Part shown: in pieces, positions 1 through 64,000 of the stretch
How positions within the stretch are numbered: the first letter of the stretch is position 1
Layout: every line of letters begins with the position of its first letter
Assembly: GCA_965218095.1 (NCBI GenBank)
Contig: OZ244587.1
Coordinates: 3,200,001 to 3,264,000, forward strand
From: Candidatus Poribacteria bacterium
GTDB lineage: Bacteria > Poribacteria > WGA-4E > PCPOR2b
Direction of reading: 5' to 3'
DNA length: 64,000 bases
Program-made: the position numbers and the translations under genes
The notes under the pieces: model-generated
What the model saw: the letters and a program-made list of their open reading frames with translations, nothing else
Databases searched by the model: none
What the model was told of the DNA's origin: nothing

Positions 1-194
1 TCAAATTTGCATCAGAAGTTATTCACTTGATACCGGTCAGGCGCCGCTCGACCTGAATCTGGTCTCTTGATCAGGATACAAGATTCAGGTTGCAGATTGA
101 AGCGCAACGGAAATTCCGATCCATCGGAATGAACCGTGAACGCATTGGGGCCAACTGCGAACTCCATCAGATGAAAATAGGAGGAAACATAAAC

Positions 195-524
195 ATGAAA
201 GATAAGTTGCCTGATATTCTCGAAAATGTGATTCGAGAATATCCTGACGTATGGAAAGCCTATCAAGACTTAGGCGAAACGTGTAATAACGCCGGTCCAC
301 TTGACGAAAAAACGGTACGGCTGGTCAAGCTCGCGCTTGCAATCGGGGCAAAGTCAGAAGGGGCTGTGCACTCGCACGCACGCCGTGCCTTGAGACAGGG
401 AATCACGCGTGAAGAACTGCAACAGGTTGCCTTACTTTCGATCACGTCGATTGGCTGGTCATCCGGCATAGCGGCGCTTTCCTGGATTCAAGATGTCGTT
501 GATAAAAGTGCGCCCAAAAGCTAA
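195..524 (+). CDS. Carboxymuconolactone decarboxylase (CMD/AhpD-like) family protein
   Basis: GGAGG RBS before ATG195; motif GPLDEKTVRLVKLALAIG..GAVHSHARRALRQGITREEL. Confidence 0.85.
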   Translation: MKDKLPDILENVIREYPDVWKAYQDLGETCNNAGPLDEKTVRLVKLALAIGAKSEGAVHSHARRALRQGITREELQQVALLSITSIGWSSGIAALSWIQDVVDKSAPKS

Positions 525-729
525 ATGGCTCCGGTTTTTTCCTTGAGATCCGAAGCAACCGGTGCTACACTCTCGTAGCCTTTGACGAGCAATTGCTCAC
601 TCGGAACCATGGAAATTTAAGGTTCATGTGATTTTCATGCAGTAAGGTGCGAAGATAGAGTTTTTGCACGCCGAATATGGATTCCGAAGGATGAAACACT
701 TGCAGGGAAAAGATCGCTAGGAGGTAGCC

Positions 730-1095
730 ATGAACGTTAATCCTGAAATAGCCGAACTTCGACAACTCGTTCAAGAAACGGTCGAAATGGTCGAACAAAA
801 TGCAAGAGACAATGCATATTTGCGTGGTGCATTCGAGCAAGTAGACAAACGCCTTGATAACCTCACGCAAACGGTGGATCAACGCTTTGGCGATTCCACC
901 GAATCTGTCAATTAACGCTTCAAACAAGTGGACGAACGCTTTGAACAGATGGACAGATGTTTTGAAAACATCGAAGCGCGGATTTCTGGTGTTGAGAGCC
1001 AACTTAACTCACAACTGCGGTGGATTATTGGGTTGATGGCGCTGATGTATCTGGCACTCATCGCTTTAATTGTCAAGGTATTTCTCGGTCCGTAG
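730..1095 (+). pseudogene. Coiled-coil protein with C-terminal TM helix (DUF1640/Bdr-like), interrupted by an in-frame TAA
   Basis: GGAGG RBS; TAA at 913-915, after which the frame continues RFKQVDERFEQMD...LRWIIGLMALMYLALIALIVKVFLGP* to 1095. Confidence 0.7.
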
Positions 1096-1165
1096 GACAT
1101 CACCAAATTGATGACCAAACAAAACAATCGACACAAACACATCAACCTACAGAGAGGCATAAAAC

Positions 1166-1573
1166 ATGAGCCAAGATGCACACATTATCCGTTTTGATGA
1201 AGTCACGTCGGTCGATCGCGGGACCGGCGTAACGACGATACCGTTGGCAGGAAAGTAGCTCGGTTCAGCGACGCTGACCAACGGGGTTACGCATTTTGAA
1301 CCGGGCGTAGCGACTGCGCTGCACTACCATAATTGCGATGAGTCGGTTACGATTCTCGAAGGGGATGCATGCTGTGAAGTTGATGAGGCGACCTTCGAGA
1401 TGCAAGCGTACGACACGACCTTTGTCCCCGCTGGCATCCCGCACCGCTTCTGGAATGCGAGCGATAAGCCGATGAAAATACTGTGGACTTGTGCGTCGAC
1501 GAACGTCACACGCACGTTTGTCGAAACGGGCGAACATCTATCCGCCGGAGATCGAGCAGTTGTTGAGAAGTGA
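1166..1573 (+). pseudogene. Cupin domain protein with in-frame TAG
   Basis: MSQDAHIIRF...AGK*LGS...ALHYHNCDESVTILEG...FVPAGIPHRFWN (both cupin motifs); TAG at 1256-1258. Confidence 0.8.
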
Positions 1574-1633
1574 AACGTAGAACGTCAAGCGTAAAACGTA
1601 AAAAATCTTACAGATTACGTTTTACGCAACGCA
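1573..1633. repeat. Heptamer (ACGTAAA/GCGTAAA) tandem repeat arranged as an inverted hairpin
   Basis: aacgtag aacgtca agcgtaa aacgtaa...ttacgtt ttacgca. Confidence 0.75.
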
Positions 1634-1649
1634 ATAGGAGACCCCACCC

Positions 1650-2996
1650 TTGGAGAACCAGATCGAGAAGGCACAGGAAAACCCTCTCCTTACCGGCAAT
1701 ATTACCAAAGGTTTGATAGGGTTAGGTATTCCGGTCGTTGGTTCACTGTTGTTACAAACAGCGTTTAACATCATTGACGCAATTTGGATCGGTCAGCTAG
1801 GCAATGCGGCGCTGGCAGCAATCAGCACGGCTGGATTCGTGATTTGGAGCATTTTTGCGCTGGCGGAAATGGTCGCGATCGGCGTAACAGCGATAGTCGC
1901 TCGGTTCGTCGGGGCGACCGATCAGCATACAGCGGCGCAGGTCGCGGGCCAAGGCATCTGGTTAGGCTTGATTGTCTCGATTGGGATTGGTTTTCTTGTT
2001 GCTCCTTACATTTTCGGTTTCATGGGTACAACGGCGGACGTAACAGGTCACGGGCTCTCATACTTAGGGGTTATGTTTTGGGGCATGCCGAGCCTCATCC
2101 TTTTCTTTGTCCTCAACGCGATCTATCGTGGAAACGGCGATACAAAGACGCCGATGGTGCTGCTAACTATTGCTGTTCTCATCAATGGCGGGCTAGATCC
2201 GTTCTTAATCTTTGGCTGGGGGCCCTTTCCAAGGCTCGAAGTGGCTGGCGCAGCATTCGCTACCGTCATTGCCCGGTGTATTGGGGTGGCAATTGGCGTG
2301 GTGATTCTTTTGCAACGACACAACTGGCTGTACGGGCGAGGAGATGGCCGGGTGTGGATTGATTTCTCCGTGATGTGGCGGATCTTGCGGATCGGTATAC
2401 CGGCATCAATAGCGGGTTTAGTCGTTTGCGTCGTATACATTTTTCTGACAAAAGTAACAACGAAGTTTGGTACAGCATCAGTCGCTGTGCTCGGGGCAGG
2501 TCATAAGATGCAGTCAGTCACGTATATGTTCGGCATGGGGACCTCGGTTGCCGTGACGACGATGGTCGGACAGAATCTCGGCGCCGAACAGCCGGATCGG
2601 GCCGCCCGGACTGCATGGATTGGATGTGGGATTATCACACTCTTTAACGGGTTCATGGCGTTGATCTATTTCACGCTCTCTCCCGCTATCATCCGGTTTT
2701 TTATTGCTGAGCCAGAGGTCATTCAGATCGGTTCAAACTACCTGAAGATTATCGCTATCTCCGAGATCTTCATGGGGATTGAATCGGTATTAGATGGCGC
2801 ATTTAGCGACGCTGGAGATACATTGCCGCCTACTCTGATCTCTGTGCCGCTGACAGTGGCACGCTATCCACTCTCTTACTATTTCGCTGTGATGCTCTGG
2901 AACAACTGGATGGCGATTGCGCTGACGGGCGTCGCACGCGGCATCCTGATTATGTATTGGTTTCGTCGTGGAAAGTGGAAGGAAAAGAAGGTTTGA
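1650..2996 (+). CDS. MATE family efflux transporter
   Basis: Multiple TM helices; RGNGDTKTPM, LDPFLIFG, VGQNLGA motifs; may carry small internal deletions. Confidence 0.9.
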   Translation: MENQIEKAQENPLLTGNITKGLIGLGIPVVGSLLLQTAFNIIDAIWIGQLGNAALAAISTAGFVIWSIFALAEMVAIGVTAIVARFVGATDQHTAAQVAGQGIWLGLIVSIGIGFLVAPYIFGFMGTTADVTGHGLSYLGVMFWGMPSLILFFVLNAIYRGNGDTKTPMVLLTIAVLINGGLDPFLIFGWGPFPRLEVAGAAFATVIARCIGVAIGVVILLQRHNWLYGRGDGRVWIDFSVMWRILRIGIPASIAGLVVCVVYIFLTKVTTKFGTASVAVLGAGHKMQSVTYMFGMGTSVAVTTMVGQNLGAEQPDRAARTAWIGCGIITLFNGFMALIYFTLSPAIIRFFIAEPEVIQIGSNYLKIIAISEIFMGIESVLDGAFSDAGDTLPPTLISVPLTVARYPLSYYFAVMLWNNWMAIALTGVARGILIMYWFRRGKWKEKKV

Positions 2997-3127
2997 AACT
3001 GAAACATGGAAGATAGTGTCAAATAATGGGAAGGCAGATTTCTATGAAAAGTGCAAGGAAAAAATGAAAACCATGTGAAAAAGGTGCACTGAATTGGAAT
3101 TAAAGATGAGAAGGAGATACAAAATCG

Positions 3128-4147
3128 ATGGTCATCGCTATGGCAGCAGGAGCAGAACAACAATATATTGATGCTGGCATCGCCCAAATCACGGAACTCG
3201 GCTACACACCGCACCCGATTTACGGTACGGAGCGCACTGTCATCGCGGCGATTGGCGATGAATGTGGCAAGTACGAGTTGCAACGATTGGAGTCGATGTA
3301 GGGCGTTGATAGGGTCGTGCCAATCCTGGAGCCGTATAAACTCTCTGGCAGAGAAGTAACCTCCGGTGAAAGAACGAAAGTACGCATCGGAGATGTTGAA
3401 ATTAGCAGCGATGAACTAATCTTGATGGCGGGGCCCTGCTCCGTCGAAAGTCGGGAGCAAATTTTGGAATCGGCGGAAATCGTCAAGGAATCCGGCGCAC
3501 AAATCCTGCGGGGAGGCGCTTTCAAGCCGCGCACATCGCCGTACAGCTTTCAAGGGCTTGGAGAGGCAGGGTTGCAATACCTCGCTGAAGCGCGGGACAA
3601 AACGGGACTTCTGATTATCACGGAATTGATGGATAGCCAGGACCTCCAGCTTGTTGAGCAGTACACGGACATCATCCAGATTGGCGCGCGGAATATGCAG
3701 AACTACGGGCTCCTCTCGCGCCTCCGTGAGACGAAAAAGCCCGTGATGCTCAAGCGCGGCATGATGTCGAAAGTCAATGAACTTCTGCTTTCAGCGGAAT
3801 ACATCCTTTCCGAAGGGAATTACAACGTTATCTTGTGCGAGCGCGGCATTCGCACGTTTGAAACGGCGACGCGGAATACATTTGACCTGAACGCAATTCC
3901 GGTGATTAAAAAAATGAGCCATTTGCCTATCATCGCAGATCCGAGCCACGGGACGGGGCATTGGGAGTACGTTAATCCAATGGCAAAGGCAGCCGTGGCG
4001 GCGGGGGCAGATGGGCTGATGATTGAAGTCCATCCCCAGCCTGAAAAAACGTTGTCTGATGGCGCACAGTCCCTCCGCCCAGACAAATTCCTTCAATTGG
4101 TTAAAGAACTCAAACCGTTTATTGAGGCAAGTGGATGGACGTTTTAG
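3128..4147 (+). pseudogene. aroF: Class I-beta DAHP synthase with N-terminal ACT-like regulatory domain; in-frame TAG between the domains
   Basis: AAGGAG RBS and ATG3128 (MVIAM...GTERTVIAAIGDE); TAG 3299-3301; catalytic motifs [30 protein letters not shown]. Confidence 0.9.
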
Positions 4148-4266
4148 ACAATCAACGAATCGTCTTACGTTTTACGCAATATGCATCACACATTTCTCTC
4201 TTGTAATTCGCTGTAACTTCTGGTAATATGGTAGCGATATTCCACAAAATATGGAGGGCTAAAATT

Positions 4267-5529
4267 ATGGCATTACCAAGAATGATTCGTATAAAACAGC
4301 ATTTTGAGGCGCCCGTTGTCGCAGATTTGCCCGCAGCGATTGCGGCAGAATTGGATCAAATCGATACAGCGTCAATTGTGGGCAAAGGGGATAGCGTCGC
4401 TGTCGGCGCAGGGAGCCGTGGGGTTGCGAACATCGATATCGTCGTCAAGGCAACGGTGGATTATCTCAAGGGACTCGGTGCAAAACCGTTTGTTGTCCCA
4501 GCGATGGGAAGCCACGGTGGAGCCACCCCGGAAGGGCAGCGGGGTGTGTTAGAGCATTACGGTATTACCGAAGAGACGGTAGGCGCACCGGTCAAGACAA
4601 CGATGGATGTTGTTGAAATCGGTCAAACCGCCGACGGATTGCCCGTTTTCCTCGATCGGTATGCTTCTGAAGCGGATGGCATCATTCCGATTAATCGGAT
4701 TAAAGCGCATACTGATTTCAGGGGCTCGATCGAGAGCGGATTGCTGAAGATGTTGACGATCGGGTTTGGCAAACAGCACGGCGCGAATATGTACCATCGT
4801 GCCTTTTTCCACTACGGGTTTGAGCATGTTATCCGGACAGTTACTGGCTTGCTCTTAGACGCCGGAAGGATCGCCTTTGGTGTTGGGCTGGTCGAAAACG
4901 CCCACGAACAGACCGCGAAGGTTGCCGCAATGCGCGCCGATGAACTAACGCGTCGGGAACGCGAACTTCTCATCGAAGCGAAGTCACTGATGGGACGACT
5001 GCCGTTTGATGCATTCGATCTCTTAGTGGTGGATTGGATGGGAAAGAACATCAGCGGGACGGGAATGGACACAAACATCATTGGTCGCATGATGCAGATC
5101 CTTGAGCCGGAGCCTGAGAAGCCGGCGATTGTGCGAATCTTCGTCCGCGATCTGACGGACGATAGCGACGGCAACGCGACAGGGGTTGGGTTAGCAGATT
5201 TTACAACGACGCGCCTTGTGGAAAAAATGGATCGGCACGCGACGTACATGAATGGCATCACCGGGATGGGTCCTCAGAAATCGAAAACGCCCTTCTACTA
5301 CGACACAGACCGGGAGGCTATCGAGGTCGCATTGAACACGGTCGGACTTACCCCGCCTGAAGAGACAAAGGTGGTGCGCATCGAAAGCACCCTCAGTCTA
5401 GCGCAGGTGGACATCTCCGAAGCCCTACTTGAAGACGCGAAGCTGCGCAGCGATCTGGAGGTCATCGACGAGTTGAAGCCGTTTGCGTTTGATTCCGCCG
5501 GCAATCTGCCGCCGTTTGATGAAAAGTAA
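4267..5529 (+). CDS. Lactate-racemase (LarA N-terminal)/DUF362-like domain protein
   Basis: GSRGVANI, PAMGSHGGATPEGQ, NRIKAHTDF, GKNISGTGMDTNIIGR motifs; GGAGG RBS. Confidence 0.75.
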   Translation: MALPRMIRIKQHFEAPVVADLPAAIAAELDQIDTASIVGKGDSVAVGAGSRGVANIDIVVKATVDYLKGLGAKPFVVPAMGSHGGATPEGQRGVLEHYGITEETVGAPVKTTMDVVEIGQTADGLPVFLDRYASEADGIIPINRIKAHTDFRGSIESGLLKMLTIGFGKQHGANMYHRAFFHYGFEHVIRTVTGLLLDAGRIAFGVGLVENAHEQTAKVAAMRADELTRRERELLIEAKSLMGRLPFDAFDLLVVDWMGKNISGTGMDTNIIGRMMQILEPEPEKPAIVRIFVRDLTDDSDGNATGVGLADFTTTRLVEKMDRHATYMNGITGMGPQKSKTPFYYDTDREAIEVALNTVGLTPPEETKVVRIESTLSLAQVDISEALLEDAKLRSDLEVIDELKPFAFDSAGNLPPFDEK

Positions 5530-5687
5530 TACGCTATTCTTGACCCATAAGTTAGACAGGTTCAAGTTGTAAGGGGGTGTCCCCCAAACTGTTTTGGTTC
5601 GGGAGTACAACCCCTCACAACTCACAGCATGGCCGTTTTATAGATCAGCTCTTCACACATTACGCCGCACGAAGCAGGGAGAATTAC

Positions 5688-6302
5688 TTGAAACGCCTGA
5701 TTGTCGGAATTACGGGGGCGAGCGCCGTCATCTATGGTGTACGCCTCCTCGAAGTCTTCACCCAACGCGACAACTATGAAATCCACCTGACGATTTCCAA
5801 CGCCGGCGCAAGGGCGCTGTGGGAGGAACTTCAGATCCGTGTGGATTTGGACGATTTCCGCCTTGAATCCGTGATCGGCAGGTCGTCAGATCAGGTGATT
5901 TACCACCATCAGTCCGACATCGCGGCGTCAATTGCGAGCGGCTCCTTCCGCACGGAGGGGATGATTATTGCGCCATGCAGCATGGGGACGATCGGCTCGA
6001 TAGCGGCTGGCGTCTCCCGCAACCTCATCCATCGTGCCGCCGATGTCTGCATCAAAGAACGGCGCAAGCTCGTCCTCGTACCCCGCGAAACGCCTCTAAG
6101 TGCCATCCATCTCGAAAATATGCTCAAACTGTCCCAACTCGGGGTGGTCATTCTGCCCGCCATGCCGGGTTTCTACCACTTTCCCAAGACGGTCGATGAT
6201 ATGATTAACTTCGTCATCACGAAGTTGCTGGATCAGTTTGGCATTGATGCGGGGCTCATCCAGCGATGGAAGGAAACAAACCATGCTCTTCCGAAAAATT
6301 AA
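5688..6302 (+). CDS. ubiX: Flavin prenyltransferase UbiX
   Basis: VGITGASA, IASGSF, APCSMGT, RAADVCIKERRKLVLVPRETPL, PAMPGFYH; TTG start inferred. Confidence 0.95.
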   Translation: MKRLIVGITGASAVIYGVRLLEVFTQRDNYEIHLTISNAGARALWEELQIRVDLDDFRLESVIGRSSDQVIYHHQSDIAASIASGSFRTEGMIIAPCSMGTIGSIAAGVSRNLIHRAADVCIKERRKLVLVPRETPLSAIHLENMLKLSQLGVVILPAMPGFYHFPKTVDDMINFVITKLLDQFGIDAGLIQRWKETNHALPKN

Positions 6303-7137
6303 AATCATCCTCGACATGATCAAATTTGAGCACACAATCTTCATACTGCCATTTGCGATTATGAGCGCGTTCATTGCCTCAAACGGATTTCCCGCATGGG
6401 ATAAGTTCGGCTGGATCCTCGTGGCGATGGTTGGGGCGCGGAGTTGTGCGATGGCGTTCAACCGCCTCGCCGACGCAGAAATCGACAAAGCCAATCCACG
6501 CACTGCGATACGAGCCATTCCTGCTGGACTGATCACGAAGGGATCAGTGTGGGTCTTTACGCTCATTTCCGCTGCACTGCTCGTACTCGCCGCATACAAC
6601 CTAAATCCACTTGCCTTCGCGCTTTCACCTGTCGCACTCGTGGTGATCATGGGCTACTCCTACACGAAACGCTTTACCTCTCTTGCTCACCTCTGGCTGG
6701 GCACTTCCCTCTCAATTGCGCCAATTGGGGCATGGATCGCTATCAAAGGTCGGTTTGATTCGACACCGATGCTGCTCGGTTTGGCGGTGCTGCTCTGGAC
6801 AGCGGGATTCGACATCATCTACGCTTGTCAGGATTTCGATTTTGATCGTTGGCATAGACTTTACTCGATTCCTGCAAAACTCGGAGTTCGACGAGCGCTG
6901 TGGATTTCGTCCGCGCTACATGTTGTGATGGTCGCTGTACTCATTAGCGTTACGCAGTTGACCGATCTTGGAACCCTCTACCTGGTCGGGGTTGGCATCG
7001 TCATCGCTATCTTAATCTATGAACACGCAATTGTCAAGCCCAACGACCTCTCTCGAGTAAATCTCGCTTTCTTTACGCTGAACGGGATGGTGAGTTTAGT
7101 GCTGATGGCGTTGTCTGTTGCAGATATGATATTTTAG
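6283..7137 (+). CDS. ubiA: UbiA-family polyprenyltransferase, MqnP-like (futalosine menaquinone pathway)
   Basis: IKFEHTIF, ARSCAMAFNRLADAEID..NPRT..R.IPAG, YSYTKRFT, GFDIIYACQD; overlaps ubiX. Confidence 0.9.
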   Translation: MLFRKIKIILDMIKFEHTIFILPFAIMSAFIASNGFPAWDKFGWILVAMVGARSCAMAFNRLADAEIDKANPRTAIRAIPAGLITKGSVWVFTLISAALLVLAAYNLNPLAFALSPVALVVIMGYSYTKRFTSLAHLWLGTSLSIAPIGAWIAIKGRFDSTPMLLGLAVLLWTAGFDIIYACQDFDFDRWHRLYSIPAKLGVRRALWISSALHVVMVAVLISVTQLTDLGTLYLVGVGIVIAILIYEHAIVKPNDLSRVNLAFFTLNGMVSLVLMALSVADMIF

Positions 7138-7149
7138 GAGGTGTTGATC

Positions 7150-7407
7150 ATGACACAAACGATTGAAGCGATGTACGAAAAAGGTGTGCTTCGCCCATTC
7201 CAGCCATTGGATGGGGTTGTCGAGCATACGAAAGTGAAAGTCACGGTGGAAGTTGAAGCAAAACCACGTTATCCGTTGGTGGACTGTATTGATATTCTTC
7301 CTGACATTTTTCTAACTCGCGTACTTATTTTTACTAAGCTTTGGACAATTTTACCCTCACCAAAATCAGTAATAGCAAGGGTTGTGGATTTTAATCAGAG
7401 TTCATAA
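7150..7407 (+). pseudogene. DUF104/AF2212-like antitoxin, 3' end probably replaced by inserted DNA
   Basis: MTQTIEAMYEKGVLRPFQPLD..VKVTVE signature; sequence turns AT-rich after about 7305. Confidence 0.7.
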
Positions 7408-7579
7408 AATCTCTCGACTCACACAAAATTCTCCCCAATTGCCGGAGGAATGCAGTGGTCTGATTTTGGGGATTTGTCTGACCAATCTGTTACCATCGAT
7501 ACCGCAGATGGCTTCAAGCGAAGTCTCTTCTCACTTTAGACACTTTAGTACACTGTCCAAACTTTAACGACTTATGCTA

Positions 7580-8399
7580 GGTTCTGTTGACATTTGAGTA
7601 TAAGGTTGTGGCATAATAGAAGAATGATGCCAATAACCTTACCCGATGACCAATGGAAAAAGATATACTCGTTTCTTCTAACTTGTCCCACCATCTATGT
7701 TGGCAACGAAGCGACAACACGCCGCTTTATCGAAGCGGTTCTCTGGGCGACCCGTAGCGGTGCTCAATGGAGACTTCTGCCAGACACCTATGGCAAATGG
7801 AACACCCTCTATAAGCGGTTTGCACGGTGGTGCGACAAAGGCATCTTCACACAGATGCACCACCACTTTGCCTCTGACCCCGATATCGAGTCGCTTATTG
7901 TGGACAGTACAATCATTCGAGCGCACCCGTGTGCGGCGGGCGCCTTAAAAAAAAGGGTGGCACTGAAAACCAAGCGTTAGGCTGCTCTCGCGGGGGATTC
8001 AGTACAAAAATTCACATCACCGTTGACGGCCTGGGTAATCCACTAAGAGTACATCTGACGCCCGGTCAAAGAAACGACATAGCGGAAGCAGAAGCGTTGA
8101 TACTTGGATATAAAAGCGAGTATGTGATTGGAGACAAGGGATATGACTCCGACAATTTTATCGCCGTTATTGAGGCGAATGGAGCGATTGCGGTGATACC
8201 GCCCAAAAGTCATCGTGTGGATCAAAGAGATTACGACAAACATCTGTACCGAGAGAGACATCTGGTTGAATGTTTCATTAACAAGATAAAATGGTATCGC
8301 CGCATCTTCTCTCGGTTCGAGAAGCTAGCTGTCCGTTATTTTGGATTTCTCAGCTTTGTCTCCACTCTTATATGGCTCCCTTGAAATGTCAACAGAACC
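7580..8399 (+). mobile_element. IS5-family (IS427-like) element, apparently intact
   Basis: Perfect 16-bp TIR GGTTCTGTTGACATTT / AAATGTCAACAGAACC; TA duplication within CTAG. Confidence 0.95.
7624..8384 (+). CDS. IS5 transposase, OrfA/OrfB joined by a probable -1 programmed frameshift
   Basis: OrfA GAQWRLLP..YGKWNTLYKRF..W, VDSTIIRAH; A-run TTAAAAAAAAG near 7945-7955; OrfB SRGGFSTKIH, GDKGYDSD, YRERHLVECF. Confidence 0.92.
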
Positions 8400-8473
8400 T
8401 AGTTAAAAGGCAAAGGAAGTGCTATCCTTTGAGAGAAGTTACTTATCTTGAATGAAAGAGAGGAAGCATTTCA

Positions 8474-9415
8474 ATGGAGTTATGTCAAAAGCGGAGTGCC
8501 GCTTTCGCACAAGAAGGAATCACGTCGCTGAATCTCGAAGACTTGCTGAGTGTGAGTTTCATTGTTATTGATGATTTGTATGAACACCATTTCCCCGATG
8601 GAATGCCCCATCGGGGTGTCCCCAAAGCAACCTAGCCGACAGTGAAGTAATAACCATCGCTTGGGTCGGTGAGATGGTTAGCATTGATAGTCAACGGGTT
8701 GGTATAACCTTGTCAAAAAGGAGTTCTGCCATCTATTTCCGCATTTACCTGAGTGAACTCGATTTAATCGTCGGCGTCGTAATCTGTGGGAAGTAAGTGG
8801 AAAACTTAGACAAGCACTCAACGATGAACTTCCGTTAAACGACATCTTCATTGTCGATAGCTTGCCTGTCCCCCTCTGTGACTTTAAACGTGCGCATTCT
8901 TCCACATCGCCTCTCAAGTGTCAGGACCTACGGGTATTGTGAAACCAAAGGATTGGGTACATTCTTAGGATTTCGCGTTCATCTAATCATCAAGGCGTAC
9001 CCCTCGCTTTTTCCGTACCCAATGCCAATGTTGATGAGCGGGAGGTGCTTTCGACGATGTGTGAAACAGGCGATTATCCCCTGATAATTGGAGACAAAGG
9101 TTACATTTCAGACCCATTGAGTGAGATGCTCCTTGAGTTGGATGGGATTCGCTTATTCGCTATCAAGCGTGAGAATCAGAAGTCACAACATATGCCACAA
9201 CTCCGGCGGGATCTCAATCGGATTCGGACACGAATTGAAACTACCATCAATCAACTCAATGCCCAGTTTCATCTCTGTCGAATCAGAGCGCGTTATCATT
9301 GGGGCATGTTGACCCGAATTATTGATAAGCTAGTGGGGTTCAGCTTAGCAGTTTTGCTCAACCGCAGTCTAGGACGACCGCTTATGGAAATCAAAGACTT
9401 AGTTTTCGCATACCC
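8474..9415 (+). pseudogene. IS982-family transposase, frameshifted and nonsense
   Basis: DSEVITIAW, FPHLPE*TRFNRRRRNL, IVDSLPVPLC, GDKGYIS, RTRIETTINQL spread over several frames. Confidence 0.85.
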
Positions 9416-9565
9416 TATATCAACTAGCACAAGTCGTAACTTTAGTATTTTTAGCATGAGCCAGAAATTGAAGTTTGACGATTTTCATAAGATCTTTCAT
9501 CATTTCCTCCCAAACGTTCGCTGACTGGTTTTTATCCCTTCTGTAATCGTCAAAAAAGTCACTTT

Positions 9566-12500
9566 CTATAATTTTTTCTGCGTCTGCCGCGATAACGCTT
9601 TGAAATATTGCTCAATCAGTTCACGATACTGCGGCGGAAAGCTTTCTGCCTGTCCTGATCTAAGATTCGATTCGAGCTGCTGTATGGTCTCCAGTAGTTT
9701 TGGATCGAGCGGTGGCGCGTCATTTGTAGTCGCTGTCGGTTTTTTAGCAACCTGACTCTTTCGTTTCTTGCTGACCTCGCGCTTCTGCAAGGATTTGGAG
9801 CTTTCTAGCATCCGCGTCAGGATCTCCCGCTGTTTGTTCAGCACTTGTTGATTCAGATTTCCCTTCTGGAGCTCGGCTTCCACTTCTCTCATCTCCTCCG
9901 AAACGCTCTTGAGATCTCCGAGTACCTGTGACAGCTTTTCCATCATGTCTGCTAGCCGCTCCGTGGCTTCCCGGATCATCTGCTGCTCATACCCCAGCCG
10001 CTTGAGCAACTGTTCGTTGCTTGGCGTGCGTCCTTGTTGGCGCATTTGTTGGTTCAACTGCTGCGCCATCTCGTTCAATTGCCCCTGATTTTGCGCTAAC
10101 TGTTGAAGTTGCTCTAGCATATTTTCCATCCCAGCCATGCTCATCTGCTGGTTCATCTGATTCATTGCCTTGAGCAGTTCAGAAATCGCTTGATTGAGAT
10201 CCGCCAGTCCCTGTTTCTGGATTGGAACGGCGAGACTCGGCTTTCGATCTTCTAGCGCCCGTGCGGATCGCTCAAAGGCATCGCCGGCGGCATTAAGCAG
10301 CCAAACGATTCTCGGATCAATTTGCATCTGATCCTTACCCAACTCCCAAAGCCGGTTGGCAAGCAGATTGAGTCCCGCTGCAAGGCTCAACTCATTCGCC
10401 GCGAGTGTTTGTAACTGCTTGACTTCCCCTGCGAGATACTGCCCATGTCCAGACTGCAAAATCTCGTTGGTTCCATCAATGACCTGCTCGTGGGTTCGAG
10501 AGAGATACAGTCCACTCCGTACTGACTCGCGTATTGCAGTCAAAGTCTCATCCGCATTTGCCCCCTGCATGAACTCCAGCGCATCGTCCAGCCCCTGCGC
10601 CAGTTCACTCAGTCCTTGTTGGGCATGTTGTCCGGACTGCATTGCGCCCTGCATGTGATTCCCTTGCATCTGCAAGCTGGTGGATTGGATGTTCTGGGTG
10701 ACCTGCTGTTCTCGGGCGGATTCGTTCAGCCGCTTGACCTCATCAGCAACTCGTTGAAGGTTCGCCAATTCCGACATCTCCTCCCCCAGTTCATCGAGTT
10801 TTTCGTGGAGCTCTTCCATTCTTGCTGCAACGCGCTCTTCCTGCTTGGCAAGCGCATCAGCATGTTTGCTCGAATCTCCGGCATTGTTCTGATTGGCTTG
10901 ATCAACGAGATCCCCTAACTGTTCCATCAAGCGTTCCTGTCGTTCAGCAAGCTCCTTTGACTGATTCGCCGCAGCTTCCAGCTTCTGCTGAATGATCATC
11001 TGCTGATAAAGCGATTTCAACCGATCTAATTGCTGAAGAAACTGTTCTTGATTGAAGTTTGCTTCCATCAACTTTCGTTCTTGTTCAGACAACTGTTGCT
11101 GCTGCAATGCTTCAGCCAACTTCCGCAGAAGTTCCTTGTGCTCCTCCGATAGGGCTTGATCCATCAGTTCCTGCAACTCCTGAAACTTCTGAACCGTTTC
11201 TAGATCAAACAGTTGCTGCTTCTCCATTTGTTCGGCGGTCTTCTTCATCTCTTCCGTCAGATCCTTTGCCGTCTGCTCAATCTGCTTCTGGTTCTCAAGA
11301 ACCTGCTGCACTAACTTCTCGTCTTTCAGGGTCAACTCCTGGCTCTTGCGGATCTTGTCCAGCAATTCATCGATCGTGGCTGTTTGTTCTGCCTGCTCAT
11401 CAAACAACGCCTCAAGCCCTTCCAGTTCGACTTCCTGCTCAGATTCGACCTCGTCGTAGAGTTCCGCCAGAGTTGGAAAACGAATCGAGTAGATGTTGGA
11501 TTTGCCGACGTTTGCTTCTGTGACATTATCCGCATCGATCGCTTCAGCATGGTAAGAGATGATGTCCCCCGGAAATAGCCCAATCGGATCAATGTCCCAG
11601 GGGAATTCGATGAAGACTGACGTTTCCGTTGGATTCCACATTTTCAACGGCACGATAATATCATCTTCGCTCTCTCCTTCGATCCGATAAACAAGCTGTA
11701 TCTCCTGCACACCGTAGTCATCTTTCGCATCGATCTGGAGGGGAACAATCATCGATTCATCGAGGACAACATCTTTACCCGGCGCGACGATCTCTATTCG
11801 CGGTTCGGCGTCCTCAATCGCGTGGAGGGTGTACGTGATCGGCTGCGAGTTTGAAACACCATCAACATCAATCAGCTCGATATGATACTTTTCGCTGTGT
11901 TGGACGATAAAATTCCCTGATAAGCGATTTCCATCTGAGATTCTGAGCTTGGCTGGATCTGATTCTTCAAGGACTAACCTCCCCGAAGCGAGCGGCTTGT
12001 TGCCCTCGCCCTCAAACTCCACCTCTGTACCAATCAGTGCAGTGAGATCGCCGAGGTTTTCTTCCAGCATTTGTGGCGAAAGTTGGGTATATTTCGGATA
12101 GTTGAGCTTGAGTTGGAAACGGCTCACGATTGGTTCTCGCGCAACGGTGATGTGGTAGTGTTCCGATGCTGTTTCTTTTGCTGCGATGTAATATTCCATC
12201 GACTGTGTGACATTTTTGAACGTAAAGCGATAGGGAATTTCCCTCTCATTTCGGGTCATCAAGAGATCGCGCCATGGTTGAGCAGATTGTCCAGCCGGCT
12301 GATTCGGCAGATTGTCGGTCTGTCCCACGCGATAGTAGAGGTACACAGGTGTGCCGAGGTGTCCGGTCACTTTCGCGGAGATGGTGACATCCGCCCCAGA
12401 TTCAATCAGTGCATTGCCCGGCTGGATCTCATCAATCTGGACAACGAGCATCTCTTGGGGCGTCTTGGGCAGTTCATCGAATGCTTGTGCAAAACTCTTC

Positions 12501-13045
12501 AGGCCCGAAGGGAGGATCAAATGCGTAATGAACAATACCGCAACAGCGGCAGCTGCAAACCCACCATATTTCTTGAGTTTCAAAAACTCTTGCGCAAAGA
12601 CCCGCTTCGTTTCAATCTGATCAATTGATTGATGGGCACCCTCAATCAGCCTCTCAATGAATTCCAGGGCATAGCCGAAGCGGTTATTCTCCATCTCCGG
12701 CTTGAGTTGGACGGCGCTCAGAATTCGGTTTTCAAATCTGGGATGGCTTGTCTCGATATATGCCGCTACCCGATCGTTCGTGAGTTTTTGGAAAACAGGA
12801 CGGATAAGGTAACGAACCGCTGCATACACGCCGACCCCGATCCACAGCAACACTAGCCCCATACGGAGCACACGCGGCAATGGTAGAAGTTGATCAATCA
12901 TAAGCGCAACAGCAAGAGCAATGGCAAGTGTCCCCAACCATCGCAGTAAACTGTGGGATAGGAGCAACAAGCGCCACTGCGCTCGCAGCGACTGAAGCCG
13001 GTTAGTAATTTCTTGATAGGTTTGCTCGGTGTTCCGGTTTGGCAT
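9566..13045 (-). CDS. DUF4175-family membrane protein with long Gln/Glu-rich coiled coil
   Basis: N-terminal TMs, LSAVQL, PKYT, DDYG, C-terminal PPQYRELIEQYFKAL. Confidence 0.8.
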   Translation of the reverse strand: MPNRNTEQTYQEITNRLQSLRAQWRLLLLSHSLLRWLGTLAIALAVALMIDQLLPLPRVLRMGLVLLWIGVGVYAAVRYLIRPVFQKLTNDRVAAYIETSHPRFENRILSAVQLKPEMENNRFGYALEFIERLIEGAHQSIDQIETKRVFAQEFLKLKKYGGFAAAAVAVLFITHLILPSGLKSFAQAFDELPKTPQEMLVVQIDEIQPGNALIESGADVTISAKVTGHLGTPVYLYYRVGQTDNLPNQPAGQSAQPWRDLLMTRNEREIPYRFTFKNVTQSMEYYIAAKETASEHYHITVAREPIVSRFQLKLNYPKYTQLSPQMLEENLGDLTALIGTEVEFEGEGNKPLASGRLVLEESDPAKLRISDGNRLSGNFIVQHSEKYHIELIDVDGVSNSQPITYTLHAIEDAEPRIEIVAPGKDVVLDESMIVPLQIDAKDDYGVQEIQLVYRIEGESEDDIIVPLKMWNPTETSVFIEFPWDIDPIGLFPGDIISYHAEAIDADNVTEANVGKSNIYSIRFPTLAELYDEVESEQEVELEGLEALFDEQAEQTATIDELLDKIRKSQELTLKDEKLVQQVLENQKQIEQTAKDLTEEMKKTAEQMEKQQLFDLETVQKFQELQELMDQALSEEHKELLRKLAEALQQQQLSEQERKLMEANFNQEQFLQQLDRLKSLYQQMIIQQKLEAAANQSKELAERQERLMEQLGDLVDQANQNNAGDSSKHADALAKQEERVAARMEELHEKLDELGEEMSELANLQRVADEVKRLNESAREQQVTQNIQSTSLQMQGNHMQGAMQSGQHAQQGLSELAQGLDDALEFMQGANADETLTAIRESVRSGLYLSRTHEQVIDGTNEILQSGHGQYLAGEVKQLQTLAANELSLAAGLNLLANRLWELGKDQMQIDPRIVWLLNAAGDAFERSARALEDRKPSLAVPIQKQGLADLNQAISELLKAMNQMNQQMSMAGMENMLEQLQQLAQNQGQLNEMAQQLNQQMRQQGRTPSNEQLLKRLGYEQQMIREATERLADMMEKLSQVLGDLKSVSEEMREVEAELQKGNLNQQVLNKQREILTRMLESSKSLQKREVSKKRKSQVAKKPTATTNDAPPLDPKLLETIQQLESNLRSGQAESFPPQYRELIEQYFKALSRQTQKKL

Positions 13046-13153
13046 GGTGTTACCTCCGTATGCGTGATGTGTGAATCAACTTCTGAACGAATGAACTCTT
13101 GAGCCCTTTCCTTTACTCACTTCCGTTCTTCCATTGCTTTGTCCCTGTCTCAT

Positions 13154-13882
13154 TTAGTGTGTCAGTGCATAAACGGCGACGTTGACCGCCATCTTCGCGG
13201 CAAGCTCACGCACCTGGGGAGTATCTTTGGGATGGACCTTCGGATCTTCCAAGCCATCCCCGATGTCTGAACTGTAAACGTAGTAGACAACCAGCCGCCC
13301 ATCGTGAAACAGCCCGAAACCTTGAGCGGGCTCTCCTTCGTGTTCATGGATTTTCGGGAGTCCATTGGGAAAATCATAAAAACAGTGATAGATCAGGTGA
13401 GAATTCGGTATCGGCTGAAGTTCCTGATTGGGGAACGCGCGGCGCATTTCACGACGAAAACTTTTGTCTAAGCCGTAGTCGTCATTCACGAAAAGGAAGC
13501 CACCGTGCGTCAGGTAGAAGCGTAATGCCTCAACCTCGACCTCCGTGAGGCGGATATTGCCGTGACCAACGATATAGAGCATCGGGTATTGGTACAGGTT
13601 GCGATCGGTCAGCTTCACGATCACGCGATCATCCGCTGTCTCAATGTCTGTTCGTGTGCGAAGTAGCTTTAGCCAATTTGAAATGGTGGTCTGATCGCCG
13701 TACCAATCGCCGCCGCCGCCATATTGAATCTGCGCGATGACGAATTTTTCGCCAGCGCTTTGGGCTGAACCGATCAGAAGGATTCCGCCCAACACGGCGT
13801 AAAACGTAAAACGTAAAACGTAATGCGTAATGCGTGATGCGTAATTTATTTGATTTCGAGCTGTTTCTTGATTTTCTTCCAT
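13154..13882 (-). CDS. DUF4159 domain protein
   Basis: YGGGGDWY, YPMLYIVGHG, GGFLFVNDDYG, GLPKIHEHEG, DIGDG; start uncertain because the N-terminus includes a heptamer repeat. Confidence 0.85.
   Translation of the reverse strand: MEENQETARNQINYASRITHYVLRFTFYAVLGGILLIGSAQSAGEKFVIAQIQYGGGGDWYGDQTTISNWLKLLRTRTDIETADDRVIVKLTDRNLYQYPMLYIVGHGNIRLTEVEVEALRFYLTHGGFLFVNDDYGLDKSFRREMRRAFPNQELQPIPNSHLIYHCFYDFPNGLPKIHEHEGEPAQGFGLFHDGRLVVYYVYSSDIGDGLEDPKVHPKDTPQVRELAAKMAVNVAVYALTH
13797..13845. repeat. Heptamer tandem array (AAACGTA, ATGCGTA/ATGCGTG units)
   Basis: gcgtaaaacgtaaaacgtaaaacgtaatgcgtaatgcgtgatgcgtaat. Confidence 0.85.
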
Positions 13883-14013
13883 GGTATCCCTTTTCCAGCT
13901 TTCAGGTCTTCCTGTGCTTTTGTCATTTCCATAATGAACTTATGATCTGTCACCATCAGCCAATCCTCCAGCGGTTCAATGGTTACCTCCTATAGCTGTT
14001 TTATCTTTACCAT
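13846..14013 (-). pseudogene. Small antitoxin-like ORF remnant with in-frame TAG
   Basis: MVKIKQL*EVTIEPLEDWL...AQEDLKAGKGIPWKKIKKQLEIK*; the C-terminus resembles antitoxin tails; GGAG RBS. Confidence 0.5.
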
Positions 14014-14042
14014 GTCTCCACTATTCACGTTCGTTTTATCGT

Positions 14043-16337
14043 CTACACCAACCCCCTCCGCTTGCGCAAAAACCATTCCATTCCCAGAAATCCAACCGCA
14101 AGGATCAGGACAATCGGCGTATCCCATAAATTGCGCTCCTGAACAGCAAAGACCCGCTCTCGAACTTCTTTGATCTTTTCAGGTAAGGATGCGGCTTCGG
14201 CAATCGGGGTATAGAGTCCGCCGGTGTCGGCTGCAAGCTGCTTGAGCAAATCTTCGTTGAGTTGTGGATTCTCAAACTCTGCCAGTGGAGACTCGACAAA
14301 GATTTCCGTTGAATCCTCGCCGAGCGAAGATAAGCGATTGGCGCCCGAAGTACGGATTCGGTAAGCCCCCTTCTGGTTTGCACGGAATTGTGCAGTATAG
14401 GCGCCTGCGACCTGAGAGTTTGTTTCTGTACGGACTTGAAAGCGTTTCCCATCCGGCGGCGTAACTTCGATTTTGAGGTCTGCATCGTCCATCGGATGAT
14501 AACTCTCATTGTAAGCGTACGCTGTGATCTGGACTTCCTCACTGACCGAATAGGTTGTCAGATCTGTTGTGAGATTGATCTGTTTGGCGTCAGCCCGTGT
14601 CGCCATCCAGCGAACCGTCTGCCCCCAAAAGCGAGGGTAAGTATCGTCCTCATCTTTGAAATTCCAAACGCCAAACCCCCAATTCCATAGGCCTTCGGCG
14701 GAAATCAGGAGGCTTTTTCCCAATCCAAATCTCTGAAAAATGATGATCGGCATAGCGGTCTCACTTCTGTTCGGCCGATACACCGCAAGCGTTGTCGCCC
14801 CACCCCTGAGCCGGAACCCACCCAACCAGCGTGTCAGCGGCGGTAAATCACGCCAAATGGATTCAACTTTTGCCTGTGTATCTCCCAAACGGGTAATTGG
14901 GTGATACATGCCCTGTCGAGTCAATTCGGGACTAAAATCCTCATCTCGAACAAAGCAGCCATTGGTCGGGATGACAATCGGCAGGAGAGCTGCAAGGGCG
15001 GTCTTTTTGAAGCCTCTACGACCGAGCGAGTTTCGTCCGCCCAGGAATATCACAGATTTCCCTCGTTTTTCGACGAAATCGACGATGGCTGTGTGTTGCT
15101 CAGGGGTCAAAATGCCCAAGAGGAGATCACCAATGATGAGCACATCGTAAAACAGCAAATCATCAAGCGTCTCTGGAAAGTGTGGTATGTGATTCAGACC
15201 GCTTGTCTGTGGATAATATCCATCTGAACGTACCAACAGTGTGGCACGAAGTTGATTCGCGGAGTGGCTCGACAGGATAGCGCAGGTCGGATCAATATTT
15301 GGATCACGTTCGAGCGCACGTTTGAGAAAGGTGTATTCCCAACGCGGACGACCATCAATGTAAAACACACGCAACTTCGTCTTGACCACTTTCACGGGAA
15401 ATGCTTTTTCGTTGTTTTCGGGAGTAAGTTCGTCTTGCAGAACGGGAAGGGAAATGATGTATTGAAAGATGCCTTCCTCCTGCGGATTCAGGATGAACTC
15501 AATCACTTGAGCCGGCTCATCCGTCAGCGCGATTGGCGCTGTGTCAACAACCCGACCGTTCTTCATAAGTGAAATGCGAATTTTACTGCCTGCGTAGCCC
15601 GTGTGGTGTACGGTGACGCGGATCGGCACATCGTGCTCCATATAGACGACGGGACTTACCTCGATTTTTGAGATTTTGAGATCCTTTGGCGGGTGAGGGC
15701 TGCCGATGCCCACCGCGTAAATAGGGATTTGCATCTTGGCAACTTCAACCGCAGGCGTTGAAGCATTGTGCGCCCCATCAGTGAGAAGCACCACTCCAGC
15801 CAGTGGTTGCCCTCGCCACTCTTTGGAGGCATCGCGGATCGAGACGGCGATGTCCGTTAATCCACCTGAAGCCTCAAGGGTGCCAATTGTCTTGGAAATT
15901 TGATGGGCTTGCGCGTCAAACCGATAAAGATGAATGTCAAACCGGTTGGCGAGTGCTGCCAGAAAACGGCTTGTTGCGCCGGGTTGATTAGGCGAATCCG
16001 TGTCGAAACCATCGAATAAAAAGTGATTCACGAGGCTTAAACGCGCTGTTTGCTGATCCGCCAATTCCACATCCTCAAGCTGCATGCTTTGGGAGGTATC
16101 AGCAAGAATCAGCAGATTTGTTGGCGGGGTAATATCTTTTCGTTCAACCAGCACGGGTTCAAGCAGACAGAACAGCAACACCGACGCGGCTAAAATCCGC
16201 AGACTGATAAGGAGGGCTCTGAGCCTTTGACTCAGTGGGCGGTTCAAACGAAAGTAAGCATACGTCGTAACACTAGCCATGATCGCGAGTCCGAGCGCAA
16301 CCGCCCACCATGGCCAAAGATAAGTGAATCGCATCAA
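14043..16337 (-). CDS. Membrane protein with vWA domain and class I glutamine amidotransferase-like domain
   Basis: N-terminal TMs, MIDAS-like DTSQSM, LLTDGAHN, DGRPRWEYTFLKRAL, C-terminal EWFLRKRRGLV. Confidence 0.85.
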   Translation of the reverse strand: MMRFTYLWPWWAVALGLAIMASVTTYAYFRLNRPLSQRLRALLISLRILAASVLLFCLLEPVLVERKDITPPTNLLILADTSQSMQLEDVELADQQTARLSLVNHFLFDGFDTDSPNQPGATSRFLAALANRFDIHLYRFDAQAHQISKTIGTLEASGGLTDIAVSIRDASKEWRGQPLAGVVLLTDGAHNASTPAVEVAKMQIPIYAVGIGSPHPPKDLKISKIEVSPVVYMEHDVPIRVTVHHTGYAGSKIRISLMKNGRVVDTAPIALTDEPAQVIEFILNPQEEGIFQYIISLPVLQDELTPENNEKAFPVKVVKTKLRVFYIDGRPRWEYTFLKRALERDPNIDPTCAILSSHSANQLRATLLVRSDGYYPQTSGLNHIPHFPETLDDLLFYDVLIIGDLLLGILTPEQHTAIVDFVEKRGKSVIFLGGRNSLGRRGFKKTALAALLPIVIPTNGCFVRDEDFSPELTRQGMYHPITRLGDTQAKVESIWRDLPPLTRWLGGFRLRGGATTLAVYRPNRSETAMPIIIFQRFGLGKSLLISAEGLWNWGFGVWNFKDEDDTYPRFWGQTVRWMATRADAKQINLTTDLTTYSVSEEVQITAYAYNESYHPMDDADLKIEVTPPDGKRFQVRTETNSQVAGAYTAQFRANQKGAYRIRTSGANRLSSLGEDSTEIFVESPLAEFENPQLNEDLLKQLAADTGGLYTPIAEAASLPEKIKEVRERVFAVQERNLWDTPIVLILAVGFLGMEWFLRKRRGLV

Positions 16338-16465
16338 ATTCCCTTCTTCGCTGTAAATATTGGTGAATTATACCTTACCGCCTGAAAACCCGTCAACTGA
16401 AATCCCTGAACCGATTAAACGACGCTTCCGCTTGCAAAAAAATCAAGCCTTTTATAAATTTGGGG

Positions 16466-16494
16466 TTGACAAGGGCAAGTATCTTCTGTAGAAT
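16466..16494 (+). promoter_or_regulatory. Sigma70-like promoter
   Basis: TTGACA-N17-TAGAAT; a divergent TTGACG-N18-TATAAT lies on the minus strand at 16367-16396. Confidence 0.65.
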
Positions 16495-16744
16495 TAGCGT
16501 TGCGCTATACTTTACTTTACCGAATCAATCAATACGAATGAGGGAAAGAGATGTCCCAGGAAAACCATGCCGAGATAGAACAAAGCCCACAAGAAAACAC
16601 ATCCGATACCGACAACACCGTGAGTGCTTCGATTTCTGCGGAAAGTGGAATTATTACGCGCTTATAAGGTTTAGGCTTGCAAGTTTTGTGTAAATTTGAT
16701 ACAATATAGGCATCAAACCCTTATGAATAAAGGAGTTGAGATGA

Positions 16745-17626
16745 ATGAACTTGTTTGATGCTGTAGAACGATTTTCTGACCAAGAGAGTTGTATTAAACA
16801 CTTAGAAACTATCCGCTGGGGTGGCAAACCTGAGTGTCCATATTGCGAAAGTAAAAAGGTTGCACCGAAGAATGAAGCTAGCATAATTGGTCGTTGGAAT
16901 TGCCATACTTGTAAGTCAAGTTTCAATGTGTTACAGGGAACGATATTTCAAGGAACACAGATTCCACTTCAGAAGTGGTTTATGGCTATCCTGTTAATGA
17001 ACGATGCGAAGAAAAGCCTATCAAGTTGTCAAATGGCTCGTCATTTGGACTTAACGCAACCCTCAGCTTGGTTCATGATGAAACGAATCAGGTCTGAGAT
17101 GGGTAGAAAGGGCAAGGTTTTACTGAGAGGAATTATTGAATGCGATGAAACCTACGTGGGCGGTAAGCCCCGACGACGAAAAGACAAGGACGGGAACTTG
17201 CCTCCACCGAGCAAGCGAGGTAGAGGCACGAAGAAAACGCCCGTTATCGGTGCTGTTGAACGGGCTGGGAATGTTGTGGCGCGTGTGGCTACGAGTTTGA
17301 GTCGTAAGGGCGTTTTGGGGTTCATCAAAGGCGTTATTGAGAAGCCGAAGGATTCAGTTCTAATGACAGATGAGTTCTCATCGTATGAGGCGGTTGATGG
17401 GCTCATGCCTCACCATGTCATCAGACACAAGAACTGGCAGTACGTGGACGGTAATACCCACACAAACACGATTGAAGGGTTCTGGTCGCTGGTGAAACGT
17501 GCGTTTCATGGTACACATCACCACTACAAGCATGTTTCGCTCTACATCGCTGAGGCGTGTTACAAGTACAACAACCGGAAGAACCGGAACATCTTCAAGA
17601 AGTTTATCAGGGAATGCTTTGTGTAG
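16745..17626 (+). CDS. IS1595-family (ISXO2-like) transposase
   Basis: Zn ribbon CPYC..CHTC, GTIF, ECDETYVGGK, GRGTKK, TDEFSSY, HTNTIEGFWSLVKR. Confidence 0.95.
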   Translation: MNLFDAVERFSDQESCIKHLETIRWGGKPECPYCESKKVAPKNEASIIGRWNCHTCKSSFNVLQGTIFQGTQIPLQKWFMAILLMNDAKKSLSSCQMARHLDLTQPSAWFMMKRIRSEMGRKGKVLLRGIIECDETYVGGKPRRRKDKDGNLPPPSKRGRGTKKTPVIGAVERAGNVVARVATSLSRKGVLGFIKGVIEKPKDSVLMTDEFSSYEAVDGLMPHHVIRHKNWQYVDGNTHTNTIEGFWSLVKRAFHGTHHHYKHVSLYIAEACYKYNNRKNRNIFKKFIRECFV

Positions 17627-17664
17627 GGTGGGAAAACCTCTGGAGACTCCATAGAAGGATTAGA

Positions 17665-17859
17665 TTACACTATTTCCAACCTTTTGAAAATGGTTGTAAT
17701 TAGTGTGTAGTCATTTTTAAGTAACTGAATTGCAACTCTTAAATCTTCTACGGTTGCAGTAGAGGTAAATAACCTCTCTTCAATTCGGTGGGTTTTATCA
17801 GCATGTTTTTGTAGATGTTCTTTAACACGTTGAATATCCACCTTCCTTTGTGATGACAT
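17665..17859 (-). CDS. 64-aa helical hypothetical protein (IS cargo)
   Basis: AAAGGAGG RBS; ORF flanked by 14-bp IR TGGGAAAACCTCTG / CAGAGGTTTTCCCA. Confidence 0.6.
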   Translation of the reverse strand: MSSQRKVDIQRVKEHLQKHADKTHRIEERLFTSTATVEDLRVAIQLLKNDYTLITTIFKRLEIV

Positions 17860-17943
17860 AACATCTGCCTCCTTTCTGAGTCATATTTTCAGAGGTTTTC
17901 CCATAAGGGAGTGTCCGGTGGGAGCCGGACACTCTAGCAACAA

Positions 17944-17981
17944 AATATCAGGGAGTGCTTTGTGTAGCACCCCCTGATATT
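17944..17981 (-). terminator. Hairpin terminator for the cargo transcript; contains a copy of the transposase 3' end
   Basis: AATATCAGGG AGTGCT ttgtgt AGCAC CCCCTGATATT; followed on the minus strand by a T-rich run. Confidence 0.55.
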
Positions 17982-17990
17982 GCCTAAGAG

Positions 17991-18101
17991 TTATTGCTTA
18001 GGCGTAGCCGTATAAGGACTGCTATACGGCGTTTGATTACCCTTACGTTTAGCGATTTTGAGTACGATAAACGTAAAGGTTTTGCGTATTTTTATAAACA
18101 C
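17991..18101 (-). CDS. 36-aa basic micro-ORF (IS cargo)
   Basis: AAAGGAGG RBS then GTG; MFIKIRKTFTFIVLKIAKRKGNQTPYSSPYTATPKQ; overlaps the 59-aa ORF. Confidence 0.35.
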   Translation of the reverse strand: MFIKIRKTFTFIVLKIAKRKGNQTPYSSPYTATPKQ

Positions 18102-18228
18102 GATAATCCCTCCTTTCATTGGAATAAGTCGTGATGCAGAGGGTGTTATCAGCAGTTGTCCGTATATGTGGACTTACAAGCGTGCCGTCTTTACGCCTGT
18201 AAGACTTGATGTATTTGATGCGTGGCAT
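18049..18228 (-). CDS. 59-aa micro-ORF with YxRKDGTxVxPHxRT motif (IS cargo)
   Basis: AAGGAG RBS; MPRIKYIKSYRRKDGTLVSPHIRTTADN...; too short for the ORF track. Confidence 0.55.
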   Translation of the reverse strand: MPRIKYIKSYRRKDGTLVSPHIRTTADNTLCITTYSNERRDYRVYKNTQNLYVYRTQNR

Positions 18229-18293
18229 GGGGGGTCTCCTTTGCCATGTTGTGGCGGTGGGGGTGCTATAACACCCCCTCGCCTGTTTTATGT

Positions 18294-18734
18294 CTATCTC
18301 ATGTGCAATCTTCTAGCAACATTTCGGAGGGTTGTTTCGGTTTGCCCAAATCGTTCCTCCATTTGGGCATAACGCCCCTCTATACTATCTATTGACTTGA
18401 TGACTGCTACATGAGTTGCAAGGGTAGTTGTCATGTACCTGTCCATTCTCGTTACTGACTGTTGAAAAGAATCAAGTTTCTTGTCAATATCTTCAACAGG
18501 TACGGTTTTCTTCGCAGTTGCATCTCTAGTTTTCAGATTCTCTGCGATGTTGGTAAGCTCTACCCTTCTTAAATTGACGACTTCTTCTTTCAGTTGTTTT
18601 GCTTCATCTCTGAAGTCTATGAAGGACTTTCTGATACTATACAAATCGTCACTACTGGGAATGTGTTTCCAAATGAACTTTCCAGCAGCAATGATAATGA
18701 GTATATCCGCTACTACACTAAGAAAATCACTCAT
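18294..18734 (-). CDS. 146-aa protein, N-terminal TM helix plus coiled coil (IS cargo)
   Basis: AAAGGA RBS; FLSVVADILIIIAAGKFIW followed by a heptad-like helical region. Confidence 0.65.
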   Translation of the reverse strand: MSDFLSVVADILIIIAAGKFIWKHIPSSDDLYSIRKSFIDFRDEAKQLKEEVVNLRRVELTNIAENLKTRDATAKKTVPVEDIDKKLDSFQQSVTRMDRYMTTTLATHVAVIKSIDSIEGRYAQMEERFGQTETTLRNVARRLHMR

Positions 18735-19188
18735 TGGGGTGTCCTTTACTTTGGCGAGGAAAGGTAAAACAAGCCAACGATTTAATAAACTTCAGAATCA
18801 CAGGCTTGTAACACCCCAATAATATCACATATTCAAAGAATCTGCAAGCCAATTATTTATAAATGCGAAATATTATTAGCAACCAACAGATCCAGTCCAT
18901 TGAGATTTCCGATAAGTTCACAAGACAAAAAACGTCGGATGGTTGGTATATTACCTTCCAGCGTCCAGGTAAAGTCACCATTAATCTCACAACAAGTATG
19001 CGGAAAATAGAGGTGCTTCTTATCGAAGAAGACATCATCGAAAACGACGGCACGGATCTAATTATCCTGCGGAAGCACGCTCCTGATGCATATAAATCAA
19101 AAAGATCCGGAGCGCCCCTGGCTCGAAGTCGCGAAGAGCTGTTACAAGGGGGAACGACCGCAGTATAGCAGTTAAACGGGGGACTTTC

Positions 19189-19765
19189 ATGAAGCTGACT
19201 CGAACCATCAGGACTCAGATCAGCGAAGGGGGTGGGGTCAATTCAATCGGCGCCTATATTAGATAGAATTTACACGATAACCTTCAGCTTGAGAGGGGAA
19301 ATGATACCGGCGGAGATTGTCCTGAGTTCTGACACTCATCAAAAGATTGTGGAGGAATCGAAGGCTCAACAGGAAATCGGAACGGGAAAAGATCCGGTGT
19401 CGGTGCTTAAAGGTTACCTCTCAATTCCGATTACGATCCGAGAAGCGGATACAGACATTATCGTTGTAAAGGGACTTTATCCAAATCGTTGCCCCGTTTG
19501 TGGGCGTCACATTCCGTTCCTGCGGGAGATGATCGAGCGTATTGAATCCCACTCTATAAAACGCATCCGCTGTCCGCTAGGGCATCGGTATGAGGGGGAG
19601 ATCAAAATTTACCACTTGAACATCTTTCAGGAAGAACAATCGGAAACCGGGGCTGCTCAGATATGCCCACAGTGCGGGAGTGAAAACGTTCAGAATCTTA
19701 GCCAAACAGATGTCTTCTGTCTCGATTGCGAATGGGATAACCTGAAGCACATTTATGATCATTAG
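19189..19765 (+). CDS. Double Zn-ribbon protein; 5' end probably frameshifted in a G-run (alternative start ATG19301)
   Basis: CPVCG..CPLGH and CPQCG..CLDC; ATG19189 is out of frame by 1 nt near the GGGGG run at about 19228-19232. Confidence 0.6.
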
Positions 19766-19837
19766 ATGTGGGGTGGTTCATTTTACTATGTTATCACAAA
19801 ATAGATAGGAAACCTGCACAGCACCTCAAAAGCCCCA

Positions 19838-19897
19838 TGTAAAACGTGAAACGTAAAACGTAAAAATTTTACGCATTACGTTTTACGCAGTACGCGC
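19838..19897. repeat. Heptamer inverted hairpin array
   Basis: aaacgtg aaacgta aaacgta aaaat tttacgc attacgt tttacgc. Confidence 0.85.
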
Positions 19898-19971
19898 CAT
19901 GGATGTTGGGGGCGAATACCTTCTCAACAATTTAGTGATAGTACACCATTCTTTTTTCGTTTGCCTCAAAT

Positions 19972-20010
19972 AAAAAAGCCATGCTGGTACATATCAACAG
20001 CATGGCTTTT
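19972..20010. terminator. Intrinsic terminator downstream of groEL (probably bidirectional)
   Basis: AAAAAAGCCATGCTG...CAGCATGGCTTTT. Confidence 0.8.
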
Positions 20011-20048
20011 CCGTATTGTGCGGAAGTGTCGTCATATCCACAAGCGTA

Positions 20049-21680
20049 TCAGTGATGATGATGCCCGTGATGGTGGCCACCATCGTCCTTGGGCTCCTCC
20101 TCTACCTCGCTAACTAATGTTTCAGTCATTAACAACAATCCTGCTACGCTTGCACCGTTTTGAATCGCAGATCTGACAACCTTCGTCGGATCAACGATGC
20201 CCGCCTGAAGTAAATCTTCGTATTCACCCGTTGCTGCATTTAAGCCGTAGCCGCCCTCGCCATCTTTGACTCTGGCAGCAACGACGGATCCTTCCAAGCC
20301 CGCGTTTTCAGAAATCACCCGGGTTGGATATTCCAGGATCTTCCGGATAATATTCACACCCGTCTCTTGATCGCCTTCGAGATGGACATCCGCGAGCGCA
20401 GCGCCTGCTCTTAGCAGTGCAATGCCCCCACCGGGAACAACTCCTTCTTCGACAGCTGCGCGGGTTGCGGATAGGGCGTCATCAAACCGCGCCTTCTTCT
20501 CTTTCATTTCAGTTTCTGTTGCTGCGCCAACATTGACAACGGCAACACCACCAGCGAGTTTCGCAAGGCGTTCCTCTAACTTCTCCCGGTCGTAGTCGGA
20601 AGTCGTCTCCTCGATCTGCTGCCGAATCTGCTTAATCCGTTGCTGCACATCCTCTGTAGACCCGGTGCCGCCAATAATCGTTGTGTTATCTTTGTCAACA
20701 ACGACACGCCTAGCGCTTCCCAGCATGCCAACTACAACATTTTCCAACCGAATGCCGACGTCCTCTGAAATCACCTGTCCGCTAGTGAGAACACCAATAT
20801 CCCCAAGCATCTCCTTGCGGCGATCGCCGAAACCGGGGGCTTTCACGCCAACGGCCCTGAGACCGCCACGGAGTTTATTCACAACCAACACCGCTAAGGC
20901 TTCGCCTTCAATGTCTTCAGCAATAATAAGCAGTGGACGCCCAAGTTGAGCCACTTTTTCTAAAAGCGGCACCAGATCCCCAACCGCGCTGATTTTGTCA
21001 GTGTTAATCAGAATCAACGGATCTTCCAGTTCAACAACCATGCTCTCAAGGTCTGTCACAAAATGCGCGGAGAGATACCCTCGGTCGAACTGCATACCTT
21101 CAACAATGTCAATCTCTGTTTGGGCGCCCGTGCCATCTTCAATGGTAATTACGCCATCTTTGCCGACTTTATCCATCGCATTGGCGACTGTCTTACCGAT
21201 GTCGCTGTTATTTGCGTTATCGTTGGCTGCAATTGATGCTACCTGTGCAATTTCATCGTTTGTATTCACCGATTGACTCTGATTTTGGAGTGCATCAACC
21301 ACGATCTCAACGGCTTTGTCAATGCCGATCTTCAACTGCATCGGATCGGCGCCAGCAGCAACGTTTTTGAGCCCTTCCTGAACGATCTCTTGCGCTAATA
21401 CGGTTGCTGTGGTTGTGCCATCACCGACCGCATCATTGGTCTTGGTAGCCACCGATTGCAGCAATTGGGCGCCCATGTTTTCATAATGGTCCGGGAGTTC
21501 AATTTCTTTAGCGACCGTTACGCCGTCGCAGGTAATCACCGGCGCCCCGAAAGATTTCTGGAGCACAACATTCCTTCCGCGAGGCCCCAAAGTGACTCTC
21601 ACCGCATTCGCCAGTGTATTGGCGCCACGCTTGAGAGCATTCCTTGCCTCCACATCAAAAATCAACTGCTTTGCTGCCAT
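20049..21680 (-). CDS. groEL: Chaperonin GroEL with His-rich C-terminus
   Basis: [43 protein letters not shown]; ends [10 protein letters not shown]. Confidence 0.98.
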
Positions 21681-21814
21681 ATCCCTCCTCCTTATTTATG
21701 TGTTTTGAGTTTTCTTTCTTTCACGTCTCACGTTTATCTTCCTTGCGCTGCACACATTTCTCATCACTTTGAAAGACAGATTTATGATAGAACGATTCCA
21801 AAAATCAAGATCTG

Positions 21815-21841
21815 TTAGCACTCCCCTTCAGTGAGTGCTAA
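21815..21841. promoter_or_regulatory. CIRCE element (HrcA operator)
   Basis: Perfect TTAGCACTC-N9-GAGTGCTAA. Confidence 0.97.
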
Positions 21842-21852
21842 AAACAAATGTA

Positions 21853-21881
21853 ATTATATCATTACTGTTTCCCAAAGTCAA
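21853..21881 (-). promoter_or_regulatory. groEL sigma70 promoter
   Basis: TTGACT-N17-TATAAT with extended TG, directly upstream of CIRCE. Confidence 0.85.
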
Positions 21882-22992
21882 CCTGAATCTCAGAAAGATA
21901 CAAATTCTCCACGCATGGGTTCAATCGAGTTTACCGAGTGGCTGACCCAGAAAAAACAGGTCCAGACAAACTTCGAGTATGAGTCGTTGGCAAATGCTCA
22001 CGGGTTTGCCGACGACTGAGTAGAGCCACCTCCTTCAGACTGAACACATCAGCGATACATCAAGCCAAATAGCACACAAAGCGATACTCAAAAACAGATA
22101 ATAGCCATAGCTGCTTCAGCCATATTCACAATAAGCGTAAACCCAAAGAAACGTCCGCAACAACTCAATGCTAAGCTGCCGTGTGGGAGACACCCCCAGA
22201 TAATCAAACAGGCGTGACACTGCTTGAGAATAAAACAAAAACAACAGGTTACAAACGGTAAACAGAATCAACAACACCGCCACTTGGGCATGAGGATGGT
22301 GAGAATAGATTCTTTTCGTCACGATTGTCTGATTGGCGGCTTTAAACCCATTATTCTCGACATCCCATCGCAGATGCGCTAATTCTCTCAACTCTTCTGG
22401 CACGAGAGATGTCGCCGTCGTGACCACCCAGAAGGTTAGGACTTCGCCCGTCCGTATGACGACCTCTTCGACTTTGGCGACCGTCAGTGAGGCATTGATG
22501 TCTCGGTGAAAAAAACCATCGGCTTGTGTGATTTGATAGCTCCGCATTCGCATCGTGTCAACGCCACAGCGGGTAACAATGTCGAAGACGGGGTCATCTT
22601 TGGCGGCAAACAGCCCTTCAGCATCTTGTATAATGCGAAGGGTTATATCATCGGTTTTGATCCGCACATCACTTTTCAGTTCGTCGAGACATAGATTGAA
22701 AAATGGGGCATTGAGGTAGAGCCCGTCGCCGAGAATCAGATTGACAAATCCTACCCCCAGTTTTGCTTTCAACCGACGCAGCAGCGCATAACTAGCGGGG
22801 AGTTCCTTGCCCCGTTTTTCGTAGGGTTCTAAATCGACCATCAGGCTGACCGGACCCACAATTTCAAAGTAACTAGGTTCTGTTGACATTTCAACGGAGC
22901 CATATAAGAGTGGAGACAAAGCTGAGAAATCCAAAATAACGGACAGCTAGCTTCTCAAACCGAGAGAAGATACGACGATACCATTTTATCTT

Positions 22993-23869
22993 TGGTAGAT
23001 CTTAGAATTAATGGTACATTTGAATAATATCGTGAAGTGTGGTTTCGGGGTGATATTCTCGGTATCGCTTGATATTGGCAAAATCGTGTTCAATCGGATT
23101 GTAATCTGGAGAATAAGGCGGTAGGAACATCAGACTCGCTCCTGAAGCCTCTATCAACTCTCGGGTCCGAGGTGTTTTGTGAAGCCGCACATTATCAAGG
23201 ATTACAACCTGTTTTGAAGTCAAACGTGGACATAACTGTTCAGCTAACCAGTCATTGAAATCTACCGCTTTGCAGCTCCCTTTGAACACCCGTGCCGCAA
23301 TAAGTGTCGCTGTCCGGGTGCGTTGGCTTGAGATAAGTCCAAAGACTTTTTCCCCTTTGGGTGCATACCCATAACGTCTATAACTTTCGTCTCGAAACCC
23401 ACTCTCATCGACATAAACAAAAGACTTACCAGAGGCTTTCACTTGTGCGAGTTGCTGAAGATACGCTTGTCGTTTTTCAGCGCATTGCTCCTTATATCCG
23501 AGACTTTTTTTTCGGGTGCAACCGATATTTTTCAGCCCATACCCGATACAAGACTTTGACACACCAAAATGAGCTGCGCGCTCGGCGTAGGTCTGGTCTG
23601 GAAAATCAGCGACATGTTTTCTCAGCGCATCGGGGTCAAGGGTTCGCGGGCGACGGGGCCCTGGTTTCTGACGTTTGAGCGGGTCAGGCGCATTCAACCA
23701 CTTATACAGTGTTGAGCGGGCGACGGAAAAACGGCGGCTCGCTTCGGTCTTGCCACCGCCAGCTACGATAAAATCTAAGACGCGTTTGCGTAAATCTAAA
23801 GAATAGGCCATAATAACTATAGGATACCAGCAATATAAGAAAATGTCTACTTATTTATAGGGTTCGCCA
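22993..23869 (-). mobile_element. IS630-family element inserted in IS5 OrfB
   Basis: Imperfect TIRs TGGCGAACCCTATAAATAAGTAGACATTT / TGGTAGATCTTAGAATTAATGGTACATTT; splits the FINK|IKW codons of IS5. Confidence 0.85.
23008..23811 (-). CDS. IS630-family transposase
   Basis: MAYSLDLRKRV HTH, YVDESGF, VILDNVRLH, FLPPYSPDYNPIE; may have a short internal deletion. Confidence 0.9.
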   Translation of the reverse strand: MAYSLDLRKRVLDFIVAGGGKTEASRRFSVARSTLYKWLNAPDPLKRQKPGPRRPRTLDPDALRKHVADFPDQTYAERAAHFGVSKSCIGYGLKNIGCTRKKSLGYKEQCAEKRQAYLQQLAQVKASGKSFVYVDESGFRDESYRRYGYAPKGEKVFGLISSQRTRTATLIAARVFKGSCKAVDFNDWLAEQLCPRLTSKQVVILDNVRLHKTPRTRELIEASGASLMFLPPYSPDYNPIEHDFANIKRYREYHPETTLHDIIQMYH

Positions 23870-25418
23870 TTGTTGATGAAACATTCAACCAGATGTCTCT
23901 CTTTAGTATAAGTGTTTGTCATACGTTCTTTGGTCAACACGATGACTTTTTGGCGGTATCACCGCAATCGCTCCATTCGCCTCAATAACAGCGATAAAAG
24001 CGTCCGAATCGTACCCCTTGTCTCCAATCACATATTCACTGTTGTATCCGATTATCAACCCTTCCGCCTCAGTTATGTCATGTCTCTGACCGGGTGTCAG
24101 ATGAATTCTTAGGGGATTGCCTAGTCCGTCAACGGTGATGTGATTTTTTGTACTGAAACCGCCCCGAGACCGACCTAATGCTTGGTTTTCAGTGCCACCG
24201 GTTTTTTTAAGGTGCCAGCTTTTTAAGGCGCCCGCCGCAGACGGGTGAGCGCGGCAGATGGTACTGTCCACAATAAGCGACTCGATATCGGGGTCAGAGG
24301 CGAAGTGGTGGTGCATCTGTGTGAAGATACCTTTGTCGCACCATCGAGCAAACCGCTTGTAGCGGGTGTTCGATTTGCCATAGGTGTCTGGTAGAAGTCT
24401 CCATTGAGCCCCGCTACGAGTCACCCACAGGACGGCTTCGACGAAGCGGCGTGTAGCAGCTTCGTCGCCAACATAGATGGTGGGACAGCTAAGAAGAAAC
24501 CGGTATATCTTATTCCATTGTTCATCAGATAAGGTTATTGGCGTCATTCTTCTATTATGCCACAACCTTATACTCAAATGTCAACAGAACCTAGCTAACA
24601 GCCGCCCAAACCCACTGTCATCAATGATGCCGATACGCGGTTTGCCGCTACGCAACTAGCATTTACTGTGGCCGGATAAAACGTCCAAGCGGTAGGAGTC
24701 GAGCAAGGTCTGACGCAAGGCAGAGAGTTGCATTTGCTCTAGGGTACGGGCCATGGTGCTATCACTGGTGACGGAGGTTTTCCGTCGAAACCACCGTTTG
24801 CCAATCGGAGTCCGCAGCATGCGGTCACATGAAAGCAGGTGCCCCCCAGCCCATCGCACCCATCAGAAAAACCGTTGAAAAGACAGTTGATGGAGGGATA
24901 TCGGCGGTCTCCCGCGTATCTCGGACGGTAGCTGCTTTGTGGGAAAGATGAAACTGTTGTTCACAGAAAGCACGAAAATCCGGTAATTTTGTCGTTGTTA
25001 TCGGTCTCACCTCCTTTCGATTGGTAGTTTTGGGGTGAATGTATCGCCGAATCATTTCATCGCAAAGTTTACGACCGATAACACCGAAATTCAACCTGTT
25101 TTTTCTCGTGGGGAATTTCTATCAGAAAGATTCAGTTTTATTGCTTGCCCACACCTGCAATCCGTGATAGAATTATTCCGATGTAATTGCACGTCATGGT
25201 GCATCAAAGCTCACGGATGCCACAGATTGGGCAATTTTTCTCTTGTCCTGCAACAATTCAAACGTGTAACCATGCAAATGACATCATCTACTGCTATGGT
25301 ATAGCCTTTGCGTGAAGCATAAGGGGAAATGGAAGATACCAGCAGTCTCGCAGATCTAACAAGAAACTGCGTGATGAGAACCCCTTATACAAATTAGGTG
25401 TAGAAAGGAGGACGAAAA

Positions 25419-26567
25419 TTGAACAGCATATTTCTGAAAGACATGGCTTATCGCAGGGCAAGGGTGATTCTGACCACGGTTGGCATCACCATGTTGATTG
25501 CCCTCATTTTGATGTTAGGGGGAATCATGAACGGTATGCGTATCCAGGCACAGCAGTACCCTAAATTCACAGGGGCGAATATTTGGATCTCCGCAGAAGG
25601 CTCTGGCAGCGCATTTATCGGTTTTTCACTGCTTGTCCCAGAGCACCTTGCCTATCTTGACGGTGCTCCGCCCTTGAAGCCAAAATCCGTGTCACCGCTT
25701 GTTTTTGCACGCGCGCGGCCTGTGATCCGAGGAAAACTTGGCAAAGCGGTTGTCGTGGGATATAAGGCTGGCAAATTGGGAGGTCCGACACAGTTTGAGG
25801 TAACCGAGGGACGATTGTTTACCGCCAGCGAATATGAGGAATGGGCGGAAGCAGATATCCCGCCGCGTGAGGTTGTCGTTGATGAAAAGATGAACCTTGA
25901 AATTGGGGAACGGATTTCGATCGGGAATAAAGACCTCAAAGTGGTTGGAAAAGCAAAGAGCCTAATGTTTGTCCTCGATACGCCGCTGCTGTTCATGGAT
26001 CTTCGCACTGCACAAGAAGTGCTGCTAAAAAACTCGCTCCACGTCAATATGATGGTAGCCCAAACAGCGAAGGGATATACTCCTGAACAAGCCGCAAAGG
26101 ACATCGAAAGCTTCGATGCAGAGTTCAAAACGATTGATGTGCGCACCCTTGAGCAAACACTTGGCGATATTATCGATACCTATGTGGATGAACCGATGAA
26201 GGCTGTTCAATTCCTGCGGGTGATGCTCTGGCTTGCCGCGGGCCTTATCGTCGGAATGATCACCTACGTCACAACGCTCGAAAAGACGCAGGAGATTGGT
26301 GTCCTCAAAGCGATTGGCGCGTCAGATTTTTACGTTGCATCATTGCTACTCAAGCAGGTCGCTCTGATGTCGGTGATTGGTGTCATTTGTGGAGTGATTT
26401 TGTCGTACACCTTTGCTGTCGCTGCTCCAATCTTCGTTTCAATTCACCCGATTGAATCGGGTGTTGTGGCGCTTATCAGCTTTGTCGTGTGTTGCGCCGG
26501 CGGTTACCTCGCTGGACGAAAAGCAATCACTGTCGATCCAATGGTCGCATTTAGAGGAGAAGTTTGA
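25419..26567 (+). CDS. ABC transporter permease (MacB/FtsX-like)
   Basis: N-terminal TM, periplasmic domain, EKTQEIGVLKAIGAS, VDPMVAFR. Confidence 0.9.
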   Translation: MNSIFLKDMAYRRARVILTTVGITMLIALILMLGGIMNGMRIQAQQYPKFTGANIWISAEGSGSAFIGFSLLVPEHLAYLDGAPPLKPKSVSPLVFARARPVIRGKLGKAVVVGYKAGKLGGPTQFEVTEGRLFTASEYEEWAEADIPPREVVVDEKMNLEIGERISIGNKDLKVVGKAKSLMFVLDTPLLFMDLRTAQEVLLKNSLHVNMMVAQTAKGYTPEQAAKDIESFDAEFKTIDVRTLEQTLGDIIDTYVDEPMKAVQFLRVMLWLAAGLIVGMITYVTTLEKTQEIGVLKAIGASDFYVASLLLKQVALMSVIGVICGVILSYTFAVAAPIFVSIHPIESGVVALISFVVCCAGGYLAGRKAITVDPMVAFRGEV

Positions 26568-26595
26568 GGCGTGAACCTTGATAGGGAGGAGTCAG

Positions 26596-27270
26596 ATGGG
26601 AATCGTTGTCGAAGGAAAAGGATTAACAAGGCATTTTGGCGAGGGAGATGCGAGGGTTGTGGCTGTTGACCAAGTTGATATTGCCATCGAAGAGAGCGAA
26701 TTGGTGATGTTCATGGGAGACAGCGGTTGTGGTAAGACGACGCTGATCAGTCTGCTCGGTTGTATCCTCACACCGAGCGAAGGTGATGTCTGGATTGATG
26801 GGGGACAGATCGATTACGAAAATCAAGACCTGTCCCGACTCCGTAGCGAGAAGATCGGCTTTGTATTTCAACTTTTCAACCTTATCCCGTACCTAACGGC
26901 GATAGAAAATGTGATGATCGCCATGGGCATTGGCGGTCTAAAGGGCTACGAAGCGGAGAAGCGCGCGAAGAAACTTCTCACTCAGGTTGGGTTGGAACAG
27001 CGTTTGTACCATCGGCCCGCACAGCTTTCGGGGGGCGAAAAGCAACGCGTCTCCTTTGCACGCGCACTTGCCAACAACCCCAAAATTATCTTTGCCGATG
27101 AGCCGACCGCGAATCTTGACAGTCGGCAGAGCGCAAATTTGATGAGCCTTGTCCGTGAACTGCGCCAGGAACGCCAAACGACAATCGCGATTGTGACCCA
27201 CCACGAGGACTTAAAGAAGGATGCGAATCGGGTCATCCAGATGAAAGATGGTCGGATTGTGTCAGGGTAG
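26596..27270 (+). CDS. ABC transporter ATP-binding protein (LolD/MacB-like)
   Basis: GDSGCGKTT, IGFVFQLFNL, LSGGEKQRV, ADEPTANLD. Confidence 0.95.
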   Translation: MGIVVEGKGLTRHFGEGDARVVAVDQVDIAIEESELVMFMGDSGCGKTTLISLLGCILTPSEGDVWIDGGQIDYENQDLSRLRSEKIGFVFQLFNLIPYLTAIENVMIAMGIGGLKGYEAEKRAKKLLTQVGLEQRLYHRPAQLSGGEKQRVSFARALANNPKIIFADEPTANLDSRQSANLMSLVRELRQERQTTIAIVTHHEDLKKDANRVIQMKDGRIVSG

Positions 27271-27406
27271 CATACGATGTGGACGATGTTGTTGAGTGAG
27301 TTGTTCGTGGTCTTCTGAGGCGGTTATACTATCCCCGTATTCGATTTTTTTACCGAATGCTCCAAAAAGCCAGCATTGACGCATAAGGTGTTCCGAATGT
27401 TGAGTC

Positions 27407-27949
27407 TTAGTTGGTAGCAATCACTTTGGTCATATCAATGACATCGCATTCTGAGCCGTCGTCCATCAGTATCCATCCCACGCGGCGTCCGCACTGCTGG
27501 TACCCAACCTTTTGGTAAACGTGTATTCCAGCATGATTTGCGGACCAAACGGTCAGGTGAAGCCGTTTGGCGCCAAGACGACGAGACGCTTCCTCAAGCA
27601 CCCACATCAACTGCGTGCCAATCCCCATACCCTGGACACGACCCACCAGTGCCAAGCCGACCGAGTAGTAGTTGTGTCCGCTTTTATTCGTAAATCCTTC
27701 ACCCACCAGTTCACCTTCTCGCTCGACGAAAAGATAACTCAGCTTGTGCTGCTTCAGGCCGACGAGTATATCCGCGAGCATCCGACCCCCCGACTCACGA
27801 TCCAACTTCAGGCGTCTACACATGACTTTCTCTCGCGTCAACGTCAGGTGCATCTCGATAAATGCGTCCAGGTCGCTCCAGCGAGGGTAACGAAAAATGG
27901 TCTCCACACCGCTCGCCTGAAACGCTTTGAAAACCTTTCCTTCCTGCAT
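27407..27949 (-). CDS. GNAT N-acetyltransferase
   Basis: VQGMGIGTQL acetyl-CoA motif, NHAGIHVYQKVGY; GGAGG RBS. Confidence 0.85.
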   Translation of the reverse strand: MQEGKVFKAFQASGVETIFRYPRWSDLDAFIEMHLTLTREKVMCRRLKLDRESGGRMLADILVGLKQHKLSYLFVEREGELVGEGFTNKSGHNYYSVGLALVGRVQGMGIGTQLMWVLEEASRRLGAKRLHLTVWSANHAGIHVYQKVGYQQCGRRVGWILMDDGSECDVIDMTKVIATN

Positions 27950-28075
27950 CGTTGAGAATACCTCCTGTGGCTGATTCAATGCCCCGTATTGTAGCACGAT
28001 TCCAAAATAAATGGAACAGGAATTTCGTTGCTAGTACCAGTTTGAAAAAGTCCAGTCCTCAACCTCCAGATGATG

Positions 28076-28208
28076 TAGGACTTACGTAGCTGATATGCAG
28101 AACATGCAGTTTCACAGGATCTTGAATCATGACTCCTGAATCTGATTCAAGATACAGAGGACACAAGAGGTTGTGGGTTAATCAACTTATGCAATTGCGT
28201 AAGTCCTG
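28076..28208. mobile_element. MITE-like element
   Basis: TIRs TAGGACTTACGTA / TGCGTAAGTCCTG; flanks TGATG / TAATG; internal heptamer palindrome. Confidence 0.65.
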
Positions 28209-28231
28209 TAATGGTTGGTTAATACAATATC

Positions 28232-30493
28232 CTACTCGATTGTGCCCGTGATAACCCAGGTATCGAGTCCGAGTATTTCCTCGTCCGTGTTCTGGACCCA
28301 GAACTTGAGCAGGAACTGATTTTTTCCACCAACATAGTCCGTCAGGTCATACTTCACAACATCGCCGCGGTTGTCCAATTCCTCGAAGGTAGTCATCCAT
28401 GTCTGTCCCTGGTCGGGGGAGATTTGCACCTTGTTGTGCCCACCGGCAGGCAGCGCCAGGTGAATGGCGGTGTCCCACCCGCCCGGACCGCCAGGTAAGG
28501 ATACCTCCTTGAATTTCAAGCCCTCAGCGGCCCGGAAGTCATAGACGATTTCACCCGTGACGCCCGGCTTCAGATAGAGACCGTGGGCGCCGATGTAAAA
28601 CCCTTTCCGGCTCCTGGCGTGATAACTCTTACCACCCTGATCTAGATTGTCCCAATAGATAAACGGACCGGGCACCTCAAAGTAGGTCCCGGAGCCCGTG
28701 AGATCCGTCAAACTCCGTTCGGCGATGATGTGCGCTTTCCCGCCCAAAGTTAGTGTGCCGTTGAGACTGCTGACGAAGTCGAGGTAAGCCCGACATGTGC
28801 TGGCGGCAGACTGACGCTCTTCGTCACTGCCTGAGCGGTTGGCTTGACCCAATGCAGACCAGAACACCAGCCACAGCTTCGTGGCTAAAAGGCAGTTCTC
28901 ATCCCGCTCAATGCGGGCGACGATGGTTGGATTGTCGGCAACCTTCCGTTTGGCCTTGGCGATCTGGGCGAGGGAATCGTCCACTAGCCTGGCCGGATAA
29001 AATCGGGGAACATCTGTCATCGTACTGCTGCCACCCTCGACGGAAAGCATCTGTTGCTCAAACCGCTCATAGATTTGGCGCATATCTTCCGCCGCCGCCC
29101 CGAAGTACGCGGGATAGAACGCATTCAGCAGATCTTCCACCCGCAGCCGCTTGTCCCAGGCCATCCGCGTTGACAACCATATATGAATGTCGGTGCCCAT
29201 GTTCCGGCTGAGATACTCGTCCATCACGCCGGTATAGCCCACGCTGCGATAAAAATCCTGTGTCTCCTGCAAGGCATGGAACAGAGGCCACGGTCCGTTG
29301 TACACACCGACGTAGTCATAGCTCCACGCTTGTGGCAGCATCTTCATCCAGTGCGCAACTTGCCGACGATAGTTATTGCTCGAAGGATTGTCATTGGTTC
29401 TGGGTCTGACCTGGTCTACGCCCATGGAGACAATCACGGGCGCTAGGTTGGGATGGCCCTGTATGAATTCCTTTGGCGGCTCAAGCGTAGCTTTGTATGG
29501 CATGATAGTGATACGCCTGGTCGGATGCACTTCGGCCAGCTTCTCAGCAACGCGATTGGACATCAGGAGCATACGGGCACCATCATTGGACGCCATCTGA
29601 AGGCATTCGTCGCAGCGGCACCACTCCGGCGAATCGGACTGGCTGAACGAGTAGTAGTCGAAGTCGGGATGGTCGTTGAAGAAGTTGATGAACCAGTGCG
29701 AGGCGATTTCGACCGTCCTCGGATTAGACATGCACAATCCCCCAACTTCGGGATGTCGTTTGCCCTTGAAGAACGCCGCAAGTTCCGGCGCTTCTTCTCG
29801 GAGTTCTTTGGGGAAGATGTTTTTCCAATTGTGCCCGGCGTAGCCGCGGGGTTCGCCGCGACGATTCCGGCGGTACCACTTGTTCAGAAGCGCTATCTCT
29901 TCATATGTCATTCTCCCGTTTACATTGTCGTTGTACCACGGCCCGCGCTTTTCAAAACTGGGTTTGGCGACCTCCCGGCCGCTAGGGATGTGAAGCGTCA
30001 CAGTTCGCCGTTGTGGTATATGCTCACCGATTTCGCCAGGCGTAAACCAGTGGCAGCCCAGGTAATCTTCCAGTAGCCCGTAAACCGCATGGGCGACGCC
30101 TTCCGGGCAGGGACTGGACAAAAACACGCCGGTTTTGCCATCGAATTCGATGACTTCGATAACATAGCCATCCGGCCACAGACCCTCTCTGCTGAAGAAT
30201 CTTCCCGGTACATGCACGTTTGGCGGCTTGGTGTCGATGTAAATGCCGACGCCTTTGACCTGGGTCGGGTCGTTGACAATGAGCACGTGTGCGCCGGACA
30301 TCTTACCCAGGTGATATCGCAAGTCTTCGGCAACCTCAGTGATCCGCTTCTCTTCGAGGGGTACGACGATAGTACATCGGGCCTGTCCATTTTCAATCAG
30401 CGTTACCGACTGCGCCGGTTTCGCGTAAAGTAAAGTGGCTTCGGTCAAAACCAGTGCCACCAGACAATTTGCGAGCAATGCGGGTGCTTTCAT
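28232..30493 (-). CDS. Secreted DUF4838 domain protein (glycoside-hydrolase-like)
   Basis: Signal peptide; AEDLRYHLGKMSGA, AVYGLLEDYLGCHWF, LCMSNP, WCRCDEC, YFGAAA. Confidence 0.85.
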   Translation of the reverse strand: MKAPALLANCLVALVLTEATLLYAKPAQSVTLIENGQARCTIVVPLEEKRITEVAEDLRYHLGKMSGAHVLIVNDPTQVKGVGIYIDTKPPNVHVPGRFFSREGLWPDGYVIEVIEFDGKTGVFLSSPCPEGVAHAVYGLLEDYLGCHWFTPGEIGEHIPQRRTVTLHIPSGREVAKPSFEKRGPWYNDNVNGRMTYEEIALLNKWYRRNRRGEPRGYAGHNWKNIFPKELREEAPELAAFFKGKRHPEVGGLCMSNPRTVEIASHWFINFFNDHPDFDYYSFSQSDSPEWCRCDECLQMASNDGARMLLMSNRVAEKLAEVHPTRRITIMPYKATLEPPKEFIQGHPNLAPVIVSMGVDQVRPRTNDNPSSNNYRRQVAHWMKMLPQAWSYDYVGVYNGPWPLFHALQETQDFYRSVGYTGVMDEYLSRNMGTDIHIWLSTRMAWDKRLRVEDLLNAFYPAYFGAAAEDMRQIYERFEQQMLSVEGGSSTMTDVPRFYPARLVDDSLAQIAKAKRKVADNPTIVARIERDENCLLATKLWLVFWSALGQANRSGSDEERQSAASTCRAYLDFVSSLNGTLTLGGKAHIIAERSLTDLTGSGTYFEVPGPFIYWDNLDQGGKSYHARSRKGFYIGAHGLYLKPGVTGEIVYDFRAAEGLKFKEVSLPGGPGGWDTAIHLALPAGGHNKVQISPDQGQTWMTTFEELDNRGDVVKYDLTDYVGGKNQFLLKFWVQNTDEEILGLDTWVITGTIE

Positions 30494-30702
30494 CTGATAT
30501 GTCCTCGCTAACAAATGTTAATGCCATGTCGGTGAAATTCCGACTCACAACACAACTGTCAGTGGCAGTATCCAGTCCATGCTGGCATTGGGCGAACTTG
30601 CCGCCGCATGTCTTACCTTAACTGCCTCGCTGAAAACGGCGGGGTGGGGAGCAAAGGGAAAAGGCGCATTCCTGAGAGACGGGCAAACCAACTGGACGAA
30701 AT

Positions 30703-30969
30703 CTAGAAACGGATTTCATAAAGACGTCTCGAAAGTAGAACGTCCGACAAGACCAACATGGTCAAGCGAAAGCTGACTGTTTGAAGCCTCGTGAGGAAAT
30801 CCAGCAGAGACAGCCTGAAAGTCTCAAGATGTTCAGTGGATCCCTTTACATCGGCAGTCAAGGAATCTAACTTTGCTCTCATATAAACAATGATAGCAAC
30901 CGCTTGGATTAACATGCCAATAAATGTAAAGCCCACAAGGACGAGATGAGATTGAGACCAATTGCCCAT
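30703..30969 (-). CDS. Small N-terminal TM plus coiled-coil protein (possibly frameshifted)
   Basis: GGAGG RBS; hydrophobic LVLVGFTFIGMLIQAVAIIVY; TTGACA..TATATT promoter-like sequence upstream. Confidence 0.5.
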   Translation of the reverse strand: MGNWSQSHLVLVGFTFIGMLIQAVAIIVYMRAKLDSLTADVKGSTEHLETFRLSLLDFLTRLQTVSFRLTMLVLSDVLLSRRLYEIRF

Positions 30970-31145
30970 GATACACCTCCTGAGAAGATATGGGAGAGGA
31001 AGTTAGGTAGGTAGCTAGATTTGGTTATCAATATACCAAAAACCACCTTCGTATGTCAAGTATAATTGCCCTCCTTTGTATTGACAATTGACGTAGATGA
31101 CATCGTAGTGGTAGTGTTCAGATCCACCGTCATAGATTCGTCGGA

Positions 31146-31221
31146 GAGCCGTGTGCCGTGAAAATGGCACGCACAGTTCGGAGGGGGGAAGCGCTGCGCA
31201 AGCGGTGTTCTCCTACCCTAC
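31146..31221 (+). ncRNA. Group II intron domains V and VI (3' fragment, no RT ORF)
   Basis: GAGCCGTGTGCCGTGAAAATGGCACGCACAGTTC (AGC triad, GAAA loop), then GGAGGGGGG...CCTACCCTAC. Confidence 0.9.
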
Positions 31222-31283
31222 ACCTCTTACCGGTTTTGTTCGTCAAAATTCATAAGACATTTCTGACTTTGAGGCGCCTTGCT

Positions 31284-33713
31284 TTAGTTCCCTGTCCCAC
31301 CTGCTGAAATAACAAGTGGTTCAATGCCCTGCGCTTTGATTTGGCTGATGAACGGCGCCGCCTCTTTCTTTTCGTGGAATCGCCCAACCAACACACGGTA
31401 CCACGGTTCAGATCGGATAGTCACCTGGGCGAGCCGAATTTCCCCACTAAGATTTAGTGCTTCTAAGGACTCAACAAGTAACTCAGCGTTTTCACGATTT
31501 TTGAACGAGCTCACCAGCAGCGTGTACTTCGGCGTGGCTGTGGAGGGCTCTTCACTCACTTCTGGAAAATTATTGGGCGCGACCCGTACTTCCATCTCTT
31601 TAGCTGGGGGCAATGCGCCTTCAACTGTCAATAATACGATCTCGACACGACGATTCTTGTGAAGATTGCTTTGGGTATCATTCGGGGCGATGGGTTTTTC
31701 TTCACCGTAACTGATTGCAGATAACCGCGACGGATCGATGCCAAACTCATTGACGAGATAGGTCATTACCGCGTTTGCTCGCTTACGCGACAGTTCAAGA
31801 TTGTAACTTGCCTCCCCGACATCATCCGTATGGCCCTCGATGATGACTTGCGCATCCGGATAGGCAGCGATCGCCTGTGCTGCTTCCTCAAGCACCGGCC
31901 GGTATTCGCTCCTAATTTCGTAGGCGTTTGACCCAAAAGCCACTCCCGAGAGCGTCAGAACAATCCCGCGCGCATCCTTGCGTTCTTCCAGCGCCTCTTG
32001 TTGACCCATCAGATTTCTTTGGCTGATATCAACGAATGACAGCGAGGCTTCATCTGTGCTGCGGTTGCCAGCGATGTCATGAACCATGAGCATGCAGTGG
32101 TAGTCAGCGTTCGGGTTCATAGGCAATGGATGTCCATGCCAGTTGTTCCAGACAATGGTATCTGGTGGTTCTCCATTTTCACGGATCTGATCGATGCGCT
32201 CCCCCGCACCGTCGAAGAACTGGAGTTCCCAATGTGCAATTGGATTAAGGTCTGAAGCCTGCACATGCACCGTTGGTACATTGACGATCACATCCCCACT
32301 GGACTGCATGCCATCGGAGGGAGCCAGGATGAGCGGTTCCGCAGAGATCTTAAGATCTACAGGCATCGTGTCGACGGTAATTACCGTTTTACTCTGCAAG
32401 TGGCGATCGCTCCCCTCATTAAGGAAGAATAACTGTGCGGTGTACGTTCCATCGCTCACCAGGTTTCCTTCGACATCTTGTCCGTCCCACACCACTTCCT
32501 CCGATGGCAACCCGGTCCCAAAATAGGTCTGTACAATCTTACTACAGTCATCTCGAATCTCCAGGTGCCACGCACCCTCTTCGGCAATCTCGAAATCGAA
32601 AACTGTTTCCTCCCTCACGCCATCGCCGTTCGGTGAGATCGCTTCTTCAGAGACCGTTAGTACAGATACAATCTGTTTGGGCATGACAATCGGCGACGGC
32701 TGAGTCGGTGGAGGCGTTGGTATGTTGGTGATTGGCGGCTGTGTCATCGGCGGCTCGCCCGGGCTGCCTCCCCAACGCAGCGTCGCTGAGATCCAGTGTA
32801 CATCCCTATCCAACTCGCTGCCTCTCACATAAGCGTAATCAAGCTGTCCAGACTCGCTGCGAAGACTAAATCCTGTCGACCACTCGCCTGCTGTAAATTG
32901 ATCGGCGTTAGCGATTGCCGTGTATCCAAGGCGGAGACCGAACCGTGTAGCCAAGAACCACCTTTCGACGCCTAAGTGTGTGCGCAGACGATCTTGAAAG
33001 TCAGATCGCTTATCATTGTGCAGGACAAAATCCCCAGATAAGATGGTATCCCGCTTAAGATAGTAAGCTGCCCCAAGTCGCGTCACCGGCGGCATCTTCT
33101 CGATCAGCCGACCATTTTCCCAGATGTGCCCACCGAGATCTTCAAAGGTCAAACCAAGTGCAATCCGATCGGCAGGGCGTTTCAGTTTACGAGAGAATAG
33201 AACACCGAGATCAAAGCTCCAACCGAACTGCCTGCTGACTGAGCGATTCCGGCGGTGGTGACGGATACTTGCACCCGCAGCAATCTCCTTTCCCAAAGGA
33301 ATACCATATCCCACAAGCACCAGTCGGTTCGTTTCATCATCATTCCCCCAGCCATCGAACCAGGAGGAGATTGAGAAATTACCAACATTTTTCGTGGCAA
33401 TTCGCAACTGCTGTGGATTAAACGCCAGCGAAAACGCCCCTTCCCGATCATCAGATTCTTCGGCGAAAGGGAGTCCAACGAGAGAGAGTTCTGTCGCCTT
33501 CAGAAACCCCAGTGATGAAGGATTCCAGAATGAGCTGTCACTCGATGGGGGGCCTGCCGTGAACGCGCTCCCCATGCCCAGTGCTCTTGCGCTTGTCCCA
33601 ACAAAAATCTTCCGATTGCTGATACCTGATTCCGCTGCTGCAATCGATAAACCGAAAAAGATGAGTATGAGTGTACTCAACCCAATGCCCGTGAGATCCC
33701 TTTGGATTTTCAT
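31284..33713 (-). CDS. PorV-like beta-barrel / FlgD-Ig / OmpA-C / SPOR fusion protein
   Basis: SARALGMGSAF..FWNP; ISPNGDG, VWDGQD..G..VSDGTY; IEGHTDDVG..YNLELSRKRA, NRRVEI; SSFKNRENAE, WYRVLVGRF. Confidence 0.85.
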   Translation of the reverse strand: MKIQRDLTGIGLSTLILIFFGLSIAAAESGISNRKIFVGTSARALGMGSAFTAGPPSSDSSFWNPSSLGFLKATELSLVGLPFAEESDDREGAFSLAFNPQQLRIATKNVGNFSISSWFDGWGNDDETNRLVLVGYGIPLGKEIAAGASIRHHRRNRSVSRQFGWSFDLGVLFSRKLKRPADRIALGLTFEDLGGHIWENGRLIEKMPPVTRLGAAYYLKRDTILSGDFVLHNDKRSDFQDRLRTHLGVERWFLATRFGLRLGYTAIANADQFTAGEWSTGFSLRSESGQLDYAYVRGSELDRDVHWISATLRWGGSPGEPPMTQPPITNIPTPPPTQPSPIVMPKQIVSVLTVSEEAISPNGDGVREETVFDFEIAEEGAWHLEIRDDCSKIVQTYFGTGLPSEEVVWDGQDVEGNLVSDGTYTAQLFFLNEGSDRHLQSKTVITVDTMPVDLKISAEPLILAPSDGMQSSGDVIVNVPTVHVQASDLNPIAHWELQFFDGAGERIDQIRENGEPPDTIVWNNWHGHPLPMNPNADYHCMLMVHDIAGNRSTDEASLSFVDISQRNLMGQQEALEERKDARGIVLTLSGVAFGSNAYEIRSEYRPVLEEAAQAIAAYPDAQVIIEGHTDDVGEASYNLELSRKRANAVMTYLVNEFGIDPSRLSAISYGEEKPIAPNDTQSNLHKNRRVEIVLLTVEGALPPAKEMEVRVAPNNFPEVSEEPSTATPKYTLLVSSFKNRENAELLVESLEALNLSGEIRLAQVTIRSEPWYRVLVGRFHEKKEAAPFISQIKAQGIEPLVISAGGTGN

Positions 33714-33885
33714 GTGATAGCACTCCGTTTTGGTTTTGTTGACAGGCGGCGGATTGTTTCTCAACTGAACGTTTATCTGCCAACTAGGATTACAGCGTCA
33801 TAAAACGCCCCTCGGTCAACAATAGATACAGAAAACAGGGGGATGGTATTCTATCACGATGGGCATTTTACCCTTCCGGGCTGTT

Positions 33886-35394
33886 TTATTCTCCATCCGT
33901 TACATAAAAGACAAGTCCGTTAAGGAACCAGAAAATCAACAACGGGCGTTGATGCAGAATGTGGTCTGCGAGCCCGTAGACAAGGGCAGAAATCAGAAAG
34001 CCACTGCCTCCGATAAACAAGCCAGAACGCCAGAGATCGCTGTTCTTACGCAATGCAAACAGTTGACGGAAGATTAAAAAGAGTATCCATAAAAACAGAA
34101 TCAGCGATGGGATGCCCTGCTCAACAGCGACTTGCAGGTAAATGTTATGGGCATGATACGGCTTGTGATACATGCCCGGCGGTCCGTGCAACTGATACTC
34201 ATGGCGAAATCTGCCCAAACCGATGCCGGTAATTGGATACTTCGCGATTAATTGAACGGAGGTTTTCCACCATTGGGGACGTTCGCTCATAAAGCCCGGC
34301 GGATGCTTACGGATTGTCTCGAATCGTTCCCTGGTGGATTGGGGCATCAAGATGGAGAACAGAACTGCGAGGACAAGCAATCCCCATAGTAACCGTCGTT
34401 CAAAATAGATCGCGATATAAATCATCGCCACGAACACCCCAATCCATGCGCCCCGCGTAAGTGTGAGGACGAGGTTCGCAATCATCACGCATAAGAGTGC
34501 CCCTAAAATGGTGATGAGCTTCCAGTTTTGGCGTGTGCGCCAGCTTGCGACAAGATAGCCTGCTGTCATTGGCAGAATGATGACAAGGTAAGCTCCCAAG
34601 TCGTTGGGCATCTTAAAGGTGCCGGCAAGGCGAGGTTCAATCATGTAAATGTTGAGTTGATGCTCACTTTTCCTGATGGCGTACTTTCGGACCTTCTGCC
34701 TATCTATTATCAGCCAATCGCCGTATTTTTTTGAGGTGGAAATGGTCGCGTTTTGAGAGAGGTGTCTGCCATTATTCTCAAAGGCGCGCCGCAAATCTTC
34801 CGAAACCTTGTCCCCATCGTTGAGGTGATTTTGAGACGTTAATTCCATGCTAAACATATAGGCAATCCCCAAGTGTGTACCGTTCGCATAGTACCACAAA
34901 CCAAGGGCGGAAGAAAAACCACCCGCAAACATAAAGGCGATAACAAGATTCCGCCAACGTCTACCCAAACGACTGTAAACGACCGCATAAAACAACAACA
35001 CGGCTCGGAGCAGCTTCCAGAAATACCCAAGACTGCTGGTCGATCGATGTGGTGCAAAAAACCAAGCGGCGAGTGCAAGGACGAGAAAAATCGCAATCGG
35101 AATATCTAAAGGTGTTTTTTTCCACTCAAACTGGCGTTCGCAGCAGATACGCCCTATCCACCCCAACAGGACCAGCAGCAGTCCTGCGTTGAGAATTTCC
35201 GTTGCATAACCGAACGGCAGCACAAGAACGAAAATAAGGAAGCCAGCGTAGATCGCCAGATCGAAATACTCGCTTGGTGAACGATGGTGTTGGAGTGCAG
35301 TTAGCCGAATTTTATTTAACATGATACGTAATGCGTAAAACGTAATGCGTGTTGCGTGAGACGCTCTTCCCTTCCTTCCCTTACGCTCTACCAC
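33886..35394 (-). CDS. O-antigen ligase (WaaL/Wzy_C) family protein with an inserted domain
   Basis: RLAGTFKMPNDLG, LTLTRGAW, PITGIGLG, HAHNIYLQ..E.G; start uncertain (GTG35394 or ATG35322). Confidence 0.88.
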   Translation of the reverse strand: MVERKGRKGRASHATRITFYALRIMLNKIRLTALQHHRSPSEYFDLAIYAGFLIFVLVLPFGYATEILNAGLLLVLLGWIGRICCERQFEWKKTPLDIPIAIFLVLALAAWFFAPHRSTSSLGYFWKLLRAVLLFYAVVYSRLGRRWRNLVIAFMFAGGFSSALGLWYYANGTHLGIAYMFSMELTSQNHLNDGDKVSEDLRRAFENNGRHLSQNATISTSKKYGDWLIIDRQKVRKYAIRKSEHQLNIYMIEPRLAGTFKMPNDLGAYLVIILPMTAGYLVASWRTRQNWKLITILGALLCVMIANLVLTLTRGAWIGVFVAMIYIAIYFERRLLWGLLVLAVLFSILMPQSTRERFETIRKHPPGFMSERPQWWKTSVQLIAKYPITGIGLGRFRHEYQLHGPPGMYHKPYHAHNIYLQVAVEQGIPSLILFLWILFLIFRQLFALRKNSDLWRSGLFIGGSGFLISALVYGLADHILHQRPLLIFWFLNGLVFYVTDGE

Positions 35395-35499
35395 ATTACC
35401 TTTCCTATAACCCTTTATGGATGTTATAATTTGTCTCCGTAATAAACTTTGCGTTTCGCCATTGAGTCCAAGTAGAACAATAACTTTGAAAAGGAGTCT

Positions 35500-36693
35500 A
35501 TGACTATGTATCCCAAACGTTGGTTTTCGTTAATCTTATGCATCATTCTTGTTGGTGTACTGTTTTCCTCACAAGCCAGGGGGTTTATTGAGCGGGAATA
35601 TACGATCCGTGAGGTTTTAGAGGCCTGTACAAACATCGTCTTCGGGAAGGTCAAAAGCGCCGATTCCGTACGGCTGAGAGGCATCATCGCGGTAGAAGAA
35701 GATGTCAAAGGGGTAAGCAACTTGGAGGAGATTAAGATTAACTTCGCCTTCGGACAATATCGCCCTGAGAGTTCTCCTCCAAGGATAGTCAAACGTCTTA
35801 AAGTCGGCATGCCTGTCATTGTTTTTTACGAAAAAAATAATGGAATTCAGTGTCTCGGATATATTGATGGCACATGGTTTCAAACTCGTGCGACGGGCGG
35901 ACCCGCCGCCGGGTGGTGGGGGTTTACTCATATGGATCCATATATGTTGCGCACATTTAGTGGCCCAACAACAGAATTCCAGAAGGTCGTCCGCGCCATC
36001 CTCGCGGGCGGGAAGTGGTCCGGTATTCCCAAAGACGCCGTGAAGGTACTTGTCTTGACGGGCAACAGCACGCGACCTGTGCAGAGTCAGGTGTCTGCGC
36101 ATACGAACACCGTCAGCTATGAATATAATGCTATCAGGCTCATCCGTGAGGCTGGTGAACGGGTTCTGGCTTACGAGCCAACTCAGGATACCTCTCTTCC
36201 TAGCTTAGATAAGGCAGATATCTTGTGGCTGGGGCAAGGGGAGATTGCTAATAAGTACTACTTGCTCAACAAAAGCACAGAGGGAAAAATCAGGAAGTTT
36301 GTGCAAAATGGTGGCATTGTGATTGTTAGCGGGCAAAACAGCGCCCACGATCGTCCGTGCGAAACAGGCTGGCTGGCGGGAAAATTAGTGGGGGTTGAAC
36401 GCCCACCCACTCAGGATTTCGAGATCACCAAGCAGGGGAAGCAGCTATTTTCGGGGCCGAATCAGATCCAGCCGGAGGTCCTCCTCATTGATGATGCCTG
36501 GACAGGTTGGAACAAGAATTATGAGATTCTCGCCACAACGAACGGTGGAAAAGGCCTCGTTGTTGGCACACGAAAGCACGGCAAAGGTTTGTACATCATC
36601 ACAAGTCTGTGCAACGATGATGAAGGCCTCGTCGCGATGAATAAAAAACTGATAGAAAATATTCTCTATTATGCCGCCAACTGGCCGCACTAA
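35500..36693 (+). CDS. Secreted hypothetical protein, C-terminal glutamine-amidotransferase-like fold
   Basis: AAGGAG RBS, signal peptide, IRKFVQNGGIVIV, HGKGLYII. Confidence 0.65.
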   Translation: MTMYPKRWFSLILCIILVGVLFSSQARGFIEREYTIREVLEACTNIVFGKVKSADSVRLRGIIAVEEDVKGVSNLEEIKINFAFGQYRPESSPPRIVKRLKVGMPVIVFYEKNNGIQCLGYIDGTWFQTRATGGPAAGWWGFTHMDPYMLRTFSGPTTEFQKVVRAILAGGKWSGIPKDAVKVLVLTGNSTRPVQSQVSAHTNTVSYEYNAIRLIREAGERVLAYEPTQDTSLPSLDKADILWLGQGEIANKYYLLNKSTEGKIRKFVQNGGIVIVSGQNSAHDRPCETGWLAGKLVGVERPPTQDFEITKQGKQLFSGPNQIQPEVLLIDDAWTGWNKNYEILATTNGGKGLVVGTRKHGKGLYIITSLCNDDEGLVAMNKKLIENILYYAANWPH

Positions 36694-36738
36694 TACAGGT
36701 CTTCGGACGCAGGTATTAGGGATGGCAGACACCTAAAT

Positions 36739-37428
36739 CTAATACCTACTTTGACTCGTCCATCGCAAAATTGCATGAACTCGTCTCTCTTTGTTACTCA
36801 TCATCCACTTGGCGACAACCGGTGTAACATCATCTTCCGCTGGTCTCCCTTGACGGTAGGCTTGGAGCTCTGCTAAAATTGCATCTTTAATTTTGGCTGG
36901 GGATAAGCCAGCGGAAGCCAAAATAATCTGTTTAAGCCGTTCGTCCCTATACATTTCCTCTTTCCGCATTGATCCTGCCGTGCAACTTCCTTCCGAATGG
37001 CGCTCACATGCACATTGAGGTCATTCCGCAGCTTCTCATTTCAGTACCCGAAACATCCCCCGAGCGATTGAAGGGTCGCCAGCCATTATTTGATAAAAAT
37101 CCTCACGGAAAATCTCTAGCAGCTTCGTGTCCCTGGTGATTTTTATCGTCGCGCTACGAGGTTCATCGCCCATTAGAGCCATCTCGCTGATGCAGGTACC
37201 GCTTTAATCCAATGTCAGGACCTGCATCTCATCCTTGGGGATGCCAACTTCTCCCCCTACGATTAGGTAGAGCGAATCGCCATCGTCCCCTTCATGAAAC
37301 AAGATATGCTCGGCAGGATAGTCTTGCTCCTGGGTAATCTTGCAAATCGACGCTAATGCTTCGCTCCTGGCGTCAGTAAACAGACTTGTCTCTTGTAAGA
37401 ATTTCAACTTCTGTTTTTCCGATAGCAT
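36739..37428 (-). pseudogene. cNMP-binding domain plus SpoIIE/PP2C phosphatase C-terminus, deleted and nonsense
   Basis: LFHEGDDGDSLYLIVGGEV..*..EMAL..EPRSAT; EMYRDERL..AEDDVT. Confidence 0.75.
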
Positions 37429-37823
37429 TTGACAAATCTCATTTCTTGAAATGTTAGACAACTTTACTCGATTGGGTCTCGCTACGAGTGGAACGGAGTC
37501 AATTGAACTAATGGTTCCGAAGAAATCACGCAATTTACGAACTTCGGCGATCTATAGAGGCGTGGTGTGTCGAAGGAGATTCTCACGTTTACGCTACATT
37601 ATATCGCACAACAGAAATGAGTTCAACTATTATTCTATACAGTTAGAAATTTACAAGGCAGGTAGAGACCTGGTAGATGTCACCTCAATCGGTCCCTTTT
37701 CGGATCTATTGAGGAAATTCGCACAAATTTCAAATTTCCCATCAGTCCATTTGCACATTTTCTACCAACCATAAAGTTAAGGTTCTGGTATCAATTGAGT
37801 TTGGAACCGTGTTGCATTTGCAC

Positions 37824-37862
37824 TGCTTAAAAAATAGCACTGAATTGCCCAAAAAACAGGCA
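37824..37862. promoter_or_regulatory. Putative NtrC-type enhancer sites
   Basis: TGC-N11-GCA (TGCCCAAAAAACAGGCA) and an adjacent TGCTTAAAAAATAGCA, about 110-150 bp upstream of the sigma54 motif. Confidence 0.55.
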
Positions 37863-37970
37863 AATAGTTTGCAGTTCATCTAAGTGACTACAGTGCTTTA
37901 GCGTTGCAGGTGTCGTTCAAACTCTATGATTCATAGATTAAATCAGATTAGGATTCTCAAAATGATTTCT

Positions 37971-37985
37971 TGGCACTGGTTTTGC
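37971..37985 (+). promoter_or_regulatory. Sigma54 -24/-12 promoter
   Basis: TGGCACTGGTTTTGC (GG-N10-GC) upstream of amt. Confidence 0.8.
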
Positions 37986-38069
37986 CTGCCTGCTTGTACC
38001 AAAATGCTTGGTGATCTGCAGTGGTCAGCAACAACAAAACACATGGAAAATAAAGGGAGAATTTCCATT

Positions 38070-39431
38070 ATGATAAAATTATCGCTGAAGGGCTACAAAG
38101 TTGCAGTAACTGTTATGATCCTCACGTTCTTTTTGAGCATAAACGTCTTCGCGCTGAACGGCGAAGTAGAGGGTGAAAAGATTGATAACTCAGCGTATGT
38201 TGCAGATACCCTCTGGGTATTGCTTGCCGCGTTTCTTGTTTTCTTTATGCAGGCGGGCTTTGCCATGGTCGAGGCAGGGTTTACACGCGCGAAGAATGCC
38301 GTGAATATCCTGATGAAAAATCTGCTGGATTTCTCAATGGGTTCCATCACCTTCTGGATGGTTGGGTTTGCCATTATGTTTGGCACAGGAAACGCTTTCC
38401 TCGGCTTGAGCGGTTGGTTTGTCCCGGCGGAGTCGAAAGCCTTTGGTTCATTGGAGTGGAGTTCTGTTCCAATATACGCGGCGTGGTTGTTCCAACTGGT
38501 TTTCGCCGCAACGGCAGCAACGATTGTCTCTGGTTCGATGGCTGAACGTACACAATTCAAGAGCTATCTGATTTATAGCATTTTCATCACTGGGCTGATT
38601 TATCCTATTGTCGGACACTGGATCTGGGGTGGTGGCTGGCTCAGCGGTCTGGGAATGGTAGACTTTGCAGGCTCAACCGTTGTTCATTCAACGGGGGGCT
38701 GGCTCGCTTTGACCGGCGCAATCGTCTTGGGACCGCGTGTCGGCAAGTTCGATGGAAACGGAAGATCTCGGCCGATTCCGGGACATAACCTTCCATTGGC
38801 GGCACTCGGCGTGTTTATCCTGTGGCTCGGTTGGTTCGGCTTTAATCCGGGGAGTGAAATGGGCGCACATCCGGTTGCCATTGCTTCAATTGCCGTCACA
38901 ACAAACATCGCAGCCGCAGCCGGTGCAATCGCCGCTATGTTTACAGCCTGGGTGATGCTGAAAAAGCCTGATGCGGGTATGGCACTCAACGGTGCGCTTG
39001 CTGGACTCGTGGCAATTACTGCACCCTGTGCAAACGTAACACCGTGGGCGGCCGCTGTCATTGGGCTACTTGGCGGTATTGTGGTTGTCTTTTCAGTGCT
39101 ATTCTTTGAAAGAATTAAGGTTGATGACCCTGTTGGCGCAATCTCTGTACACGGCACTTGTGGTGTGCTGGGAACGCTCCTGCTTGGCTTCTTCCACACC
39201 GAGCAGGGACTTTTCTACGGCGGCGGTGCCAAGTTACTCGGTGTTCAGTTCGTCGGTGTTGTGTCAGTCTTTGCGTGGTGCATGGTTACAGGTCTTATCC
39301 TGTTTTCCGCAATTAAAGCGATTGTCGGCCTGCGCGTCAGCGAAGAGGAAGAGGTTGAAGGGCTGGATTACGGTGAACATGGTGCGAGCGCATATCCAGA
39401 TTTCTCGATATCTTCCGTCGGTCGATTTTAG
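38070..39431 (+). CDS. amt: Ammonium transporter (Amt), paralogue 1
   Basis: FMQAGFAMVEAG, FQLVFAATAATIVSG, DFAGSTVVH, GWFGFNPGS, DDPVGAISVHG, GLDYGEHG. Confidence 0.97.
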   Translation: MIKLSLKGYKVAVTVMILTFFLSINVFALNGEVEGEKIDNSAYVADTLWVLLAAFLVFFMQAGFAMVEAGFTRAKNAVNILMKNLLDFSMGSITFWMVGFAIMFGTGNAFLGLSGWFVPAESKAFGSLEWSSVPIYAAWLFQLVFAATAATIVSGSMAERTQFKSYLIYSIFITGLIYPIVGHWIWGGGWLSGLGMVDFAGSTVVHSTGGWLALTGAIVLGPRVGKFDGNGRSRPIPGHNLPLAALGVFILWLGWFGFNPGSEMGAHPVAIASIAVTTNIAAAAGAIAAMFTAWVMLKKPDAGMALNGALAGLVAITAPCANVTPWAAAVIGLLGGIVVVFSVLFFERIKVDDPVGAISVHGTCGVLGTLLLGFFHTEQGLFYGGGAKLLGVQFVGVVSVFAWCMVTGLILFSAIKAIVGLRVSEEEEVEGLDYGEHGASAYPDFSISSVGRF

Positions 39432-39591
39432 TAGCTGAAATGGTGAAGCCTCCTTATATTGATAACCAAGCATAACGCCTTTCATTCTGGATGCTGAGCC
39501 GGTTCTTCCCCACAACCATATCCCGGCAAAGCCTCCTATGGGTAATAATGCTTTATCATCATTCGGAAATGTATAAGTTATCAAAAAATAA

Positions 39592-39626
39592 ATAAAGTAC
39601 CGGCTTAATGCGGGTGCTTTTTTTTA
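39592..39626 (+). terminator. Intrinsic terminator after amt1
   Basis: AAAGTACCGGC ttaat GCGGGTGCTTT followed by a T-run. Confidence 0.65.
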
Positions 39627-39863
39627 ATGCGTGCTTGAGTTTAGTAAATTCGAGGCCGAAAACTAAATGACCCTATTACATGCGTTTGGTTGATTTATCT
39701 GGTTGCTTTTGGGTGATGGAGAGAGCCGGCTTTAAATCATAACTCATTTTCACAGTCGTGAACCCCACGGAGGCTAATAAGAGTGTGTCTGCTGTCCGGC
39801 GCGGAAAAAGAGGTGGATTTTTCTGTCCGCACGCGGGAGATTTTTCCCTTCAATTGAGAATTG

Positions 39864-39912
39864 CTAATTACATGTAATTAGGCTTGATCTTATCCTTATA
39901 TTATGCTAGAAT
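39864..39912 (+). promoter_or_regulatory. Perfect 18-bp palindrome abutting a sigma70-like promoter for amt2
   Basis: CTAATTACATGTAATTAG 39864-39881; TTGATC-N17-TAGAAT with extended TG. Confidence 0.65.
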
Positions 39913-39951
39913 GGGGTTTATTGATGTTTCTTTACTAATCTCTAACTCTAA

Positions 39952-41358
39952 ATGGAGGCTGAGATGCAACAACCACAGAATGCATGTAGATTTCAGAAAT
40001 ATACAAAGAAACCAGAAAGACTTTTAAGAAGCGGTAAGTCCAGATGCGTTTTGGGCATGCTATTAATCCTGATGTTTTTAGCACTGCCAAAACTGGTTCT
40101 GGCTCAAGACACACTTGATTCAGGCGACACGGCCTGGATGCTCACCTCGACTGCGTTGGTTCTGTTCATGACTATTCCTGGTCTAGCGCTTTTCTATGGG
40201 GGGCTAGTACGCACCAAAAATGTGCTGTCGGTGTTAATGCAGTGTTTTTCGCTGACCGGGCTGATAACCATCTTATGGGTCGTGATTGGTTACAGCTTCG
40301 TCTTTGATACAACAGGTATGGTTGCGAAAGCGACCACCTTTCATTCATTTGTGGGAGGGTTTGGCAAGATTTTCCTTCGTGGCGTGAATGTAGACAGTCT
40401 ATCGGGCACCATCCCGGAAACGGTATTTATCACATTCCAAATGACCTTTGCCATCATCACCCCGGCGCTTATCACGGGTGCCTTTGCCGAGCGGATGAAA
40501 TTTTCCGCCATGCTCTGGTTCATGGGGCTCTGGTCTCTCATTGTGTATGCGCCGATCTGCCACATGACGTGGAGTGGGGCTGGTTCATTCTTTGGAGATA
40601 TTCTGGGCGCTCTCGATTTTGCGGGCGGAACGGTGGTACATATCAATGCGGGTATTGCTGCGCTTGTTTCCGCATTGCTGATTGGCAAACGCCTGGGCTA
40701 TCCGGATTCACCCATGACGCCCCACAGCCTGACGCTGACAATTGTGGGTGCGTCCATGCTCTGGGTTGGCTGGTTCGGTTTCAACGCCGGTAGCGCCGTG
40801 GCTGCTGACGGTGCTGCGGGGATGGCCATGCTTGTAACCCAGATTTCGACAGCGACGGCTGCATTGGCATGGATGTTTGTCGAGTGGGTGAAGCATGGTA
40901 AGCCGAGCGTATTGGGCATCGTCACCGGTGCTGTGGCGGGTCTTGTGGCGATTACGCCAGCATCAGGCAGCGTTGGTCCCATGGGCGCGTTAGTCATCGG
41001 TTTGGCATCGGGCGTGCTCTGCTTTTGGGGTGCAACCAGTCTCAAACAGAGCATGGGCTACGATGATTCGCTGGATGCCTTTGGAGTGCATGGTATCGGT
41101 GGCATTGTTGGCTGTTTGCTAACTGGCGTATTTGTCGCTAAAGGATTGGGTGGTCAAGGTCTTGCTGATGGTATGACCATCGGAAAACAATTGGGAGCAC
41201 AGTTTATCAGTATCATCGTTACCGTAGTTTACTGTGGAGTGCTTTCTTTTATTATTCTTAAGATAGTCGACGCAACGGTTGGCTTGCGCGTTGAGCCGGA
41301 TGAAGAGCAGGATGGCTTGGACCTCGCACTACACGACGAACGGGGTTACAACTCGTAA
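39952..41358 (+). CDS. amtB: Ammonium transporter AmtB, paralogue 2
   Basis: GDTAWML, PGLALFYGG, FQMTFAIITPAL, DFAGGTVVH, YDDSLDAFGVHG, GLDLALH. Confidence 0.97.
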   Translation: MEAEMQQPQNACRFQKYTKKPERLLRSGKSRCVLGMLLILMFLALPKLVLAQDTLDSGDTAWMLTSTALVLFMTIPGLALFYGGLVRTKNVLSVLMQCFSLTGLITILWVVIGYSFVFDTTGMVAKATTFHSFVGGFGKIFLRGVNVDSLSGTIPETVFITFQMTFAIITPALITGAFAERMKFSAMLWFMGLWSLIVYAPICHMTWSGAGSFFGDILGALDFAGGTVVHINAGIAALVSALLIGKRLGYPDSPMTPHSLTLTIVGASMLWVGWFGFNAGSAVAADGAAGMAMLVTQISTATAALAWMFVEWVKHGKPSVLGIVTGAVAGLVAITPASGSVGPMGALVIGLASGVLCFWGATSLKQSMGYDDSLDAFGVHGIGGIVGCLLTGVFVAKGLGGQGLADGMTIGKQLGAQFISIIVTVVYCGVLSFIILKIVDATVGLRVEPDEEQDGLDLALHDERGYNS

Positions 41359-41384
41359 AGAAAGAAATGTTGGTTAAAGACCGT

Positions 41385-41425
41385 GGATTTCGTAGAAGAA
41401 CGCGGATCGATAATCTACGAAATCC
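41385..41425. repeat. Inverted repeat after amtB
   Basis: GGATTTCGTAGA...TCTACGAAATCC, 12-bp perfect stem. Confidence 0.6.
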
Positions 41426-41501
41426 GACAGCATCTGCAGTTCTATTTTTTTCAGTCACGGTAAAAGGATGGTACACGTTCAGCTATCTCTATCATCACCC
41501 C

Positions 41502-41533
41502 AGAACCGAGTTTTTGGCAAAAACTCGGTTTCT
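41502..41533. repeat. Palindromic REP-like element
   Basis: AGAACCGAGTTTTTG GCAAAAACTCGGTTTCT. Confidence 0.65.
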
Positions 41534-41581
41534 CGCCAAAGGTATCGTCCTTTTGCCATCATTGTTTTTTTCAAGTACGTT

Positions 41582-42454
41582 TCACCCCTCACGTTCCTGT
41601 GTTAGGCTTTTGTAAACGATTCCAATCCATCGTTCCGTGGAAATGAAACCCTGCCCCCAAGACTGCCATTTATCGGGAAGTCCTCTAGTTTTTATTTCTT
41701 CCAGACTTTTCCCTTCTTTTATCCGAGTCCGAATGAGATCCGTTGTTTCCACAAGCATCTGGTGATAAGTCTTCAGTTCATTGATGCCGGAAAGTGGACC
41801 GTGCCCCGGAATCAGCTTCACGTCAGGTGGAAGTTCGCTCAAGATCTTCTCAACATGCTTCGTCAATCCCTCCACGTCCCCGCCGCTGTCTAAATCGACA
41901 TAGGGAAAGCGACCCGAGAAAAAGAGATCGCCTGTATGTACGACGTTTGATTCAGTAAAGAAAATGACGCTGTCGCCATCGGTATGGCTATTCGGAAAGT
42001 GCATGACGCGGATCTCTTCATCGTTGAAGTGGACAGACATCGAAGTGTCAAATGTCAATACCGGCAGACCTTCCTTCGATGGGAACTTAACCGACAGTCG
42101 CTTGCGGACATTGGTATGGGCAATGATGGGCGCTTCTGCCCCGAAAACCGCATTGCCACCGGTATGATCGCCGTGGTGGTGGGTGTTGAGCACGAATTTT
42201 AATCTTCCGTCTCCCAGCTTTTTGAGGACGGCACGAATTTTCTCCGCCAGCGGCTCGAACTGATCATCAATAAGCAGAATACCGTCCGCTCCAACCGCCA
42301 CGCCGATATTCCCACCAGCCCCTTCAAGCATATAGATGGCGCCAGCAACATGGGTGGTCTTAATCTTAACGTTTGAAAAATCCCTCTGCGCCCAGATAGT
42401 GATGCAAAAGGCAGCTATGGCTATCGCAATTATTACGTAAGCAAAACGTCTCAT
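41582..42454 (-). CDS. MBL-fold metallo-hydrolase (cyclase-like), secreted
   Basis: GAGGNIG, NTHHHGDHTGGN, SHTDGD, HTGDLFF, IPGHG. Confidence 0.9.
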   Translation of the reverse strand: MRRFAYVIIAIAIAAFCITIWAQRDFSNVKIKTTHVAGAIYMLEGAGGNIGVAVGADGILLIDDQFEPLAEKIRAVLKKLGDGRLKFVLNTHHHGDHTGGNAVFGAEAPIIAHTNVRKRLSVKFPSKEGLPVLTFDTSMSVHFNDEEIRVMHFPNSHTDGDSVIFFTESNVVHTGDLFFSGRFPYVDLDSGGDVEGLTKHVEKILSELPPDVKLIPGHGPLSGINELKTYHQMLVETTDLIRTRIKEGKSLEEIKTRGLPDKWQSWGQGFISTERWIGIVYKSLTQEREG

Positions 42455-42605
42455 AGATTTGTTCTCCTTCCTCTGTCGAATGAGCTGAGAAGTGGTCATA
42501 ATTCGGATTCTGTGAAGTTTAGATTGATGGGCGGAACCGGAGGACGGAGAAACACCCCCTTCGATGCTCCGCACAGCCGTTCGCTTTCAACAATTCAGTT
42601 ACTGC

Positions 42606-43274
42606 TTATGAAGATGAACCCATCTGGTACACAGCACGATAGATCTTCCGTCCTTCAGCCCGGTATTTGATCTCAAAGCTCGTTGGAATATGCTCCACTT
42701 CAATTGAATCGGGTGTAACATAGACCAAAGGCGGGGTGTGAGTCAGTCTCTGGTGAATCTCGTAGAAATACTCTGCGTAGTCTGTGGCGAGATGAAGGCA
42801 TCCACCATTTGGATTAAGCGTCCGGATGAGCGCACGTAGCCAGATCTCGTTTCTAAAGAGCCGACGCTTGTGATGACGCTTCTTGGGCCACGGGTCGGGA
42901 AAGTAGACATGATACACTCTCACCGAGCCATCGGCGACATAGCAATCGACAAAGTAAGCAGCGTCGCTCCTAACGAGAAGAACGTTTGTGGCGTTCTGTT
43001 GCAGCAGCAGCTCCTTTGCCCGCTGAAGGTATTTCAGCGCCCGCTCAACGCCAACGTAATTAGCCTCCGGGCGCCGCTTCCAGACTTCAAGTAGAAAACG
43101 CCCCTTGCCGCAGCCAATCTCTATCTCAACGGGATTGTCATTCCCAAAGATCGCCTGCCAATCCATCGGGCGTTCAATGTTGGTTAGATTGGTCTTCGTG
43201 TCTTCCCTGAGATCGAACAGAGCAGATCTCCTCGCCATAATCTCAAAGAATTTCTCATAGTGTGATTCATCCAT
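42606..43274 (-). CDS. trmB: tRNA (guanine-N7)-methyltransferase
   Basis: EIGCGKGRF, YFPDPWPKKRHHKRRL, LATD, TSFEIKY. Confidence 0.95.
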   Translation of the reverse strand: MDESHYEKFFEIMARRSALFDLREDTKTNLTNIERPMDWQAIFGNDNPVEIEIGCGKGRFLLEVWKRRPEANYVGVERALKYLQRAKELLLQQNATNVLLVRSDAAYFVDCYVADGSVRVYHVYFPDPWPKKRHHKRRLFRNEIWLRALIRTLNPNGGCLHLATDYAEYFYEIHQRLTHTPPLVYVTPDSIEVEHIPTSFEIKYRAEGRKIYRAVYQMGSSS

Positions 43275-43364
43275 TCCGTTTGTTTCCTCACCTATCGGGA
43301 TGATTCAGAAATGAATTGATACTTTAAACCCATTGCGGCTGAAGTCCGACAGATCACTGGAAAC

Positions 43365-43450
43365 TGATACAGGATACAGAATTCAATTGTATCCTGTATC
43401 TGGCATTCCCGATTGCAAATCGGGGTTACCCTCGATCTCTGATCGGGGCT
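43365..43450. repeat. GATACAG heptamer hairpin followed by CCCGAT..ATCGGG hairpins
   Basis: gatacag gatacag aattcaat tgtatcc tgtatct; ccccgattgcaaatcgggg. Confidence 0.7.
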
Positions 43451-43556
43451 CAACTTGCATTTTGGTAAGGATTAACCTTGCGAAATTTCCCCATTTTTCG
43501 GTGTCAAAATTTGTTGAGTGGAGTACAAGCTAGGCTGCGTATAAAACGTACCAGCT

Positions 43557-44981
43557 TTACACGCTATTCCTCGCCGGCCTTCTAATGTTTGGTTTAACAC
43601 AAAGCTCATAGACCAGTTGCTCTAAGATACATTCCGGATCTAATTGGCTGCTTTTGAGTTGTATATCCGCATCCAGTGTTTTCTCTAATCCGTCGATCAA
43701 TTCCTCTGTACTAAAATAGGGAATCGCTTGGATCACTTTATAAGCAGCGTAAGGATTCTGCTTGAGGAGGTTGACTTGAGCCGATTTGGGGAGGAGATCT
43801 GCTGCCTTCGCAGCGACCGGCTTAAACACGGTATCTGCAAAACTCTGGTAATTCATTCGACCCGCCGTTGGCTTCAACTCCCCCTTCTCAGCAAGCAGTT
43901 TGGCCTGAAGCATGAGTCGGATCTGTCGGGTGATTAGGGCGTTGACTTTAATTGGTGGCTCACCGCTTTCCAATACGCTGTAAAGGCTAGACAATGCCTG
44001 CGAAATCGATCTTTTTCCAAGTGCGTCTGTAAGCGCGAAAATGTTCTCAAAACTGCTTTGGGCGACGAGGGTTTGGATATCTCTCTCGTCAATCCGCGTC
44101 TTCTCTCCAACGAAAGCGACCAGCTTTTCGATCGCTTCCGAAATCAGATACATATCGTTGCCGGTTCGCTTCTGAAGCAGATTAAAAGCGCCAGGCATTA
44201 TCTGCTTCCCAAACGCTTCAAGCCTTCTGAAAACGCTTTGGAAAACCCTATCCTGCTGGATGGATTTCCCAACCTCCAAAGGCGCAAAAGCGACATATCT
44301 GCCGACACGATTGATCGATTTGACAAGCCGACTCCGTCCATCAACATTCCCTTTGAAGGTAAAGATTAGAACACTCGTTTTGGGTAACTCCCCTTGTAGC
44401 CACTCAATTAGCAATTCGGTATCGTCAGTCGTCTCTGATATGTGTTGCAAATCATCGATCTGGGCAGCAATTTGGGGTAGGTTGTTGAGAAACTCAAGGT
44501 CTTCCGGACGCAAGGCTTCCCGGTGCTCCTCAATGAGTGCTCTGATTGCGCTCCCGAAGTCACCACTTTGATCAGCGATCTCCTGCGCCGAAACGCCCAG
44601 GACTTTAACCATCAGTGAGATCGCCTTCCGTGGATTTCCCTCTGCGGTGGCATCAGCGGCATTTTGTATCACATCCAGCGGTAATTCGCCTTTCTGCGTC
44701 TTGAACACCGTTGACTCATTCACGACAACGACGCGCCAATCCGCCATCACCGGATAGACTTCTACTGCGCTCAGAATGTCACGAACAGAAACTTCTATCC
44801 CATCAAGGAAAGTCAGGTTGAAATCGCGGGTACTCGGCTCCAAGATACTTTCAAGCATCTGCTTGAAGGTAGTCTCAATCAGAAAGCTTTCTTCGCCGCA
44901 CAACAAGTAGACAGGATAAACTTTGCCCCCTTGGATTTCTTTGATAATATTGGGTGGTGAGGTTTGTGATTGTTGTTTCAT
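43557..44981 (-). CDS. holA: DNA polymerase III delta subunit, elongated
   Basis: YPVYLLCGEESFLIE, DFNLTFLDG, RVVVV, NIFALTDAL, ADIQLKS. Confidence 0.88.
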   Translation of the reverse strand: MKQQSQTSPPNIIKEIQGGKVYPVYLLCGEESFLIETTFKQMLESILEPSTRDFNLTFLDGIEVSVRDILSAVEVYPVMADWRVVVVNESTVFKTQKGELPLDVIQNAADATAEGNPRKAISLMVKVLGVSAQEIADQSGDFGSAIRALIEEHREALRPEDLEFLNNLPQIAAQIDDLQHISETTDDTELLIEWLQGELPKTSVLIFTFKGNVDGRSRLVKSINRVGRYVAFAPLEVGKSIQQDRVFQSVFRRLEAFGKQIMPGAFNLLQKRTGNDMYLISEAIEKLVAFVGEKTRIDERDIQTLVAQSSFENIFALTDALGKRSISQALSSLYSVLESGEPPIKVNALITRQIRLMLQAKLLAEKGELKPTAGRMNYQSFADTVFKPVAAKAADLLPKSAQVNLLKQNPYAAYKVIQAIPYFSTEELIDGLEKTLDADIQLKSSQLDPECILEQLVYELCVKPNIRRPARNSV

Positions 44982-45031
44982 AGATGCGTGAAACGTGAAG
45001 ATCTGACGTAATGATTTCGATGTATCCGGCC

Positions 45032-45277
45032 TTACCCGGTAAACTCGCTAGAATAGCGTATGGTAGACCAGTTGGGTTCACCAAGCCAGATCTTCCATTT
45101 CTGATCATATTCTAATTTGCTCTCGACTTCAAATTCTTCATCATGGAGCCAAACAAGCATACCTGTGTGGATTTTCTTTTCTCGCTTGAAAAGGTTACTC
45201 AGCGAACCATGGGTATTCAGCCTGACTTTGCCATTTTCTTCACAGTTGTTGATGTCAGCGTAGATACGAATCGCCAT
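45032..45277 (-). CDS. 81-aa hypothetical protein, possible immunity protein
   Basis: GAGGT RBS; IRIYADINN..GKVRLNTHGSL..W..EPNWST; downstream of a toxin-like remnant. Confidence 0.6.
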   Translation of the reverse strand: MAIRIYADINNCEENGKVRLNTHGSLSNLFKREKKIHTGMLVWLHDEEFEVESKLEYDQKWKIWLGEPNWSTIRYSSEFTG

Positions 45278-45289
45278 TTTTTCACCTCA

Positions 45290-45399
45290 CTAAAATGGGG
45301 ATGGATTGGGCATCTGCCGAAAAGTCTTACTCAATGCTGCAATTGCTGTGGAGTTGCGATACCACCACGAACGACAATATCAGATTCCGTTAGTCTCAT
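45290..45399 (-). pseudogene. Internally deleted small toxin-like gene
   Basis: MRLTESDIVVRGGIATPQQL joined out of frame to ALSKTFRQMPNPSPF*. Confidence 0.4.
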
Positions 45400-45582
45400 A
45401 ATCTCTTACCCATCATAGGAGAGAAACTCATACGTCCATCATTTTAGCAAACTGTGTTTCGATTGTCAATCATCAAAAATACGCCGTATCCAACCCGCCG
45501 GCTAGAGTGGGTAATTTTGGTGTTGCATTCTCATTCCGTCTGATATAGAATTCATCGCGGGTAGTTTCTTGGAAGTCTAATA

Positions 45583-45643
45583 GAGCACAGCGAAGAATCT
45601 CCTCGTTAAGGTGCAAGAGATGCTTCACTTCGTTGAGGGTGAC
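45583..45643. repeat. REP-like element of the GCGAAGAATCT...AGATGCTTCGCT type
   Basis: gcacagcgaagaatct...agatgcttcacttcgttgagggtgac. Confidence 0.6.
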
Positions 45644-45768
45644 GGGAGAAGTGCGCGTTTTACTCGCTATAAGTTCATATTATAGATACTTGTACAAACC
45701 CCGATTTTACTCCGCAGTTGTTGTGACAAACCGGTTCTCAGCAGGATATACACCAAGAGGAGTCGTTT

Positions 45769-46566
45769 ATGAAAATTACTGTTCTCGGTTCAGGCACTTC
45801 GACAGGCGTTCCCGAATATAAGTGTGACTGTGACACCTGTGAAGATGCCCGGAAGTTCGGATCAAAAAATTATCGGACGCGCCCATCAATTCACATTGAG
45901 AAGGACGGAAAACACTTGCAGTTTGATCTCGGTCCCAACTTCATCGATCAGATCGACAGGAACAAGGTCGAATGGATCGACGCGGTTGTGTTTACCCATT
46001 GCCACGCCGATCATGTGAGTGGAACGAACGATATTGTGATGCCGTGCCGCAAACAGCAGATGGACATGCCGATCTACGGCTCGGAGGAGACGATTCGCAT
46101 CCTTCAACGCAATTTCGATTATATGTTCAGCAAGGAGACATTTGCGGGCGGTGGGGTCGGGCATCTACTACCTCATATCGTCGAGGAGAAATTTGAATTG
46201 CATGGGTACGAAATTACGCCGATTCCCGTTGAGCACGGCGCCGTCGTGACGTATGGCTATCGAATCGACAACTTCGGCTATGTCCCCGACGCAAAACGGA
46301 TGCCCGATTCTTCCAAAGCGTTGCTGCACGGCATCGATTTACTGATCATTGATGCGCTCAGTTTCAATCCACGCCATCCGACCCACCTCTCCGTCGGAGA
46401 AGCAATCGAGATTGCCGAGGAACTGCAACCCAAAGCAACCTACTTTACGCACATCATGCACCGACTCGATCATCGTTACTTGGCGGATCAGTGCCGGGAA
46501 CAGAATATTGATCTGCCTGAGAATGTCTATCTATCATACGACGGACAGGTATTTGAAATCTCATAG
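45769..46566 (+). CDS. MBL-fold hydrolase, PhnP/YycJ-like
   Basis: LGSGTSTGVP..CDCDTC, THCHADH, HPTHLS, FTHIMH, SYDG. Confidence 0.92.
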   Translation: MKITVLGSGTSTGVPEYKCDCDTCEDARKFGSKNYRTRPSIHIEKDGKHLQFDLGPNFIDQIDRNKVEWIDAVVFTHCHADHVSGTNDIVMPCRKQQMDMPIYGSEETIRILQRNFDYMFSKETFAGGGVGHLLPHIVEEKFELHGYEITPIPVEHGAVVTYGYRIDNFGYVPDAKRMPDSSKALLHGIDLLIIDALSFNPRHPTHLSVGEAIEIAEELQPKATYFTHIMHRLDHRYLADQCREQNIDLPENVYLSYDGQVFEIS

Positions 46567-46612
46567 CGTGCGTGGAAGATCGACCTGCAACTCTGCTCCC
46601 GGTAGGAGAAAT

Positions 46613-46643
46613 AAAAAAAGCGCCTCGGTCTAACGAGGCGCTT
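46613..46643 (-). terminator. Intrinsic terminator of the efflux operon
   Basis: AAGCGCCTCG-loop-CGAGGCGCTT plus a T-run on the minus strand. Confidence 0.8.
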
Positions 46644-46665
46644 GAATCTAAAATCGACAGAACGA

Positions 46666-48579
46666 TTAGCTTTTTTGCTCTTCTTCAGACTTCTCACGAG
46701 GCGGCAGAATCACCCGATCACCTTCGACCAGGCCGCCTTTGATGATGACGTCGGTTTCGTTCTGTTCCCCCGTTTCAACAGGGACTTTTTCCCCCTTCGG
46801 GGCGTCCTTGCCGTTTTCCGAGCCATCCCCCTTATCAAGGGTAACGAATTTCTCTTTTTTGATTTTAATCGTTGTAGAGACGCCATCAGCTTTCTGCTTA
46901 CCGTCCACAAGGAACGTGAAGGTGCGCTCGCCGTCACGCAAGCCGCGTTGCGAACTGTCAAGGCTAATCGTCAACTCGCCGCCATTGATGCCTGTTACCT
47001 TTCCGTTGAAACTCTTTCCACTCAGCGTCTTGAGTTCGATCTCCTGATTTTCTTTGAACCCATCCGTGTCATCACCGACTTTCGCCGTGGCGACCGCCGA
47101 TTTTTCCTCTTCGATAGCATCGATCGGTAGTATCAAGACATCTTTCTCCGTGTAGGTGATGACATCGACATCGGCGCTCATGCCCGGTCGCAGTTCAGGG
47201 GGTGAACCCACAACCTCAACTATCACCTCGAAGGTGATAATGTTATCGCGTTCCTCCCCGCTCGGAGAGATTTCGGCGACATGGCCCTCATATTCTTTGT
47301 CCTTATAGGCGTCAACTTTGATTTCAGCCTCCTGATCTAAATTCAGCCTTTCCATATCCACTTCGTTGATATAGGTCTTTACCACCATCTTTGAGAGGTC
47401 TGCAATCGTCATCAACGGAGGGCTCTGGGAGAACGCAGATCTACCAGAAGTCACAATTTCACCCTCTTCAATTTCAAGCAGGATGACAGTACCCGCCATC
47501 GGCGCCTTAATTGTTGTCCATCCCAAACGCTCTTCCTGGTTTTTCAAGTTGCTCTGGTTCCGCAGCAGATTCGCTTTCGCGCTTGCTTTCGATTGTTCCG
47601 TCACCAGTTTCTCATTTTCAAGGGTCCGTTGAATCTCCTGAAGGCGGGTTGTAGCAATCTGCAGTTGGAGTCGCTTCTCCTCCTCTTCAGCCTGTCTCAT
47701 CTCAATCAGTTTTTCTCGATTCAACCGCTGATACTCCATGGTTAATTCCCGGGTTGCGATTGCGCTTTTTCTGGCATTAATGGTTTTGTCCTGAGAATCT
47801 TCAGTTTTCTTTTGAGATTCGAGCCGTTTCTCCGCACTCTTGTATTGGGACTGCGAACTTGCATATCTCGATTCCGCCTCCTCCAGGGATTTCTTAGAAA
47901 CGAGTTTCTTCTCAAACAGTTCCTTGTTCCGTTCCCACTCAGATGTAGCGTTATCACGCGCCACTTTCGCCGATTCAAGTTCTGTTTCAAGCTCTGAGCG
48001 CCTTATTTGCGCACGGCTGAGTTCGATTTCCGCCTGTTCCAGCGCGATTCTATCCTCTGCTAGGTCATTCTTTGTCGTTTGAATCTGTGTCTCAGCTTGC
48101 GTAATCTGTGTTTGAGAACCCGCCAATGTTGTTTTCAAATTTGCTTTAGCGATTTCAACATTGTCCAATGCTTGCCGCAATTTGCTCTCAAGCTCCTCCG
48201 CTTTGAGGTCGATGTTGAGTTTCGCTTGCTCAAGCTGCGCTGTCGCAGCATCGACGTTGGCTGCGGCCTGCTTTTTGTCTTCTTGTATCTGCTCTGGGTC
48301 AATATCCAGTAGCACCTGACCAGCTTCAACATAATCCCCCTCATCGACATGAAGCTTGACAATTTCGCCTTCGACGTTCGACTTGACTTCAACGTCCACG
48401 AGCGGTTCGAGATTTCCTGTTGCGCTAATTCGCTTCTGGAAATCTCCGCGTTTGACAACTTCGACCTGTTTCTCAGCTTCGTCGTCTTTTTTGCTACGCC
48501 CTTTAATCCACCCCCATGATACGAAGGTTCCTCCCGCTAAGACGAGAATCACAACGATGCTAACGATGATTTTTTTCAT
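46666..48579 (-). CDS. MacA-like periplasmic adaptor (MFP) with extended coiled coil
   Basis: ATGNLEP..VEVKS.VEGEI, TTIKAPMAG, ELRPGMSA, GLVEGDRV. Confidence 0.9.
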   Translation of the reverse strand: MKKIIVSIVVILVLAGGTFVSWGWIKGRSKKDDEAEKQVEVVKRGDFQKRISATGNLEPLVDVEVKSNVEGEIVKLHVDEGDYVEAGQVLLDIDPEQIQEDKKQAAANVDAATAQLEQAKLNIDLKAEELESKLRQALDNVEIAKANLKTTLAGSQTQITQAETQIQTTKNDLAEDRIALEQAEIELSRAQIRRSELETELESAKVARDNATSEWERNKELFEKKLVSKKSLEEAESRYASSQSQYKSAEKRLESQKKTEDSQDKTINARKSAIATRELTMEYQRLNREKLIEMRQAEEEEKRLQLQIATTRLQEIQRTLENEKLVTEQSKASAKANLLRNQSNLKNQEERLGWTTIKAPMAGTVILLEIEEGEIVTSGRSAFSQSPPLMTIADLSKMVVKTYINEVDMERLNLDQEAEIKVDAYKDKEYEGHVAEISPSGEERDNIITFEVIVEVVGSPPELRPGMSADVDVITYTEKDVLILPIDAIEEEKSAVATAKVGDDTDGFKENQEIELKTLSGKSFNGKVTGINGGELTISLDSSQRGLRDGERTFTFLVDGKQKADGVSTTIKIKKEKFVTLDKGDGSENGKDAPKGEKVPVETGEQNETDVIIKGGLVEGDRVILPPREKSEEEQKS

Positions 48580-48602
48580 GGTTTGATAGCTCCTTTTCTA
48601 AT

Positions 48603-49901
48603 CTAATCCGATCTAAGTGCCTCTACAGGCGTTAGCTTCGCCGCTTTGTTTGCCGGGTACAACCCGAAGAAAACACCAACTGCCACAGAAACAGTCAGGG
48701 CAATAATCATGGTGGTAACGGAGATAACCGAGGGCCAATTGCTTCCTTCCCAAACGAATTTATTGATCAACCCCGCACTCGCCCTTCCCATAAAAACACC
48801 GAGGATTGCCCCAAGCACACCACCGCCGATACTCAACACGGAAGCCTCAACGAGGAACTGCATCAAAATATCACGCCGCTTTGCGCCAATCGCCTTCCGC
48901 AAACCGATCTCCTTTGTCCGTTCGGTGACCGAGACCAGCATAATATTCATGATGCCGACACCCGCTACAAAGAGCGTGATGCCGGCAATCCCTCCCATCA
49001 AGTATTTCATCGTCCGCCCAATCTTTTCCGCCGTTGCCAGTTCTTCCTGTGCCGTCCAGTATTGATATTCCTCGCCAGAATTTCGGTGTATTCTCCCTAA
49101 TATCCTTTTCGATTCTTCCTGGACAAGTTCAACCTTGTCCAGGCTTTCCGCTTCAACACGAATGCGCTCGACATCCTTCTTTCCCGTAAAACGCTGCTGC
49201 AATGTCGTGATTGGGATAATGAATCGGTCATCCCAGCCCTCGGTGTCCATCGCGTCGCCCTTCTCTTCCAATACGCCGATCACTGTTAAGCGCACGTCAT
49301 AGCGGGGCCCCCAACTCGTTGCTCGTGTTGCCTTCATTTCCCTGCCAATCGGATCTTCGCCCTTAAAAATATCTTCGTAAATTTTATGACCGATAACGGC
49401 GACAGTACTGGCGTTTTCGACTTCCTCATCATTGAAATGGCGCCCCATCACCGGATACCAGTTATGTGATCTTGCGTAACCCGTTGTTGATGCGATAATC
49501 GTCGACTCTTTGCTGACCCCCTGGTAATATACACTCCACTCCCTGTCATCTCTTTCAGCGATTGCATGGACAACCCCTCTGACTTTCTCAAGGATTTGGT
49601 ATGCATCTTCAGCCTCTAAGCGTTCTGCACGATTTCGTCGAAAACGCCGGAGCGTTCGTCCGGCCCTTCGGCTCAGCGTTCCCGAGACCTGATCCCACTC
49701 GTCAAAGGAAATCTCGATCATGTGCAGACCGCCGGTGCGCTCAATTTCGCCTAAAACCAGGGCGCGTGCGCCGTCACCGACTGAAACCATGCTCACCACG
49801 GCGCCAACCCCGATGACAATCCCCAAGATGGTCAATCCGGAGCGGAGTGGGCGCCGGCGTAAGCTAGCGAGTCCAAGCACAATACATTCTAAGAGATTCA
49901 T
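48603..49901 (-). CDS. MacB-like ABC permease
   Basis: RSGLTILGIVIGV, GIMNIMLVSVTERTKEIGLRKAIGA, FGLYPA..AA.L.PVEALR. Confidence 0.93.
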   Translation of the reverse strand: MNLLECIVLGLASLRRRPLRSGLTILGIVIGVGAVVSMVSVGDGARALVLGEIERTGGLHMIEISFDEWDQVSGTLSRRAGRTLRRFRRNRAERLEAEDAYQILEKVRGVVHAIAERDDREWSVYYQGVSKESTIIASTTGYARSHNWYPVMGRHFNDEEVENASTVAVIGHKIYEDIFKGEDPIGREMKATRATSWGPRYDVRLTVIGVLEEKGDAMDTEGWDDRFIIPITTLQQRFTGKKDVERIRVEAESLDKVELVQEESKRILGRIHRNSGEEYQYWTAQEELATAEKIGRTMKYLMGGIAGITLFVAGVGIMNIMLVSVTERTKEIGLRKAIGAKRRDILMQFLVEASVLSIGGGVLGAILGVFMGRASAGLINKFVWEGSNWPSVISVTTMIIALTVSVAVGVFFGLYPANKAAKLTPVEALRSD

Positions 49902-50014
49902 GCCATCTCCCCATCTTCGTATGTCAAACCTTGTTAAAGACCTCTTCTAAAACGCTATGAAACGTAATGCGTGAGACGTAATCCGCAGATCTAAAACATT
50001 TGCGCATTGCATAT

Positions 50015-51310
50015 TTACTCTGTCCGAAGCGCTTCAATGGGCGAAAGTCGTGCGGCTTTCACCGCCGGATAAAGTCCGAAGGAAATGCCAATGGCTGCTG
50101 AAACGGCGACCGAGATAACCATCCACTGGGTGGAGATGACGGTAGGCCATTCAGGGACAACCTTAACAATATTTACCGCAATATTTGCCATGCCGTGACC
50201 TGCACCAATACCTAAGCCGATGCCGAGGGTTCCACCGATACTACATATCGCAACCGCTTCAACCAAAAACTGGAGGAGAATATCCCGCCGCTTGGCACCA
50301 ATCGCTTTTCGCAGCCCAATCTCTCTCGTGCGCTCCGTAACGGATACCAACATCATGTTCATGATGCCAATCCCGCCCACAAGCAGCGAAAACCCCGCAA
50401 TGCTGCCGAGCGTGATTTTGATAACCAGGCTAATCTTATGAAATTGCTCCATGCTCTCATTCAAAACCCGGATGTGAAAGAAATCGTCTTGATTCCGGTG
50501 TCGTTTTCTCATGACGGTTTTGACCTCTTCTTGAGCTTTGTCAACCAAATCTATGCTCTTTGCCTTGATGGTCAGCATCCTTAGATGATCATTTCCCGTA
50601 AATCTTTCTTGCGCCGTTGTTAACGGTACGAACAGGATGTTATCGAGGTTCCAGCCAAAGCGGAGGCTTCTCCCACGCGCCTTCATCACGCCAACAATGG
50701 TAAACCGCACCATAATTTTTTCTCGCCTGCGCCGTCTGATTTCCCAGTCAGTGCTACGTGACACCTTGATCTCTTTGCCGATGGGATTTTCATCGCCAAA
50801 CAGTTCGGTCGCCAGTTCTGATCCAACGACACAGACTTTATGCCGCATATCGAATTCAGTTTCCGTAAAAAAACGTCCCTGCTGCACCTTCCAATTCATC
50901 CCAATCGGAAAGTGAGAATCGACGCCGTTATATCCTGTGCGTTTTTCGGCGCCGCCTGCGGCTTGAACAAGAATTCCCCTCCACCGCGGAATGCGCGGTA
51001 TCACCAGTTCTACGGAAGGACATTCCGCTTCAATCGCTACGACATCATCGTACTTGAGATACTCGTTGCTACGATTACGGACCCATTTACCGTTTTTTCT
51101 AATCCAGCTACCACGCCACATACTAAATTGGCTTACACCGCCGAGCTTATCTGCATCTTGGAGTACAATCGTCTTTGCTCCATCCCCCACGGCGATCATC
51201 GCAAGCACAGAAGCCACGCCGACGATAATCCCTAACATTGTCAAGAGCGAGCGCATCTTATTCGTGCGAATTGCTGCGAACCCGACTGAAAATCCTTCGC
51301 CAATTTTCAA
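50015..51310 (-). CDS. MacB-like ABC permease
   Basis: RSLLTMLGII, GIMNMMLVSVTERTREIGLRKAIGA; AAGGAGG RBS with TTG start. Confidence 0.93.
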   Translation of the reverse strand: MKIGEGFSVGFAAIRTNKMRSLLTMLGIIVGVASVLAMIAVGDGAKTIVLQDADKLGGVSQFSMWRGSWIRKNGKWVRNRSNEYLKYDDVVAIEAECPSVELVIPRIPRWRGILVQAAGGAEKRTGYNGVDSHFPIGMNWKVQQGRFFTETEFDMRHKVCVVGSELATELFGDENPIGKEIKVSRSTDWEIRRRRREKIMVRFTIVGVMKARGRSLRFGWNLDNILFVPLTTAQERFTGNDHLRMLTIKAKSIDLVDKAQEEVKTVMRKRHRNQDDFFHIRVLNESMEQFHKISLVIKITLGSIAGFSLLVGGIGIMNMMLVSVTERTREIGLRKAIGAKRRDILLQFLVEAVAICSIGGTLGIGLGIGAGHGMANIAVNIVKVVPEWPTVISTQWMVISVAVSAAIGISFGLYPAVKAARLSPIEALRTE

Positions 51311-51518
51311 TTGTCTTCCCTCCTTAATTATGGCTCACCCAATTTCCATCGCAGTGATTGGACGAAGCGTCATGGGATTGGTTTATTCATTTGACCAAAT
51401 GTGGCAGTGGTGGTAGAAATCTCCAACGGTAGAAATTTCCTTGACAATCCGACGCAACTGCTGATAATATTACCTGCCTAAATTTCAACTAAATCCAACA
51501 ACTGCGAGGTCACTCAGC

Positions 51519-51860
51519 ATGCCAATTATCTATCTCGAAGACATCCTCAAACAAGTTGACAGCAAGTATTTAGCTGTGAACATTGCCGCTCAACGGGCAC
51601 GTCAACTTAATGATGAGAGGAGTCTTCCAATGCTAATGAGTAATGCCGAAAAACCTGTATCGATTTCACTCGAAGCGCTGAACGAGGGCAAGATTAGCTA
51701 TAAGGAGTTAGATCAACCGGTTGATACCCCGGAAGATTCTCCATTTAGTTCCATCCACGGTGACGACGAGAAAGTAGAGGTGTTGGAAGAACTTCATCCC
51801 TCTCAAGAACGCGATGATAGCGATTCGGACGCCCCGGATGAACCGGAAGAGGGACTGTAA
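51519..51860 (+). CDS. rpoZ: RNA polymerase omega subunit with acidic C-terminal extension
   Basis: SKYLAVNIAAQRARQL, KPVSISLEAL..GKI; TTGACA promoter at 51441. Confidence 0.85.
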   Translation: MPIIYLEDILKQVDSKYLAVNIAAQRARQLNDERSLPMLMSNAEKPVSISLEALNEGKISYKELDQPVDTPEDSPFSSIHGDDEKVEVLEELHPSQERDDSDSDAPDEPEEGL

Positions 51861-51935
51861 ATCGGTTGTCGATGCAATTTATTAAAGATTGACGATGCGA
51901 TAACGACGAGTCGAAAAACTGTACATCACCCCAGC

Positions 51936-51963
51936 ATGGTGTACTATCACTAAATCGTTGAGA
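51936..51963. repeat. 28-bp dispersed repeat (inverted copy at 19922-19949)
   Basis: ATGGTGTACTATCACTAAAT(C/T)GTTGAGA, 27/28 identical. Confidence 0.75.
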
Positions 51964-52156
51964 GAATCCATTTGATTTCTCGAAAGAGCCTTACTGTGTA
52001 TTGCGTGATGAGTGAGAAGTGATGAATCATGGGGTAGTCACTCATCACTTGTTACGTCTTCATTTTCGTAAAGTTAAGCGAAATTTGTTGAGAGCGAAAA
52101 TAGTTGCATAAATAGCCTCCTGTTGTAGGCGATCACAGAAATAAACAAGGAATTAT

Positions 52157-53462
52157 ATGATGACGTCTGAACAATCCAAGAAGAATCAGAGGATCCAGGT
52201 CACAAAGGAGCTTTTCTGGGAGGCATCCAACGAGGGCTGTCGATTAAACGCCGCGATTATGGGTTATACCTCCGCTACGGGTGAGAGCCTTCTCGGCGTT
52301 ATCGGTGAACCTGTCTTTACCCAGGATGAAACAGGGACACAATCCAAACTTGAACGCTTGATTCGGTCGGATTTGGGGAGTAAACTCATCCACTCTTCAG
52401 ATAACGGCAGAACATGGAGGGAGGGTGAGTCCCTCGTTGCCACACGCGAGACTAGCGACGTGGTTACCGACGACTACCTTGATGTTGAGAATGATGTACA
52501 TATGTATTTCATTCTTCGCCGAGTGATGGACCTGGCCAAGCTCGCCGGCAGGCATGGCATGACGTACTCGCAGCAACTCTACCGTGATGTCCCGCGATGG
52601 CGGTCAGATCTGGGAGAAAGCGCAGGCGGTCGTCCAGAAAGGCGAGGAATATAGTGAATCGCACTACGCAAGAGGCATCTGGTACGGCAAGAACGGAGGT
52701 TATATCTACAATGACCCGATTAAACTCCGCAATGGAAGCATCCTGTTGCCGTTTCAAGTCTGGCCGTGGGATGAAAAGAACAACAAGCTGAGCACCTGTA
52801 AGTTCTCTACAGTCTTCATCGGGACGTGGGCGAAGGATTTGAGCCGGATCCAATGGGATTATGGGGACTATATCGAAGGATTGCCGGATTGCTACGGCAG
52901 CCTTTGCGAACCGACACTAGCTGAGTTGAAGAACGGAGATGTTTTGACAATCATGCGTGCCAGTCCAGCGGGCGCGTCCGCAAAGTTTTACTGTATTTCC
53001 AAGGATGGTGGCCGGACCTGGAGTGAGCCGAAGCGTTTCACCTATGACAATGGCGAACAGCTTCTCTCTCCACCTGCGATATCGCGACTGTACCGCTCAT
53101 CCCGGAATGGAAAACTCTACTGGATAGGCAATATCATGCCTTTTAGGGAAGACCTGTATGTAAACATGCCATACAATCTGCAACGGTTCGTATTACAAAT
53201 AGCGGAGGTGAACGAGGATAACTTTAGCATCAGGAAGGAGACCGTTACAACCATTGATGAGTCGAAGGCGGGTGAGATACCGCGTGAATATTCTAACTTC
53301 TACATCTATGAGGATAGACACAGCGGCAACATGATCCTCACGATGTGCGAAGCATGCGCCCTCCCATTGAAGGGTCCGATGGTTCCAGGATCGTATCAAG
53401 GGCCATATGCGACTAAGGAGAGCTTTACGGCCCATTCTTATAGGTATGAGATAAAAGTCTAA
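52157..53462 (+). pseudogene. BNR/Asp-box sialidase-like protein, frameshift near 52580
   Basis: SSDNGRTW in one frame; SRDGGQIW, EPTLAELKNG and SKDGGRTWS in another. Confidence 0.8.
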
Positions 53463-53469
53463 TTTGACA

Positions 53470-54525
53470 TCATGCTTCCTCGGCGCGGATTGCAATCTTG
53501 ATCGCCGTTTCATCACCGAGCCGGTATGTTCCATTGAGTGCGTTAAACCCTTCACGAACACGGGAAAGCGGCAGCACATGGCTCACCATATCGGCAAAAG
53601 GAAACTCGTTCTTCTCAAGGATTGGCAGTCCACGCACAAAATGCTCGTATCGGCTGCCCCAGATTGCTTCCACGCGGACGTTTTTACGCATCAGCAATTG
53701 ATTGACATTGAATTCAATCGAACCCATATCGACGAAGTGCCCAACCTCGACAAACGTCCCGCCAAACTTCATGTAGCCCAGGCCTTCGGGGGTAGCGGGC
53801 AGAAAACCCGCGCACTCAAAGACCACATCCGCACCCTCCTTTTTAGGGCTGTGTGATTTGACTAACTCGGTGCGCTCCTCAGCAGAGGTCACCTCCTCGA
53901 TGTTGATGGTGACGTCCGCTCCCATCCGTCTGGCGAGTTTTAAGCGATCCGCCGGTCCGCCCACCATAATTAGTTTCGCCGCCCCACTGATCTTCGCACA
54001 AACCAACGTCACCAACCCAATCGCCCCAGACCCCTGAACCACAACTGTATCGCCGATCTGCACGTTGGCGCGCATTACCGCATGCACCCCAATTGTGAAC
54101 GGTTCCGTCAACACAGCAATGTCCGGGGGGGTGTTCGTTTTGATGAAGCACGTGTTCGGATAGGAAAGATAGATGTAATCGGCAAATCCACCACGAAAGT
54201 AGGGCGGCCGATCTGGATTCCATTGAAAGCCGTAAGCGCCATAGTCTGTACCCGGCGCGAAGATGACGCGGTCCCCTTCGCGGATTGGGTTGCCCACATA
54301 GTCTGTCTCCACCCCTTTACCGATCGCGTCAATGACGCCGACGTTTTCATGACCGAGTAATACCTCCTCCTCAAACCCTTTTTGCCAGTTGTGGAGGTCT
54401 GTTCCGCAGATTCCTGCCAACTCCTGTCGTAGCAGTACTGTGTTCGGCTCCGGATCGGGTACAGGATATTCTCGAACATCAAAATCCTGTCCGTATGCAA
54501 TAACTGCTTTGCCTGTTCGGCCCAT
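53470..54525 (-). CDS. Zinc-binding (MDR) dehydrogenase
   Basis: GICGTDLH, LGHENVG, GDRV, QGSGAIG. Confidence 0.92.
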   Translation of the reverse strand: MGRTGKAVIAYGQDFDVREYPVPDPEPNTVLLRQELAGICGTDLHNWQKGFEEEVLLGHENVGVIDAIGKGVETDYVGNPIREGDRVIFAPGTDYGAYGFQWNPDRPPYFRGGFADYIYLSYPNTCFIKTNTPPDIAVLTEPFTIGVHAVMRANVQIGDTVVVQGSGAIGLVTLVCAKISGAAKLIMVGGPADRLKLARRMGADVTINIEEVTSAEERTELVKSHSPKKEGADVVFECAGFLPATPEGLGYMKFGGTFVEVGHFVDMGSIEFNVNQLLMRKNVRVEAIWGSRYEHFVRGLPILEKNEFPFADMVSHVLPLSRVREGFNALNGTYRLGDETAIKIAIRAEEA

Positions 54526-54651
54526 CGTTCTTTCTCCTTGTACGATTTCATGAAAAGGTTTATAATACCCATTGCCCAAACAATCACGATTATACAAGAA
54601 TTTACTTGGGAGAGCAACGGAAAAATGCTCTCACGATTGAGGAGGAACAAG

Positions 54652-55119
54652 ATGCAAACGATTGAAGTTGCTGAAAAAAGGTATGAGCTTGCCTCTCTTT
54701 GGGAGAGATGGTTTGGACAGTTTTTGGATGGGGTAATTTACTTCGTCATCATTGTTGTCTCATTGATATTGTTGATGTTCGCTGGGCTCGCAGAAATTGG
54801 CGTTGCGATCGCTATAATTTTGGCCCTTCTTTATTGCTTGTTTCAAGATGGGTTGAAAAATGGGCAAAGTTATGGCAAAAGAATTGTGAAAACAAAAGTG
54901 ATTGATTCGAGAAATGGCTCGCCTTGCACGTTTGGTCAGTCCTTTGTTCGCAATCTATTACTTTCGATATTAGGGCTCATCGACTGGCTCTTTATCTTCG
55001 GGGAAAAACGGCAACGGCTTGGCGACAAAGCGGCAACTACTCTCGTTGTCAAGGTTACGGAGAAATCAGCATCAGAATTGGCAGATTTATCGGACAACGG
55101 GGATGACCGCAGGCTTTAG
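54652..55119 (+). CDS. RDD family membrane protein
   Basis: ASLWERWFGQFLD, GQSYGKR, RQRLGDKAA.T.VV. Confidence 0.9.
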   Translation: MQTIEVAEKRYELASLWERWFGQFLDGVIYFVIIVVSLILLMFAGLAEIGVAIAIILALLYCLFQDGLKNGQSYGKRIVKTKVIDSRNGSPCTFGQSFVRNLLLSILGLIDWLFIFGEKRQRLGDKAATTLVVKVTEKSASELADLSDNGDDRRL

Positions 55120-55148
55120 GAATGGCTGCTAAATAACTTTCGCATCTC

Positions 55149-55188
55149 GTAGGGTGGGCACCGACCACCAGCGGAGTGCCCACCCTAC
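55149..55188. repeat. GTAG-type REP palindrome
   Basis: GTAGGGTGGGCAC...GTGCCCACCCTAC, perfect 13-bp IR. Confidence 0.8.
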
Positions 55189-55206
55189 TTAGGAGAACTT
55201 GACACA

Positions 55207-56151
55207 ATGTACAGTGCTGAGAAGATCTTTGAACAGAACCCGAACTTCCCATCTTGCCACGGCTCGACGATCGCCGAATTGCCCAACGGCGATTTGTTGG
55301 CTGCATGGTACGGCGGCTCACGAGAAGGAGCGAAAGATGTCGCCATCTTCACGTCACGACGCTTTTACGGTAGTGAAGGGTGGATCGAGCCTGAGATTAT
55401 CGTCAACACGCTAGGCTGCTCGGAAGGCAATCCCGTCCTGTTTGTCGATGCGAATGATCAGATCTGGCTGTTCCACGTCACTATGTACGGCGACAGTTGG
55501 ACACAGTGCAAGGTGCGTTATCGGAAGTCAAATACGCTGGGATACAGTTGGGATGAGCCTGGCATTCTGCGTGAGGAATTGGGGTGGATGACGCGCAACA
55601 AACCGGTCTATCTCTCAAACGGTGAACTCTTGCTGCCCGTATATGATGAGCGCAACTGGCATTCGATGGTGATGAGCTCCCACGACGACGCCGAGACGTG
55701 GGAGACGTTCGGGGATTTGTCCAGCCCAAAGGGAGTCATCCAGCCAACGGTCGTCCAGCGATCTGACGGGAGTCTGTTGATGCTCATGCGAAGCCGGGAC
55801 GGGGAGATCTGGCGCTCTACATCCGAGGATTTCGGGAGGACGTGGACAGCGGCGAGCCCAACAGATCTGCCGAACCCCAATAGTGCGGTTGATATGGCCC
55901 GCATGCACAGCGGCAACATCGCGCTGGTTTACAACGACACGCCTCGTGGACGCACGCCGCTCACCGTCGCGTTATCGACGGACGAGGGGGAGACATGGGC
56001 GTACAAGCAGCATCTCGAAATTGAAGCGGGGGAGTATTCCTATCCCGCCATCATCCAGGCGCACGATGGCGGCAGCCATATCACCTATACCTACCGACGT
56101 ACCAGCATCATGCACGTCGAAATCAATGAGGCATGGATTCGGGAAGGGTGA
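55207..56151 (+). CDS. BNR_2 sialidase-like protein
   Basis: CHGSTI, AWYGGSREG..DV, NPVLF, IQPT, SEDFGRTW, PNPNS, RTPL, EYSYP. Confidence 0.9.
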   Translation: MYSAEKIFEQNPNFPSCHGSTIAELPNGDLLAAWYGGSREGAKDVAIFTSRRFYGSEGWIEPEIIVNTLGCSEGNPVLFVDANDQIWLFHVTMYGDSWTQCKVRYRKSNTLGYSWDEPGILREELGWMTRNKPVYLSNGELLLPVYDERNWHSMVMSSHDDAETWETFGDLSSPKGVIQPTVVQRSDGSLLMLMRSRDGEIWRSTSEDFGRTWTAASPTDLPNPNSAVDMARMHSGNIALVYNDTPRGRTPLTVALSTDEGETWAYKQHLEIEAGEYSYPAIIQAHDGGSHITYTYRRTSIMHVEINEAWIREG

Positions 56152-56409
56152 ATAGAAGGACAGAAAAAATGAAAGGAGTGGAGAAAGTAGAAGGTAGCCC
56201 AATCTCTGATCGGGACGAGCACTGCCAGCTTGCTTGGGAAGGAGGGAAGAAAATGTAAAGGTCCATAGGGCTGGATAAGAATGCCCTCTATCGTCAACTT
56301 CACTCTTGGAGTGTCTACCAATTGAAGCGGATATAGTAAATCACAAACACCTCATTTTCACATCAGGATTGGTCGAATAGATTGGCGGGTTATTCACATG
56401 TTTCGCGCC

Positions 56410-57359
56410 TCACGAATCATTCAGCGAAATAACACCCTTCCGCCCTTCCAACACCGCTTCATACAGCTACATCGTCTTCAAGCAATCATAGATGCTCGCA
56501 ATCGGCTCACGATTTTCACGGATAGCGTTGGCAAATTCAGTTAGACTGTGACCATCACCCGTCAACTCACCGTTGCGTTGATCGCTGAAGTTATCTGTAA
56601 AAACATTCTGGGATTCGGCGTAGTGCGCGATCTCCCATAGCCCATCAAGGATGATGTGTTCCCCCTGCCCCGTGATCTCAATGCGATCATAGTTGCGTCC
56701 CCAGAGGCGTTGACTATTGAGTTGTAGATTTCCAACTGCACCATTCTCAAATTCCACTGCCACGGCAAAAGCGCCTTGACCACCGACCTCGTTCTGGAAT
56801 ACAGCAATCTCTTTCGCCGGCCCGGCGATGTACTGTGCGAGATCGAAATGGTGAATGGCAAAATCCAGGAGGTACCATTGTACTGACCGGTATGTGCCGC
56901 TACAGAAAGAGCAGGAGAGTTGAGTCAGTTGACCGAAGGACTCCTGCACCATGATTTCCTTTGCATGGCTGACCCCCAAGCTAAACCGTCGCTGAAAGTT
57001 GATCATTAGCGTTTTGCTTGCACGATCAGTGGTTTCCGCAAGTTCAACAGCATCCTTCAGAGACGGAGCAGGTGGCTTGGGAACAAAGACGTGATAGCCC
57101 GCTTCGAGGGCTTCACGGACTAAGGGCTGCCGAGGGTCTGGTGCCATGCAGATGATGAGTGCTTCCAGATCTTCCTTCTCCCACATCTCGTGTTGATCTG
57201 TGTACCAACGCTCTGTGCCAAACTTCCCAGCGGCATCTTTCGCCTTTGCTTCATCAATGTCGCAAACCGCCTGTAGCGCAACCGGGGCTAGATGTAACGC
57301 CGGATAGATAGTGTGTCTGGCCCGCCAGCACCGATAAATCCAATACGAAGTGGTCCCAT
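56410..57359 (-). pseudogene. Gfo/Idh/MocA oxidoreductase; 5' frameshift and in-frame TAG
   Basis: MGPLRIGFIGAGG is out of frame with HVFVPKP, NFQRRF, IHHFD; TAG at 56467-56469 is followed by LYEAVLEGRKG. Confidence 0.85.
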
Positions 57360-57445
57360 AGGCAATGTTTCCTCTGTAAGATATGCGAATCAGCAAAGCA
57401 AGTTTTGCACTCCAGAGAACTCTATCACGTTTCACGCGTCACGAA

Positions 57446-58615
57446 TTACCTGACGCCTGTCAGGATTTCAAACGTCAACTGATCAAGTTTTTCGTATCGT
57501 AGACCTTTTGCGCCGAGTTCATTTGGCTTGAAATCTCTCGCTCTGAGCTGCTTTGCCTTGTCTGCGCTATACACCGACATGAGTCCTTCCAACTCAGCAT
57601 CTTGTGTACGGATTTCCGCCGAAAGTCCTTGAATTTCTGCATCCGCATTGAATCGACGAGCCTTCTCTTTGAAGATGAGATAGCTGCGCATACAGCCTGC
57701 CGCAAAATCCCACACGCCTTGTTCATCTTCGGTGCAATAGGCGTGGGCGTCAAAGTGCCGGGAGCCTTCCCATTTCACATCTTCCAGGAATTTCACCAAG
57801 AAGAACGCCCCCTTGATGTTTTCCGATCCAAACTGCAGGTCCTGATCAAACCGGCTCATCTTCTGATCGTTCAGATCAATATGGAACAACTTTCCAGCTT
57901 CGTAAGCCTGCGCAGCGCCGTGCATGAAATTCAGCCCTGCCATCGTTTCATGAGCAAACTCAGGGTTGACGCCCACCATCTCCGGGTGATCGAGGGTTTC
58001 AATGAAGTGAAGCATGTGTCCCGTCGTCGGAAGATAGATGTCTCCGCGCGGCTCATTCGGTTTCGCTTCCAGCGCAAAGCGCATGTTGTAGCCCTAGTCC
58101 TTGACATAATGGGTGAGAAAGTTGAGACCCTCACGATTCCACTTAATCGTGTCGGTCCCGTGCTTTGCAGCATCAACCTCTGCGCCTTCGCGTCCTCCCC
58201 AGAAGACGTAAATGGTTGCTCCCAGCTCAACGCCGAGATCGATGGCGTTCATCGTCTTCTGGAGGGCGAACCCACGGACTTTCGGATCATTTGATGTGAA
58301 CGCGCCATCTTTGAACACGGGGTGAAAAAACAGGTTTGTCGTTGCCATTGGCACTTTCATGCCGTAGTCATCCAACGCTTGCTTAAATTCTTTGACAATC
58401 TGATCGCGTTCACTTGCTAACGCATCGAAAGGTATGAGATCATTATCATGCAGATTGATTCCGTAAGTCCCCAATTTGCTGAGTTTCTGTACGGAATATG
58501 TCGGCTTGGGGAGTGGGCGCACCGCATCGCCAAAGGGATCTCGCCCCGGATTTCCAACTGTCCACAAGCCAAACGTAAATCGATGTTCCGGTTTTGGTTG
58601 ATATAAATCCGTCAT
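57446..58615 (-). pseudogene. xylA: Xylose isomerase (actinobacterial/Thermus type) with in-frame TAG
   Basis: [46 protein letters not shown]; TAG 58094-58096 (YVKD*GYNMRF). Confidence 0.93.
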
Positions 58616-59289
58616 TTACCTTTCTCCCATCTACAAAGTTTGCTCATGTTAGTACACCCATTAGTGAAATGCAAGCAAAAAGCGGTGATCTCAGTGACTC
58701 TCTTTATGGTCAATAAATTTGGTATAGGGTTTTAGGACACTATTATGTTATACTTTACTTCGCCGAAAAGAAGGTAAAGTCTTTGTTGTTAGTGAGAAAC
58801 CTGGGGGACATCAATTTGGCAGGAAGATGTTCTCTGGTCTGGCATCTGTGCAATGTTTGACTTCCACCAAGCAAAAGCGCATGTGGGGATAGATGTATGT
58901 ATCTTCCTCGTTTTCCTGATGGGGGATGATTTGATTACTACGCCCATCATTGTAAAAGATAGCTACGCTGATGTTCCAGAACGGCCAGGGTTGAGCCGCG
59001 GAACTTGATAACGATGCGGTGGAAAAGTGCCGAGTCAAAACATACTGTCTAACCTATTTTCATTTGTCCTCCGAGCAACAAGTCCAAATCCCTGATTTGC
59101 TGCGCCGATTGTTTCGTATCAAGGGCTTCCGCAGCATCCGAGAACGAATCACGTTAAGATTCAGATGCAAACGAGATCATATTGCCACTTCAACATTTCT
59201 GATGCCATTGCGTCCAATGGATTTGGAATTTTACAGAGGCATTCTTAAAAGAATCTCTGCAGATCTACAGATGGAGTGGAGGTGTAAAA

Positions 59290-59373
59290 GTATCTGAAAT
59301 ATCAGTTAAAGCTGTTTATAAAGGCGGTCATTTGATTCCCTTAGATGACTTAAATCTCAAAGAAGATAGCTAA
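59290..59373 (+). pseudogene. DUF104/AF2212-like antitoxin remnant
   Basis: GGAGG RBS, start codon lost, SVKAVYKGGHLIPLDDLNLKEDS*. Confidence 0.55.
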
Positions 59374-59476
59374 ATAATCATTAGTATGGTTGAATATCGT
59401 GTGAATAATCAAGTCAAATGCACTGGAAACAGCAGAAAAAGCGGAACTCATTTGCAAAATAAGGAGGTAAAAACGA

Positions 59477-62400
59477 ATGAAACAGACATTCCAACACATA
59501 TTCCGAACAACGTCAATCGTCTTAGCATTGACGGTCATACTGATTGGTTGTAAGCAAGAGGCGACCCGCAAAGCAGATTGGGAAACCCATTTCACAGATC
59601 TCCACTTCGTGGACACCAAGAATGGGTGGATTGTTGGGCTTGAAGGCTTAATCATCTACACAAAAGATGGCGGCAAAACGTGGCAACGCCAAGAGATTGA
59701 AACGGAAGGCGATTTTAAGTCCGTCTACTTCACAAATTCTCGATATGGCTGGGCAGTTGGCGACGAGGGCTTAATCGCCGTGACCGATGATGGCGGCAGG
59801 CATTGGCATCTTCAAAAGAGTGGCACATTAGCGATGCTCAATGATGTCTTCTTCGCCAATTCCAAAGAAGGGTGGATTATCGGAGAGGATGCCGATGTGC
59901 TGTACACGCAAAACGGCGGAAAGACGTGGAAACCCCATCAGGCTGTCAGTGATTTCCCACTCAAAGGTGTTTGGTTTGCAACTAATCGTCGTGGCTGGGT
60001 TGTCGGCGGAAACGATCTGATCCTCTACACACAAGACGGTGGAAAGCAGTGGCGACAGCAGAGCAATCGCTTTGAAGGGGAAAGGGATCGGCTGATTAAC
60101 GACAACAAGAACGTCTTTTTCATCAACGAAAACGAAGGCTGGCTAGTTGGGACTGATGGCTCGATCTTTCACACGACAAACGGTGGTGCCAAATGGACTC
60201 GTCAGGACAGCCGCATTCCACTCATCAACGGTCATGTCCGCGATACGGTGAACGGCATCCACTTCCATGATACGGAACACGGCGTAGCGGTTGCTGATGT
60301 CGGTTTTATCACCTTCACCGAAGATGGTGGAGAGAACTGGCGATTATTGGAAAGCGGTACGGAGAATAACCTGACCGGTGTCCAATTTACAAGTGAGAAG
60401 GAGGCGTGGGCGGTTGGTTGGTACGGCTCGATCTTGCACTCAGCAGATGGCGGCTCGACTTGGGAAATGGCCAGCGGAACCACCGCCAACGACCTTGAGG
60501 AGGTCCAGTTTGCCGATTCAAATCGGGCAATCGCTGTCGGCAAGCGTGGTACCATTGCGATGAGCCAGGATGGTGGGCAGACATGGACGGAAATCAAGAC
60601 GGATATCTGGGACAACATCCGAAGTATCTATTTTGCCTCGGATCAGGAAGGGTGGGCGGTCGGCGACCGTGGCATGATTGTCCATACCACCGATGGAGGG
60701 CAAAACTGGGAATACCAAAGAAGCGGCTGGTGGTATACGCTCAGAGGTATCTACTTCATTAATCCGAAAAAAGGATGGATCGTTGGCGATATCGGGACAG
60801 TGCTGCACACGGCTGACGGTGGTCAATCGTGGGTGCAGCAGACGCCGGGCGAATTTCATATGCTCAAAGGGGTTTTCTTCCTTGATGAGAAAGAGGGGTG
60901 GGCTGTCGGTTGGCCCGGCATCGTGATTCACACAACCAACGGTGGATTGACATGGACACAGCAAACAACAAACACGTACAATGAACTGTACGCGCTCTAC
61001 TTCGTCGATAGCAACACGGGTTGGGTTGTTGGTCAGTTTGGAGAGATCTTGCACACAAAAGATGGTGGCAAGACGTGGAAATTCCAGCGAAGCGGCACCG
61101 ATGCGAATCTGAATAAGGTTTTCCTTGCCGACGCAAATCACGGGTTGATCGTCGGAGACAATGGCGTAATCTTGACCACCACCAACGGTGGCGCAACGTG
61201 GGAAACACAGGAGAGCAGCACAGAGAATGATTTACTCGGATTTGCCCTCTCACCAGAAGGGATGGTCGCTGTCGGCAATGGTGGCGTTGCTATGCGTTAC
61301 TCCGTTGATGCGGTAGAACTTCCAGCCGAACTGCCACCTGTCGCATCAGAGATAGAGGCCGCCGAAGAACAACCGACTGTTGAGGAGGTTACCTATCACT
61401 GGAAACTCGTGCGTCAGGCAACCTGGCAAACGGACTTCGCCGATACCTATTTTCTCAATAATCTGGTAGGTTGGGCGGTTGGATCCGGTGGGGCGATTGC
61501 ACACACCATGGATGGTGGAAAAACGTGGATGCCTCAACACAGCAGCGTGACAACAGATCTACGTCGCATCACTTTCGCTGATGAATTTCACGGGTGGATT
61601 ACCGGACGTGGTATGCTGCTTCGGACGGAGAACGGCGGAAAGACATGGCAAGTGATTAAAGGTGTTCTGCAAAACTTCCGCCGTATCAATGCCATACAGT
61701 TTATCAACACCCAAGAGGGATGGCTTGGTGTCGATCAAGGGCAAACGCTCCACACGACGGATGGCGGCTTGACATGGAAACTCCAGAAGACTGGAACAAC
61801 TACCGCCGCAATAACAGATCTCCACTTTATCAACAGCAATGAAGGATGGGCGATTGCTCCCCAACGCCGCGATGGCGGGTTTATTCTGCACACTGTCAAT
61901 GGGGGCGACTACTGGGAGATCCAGGCAAAACCCAATCAACCCGGTGTTGCAATCCATTTTGCGGACGCGAAATCTGGGTGGGTCGTGATGGGGAATAGCA
62001 GATCCCTCATTACGAGCGATGGTGGCGTGACATGGAAACAACTCATCCCGGAAATGACAGTGGCTGGGCTTCGTCGAGTAAAATTCCGTAATCACAAAGA
62101 AGCATGGGGAATCAGCAGAGACGCGGCTATTCTCATAACAACCGACCAGGGCGAAAGTTGGCTGCCGATCTATATCGGGCTGGAAACAAAATCCGAATTG
62201 GTGGCAGCCAGAGAAAAAAGAGTAAAAGAAGAAGCAAACGAGACAAAACAGGATATTGTTCCCCCAGTGATACTGGACGACGAAAATTTCGCCGAAGCTT
62301 TCCAGAATCGTTTAAGCGATCGTCGATCCCGCTCCGGCCGCTTCACCCCAGAGGGCAACATCCCCGGTGATGAGGACACAACAGAGGTGCAGACGCTCCA

Positions 62401-63499
62401 ACAGACAGCGCGTCAAGAAAAACCTGTGGTTCGCCAACGCGCAATCCGTAGCCTCCGTCAATCCGGGTTGCCAATCACGAACATCTATTTTGTCGACGAT
62501 CGGCGTGCGTGGGGTGCCGGTGATGCGGGGCACATCTATCATACCGCGGACGGTGGTGAAACGTGGGAACGCCAGCTTGGTGAGCAACTTGATCATTTCC
62601 GCGATGTGCTGTTCTTCAGCAGCACGGAAGGTTGGATTGCTGGGGATAATGGGCTGTTGCTGGAAACTCAAGATGGTGGGCGGACTTGGAAACCCCTGAA
62701 AAGTGGGACACAACAGCGCATTGTCGGCGTTCACTTTGCTGATGTATCGGGGTTTGATCCGGAAACATCAGAGAAGTGGGGTTGGGCGATGAGACGCGAT
62801 GGAACGGTGCTTTATACGACCGATGGGGTGAAGTGGTCAGCAGGGCAAACCCCCATGCGTCCAGCCCTATTTGAGGAAGAACCACCGATACCATTTGTCA
62901 TGAACGATGTTGCGTTTGGCAAATTCTCAGAAGGTTGGGCTGTCGGGGCGGGTGGACAGATTATTCACAATCAGGACGGTGGCCCTATCTGGACGCCGCA
63001 ACGGACGTCTACGGAGAGTGATCTCTTGGGCATGGAAATGAAATACGCGCCCCTTGGTTGGGGTGCCGGTCATAGTGGGATTATTCAGCGGACAATCAAC
63101 GGCGGCGAGTATTGGAAATTCCACGAAACCGGCACCGGCTACAATCTCCATGCCATTTCATTTATCACCAAACGGAAGGGCTGGGCAGTTGGACAGTACG
63201 GCATGATTCTCAGCACCACCGGTGGCGGATTTCAATGGGAAGCAGTATCCAGCGGCATCATCCAAGATCTCTACGGTATCTTAGCGTTGTCTGAGGATGA
63301 GATCTACGCTGTCGGTGCCGCAGGCACCATCCTCCACTCAACAGATGGTGGCGTGACATGGGAACGGGAACACACGGATATTGCCAACGATCTCTACACT
63401 ATCGTCCGTGCGAAGAACGACAATACGCTGTGGGTCGTTGGTCAATGGGGCATCGTCCTGCGTCGAAGGATCGATGCTGCGGAGATGTCAATGCGATAG
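59477..63499 (+). CDS. YCF48-like BNR-repeat multi-beta-propeller lipoprotein
   Basis: AAGGAGG RBS; lipobox ILIGC; 26 counted T-x-D/N-GG-x-x-W-like repeats. Confidence 0.9.
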   Translation: MKQTFQHIFRTTSIVLALTVILIGCKQEATRKADWETHFTDLHFVDTKNGWIVGLEGLIIYTKDGGKTWQRQEIETEGDFKSVYFTNSRYGWAVGDEGLIAVTDDGGRHWHLQKSGTLAMLNDVFFANSKEGWIIGEDADVLYTQNGGKTWKPHQAVSDFPLKGVWFATNRRGWVVGGNDLILYTQDGGKQWRQQSNRFEGERDRLINDNKNVFFINENEGWLVGTDGSIFHTTNGGAKWTRQDSRIPLINGHVRDTVNGIHFHDTEHGVAVADVGFITFTEDGGENWRLLESGTENNLTGVQFTSEKEAWAVGWYGSILHSADGGSTWEMASGTTANDLEEVQFADSNRAIAVGKRGTIAMSQDGGQTWTEIKTDIWDNIRSIYFASDQEGWAVGDRGMIVHTTDGGQNWEYQRSGWWYTLRGIYFINPKKGWIVGDIGTVLHTADGGQSWVQQTPGEFHMLKGVFFLDEKEGWAVGWPGIVIHTTNGGLTWTQQTTNTYNELYALYFVDSNTGWVVGQFGEILHTKDGGKTWKFQRSGTDANLNKVFLADANHGLIVGDNGVILTTTNGGATWETQESSTENDLLGFALSPEGMVAVGNGGVAMRYSVDAVELPAELPPVASEIEAAEEQPTVEEVTYHWKLVRQATWQTDFADTYFLNNLVGWAVGSGGAIAHTMDGGKTWMPQHSSVTTDLRRITFADEFHGWITGRGMLLRTENGGKTWQVIKGVLQNFRRINAIQFINTQEGWLGVDQGQTLHTTDGGLTWKLQKTGTTTAAITDLHFINSNEGWAIAPQRRDGGFILHTVNGGDYWEIQAKPNQPGVAIHFADAKSGWVVMGNSRSLITSDGGVTWKQLIPEMTVAGLRRVKFRNHKEAWGISRDAAILITTDQGESWLPIYIGLETKSELVAAREKRVKEEANETKQDIVPPVILDDENFAEAFQNRLSDRRSRSGRFTPEGNIPGDEDTTEVQTLQQTARQEKPVVRQRAIRSLRQSGLPITNIYFVDDRRAWGAGDAGHIYHTADGGETWERQLGEQLDHFRDVLFFSSTEGWIAGDNGLLLETQDGGRTWKPLKSGTQQRIVGVHFADVSGFDPETSEKWGWAMRRDGTVLYTTDGVKWSAGQTPMRPALFEEEPPIPFVMNDVAFGKFSEGWAVGAGGQIIHNQDGGPIWTPQRTSTESDLLGMEMKYAPLGWGAGHSGIIQRTINGGEYWKFHETGTGYNLHAISFITKRKGWAVGQYGMILSTTGGGFQWEAVSSGIIQDLYGILALSEDEIYAVGAAGTILHSTDGGVTWEREHTDIANDLYTIVRAKNDNTLWVVGQWGIVLRRRIDAAEMSMR

Positions 63500-63581
63500 C
63501 TCAGGAATTCAGAGATGCAAGATTCAGATGCCGGGCATCTTGAATTTTGTGTTTCTGTCTGCTTGTAAAGGATGTGTGGAA

Positions 63582-63743
63582 ATGGACGTAGCATCTACGG
63601 AATCTATTGATGAGGCCGCAAAAGTAAAAGCTGATGCTGCCGACGCCAAAGCTATCGCAGCGGCTCAAGTTCCAATTATTGCTGAATTGCGGGCGGAGAT
63701 GGCGCGTATGCAAGAAGCACTTGAACGACAAAACCGTTCATGA
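63582..63743 (+). other. Short Ala-rich helical ORF remnant (resembles coiled-coil tails of Uma2-type proteins)
   Basis: AAKVKADAADAKAIA...AELRAEMARMQEALERQ. Confidence 0.3.
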
Positions 63744-63767
63744 TTATCCCTTATGGGAGTTTTCAAA

Positions 63768-64000
63768 ATGAAATCGAAGTACAGATCAAGCAAAGCACTT
63801 ATCGTTTCGTTCGCGTTACACCTCATCGTTGGCGTGGTGGGGTTTTTCTTTTGGCCCATGCAGAGACCAAGTTTAGAGCAGGAAGCCATTGACGCAGTGC
63901 TGATGCACGTTGAGAGACCAAAAGTGAAACGGTTGAATCGTCCCAAGCGGGTTCAAATACGAAAGCAGAAAGCGACGATGCAAACCAACCAACCAAGGCT
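63768..64000 (+). CDS. Partial gene with a TonB-like N-terminal membrane anchor
   Basis: MKSKYRSSKALIVSFALHLIVGVVGFFFWP (SxxxH motif); runs off the window. Confidence 0.6.
   Translation, partial: MKSKYRSSKALIVSFALHLIVGVVGFFFWPMQRPSLEQEAIDAVLMHVERPKVKRLNRPKRVQIRKQKATMQTNQPR

What the first reader, a model, noticed from the sequence alone, without database searches (positions are those of the whole stretch)
16657..18850. IS1595 with promoter-like ends driving a convergent, hairpin-punctuated micro-ORF array (best candidate novel system)
Seen: both ends read GGC-TTGCA(A/G)-N14-TGA-TA(C/T)(A/T)AT, i.e. inward-facing -35/extended -10 motifs with 17-bp spacing (16677-16705 +; 18819-18847 -). The left would drive the transposase. 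The right would drive minus-strand cargo of 146, 59, 36 and 64 aa, each with a strong RBS and separated by GC-rich hairpins (about 18253-18283, 18007-18030, 17982-18003, 17944-17981, 17909-17934). Passenger genes in IS1595 are established; this structured cassette-like array is not one I recognise. Inference: a gene-capture/expression platform or a type I TA/defence-like cargo, with antisense control of the transposase.
Basis: partly seen in the sequence, partly recalled or inferred. Interest (0 to 1): 0.75.

Follow-up and report, generated by a model that had tools for sequence, protein, structure and literature searches.

The report
Active IS1595 element carrying small passenger genes
This is a recently active jumping gene of a known family (IS1595) that carries three small genes of unknown function read inward from its right end: an ordinary kind of element with an unusual, patchwork cargo.

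Summary
The feature is real. It is a 2,211-bp IS1595-family insertion sequence (window 16657-18867, not 18850). The genome holds nine copies, identical or differing by one base, each with 8-9 bp target duplications. A related population carries the empty site. Both tips carry the same promoter-like motif at the same distance. The right one belongs to an outer, left-end-like terminus added outside an older right end.

Three minus-strand ORFs (146, 59 and 64 aa) have strong ribosome-binding sites. The 36-aa ORF does not. All five reported hairpins fold far better than shuffles, and there is a sixth.

The cargo is a mosaic. The 59-aa ORF is the first 27 residues of a conserved 61-aa basic protein, with its 3' half replaced by 169 bp of hairpin DNA. 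A 22-bp remnant of the transposase 3' end sits inside the cargo. Relatives keep the right-end promoter, leader and start codon but carry other small membrane proteins. More distant relatives carry a DNA methylase or a peptidase-like gene.

I found no recombinase, no attC-like sites and no toxin or defence family match. Strand-specific transcription is untested.

Verdict: a new member of the known "transporter IS" kind, of modest interest.

The parts
16649..16656 (.). Left copy of the 8-bp target duplication (AATTATTA). The right copy is 18868-18875 and differs at one base.
   Evidence: The empty-site contig joins 16651 to 18871.
16657..18867 (.). The whole insertion sequence, 2,211 bp.
   Evidence: Nine copies in the genome: 7 identical and 2 with one base changed. 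8 of 9 have perfect 8-9 bp target duplications.
16657..16710 (+). Left terminal inverted repeat. It contains the transposase promoter-like site (TTGCAA 16677-16682, 17 nt, TG-n-TACAAT 16700-16705).
   Evidence: (I1: 50-nt arms, 70% complementary).
16745..17626 (+). IS1595-family transposase, 293 aa (zinc ribbon plus DDE domain).
   Evidence: PF12762 1.6e-34, PF12760 3.6e-08, NF033547 1.4e-53.
17605..17626 (+). Last 22 nt of the transposase gene. This is the first copy of a 22-bp direct repeat.
   Evidence: (D3, 95% identity with 17946-17967).
17629..17903 (.). 275-bp unit bounded by a perfect 14-bp inverted repeat (17629-17642 and 17890-17903). It holds the 64-aa ORF and its ribosome-binding site.
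   Evidence: (I6, 100% complementary).
17665..17859 (-). 64-aa ORF. Predicted helical hairpin, pI 9.6, upstream AGAAAGGAGG.
   Evidence: (pLDDT 84.7). The only relative is P0004 at 89%.
17909..17934 (-). Hairpin hpB (10-bp stem). It resembles the hairpin at the same place in two paralogous elements.
   Evidence: (-19.1 kcal/mol, z -5.9).
17944..17981 (-). Hairpin hp1 (16-bp stem followed by UUUUGUUG on the minus strand). It is terminator-like. Its plus-strand arm is the 22-bp remnant of a transposase 3' end (17946-17967).
   Evidence: -26.2 kcal/mol, z -8.4. The same hairpin spans the transposase stop codon in G081 and G021 relatives.
17979..18147 (.). 169-bp segment holding hairpins hp2 (17982-18003), hp3 (18007-18030) and hp4 (18039-18080). 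It replaces the 110 nt found in the sibling variant.
   Evidence: (joint 17978 to 18148 with 110 letters between, in 3 of 3 RNA-library runs).
18049..18228 (-). 59-aa ORF. Residues 1-27 (18148-18228) are the N-terminus of a conserved 61-aa basic protein. Residues 28-59 come from the replacing segment.
   Evidence: P0006 is 100% identical over its first 27 residues and then unrelated. A full 61-aa homologue lies next to the transposase in G021.
18253..18283 (-). Hairpin hpA, between the 146-aa and 59-aa ORFs.
   Evidence: -22.9 kcal/mol, z -4.7.
18294..18734 (-). 146-aa ORF. N-terminal membrane helix plus two long helices (coiled-coil-like), upstream AAGGA.
   Evidence: Three relatives in the protein searches: P0001 99%, P0002 67-69%, P0008 48% over residues 5-73. 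3 of 4 differences from the sibling variant are silent.
18735..18813 (-). Leader of the cargo transcript. It includes an inner, older right-end repeat (about 18768-18792).
   Evidence: D11, I24. (alignment with G081 and two paralogues).
18814..18867 (-). Outer right terminal repeat. It resembles the left end and carries an inward promoter-like site (TTGCAG 18847-18842, 17 nt, TG-n-TATTAT 18824-18819).
   Evidence: It is 89% identical to the right end of G081:C44 as far as the ATG.

Best explanation
This is an active IS1595-family 'transporter' insertion sequence, meaning an IS that carries passenger genes between its inverted repeats.

SHOWN. The element moves as a 2,211-bp unit and makes 8-9 bp target duplications. 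It has spread to nine sites very recently, and a related population lacks it at this site.

ANATOMY. The left repeat holds the transposase promoter. The right end is double. An outer terminus copies the left-end design, promoter included. Inside it lies an older right-end repeat, followed by a conserved leader, a ribosome-binding site and an ATG.

INFERRED. The outer right promoter drives the cargo on the minus strand. The order is: a 146-aa membrane-anchored coiled-coil protein, hairpin, a truncated 61-aa basic protein, four hairpins, then a 64-aa helical protein. Hairpin hp1 is the old convergent terminator of the transposase gene and still carries 22 nt of a transposase 3' end. The hairpins act as terminators or RNA-stabilising stems. 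They keep the two convergent transcription units apart.

ORIGIN OF THE CARGO. The array was not captured cassette by cassette. It is a patchwork made by recombination and replacement among related ISs that share the transposase gene and the right-end leader.

FUNCTION (inference only). The passenger proteins are accessory, 'moron'-like genes. They are small envelope or nucleic-acid-binding proteins expressed from the IS promoter and are not needed for transposition. The version with the broken 61-aa gene is the one that multiplied here.
For: FAMILY AND MOBILITY. Transposase family matches. Nine copies, 7 identical and 2 with one base changed. Target duplications perfect in 8 of 9 copies and 7 of 8 bases in the window copy. 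Empty site: one contig in DNA run X5 (230 nt on the shorter side, 0 mismatches) and one in X9 join 16651 to 18871.

ENDS. Both promoter-like motifs lie 21-49 nt from their tips. A -10-like hexamer sits at the same place in the right ends of G081 and paralogue 2551. The inner repeat plus leader is shared with paralogue 5095, which lacks the outer part.

CONSERVED SOCKET, CHANGING ORF. Right end plus leader is 89% identical over 132 bp to G081:C44, and likeness ends at the ATG. The first ORF differs between elements: 146-aa membrane helix plus coiled coil here, a 125-aa signal/membrane protein in G081, and a 67-aa two-helix membrane protein in paralogue 5095.

MOSAIC. The 59-aa ORF is 27 residues of the 61-aa protein P0006 joined to unrelated sequence. 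The intact 61-aa gene lies convergent to the transposase in a roughly 1.4-kb G021 element. There is a 22-bp transposase 3' remnant here and a 29-bp one in paralogue 5095.

CARGO IS USUAL IN THE CLADE. Ten pairs of copies were compared. For eight, the pairs were 97-100% identical over shared lengths of 1,178 to 3,034 bp, which I take as the element lengths. The G021 and G022 pairs shared only 1.0-1.1 kb at 94% and 82%, so gave no length. Cargo includes a DNA methylase (PF01555, 4.5e-45), peptidase-like ORFs, and a 125-129-aa membrane protein shared by G081 and G099 (31% identity, 4e-11).

HAIRPINS..

CODING SIGNS. Strong Shine-Dalgarno sites. 3 of 4 nucleotide differences in the 146-aa ORF are silent. 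The N-terminal 75 residues are conserved in P0002 and P0008. The 64-aa ORF gives a confident helical-hairpin model, pLDDT 84.7.
Against: No strand-specific RNA evidence. The RNA-library contigs that span the transposase 3' half through the cargo show neither strand nor transcription, and the library may contain DNA.

The right promoter has a poor -35 (3 of 6) and failed the scan's threshold.

All three cargo proteins are near-orphans with no family. The assigned role is therefore inference.

Two G021 copies of the 61-aa gene differ at 10 of 60 codons, 9 of them with an amino-acid change. That shows no sign of purifying selection.

Codon-usage scores of the 146-aa and 64-aa ORFs (0.07) equal the transposase (0.05) but lie below host genes (0.15 +/- 0.07), and the test is weak for short ORFs.

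The recombination history is reconstructed from three or four relatives, not observed.
Confidence: 0.75

Rival explanations
1. Gene-capture and expression platform. The right end is a fixed promoter-leader-ATG socket, and the hairpins are recombination sites at which ORF units are inserted, exchanged or lost, as in an integron but carried by an IS.
For: Likeness between relatives stops at the start codon while the ORF changes.

A transposase 3' remnant lies next to hairpin hp1 in two different elements.

A 169-bp versus 110-nt replacement starts right after hp1.

The 64-aa unit is bounded by a perfect 14-bp inverted repeat.

Hairpin types recur between elements next to different ORFs.
Against: No integrase or other recombinase lies inside the element; only the transposase has a family match.

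0 attC-like RYYYAAC...GTTRRRY pairs were found, against 0.37 in shuffles.

The six hairpins share no common core. The longest shared word is 10 nt for one pair and at most 7 for the rest.

All nine copies carry the same cargo.

None of the three ORFs occurs outside the IS in this genome.

The shared 'CAGAAAGGAGG' is simply a long Shine-Dalgarno sequence.
Confidence: 0.1
2. Toxin-antitoxin or defence cargo. The small membrane protein is a toxin or abortive-infection effector. A partner ORF, or an antisense transcript from the convergent transposase unit, neutralises it. This stabilises the IS or protects the host from phage.
For: The first cargo ORF is a small membrane protein in three related elements.

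Transcription is convergent, and no terminator lies between the transposase stop (17626) and the 64-aa ORF stop (17665).

More distant relatives carry a DNA methylase.
Against: PADLOC gives only two 14-bit coiled-coil matches. Pfam, NCBIfam and PHROGs give nothing above their cut-offs.

The protein is 146 aa with about 120 residues of soluble helix, unlike type I toxins.

Nine expressed copies of a toxin would be costly.

hp1 is terminator-like on the cargo strand, so it would stop the 146/59-aa transcript before it reaches the transposase gene.
Confidence: 0.08
3. The cargo ORFs are not functional genes. They are decaying leftovers of earlier recombination, and the element is in effect a long IS with junk DNA.
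For: The 59-aa ORF is demonstrably a broken gene.

The proteins are near-orphans and were not found in the 175 other genomes of the phylum.

There is no sign of purifying selection in the 61-aa gene copies of G021.
Against: Long Shine-Dalgarno sites lie at correct spacing before three ORFs.

3 of 4 changes in the 146-aa ORF are silent.

The N-terminal domain of the 146-aa protein is conserved at 44% identity in an 85-aa protein.

The frames remain open in variants that are 67-89% identical.
Confidence: 0.12

Closest known systems
IS1595-family insertion sequences with passenger genes ('transporter ISs'; Siguier, Gagnevin & Chandler 2009). I saw this only as cited in passages of the ISsaga paper PMC3129680. 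The 2009 paper itself was not read.
   Same: IS1595-type zinc-ribbon plus DDE transposase, terminal inverted repeats, 8-bp target duplication, and extra genes unrelated to transposition carried between the repeats.
   Different: The cargo here is three small orphan ORFs convergent on the transposase. Each has a long Shine-Dalgarno site, and they are separated by six hairpins. The right end is double (outer left-end-like terminus plus inner older repeat). The cargo is a visible mosaic that contains a transposase 3' remnant.
Integron gene cassettes (promoter Pc plus attC hairpins). Recalled, not from a call.
   Same: One promoter at the edge, promoterless ORFs in series, and a hairpin after each ORF. 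ORF content differs between relatives.
   Different: No IntI recombinase, no attI, and no attC core sites. The cargo is identical in all nine copies. The unit that moves is the whole IS.
IS10/IS50-type control by transcripts from promoters in the IS ends. Recalled, not from a call.
   Same: Promoters lie inside the terminal repeats. Opposed transcription could lower transposase expression.
   Different: Here the opposing promoter is at the far end, about 2 kb away, with protein-coding ORFs and terminator-like hairpins in between. No antisense RNA has been shown.
Type I toxin-antitoxin modules. Recalled, not from a call.
   Same: A small membrane protein next to a convergent transcription unit on a mobile element.
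   Different: The protein is 146 aa and mostly soluble coiled coil. No antisense RNA gene was identified and there is no family match.

Membership tests
IS1595 family of insertion sequences | Transposase with the IS1595/ISXO2-type DDE catalytic domain | tested here: met
   PF12762 at 1.6e-34 (119.6 bits, cut-off 27). NF033547 at 1.4e-53 (181.9 bits, cut-off 75)..
IS1595 family of insertion sequences | N-terminal zinc-ribbon domain | tested here: met
   PF12760 at 3.6e-08 (33.7 bits, cut-off 25.4), residues 12-57.
IS1595 family of insertion sequences | Terminal inverted repeats | tested here: met
   50-nt arms, 70% complementary, at the tips defined by nine copies.
IS1595 family of insertion sequences | 8-bp target site duplication (the family value is recalled, not from a call) | tested here: met
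   6 copies have 8 bp, 2 have 9 bp, and the window copy has 7 of 8 bases.
IS1595 family of insertion sequences | Assignment to a named subgroup (ISPna2, ISNwi1, ISNha5 and others; names recalled) | not tested
Transporter IS (IS with passenger genes) | Extra ORFs lie between the inverted repeats and move with the element | tested here: met
   The cargo is identical in all nine copies, which lie at nine different target sites.
Transporter IS (IS with passenger genes) | Passenger genes are not needed for transposition | not testable with these tools
   Indirect only. A related IS of 1,178 bp (G161) has no cargo, and the 61-aa gene is broken in the version that multiplied.
Integron / gene-cassette array | Site-specific tyrosine recombinase (IntI) next to the array | tested here: not met
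   No ORF in 16657-18867 other than the transposase has a Pfam or NCBIfam match above cut-off.
Integron / gene-cassette array | attC sites with paired core motifs flanking each ORF | tested here: not met
   0 RYYYAAC...GTTRRRY pairs 40-150 nt apart in 17600-18867 on either strand, against a shuffle mean of 0.37. No attC structural model was available, so this tests the motif only.
Type I toxin-antitoxin | Short hydrophobic toxin peptide (typically under 60 aa; recalled) | tested here: not met
   The only ORF with a membrane helix is 146 aa, with one helix at residues 1-19 followed by long soluble helices.
Type I toxin-antitoxin | Antisense RNA overlapping the toxin mRNA | not testable with these tools
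   Only unstranded contigs of RNA libraries were available. Rfam gave no match in 15500-20000 at E up to 1.
Known anti-phage defence systems (PADLOC) | A protein matching a defence-system model | tested here: not met
   Only Avs2 and JetC matches at 14 bits on the coiled-coil part of the 146-aa ORF. The other four ORFs gave none.

The most novel reading that the evidence does not exclude
The right end of this IS lineage is a fixed expression socket: promoter, leader, ribosome-binding site and ATG. Unrelated small membrane-protein genes have been slotted into it repeatedly. The hairpin at the transposase 3' end is a recurrent junction for adding further ORF-plus-hairpin units. This would make it an IS-borne gene-capture system that works without a dedicated integrase, perhaps through the transposase or through hairpin-directed template switching.
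Probability: 0.1. Interest if true: 0.7.

Novelty: new member of a known kind. Interest (0 to 1): 0.3.

Why it matters
The element shows how a simple IS can become a vehicle for expressed small genes. It is an unusually clean, recently active example, with nine near-identical copies, a known empty site and a sibling variant.

Three experiments follow directly. Test whether the inward right-end promoter is active. Test whether small orphan membrane proteins give the host or the element an advantage. Test whether loss of the conserved 61-aa basic protein changes transposition frequency.

The wider observation may interest people who study mobile DNA in symbiont communities. Relatives of the transposase occur in genomes labelled as several different phyla, and the cargo differs between them.

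For genome annotation, the practical point is that the three ORFs and the interrupted 132-aa host gene belong to one IS insertion.

Tried and rejected
CARGO HOMOLOGUES.
- Pfam, PHROGs, PADLOC and NCBIfam gave nothing above their cut-offs for the cargo ORFs.
- The word-indexed search of 5.8 billion proteins gave only near-copies: P0001 and P0002 for the 146-aa ORF, P0004 for the 64-aa ORF, P0006 for the 59-aa ORF.
- The exhaustive HMMER search with the 146-aa ORF gave 4 hits at E <= 0.001. Two of them (P0007, P0009) are long coiled-coil proteins that I take as noise.
- The 146-aa and 64-aa ORFs were not found in the 175 other genomes of the phylum. Three 18-19-bit matches at E 0.005-0.009 are taken as noise.

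FETCHING VARIANT LOCI. Metagenome-contig scans with P0001 and P0006, and a genome-contig scan with the alignment of the 146-aa family, confirmed no relative.

A RESEMBLANCE THAT FAILED. By eye, the 64-aa ORF resembled a 69-aa ORF at the same position in a G063 element. BLASTP found no alignment at E <= 100, so I dropped the claim.

STRUCTURE. The 64-aa model had 0 PDB matches at E <= 0.001, only generic helical hairpins. The 146-aa model (pLDDT 68) was not searched.

RNA FAMILIES. No Rfam match in 15500-20000.

RNA-LIBRARY COVERAGE. Contigs cover most of the element, but they cannot show strand, ends or level. Bins without cover, and the low depth over 18038-18128, are no evidence. The X5 joints 17631 to 17947 and 17978 to 18759 have short sides (42 and 29 nt) and unknown letters between, so I did not use them.

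CODON-USAGE SCORING. It puts the 146-aa and 64-aa ORFs level with the transposase but cannot separate short real genes from chance ORFs.

HAIRPINS AS A GENOME-WIDE REPEAT. Rejected. There were 7 and 3 strict matches outside the nine copies, similar to control patterns.

INVERSION OF THE 275-bp UNIT. No strand-changing joint was reported, and all nine copies have one orientation.

Supplementary files of papers were not requested. The 2009 IS1595 paper was not available to me, and its tables of passenger genes may bear on novelty.

LITERATURE. Searches for 'IS1595' with 'passenger genes' gave 17 papers, of which I read passages from two. 'Poribacteria' with 'transposase' and 'insertion sequence' gave 4 papers, seen as listing only. 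Neither search turned up this element.

Full report
WHAT IS THERE

The ORF at 16745-17626 (+, 293 aa) is an IS1595-family transposase. It matches PF12762 (1.6e-34), the IS1595 zinc ribbon PF12760 (3.6e-08) and NCBIfam NF033547 (1.4e-53).

A search of the window's own 6.35-Mb genome found nine full-length copies. Aligning their flanks fixes the ends at 16657 and 18867, which gives 2,211 bp. Seven copies are identical and two differ by one base in the transposase gene. Eight have perfect 8- or 9-bp target duplications. The window copy has 7 of 8 bases matching.

In a public DNA run (X5), a 2,657-nt contig matches 16400-16651 and 18871-19100 without a mismatch and skips the element. One contig of run X9 does the same. 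The insertion at this site is therefore recent and polymorphic. It splits a 132-aa host ORF.

Its end is 17 bp short.

THE ENDS

Both tips carry TTGCA(A/G), a 17-nt spacer, then TG-n-TA(C/T)(A/T)AT at positions 21-49 from the tip.

The consensus scan lists only the left site. It finds no excess of promoter-like sites in the region: 3 against 5.6 +/- 2.3 in shuffles. The motif's weight therefore comes from its context.

Aligning the ends of this IS with those of a 79%-related element (G081:C44) and two paralogues in the same genome shows that the right end is double. An outer terminus of about 54 bp resembles the left end, promoter included. About 75 bp further in lies a second, older right-end repeat, followed by a leader that ends in AAGGACACCCCA-ATG. 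Paralogue 5095600-5098873 has only the inner type. This explains why both ends read alike.

THE CARGO

Three minus-strand ORFs have long Shine-Dalgarno sites.

- The 146-aa ORF (18294-18734) has one N-terminal membrane helix and two long helices.
- The 59-aa ORF (18049-18228) is basic, with pI 10.2.
- The 64-aa ORF (17665-17859) is modelled as a helical hairpin with pLDDT 84.7.
- The 36-aa ORF has a GTG start, no ribosome-binding site, and overlaps both a hairpin and the start of the 64-aa ORF. I discount it.

No cargo ORF has a family match in Pfam, PHROGs, PADLOC or NCBIfam. Large protein searches give only near-copies and two partial relatives.

hp1 (17944-17981) is terminator-like on the cargo strand.

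THE CARGO IS A MOSAIC

First, the last 22 nt of the transposase gene (17605-17626) recur at 17946-17967 as one arm of hp1. In the G081 and G021 relatives the same hairpin straddles the transposase stop codon. hp1 is therefore the original convergent terminator. The block between the two repeats, which holds the 64-aa ORF, its hairpin hpB and a perfect 14-bp inverted repeat around the ORF, has been placed between the transposase gene and its old terminator. Paralogue 5095 shows the same kind of 29-bp remnant, with 1.7 kb of other ORFs in between.

Second, contigs from three RNA-library runs carry a sibling variant in which 17979-18147 (169 bp, hairpins hp2-hp4) is replaced by 110 other letters. 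The matching protein P0006 (61 aa, pI 11.4) shares its first 27 residues with the 59-aa ORF and then differs. A 62%-identical 61-aa gene lies directly convergent to the transposase in a simple G021 element of about 1.4 kb. The window's 59-aa ORF is therefore a broken copy of a conserved IS-linked gene. Its N-terminal motif also occurs inside larger ORFs in 15 other genomes of the phylum and has no Pfam family.

Third, the right end and leader are 89% identical to G081:C44 over 132 bp, and likeness ends at the ATG. The ORF behind it is unrelated in each element: a 125-aa signal/membrane protein in G081 and a 67-aa two-helix membrane protein in paralogue 5095.

THE CLADE

The transposase has relatives at E <= 1e-20 in 107 of 176 genomes of the phylum, this genome included. 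I compared ten pairs of copies from other genomes. Eight pairs were 97-100% identical over shared lengths of 1,178 to 3,034 bp, which I take as the element lengths. The G021 and G022 pairs shared only 1.0-1.1 kb at 94% and 82%, so gave no length.

Cargo in these elements includes a DNA methylase (PF01555, 4.5e-45), peptidase-like ORFs, and a 125-129-aa membrane protein shared by G081 and G099 (31% identity, 4e-11). Cargo between the transposase gene and the right end is therefore usual in this clade.

Record titles place the near relatives in Candidatus Poribacteria. Further relatives lie in genomes labelled Latescibacterota, Chloroflexota, Nitrosomonadaceae, Alphaproteobacteria and Pedosphaera.

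HOW IT MOST LIKELY WORKS

Shown: a mobile 2.2-kb IS that carries its cargo along.

Inferred: the left repeat's promoter drives the transposase. The outer right repeat's promoter drives the 146-aa and 59-aa ORFs as far as hp1. The 64-aa ORF is read by read-through or from a weak promoter of its own. No terminator lies between its stop (17665) and the transposase stop (17626), so these two units could interfere with each other. The other hairpins separate or stabilise the messages.

The passenger proteins are best read as accessory genes expressed from the IS. A small envelope protein sits in the first slot in three relatives. They do not look like part of the transposition machinery, because a cargo-free relative exists and the version with the broken 61-aa gene is the one that multiplied.

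Signs that the ORFs code: 3 of 4 differences in the 146-aa ORF are silent, its N-terminal domain is conserved, and the Shine-Dalgarno sites are long.

Signs against: the proteins are near-orphans, and two G021 copies of the 61-aa gene show mostly amino-acid-changing differences.

RIVALS

An integron-like capture platform is not excluded. Breakpoints lie at the ATG and at hp1, and hairpin types recur. It lacks a recombinase, attC-like cores and any cargo variation among the nine copies. Recombination among related ISs that share the transposase gene and the leader suffices to explain the pattern.

A toxin-antitoxin or defence role has no family support, and the protein is unlike a type I toxin.

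Junk DNA is plausible for the 59-aa ORF but less so for the other two.

COMPARISON AND VERDICT

Passenger-carrying IS1595 elements ('transporter ISs') are in print. I saw this only as cited in passages of PMC3129680, not in the original paper. This element meets every family feature that I could test. It is a new member of that kind, with an unusual small-ORF, hairpin-punctuated, mosaic cargo and a double right end.

Interest is modest at 0.3. The bold reading, an integrase-free expression socket with recurrent capture, keeps about a 0.1 probability.

Noticed in passing
window 16551-16656 and 18868-19168: The IS splits a 132-aa host ORF of unknown function. With the IS removed, as in the empty-site contig, the frame is open for 132 codons. 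The last bases of the IS supply an in-frame ATG (18863) to the downstream part.
   Followed up: partly
window 16466-16494: Near-consensus promoter-like site (TTGACA, 17 nt, TAGAAT; 11 of 12) just upstream of the interrupted host ORF.
   Followed up: no
G000:C1:5095600-5098873 (loci L010, L020): A 3.27-kb paralogous IS. Its transposase is 78% identical in DNA but broken by a frameshift or TGA. It has a 267-bp internal direct repeat (95%), a 29-bp transposase 3' remnant and different cargo: plus-strand ORFs, a 67-aa two-helix membrane protein and a 57-aa ORF on the minus strand.
   Followed up: partly
G000:C1:2551370-2552660: Fragment of another related element. It keeps the right end, the type-2 hairpin, a long Shine-Dalgarno site, a homologue of the 57-aa ORF and the hp1/hp2 pair, with no transposase match beside it.
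   Followed up: partly
loci L116-L172: Transposases 50-63% identical occur, often in many copies, in genomes titled Candidatus Latescibacterota, Chloroflexota/Caldilineaceae, Nitrosomonadaceae, Alphaproteobacteria, Pedosphaera and Dehalococcoidia as well as Candidatus Poribacteria. This suggests spread of the IS clade across phyla. None of the window's cargo proteins was found within 2.5 kb of those copies.
   Followed up: partly
G000:C1:2047557-2048279 (locus L114) and loci L095-L104: The basic motif of the 61-aa protein (Y-x-R-K-D-G-T-x-V-x-x-H-x-R ... P-D-G-N-x-Y-N-N) recurs, sometimes twice, inside larger ORFs of 144-397 codons in 15 other genomes of the phylum. It has no Pfam family.
   Followed up: partly
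L073/L074 (G162), L091/L092 (G100): Related ISs carry other cargo. A 2,457-bp element with at least 13 matches in G162 carries a 497-aa DNA methylase (PF01555, 4.5e-45). A 3,034-bp element in G100 carries two overlapping ORFs with a zinc-peptidase motif.
   Followed up: partly
window 17629-17642 and 17890-17903: A perfect 14-bp inverted repeat brackets the 64-aa ORF and its ribosome-binding site. The flanks are similar (TAGGG on one side, TAAGGG on the other). It could be a long-range RNA stem, the ends of a small inserted unit or an invertible segment. No inverted form was seen.
   Followed up: partly
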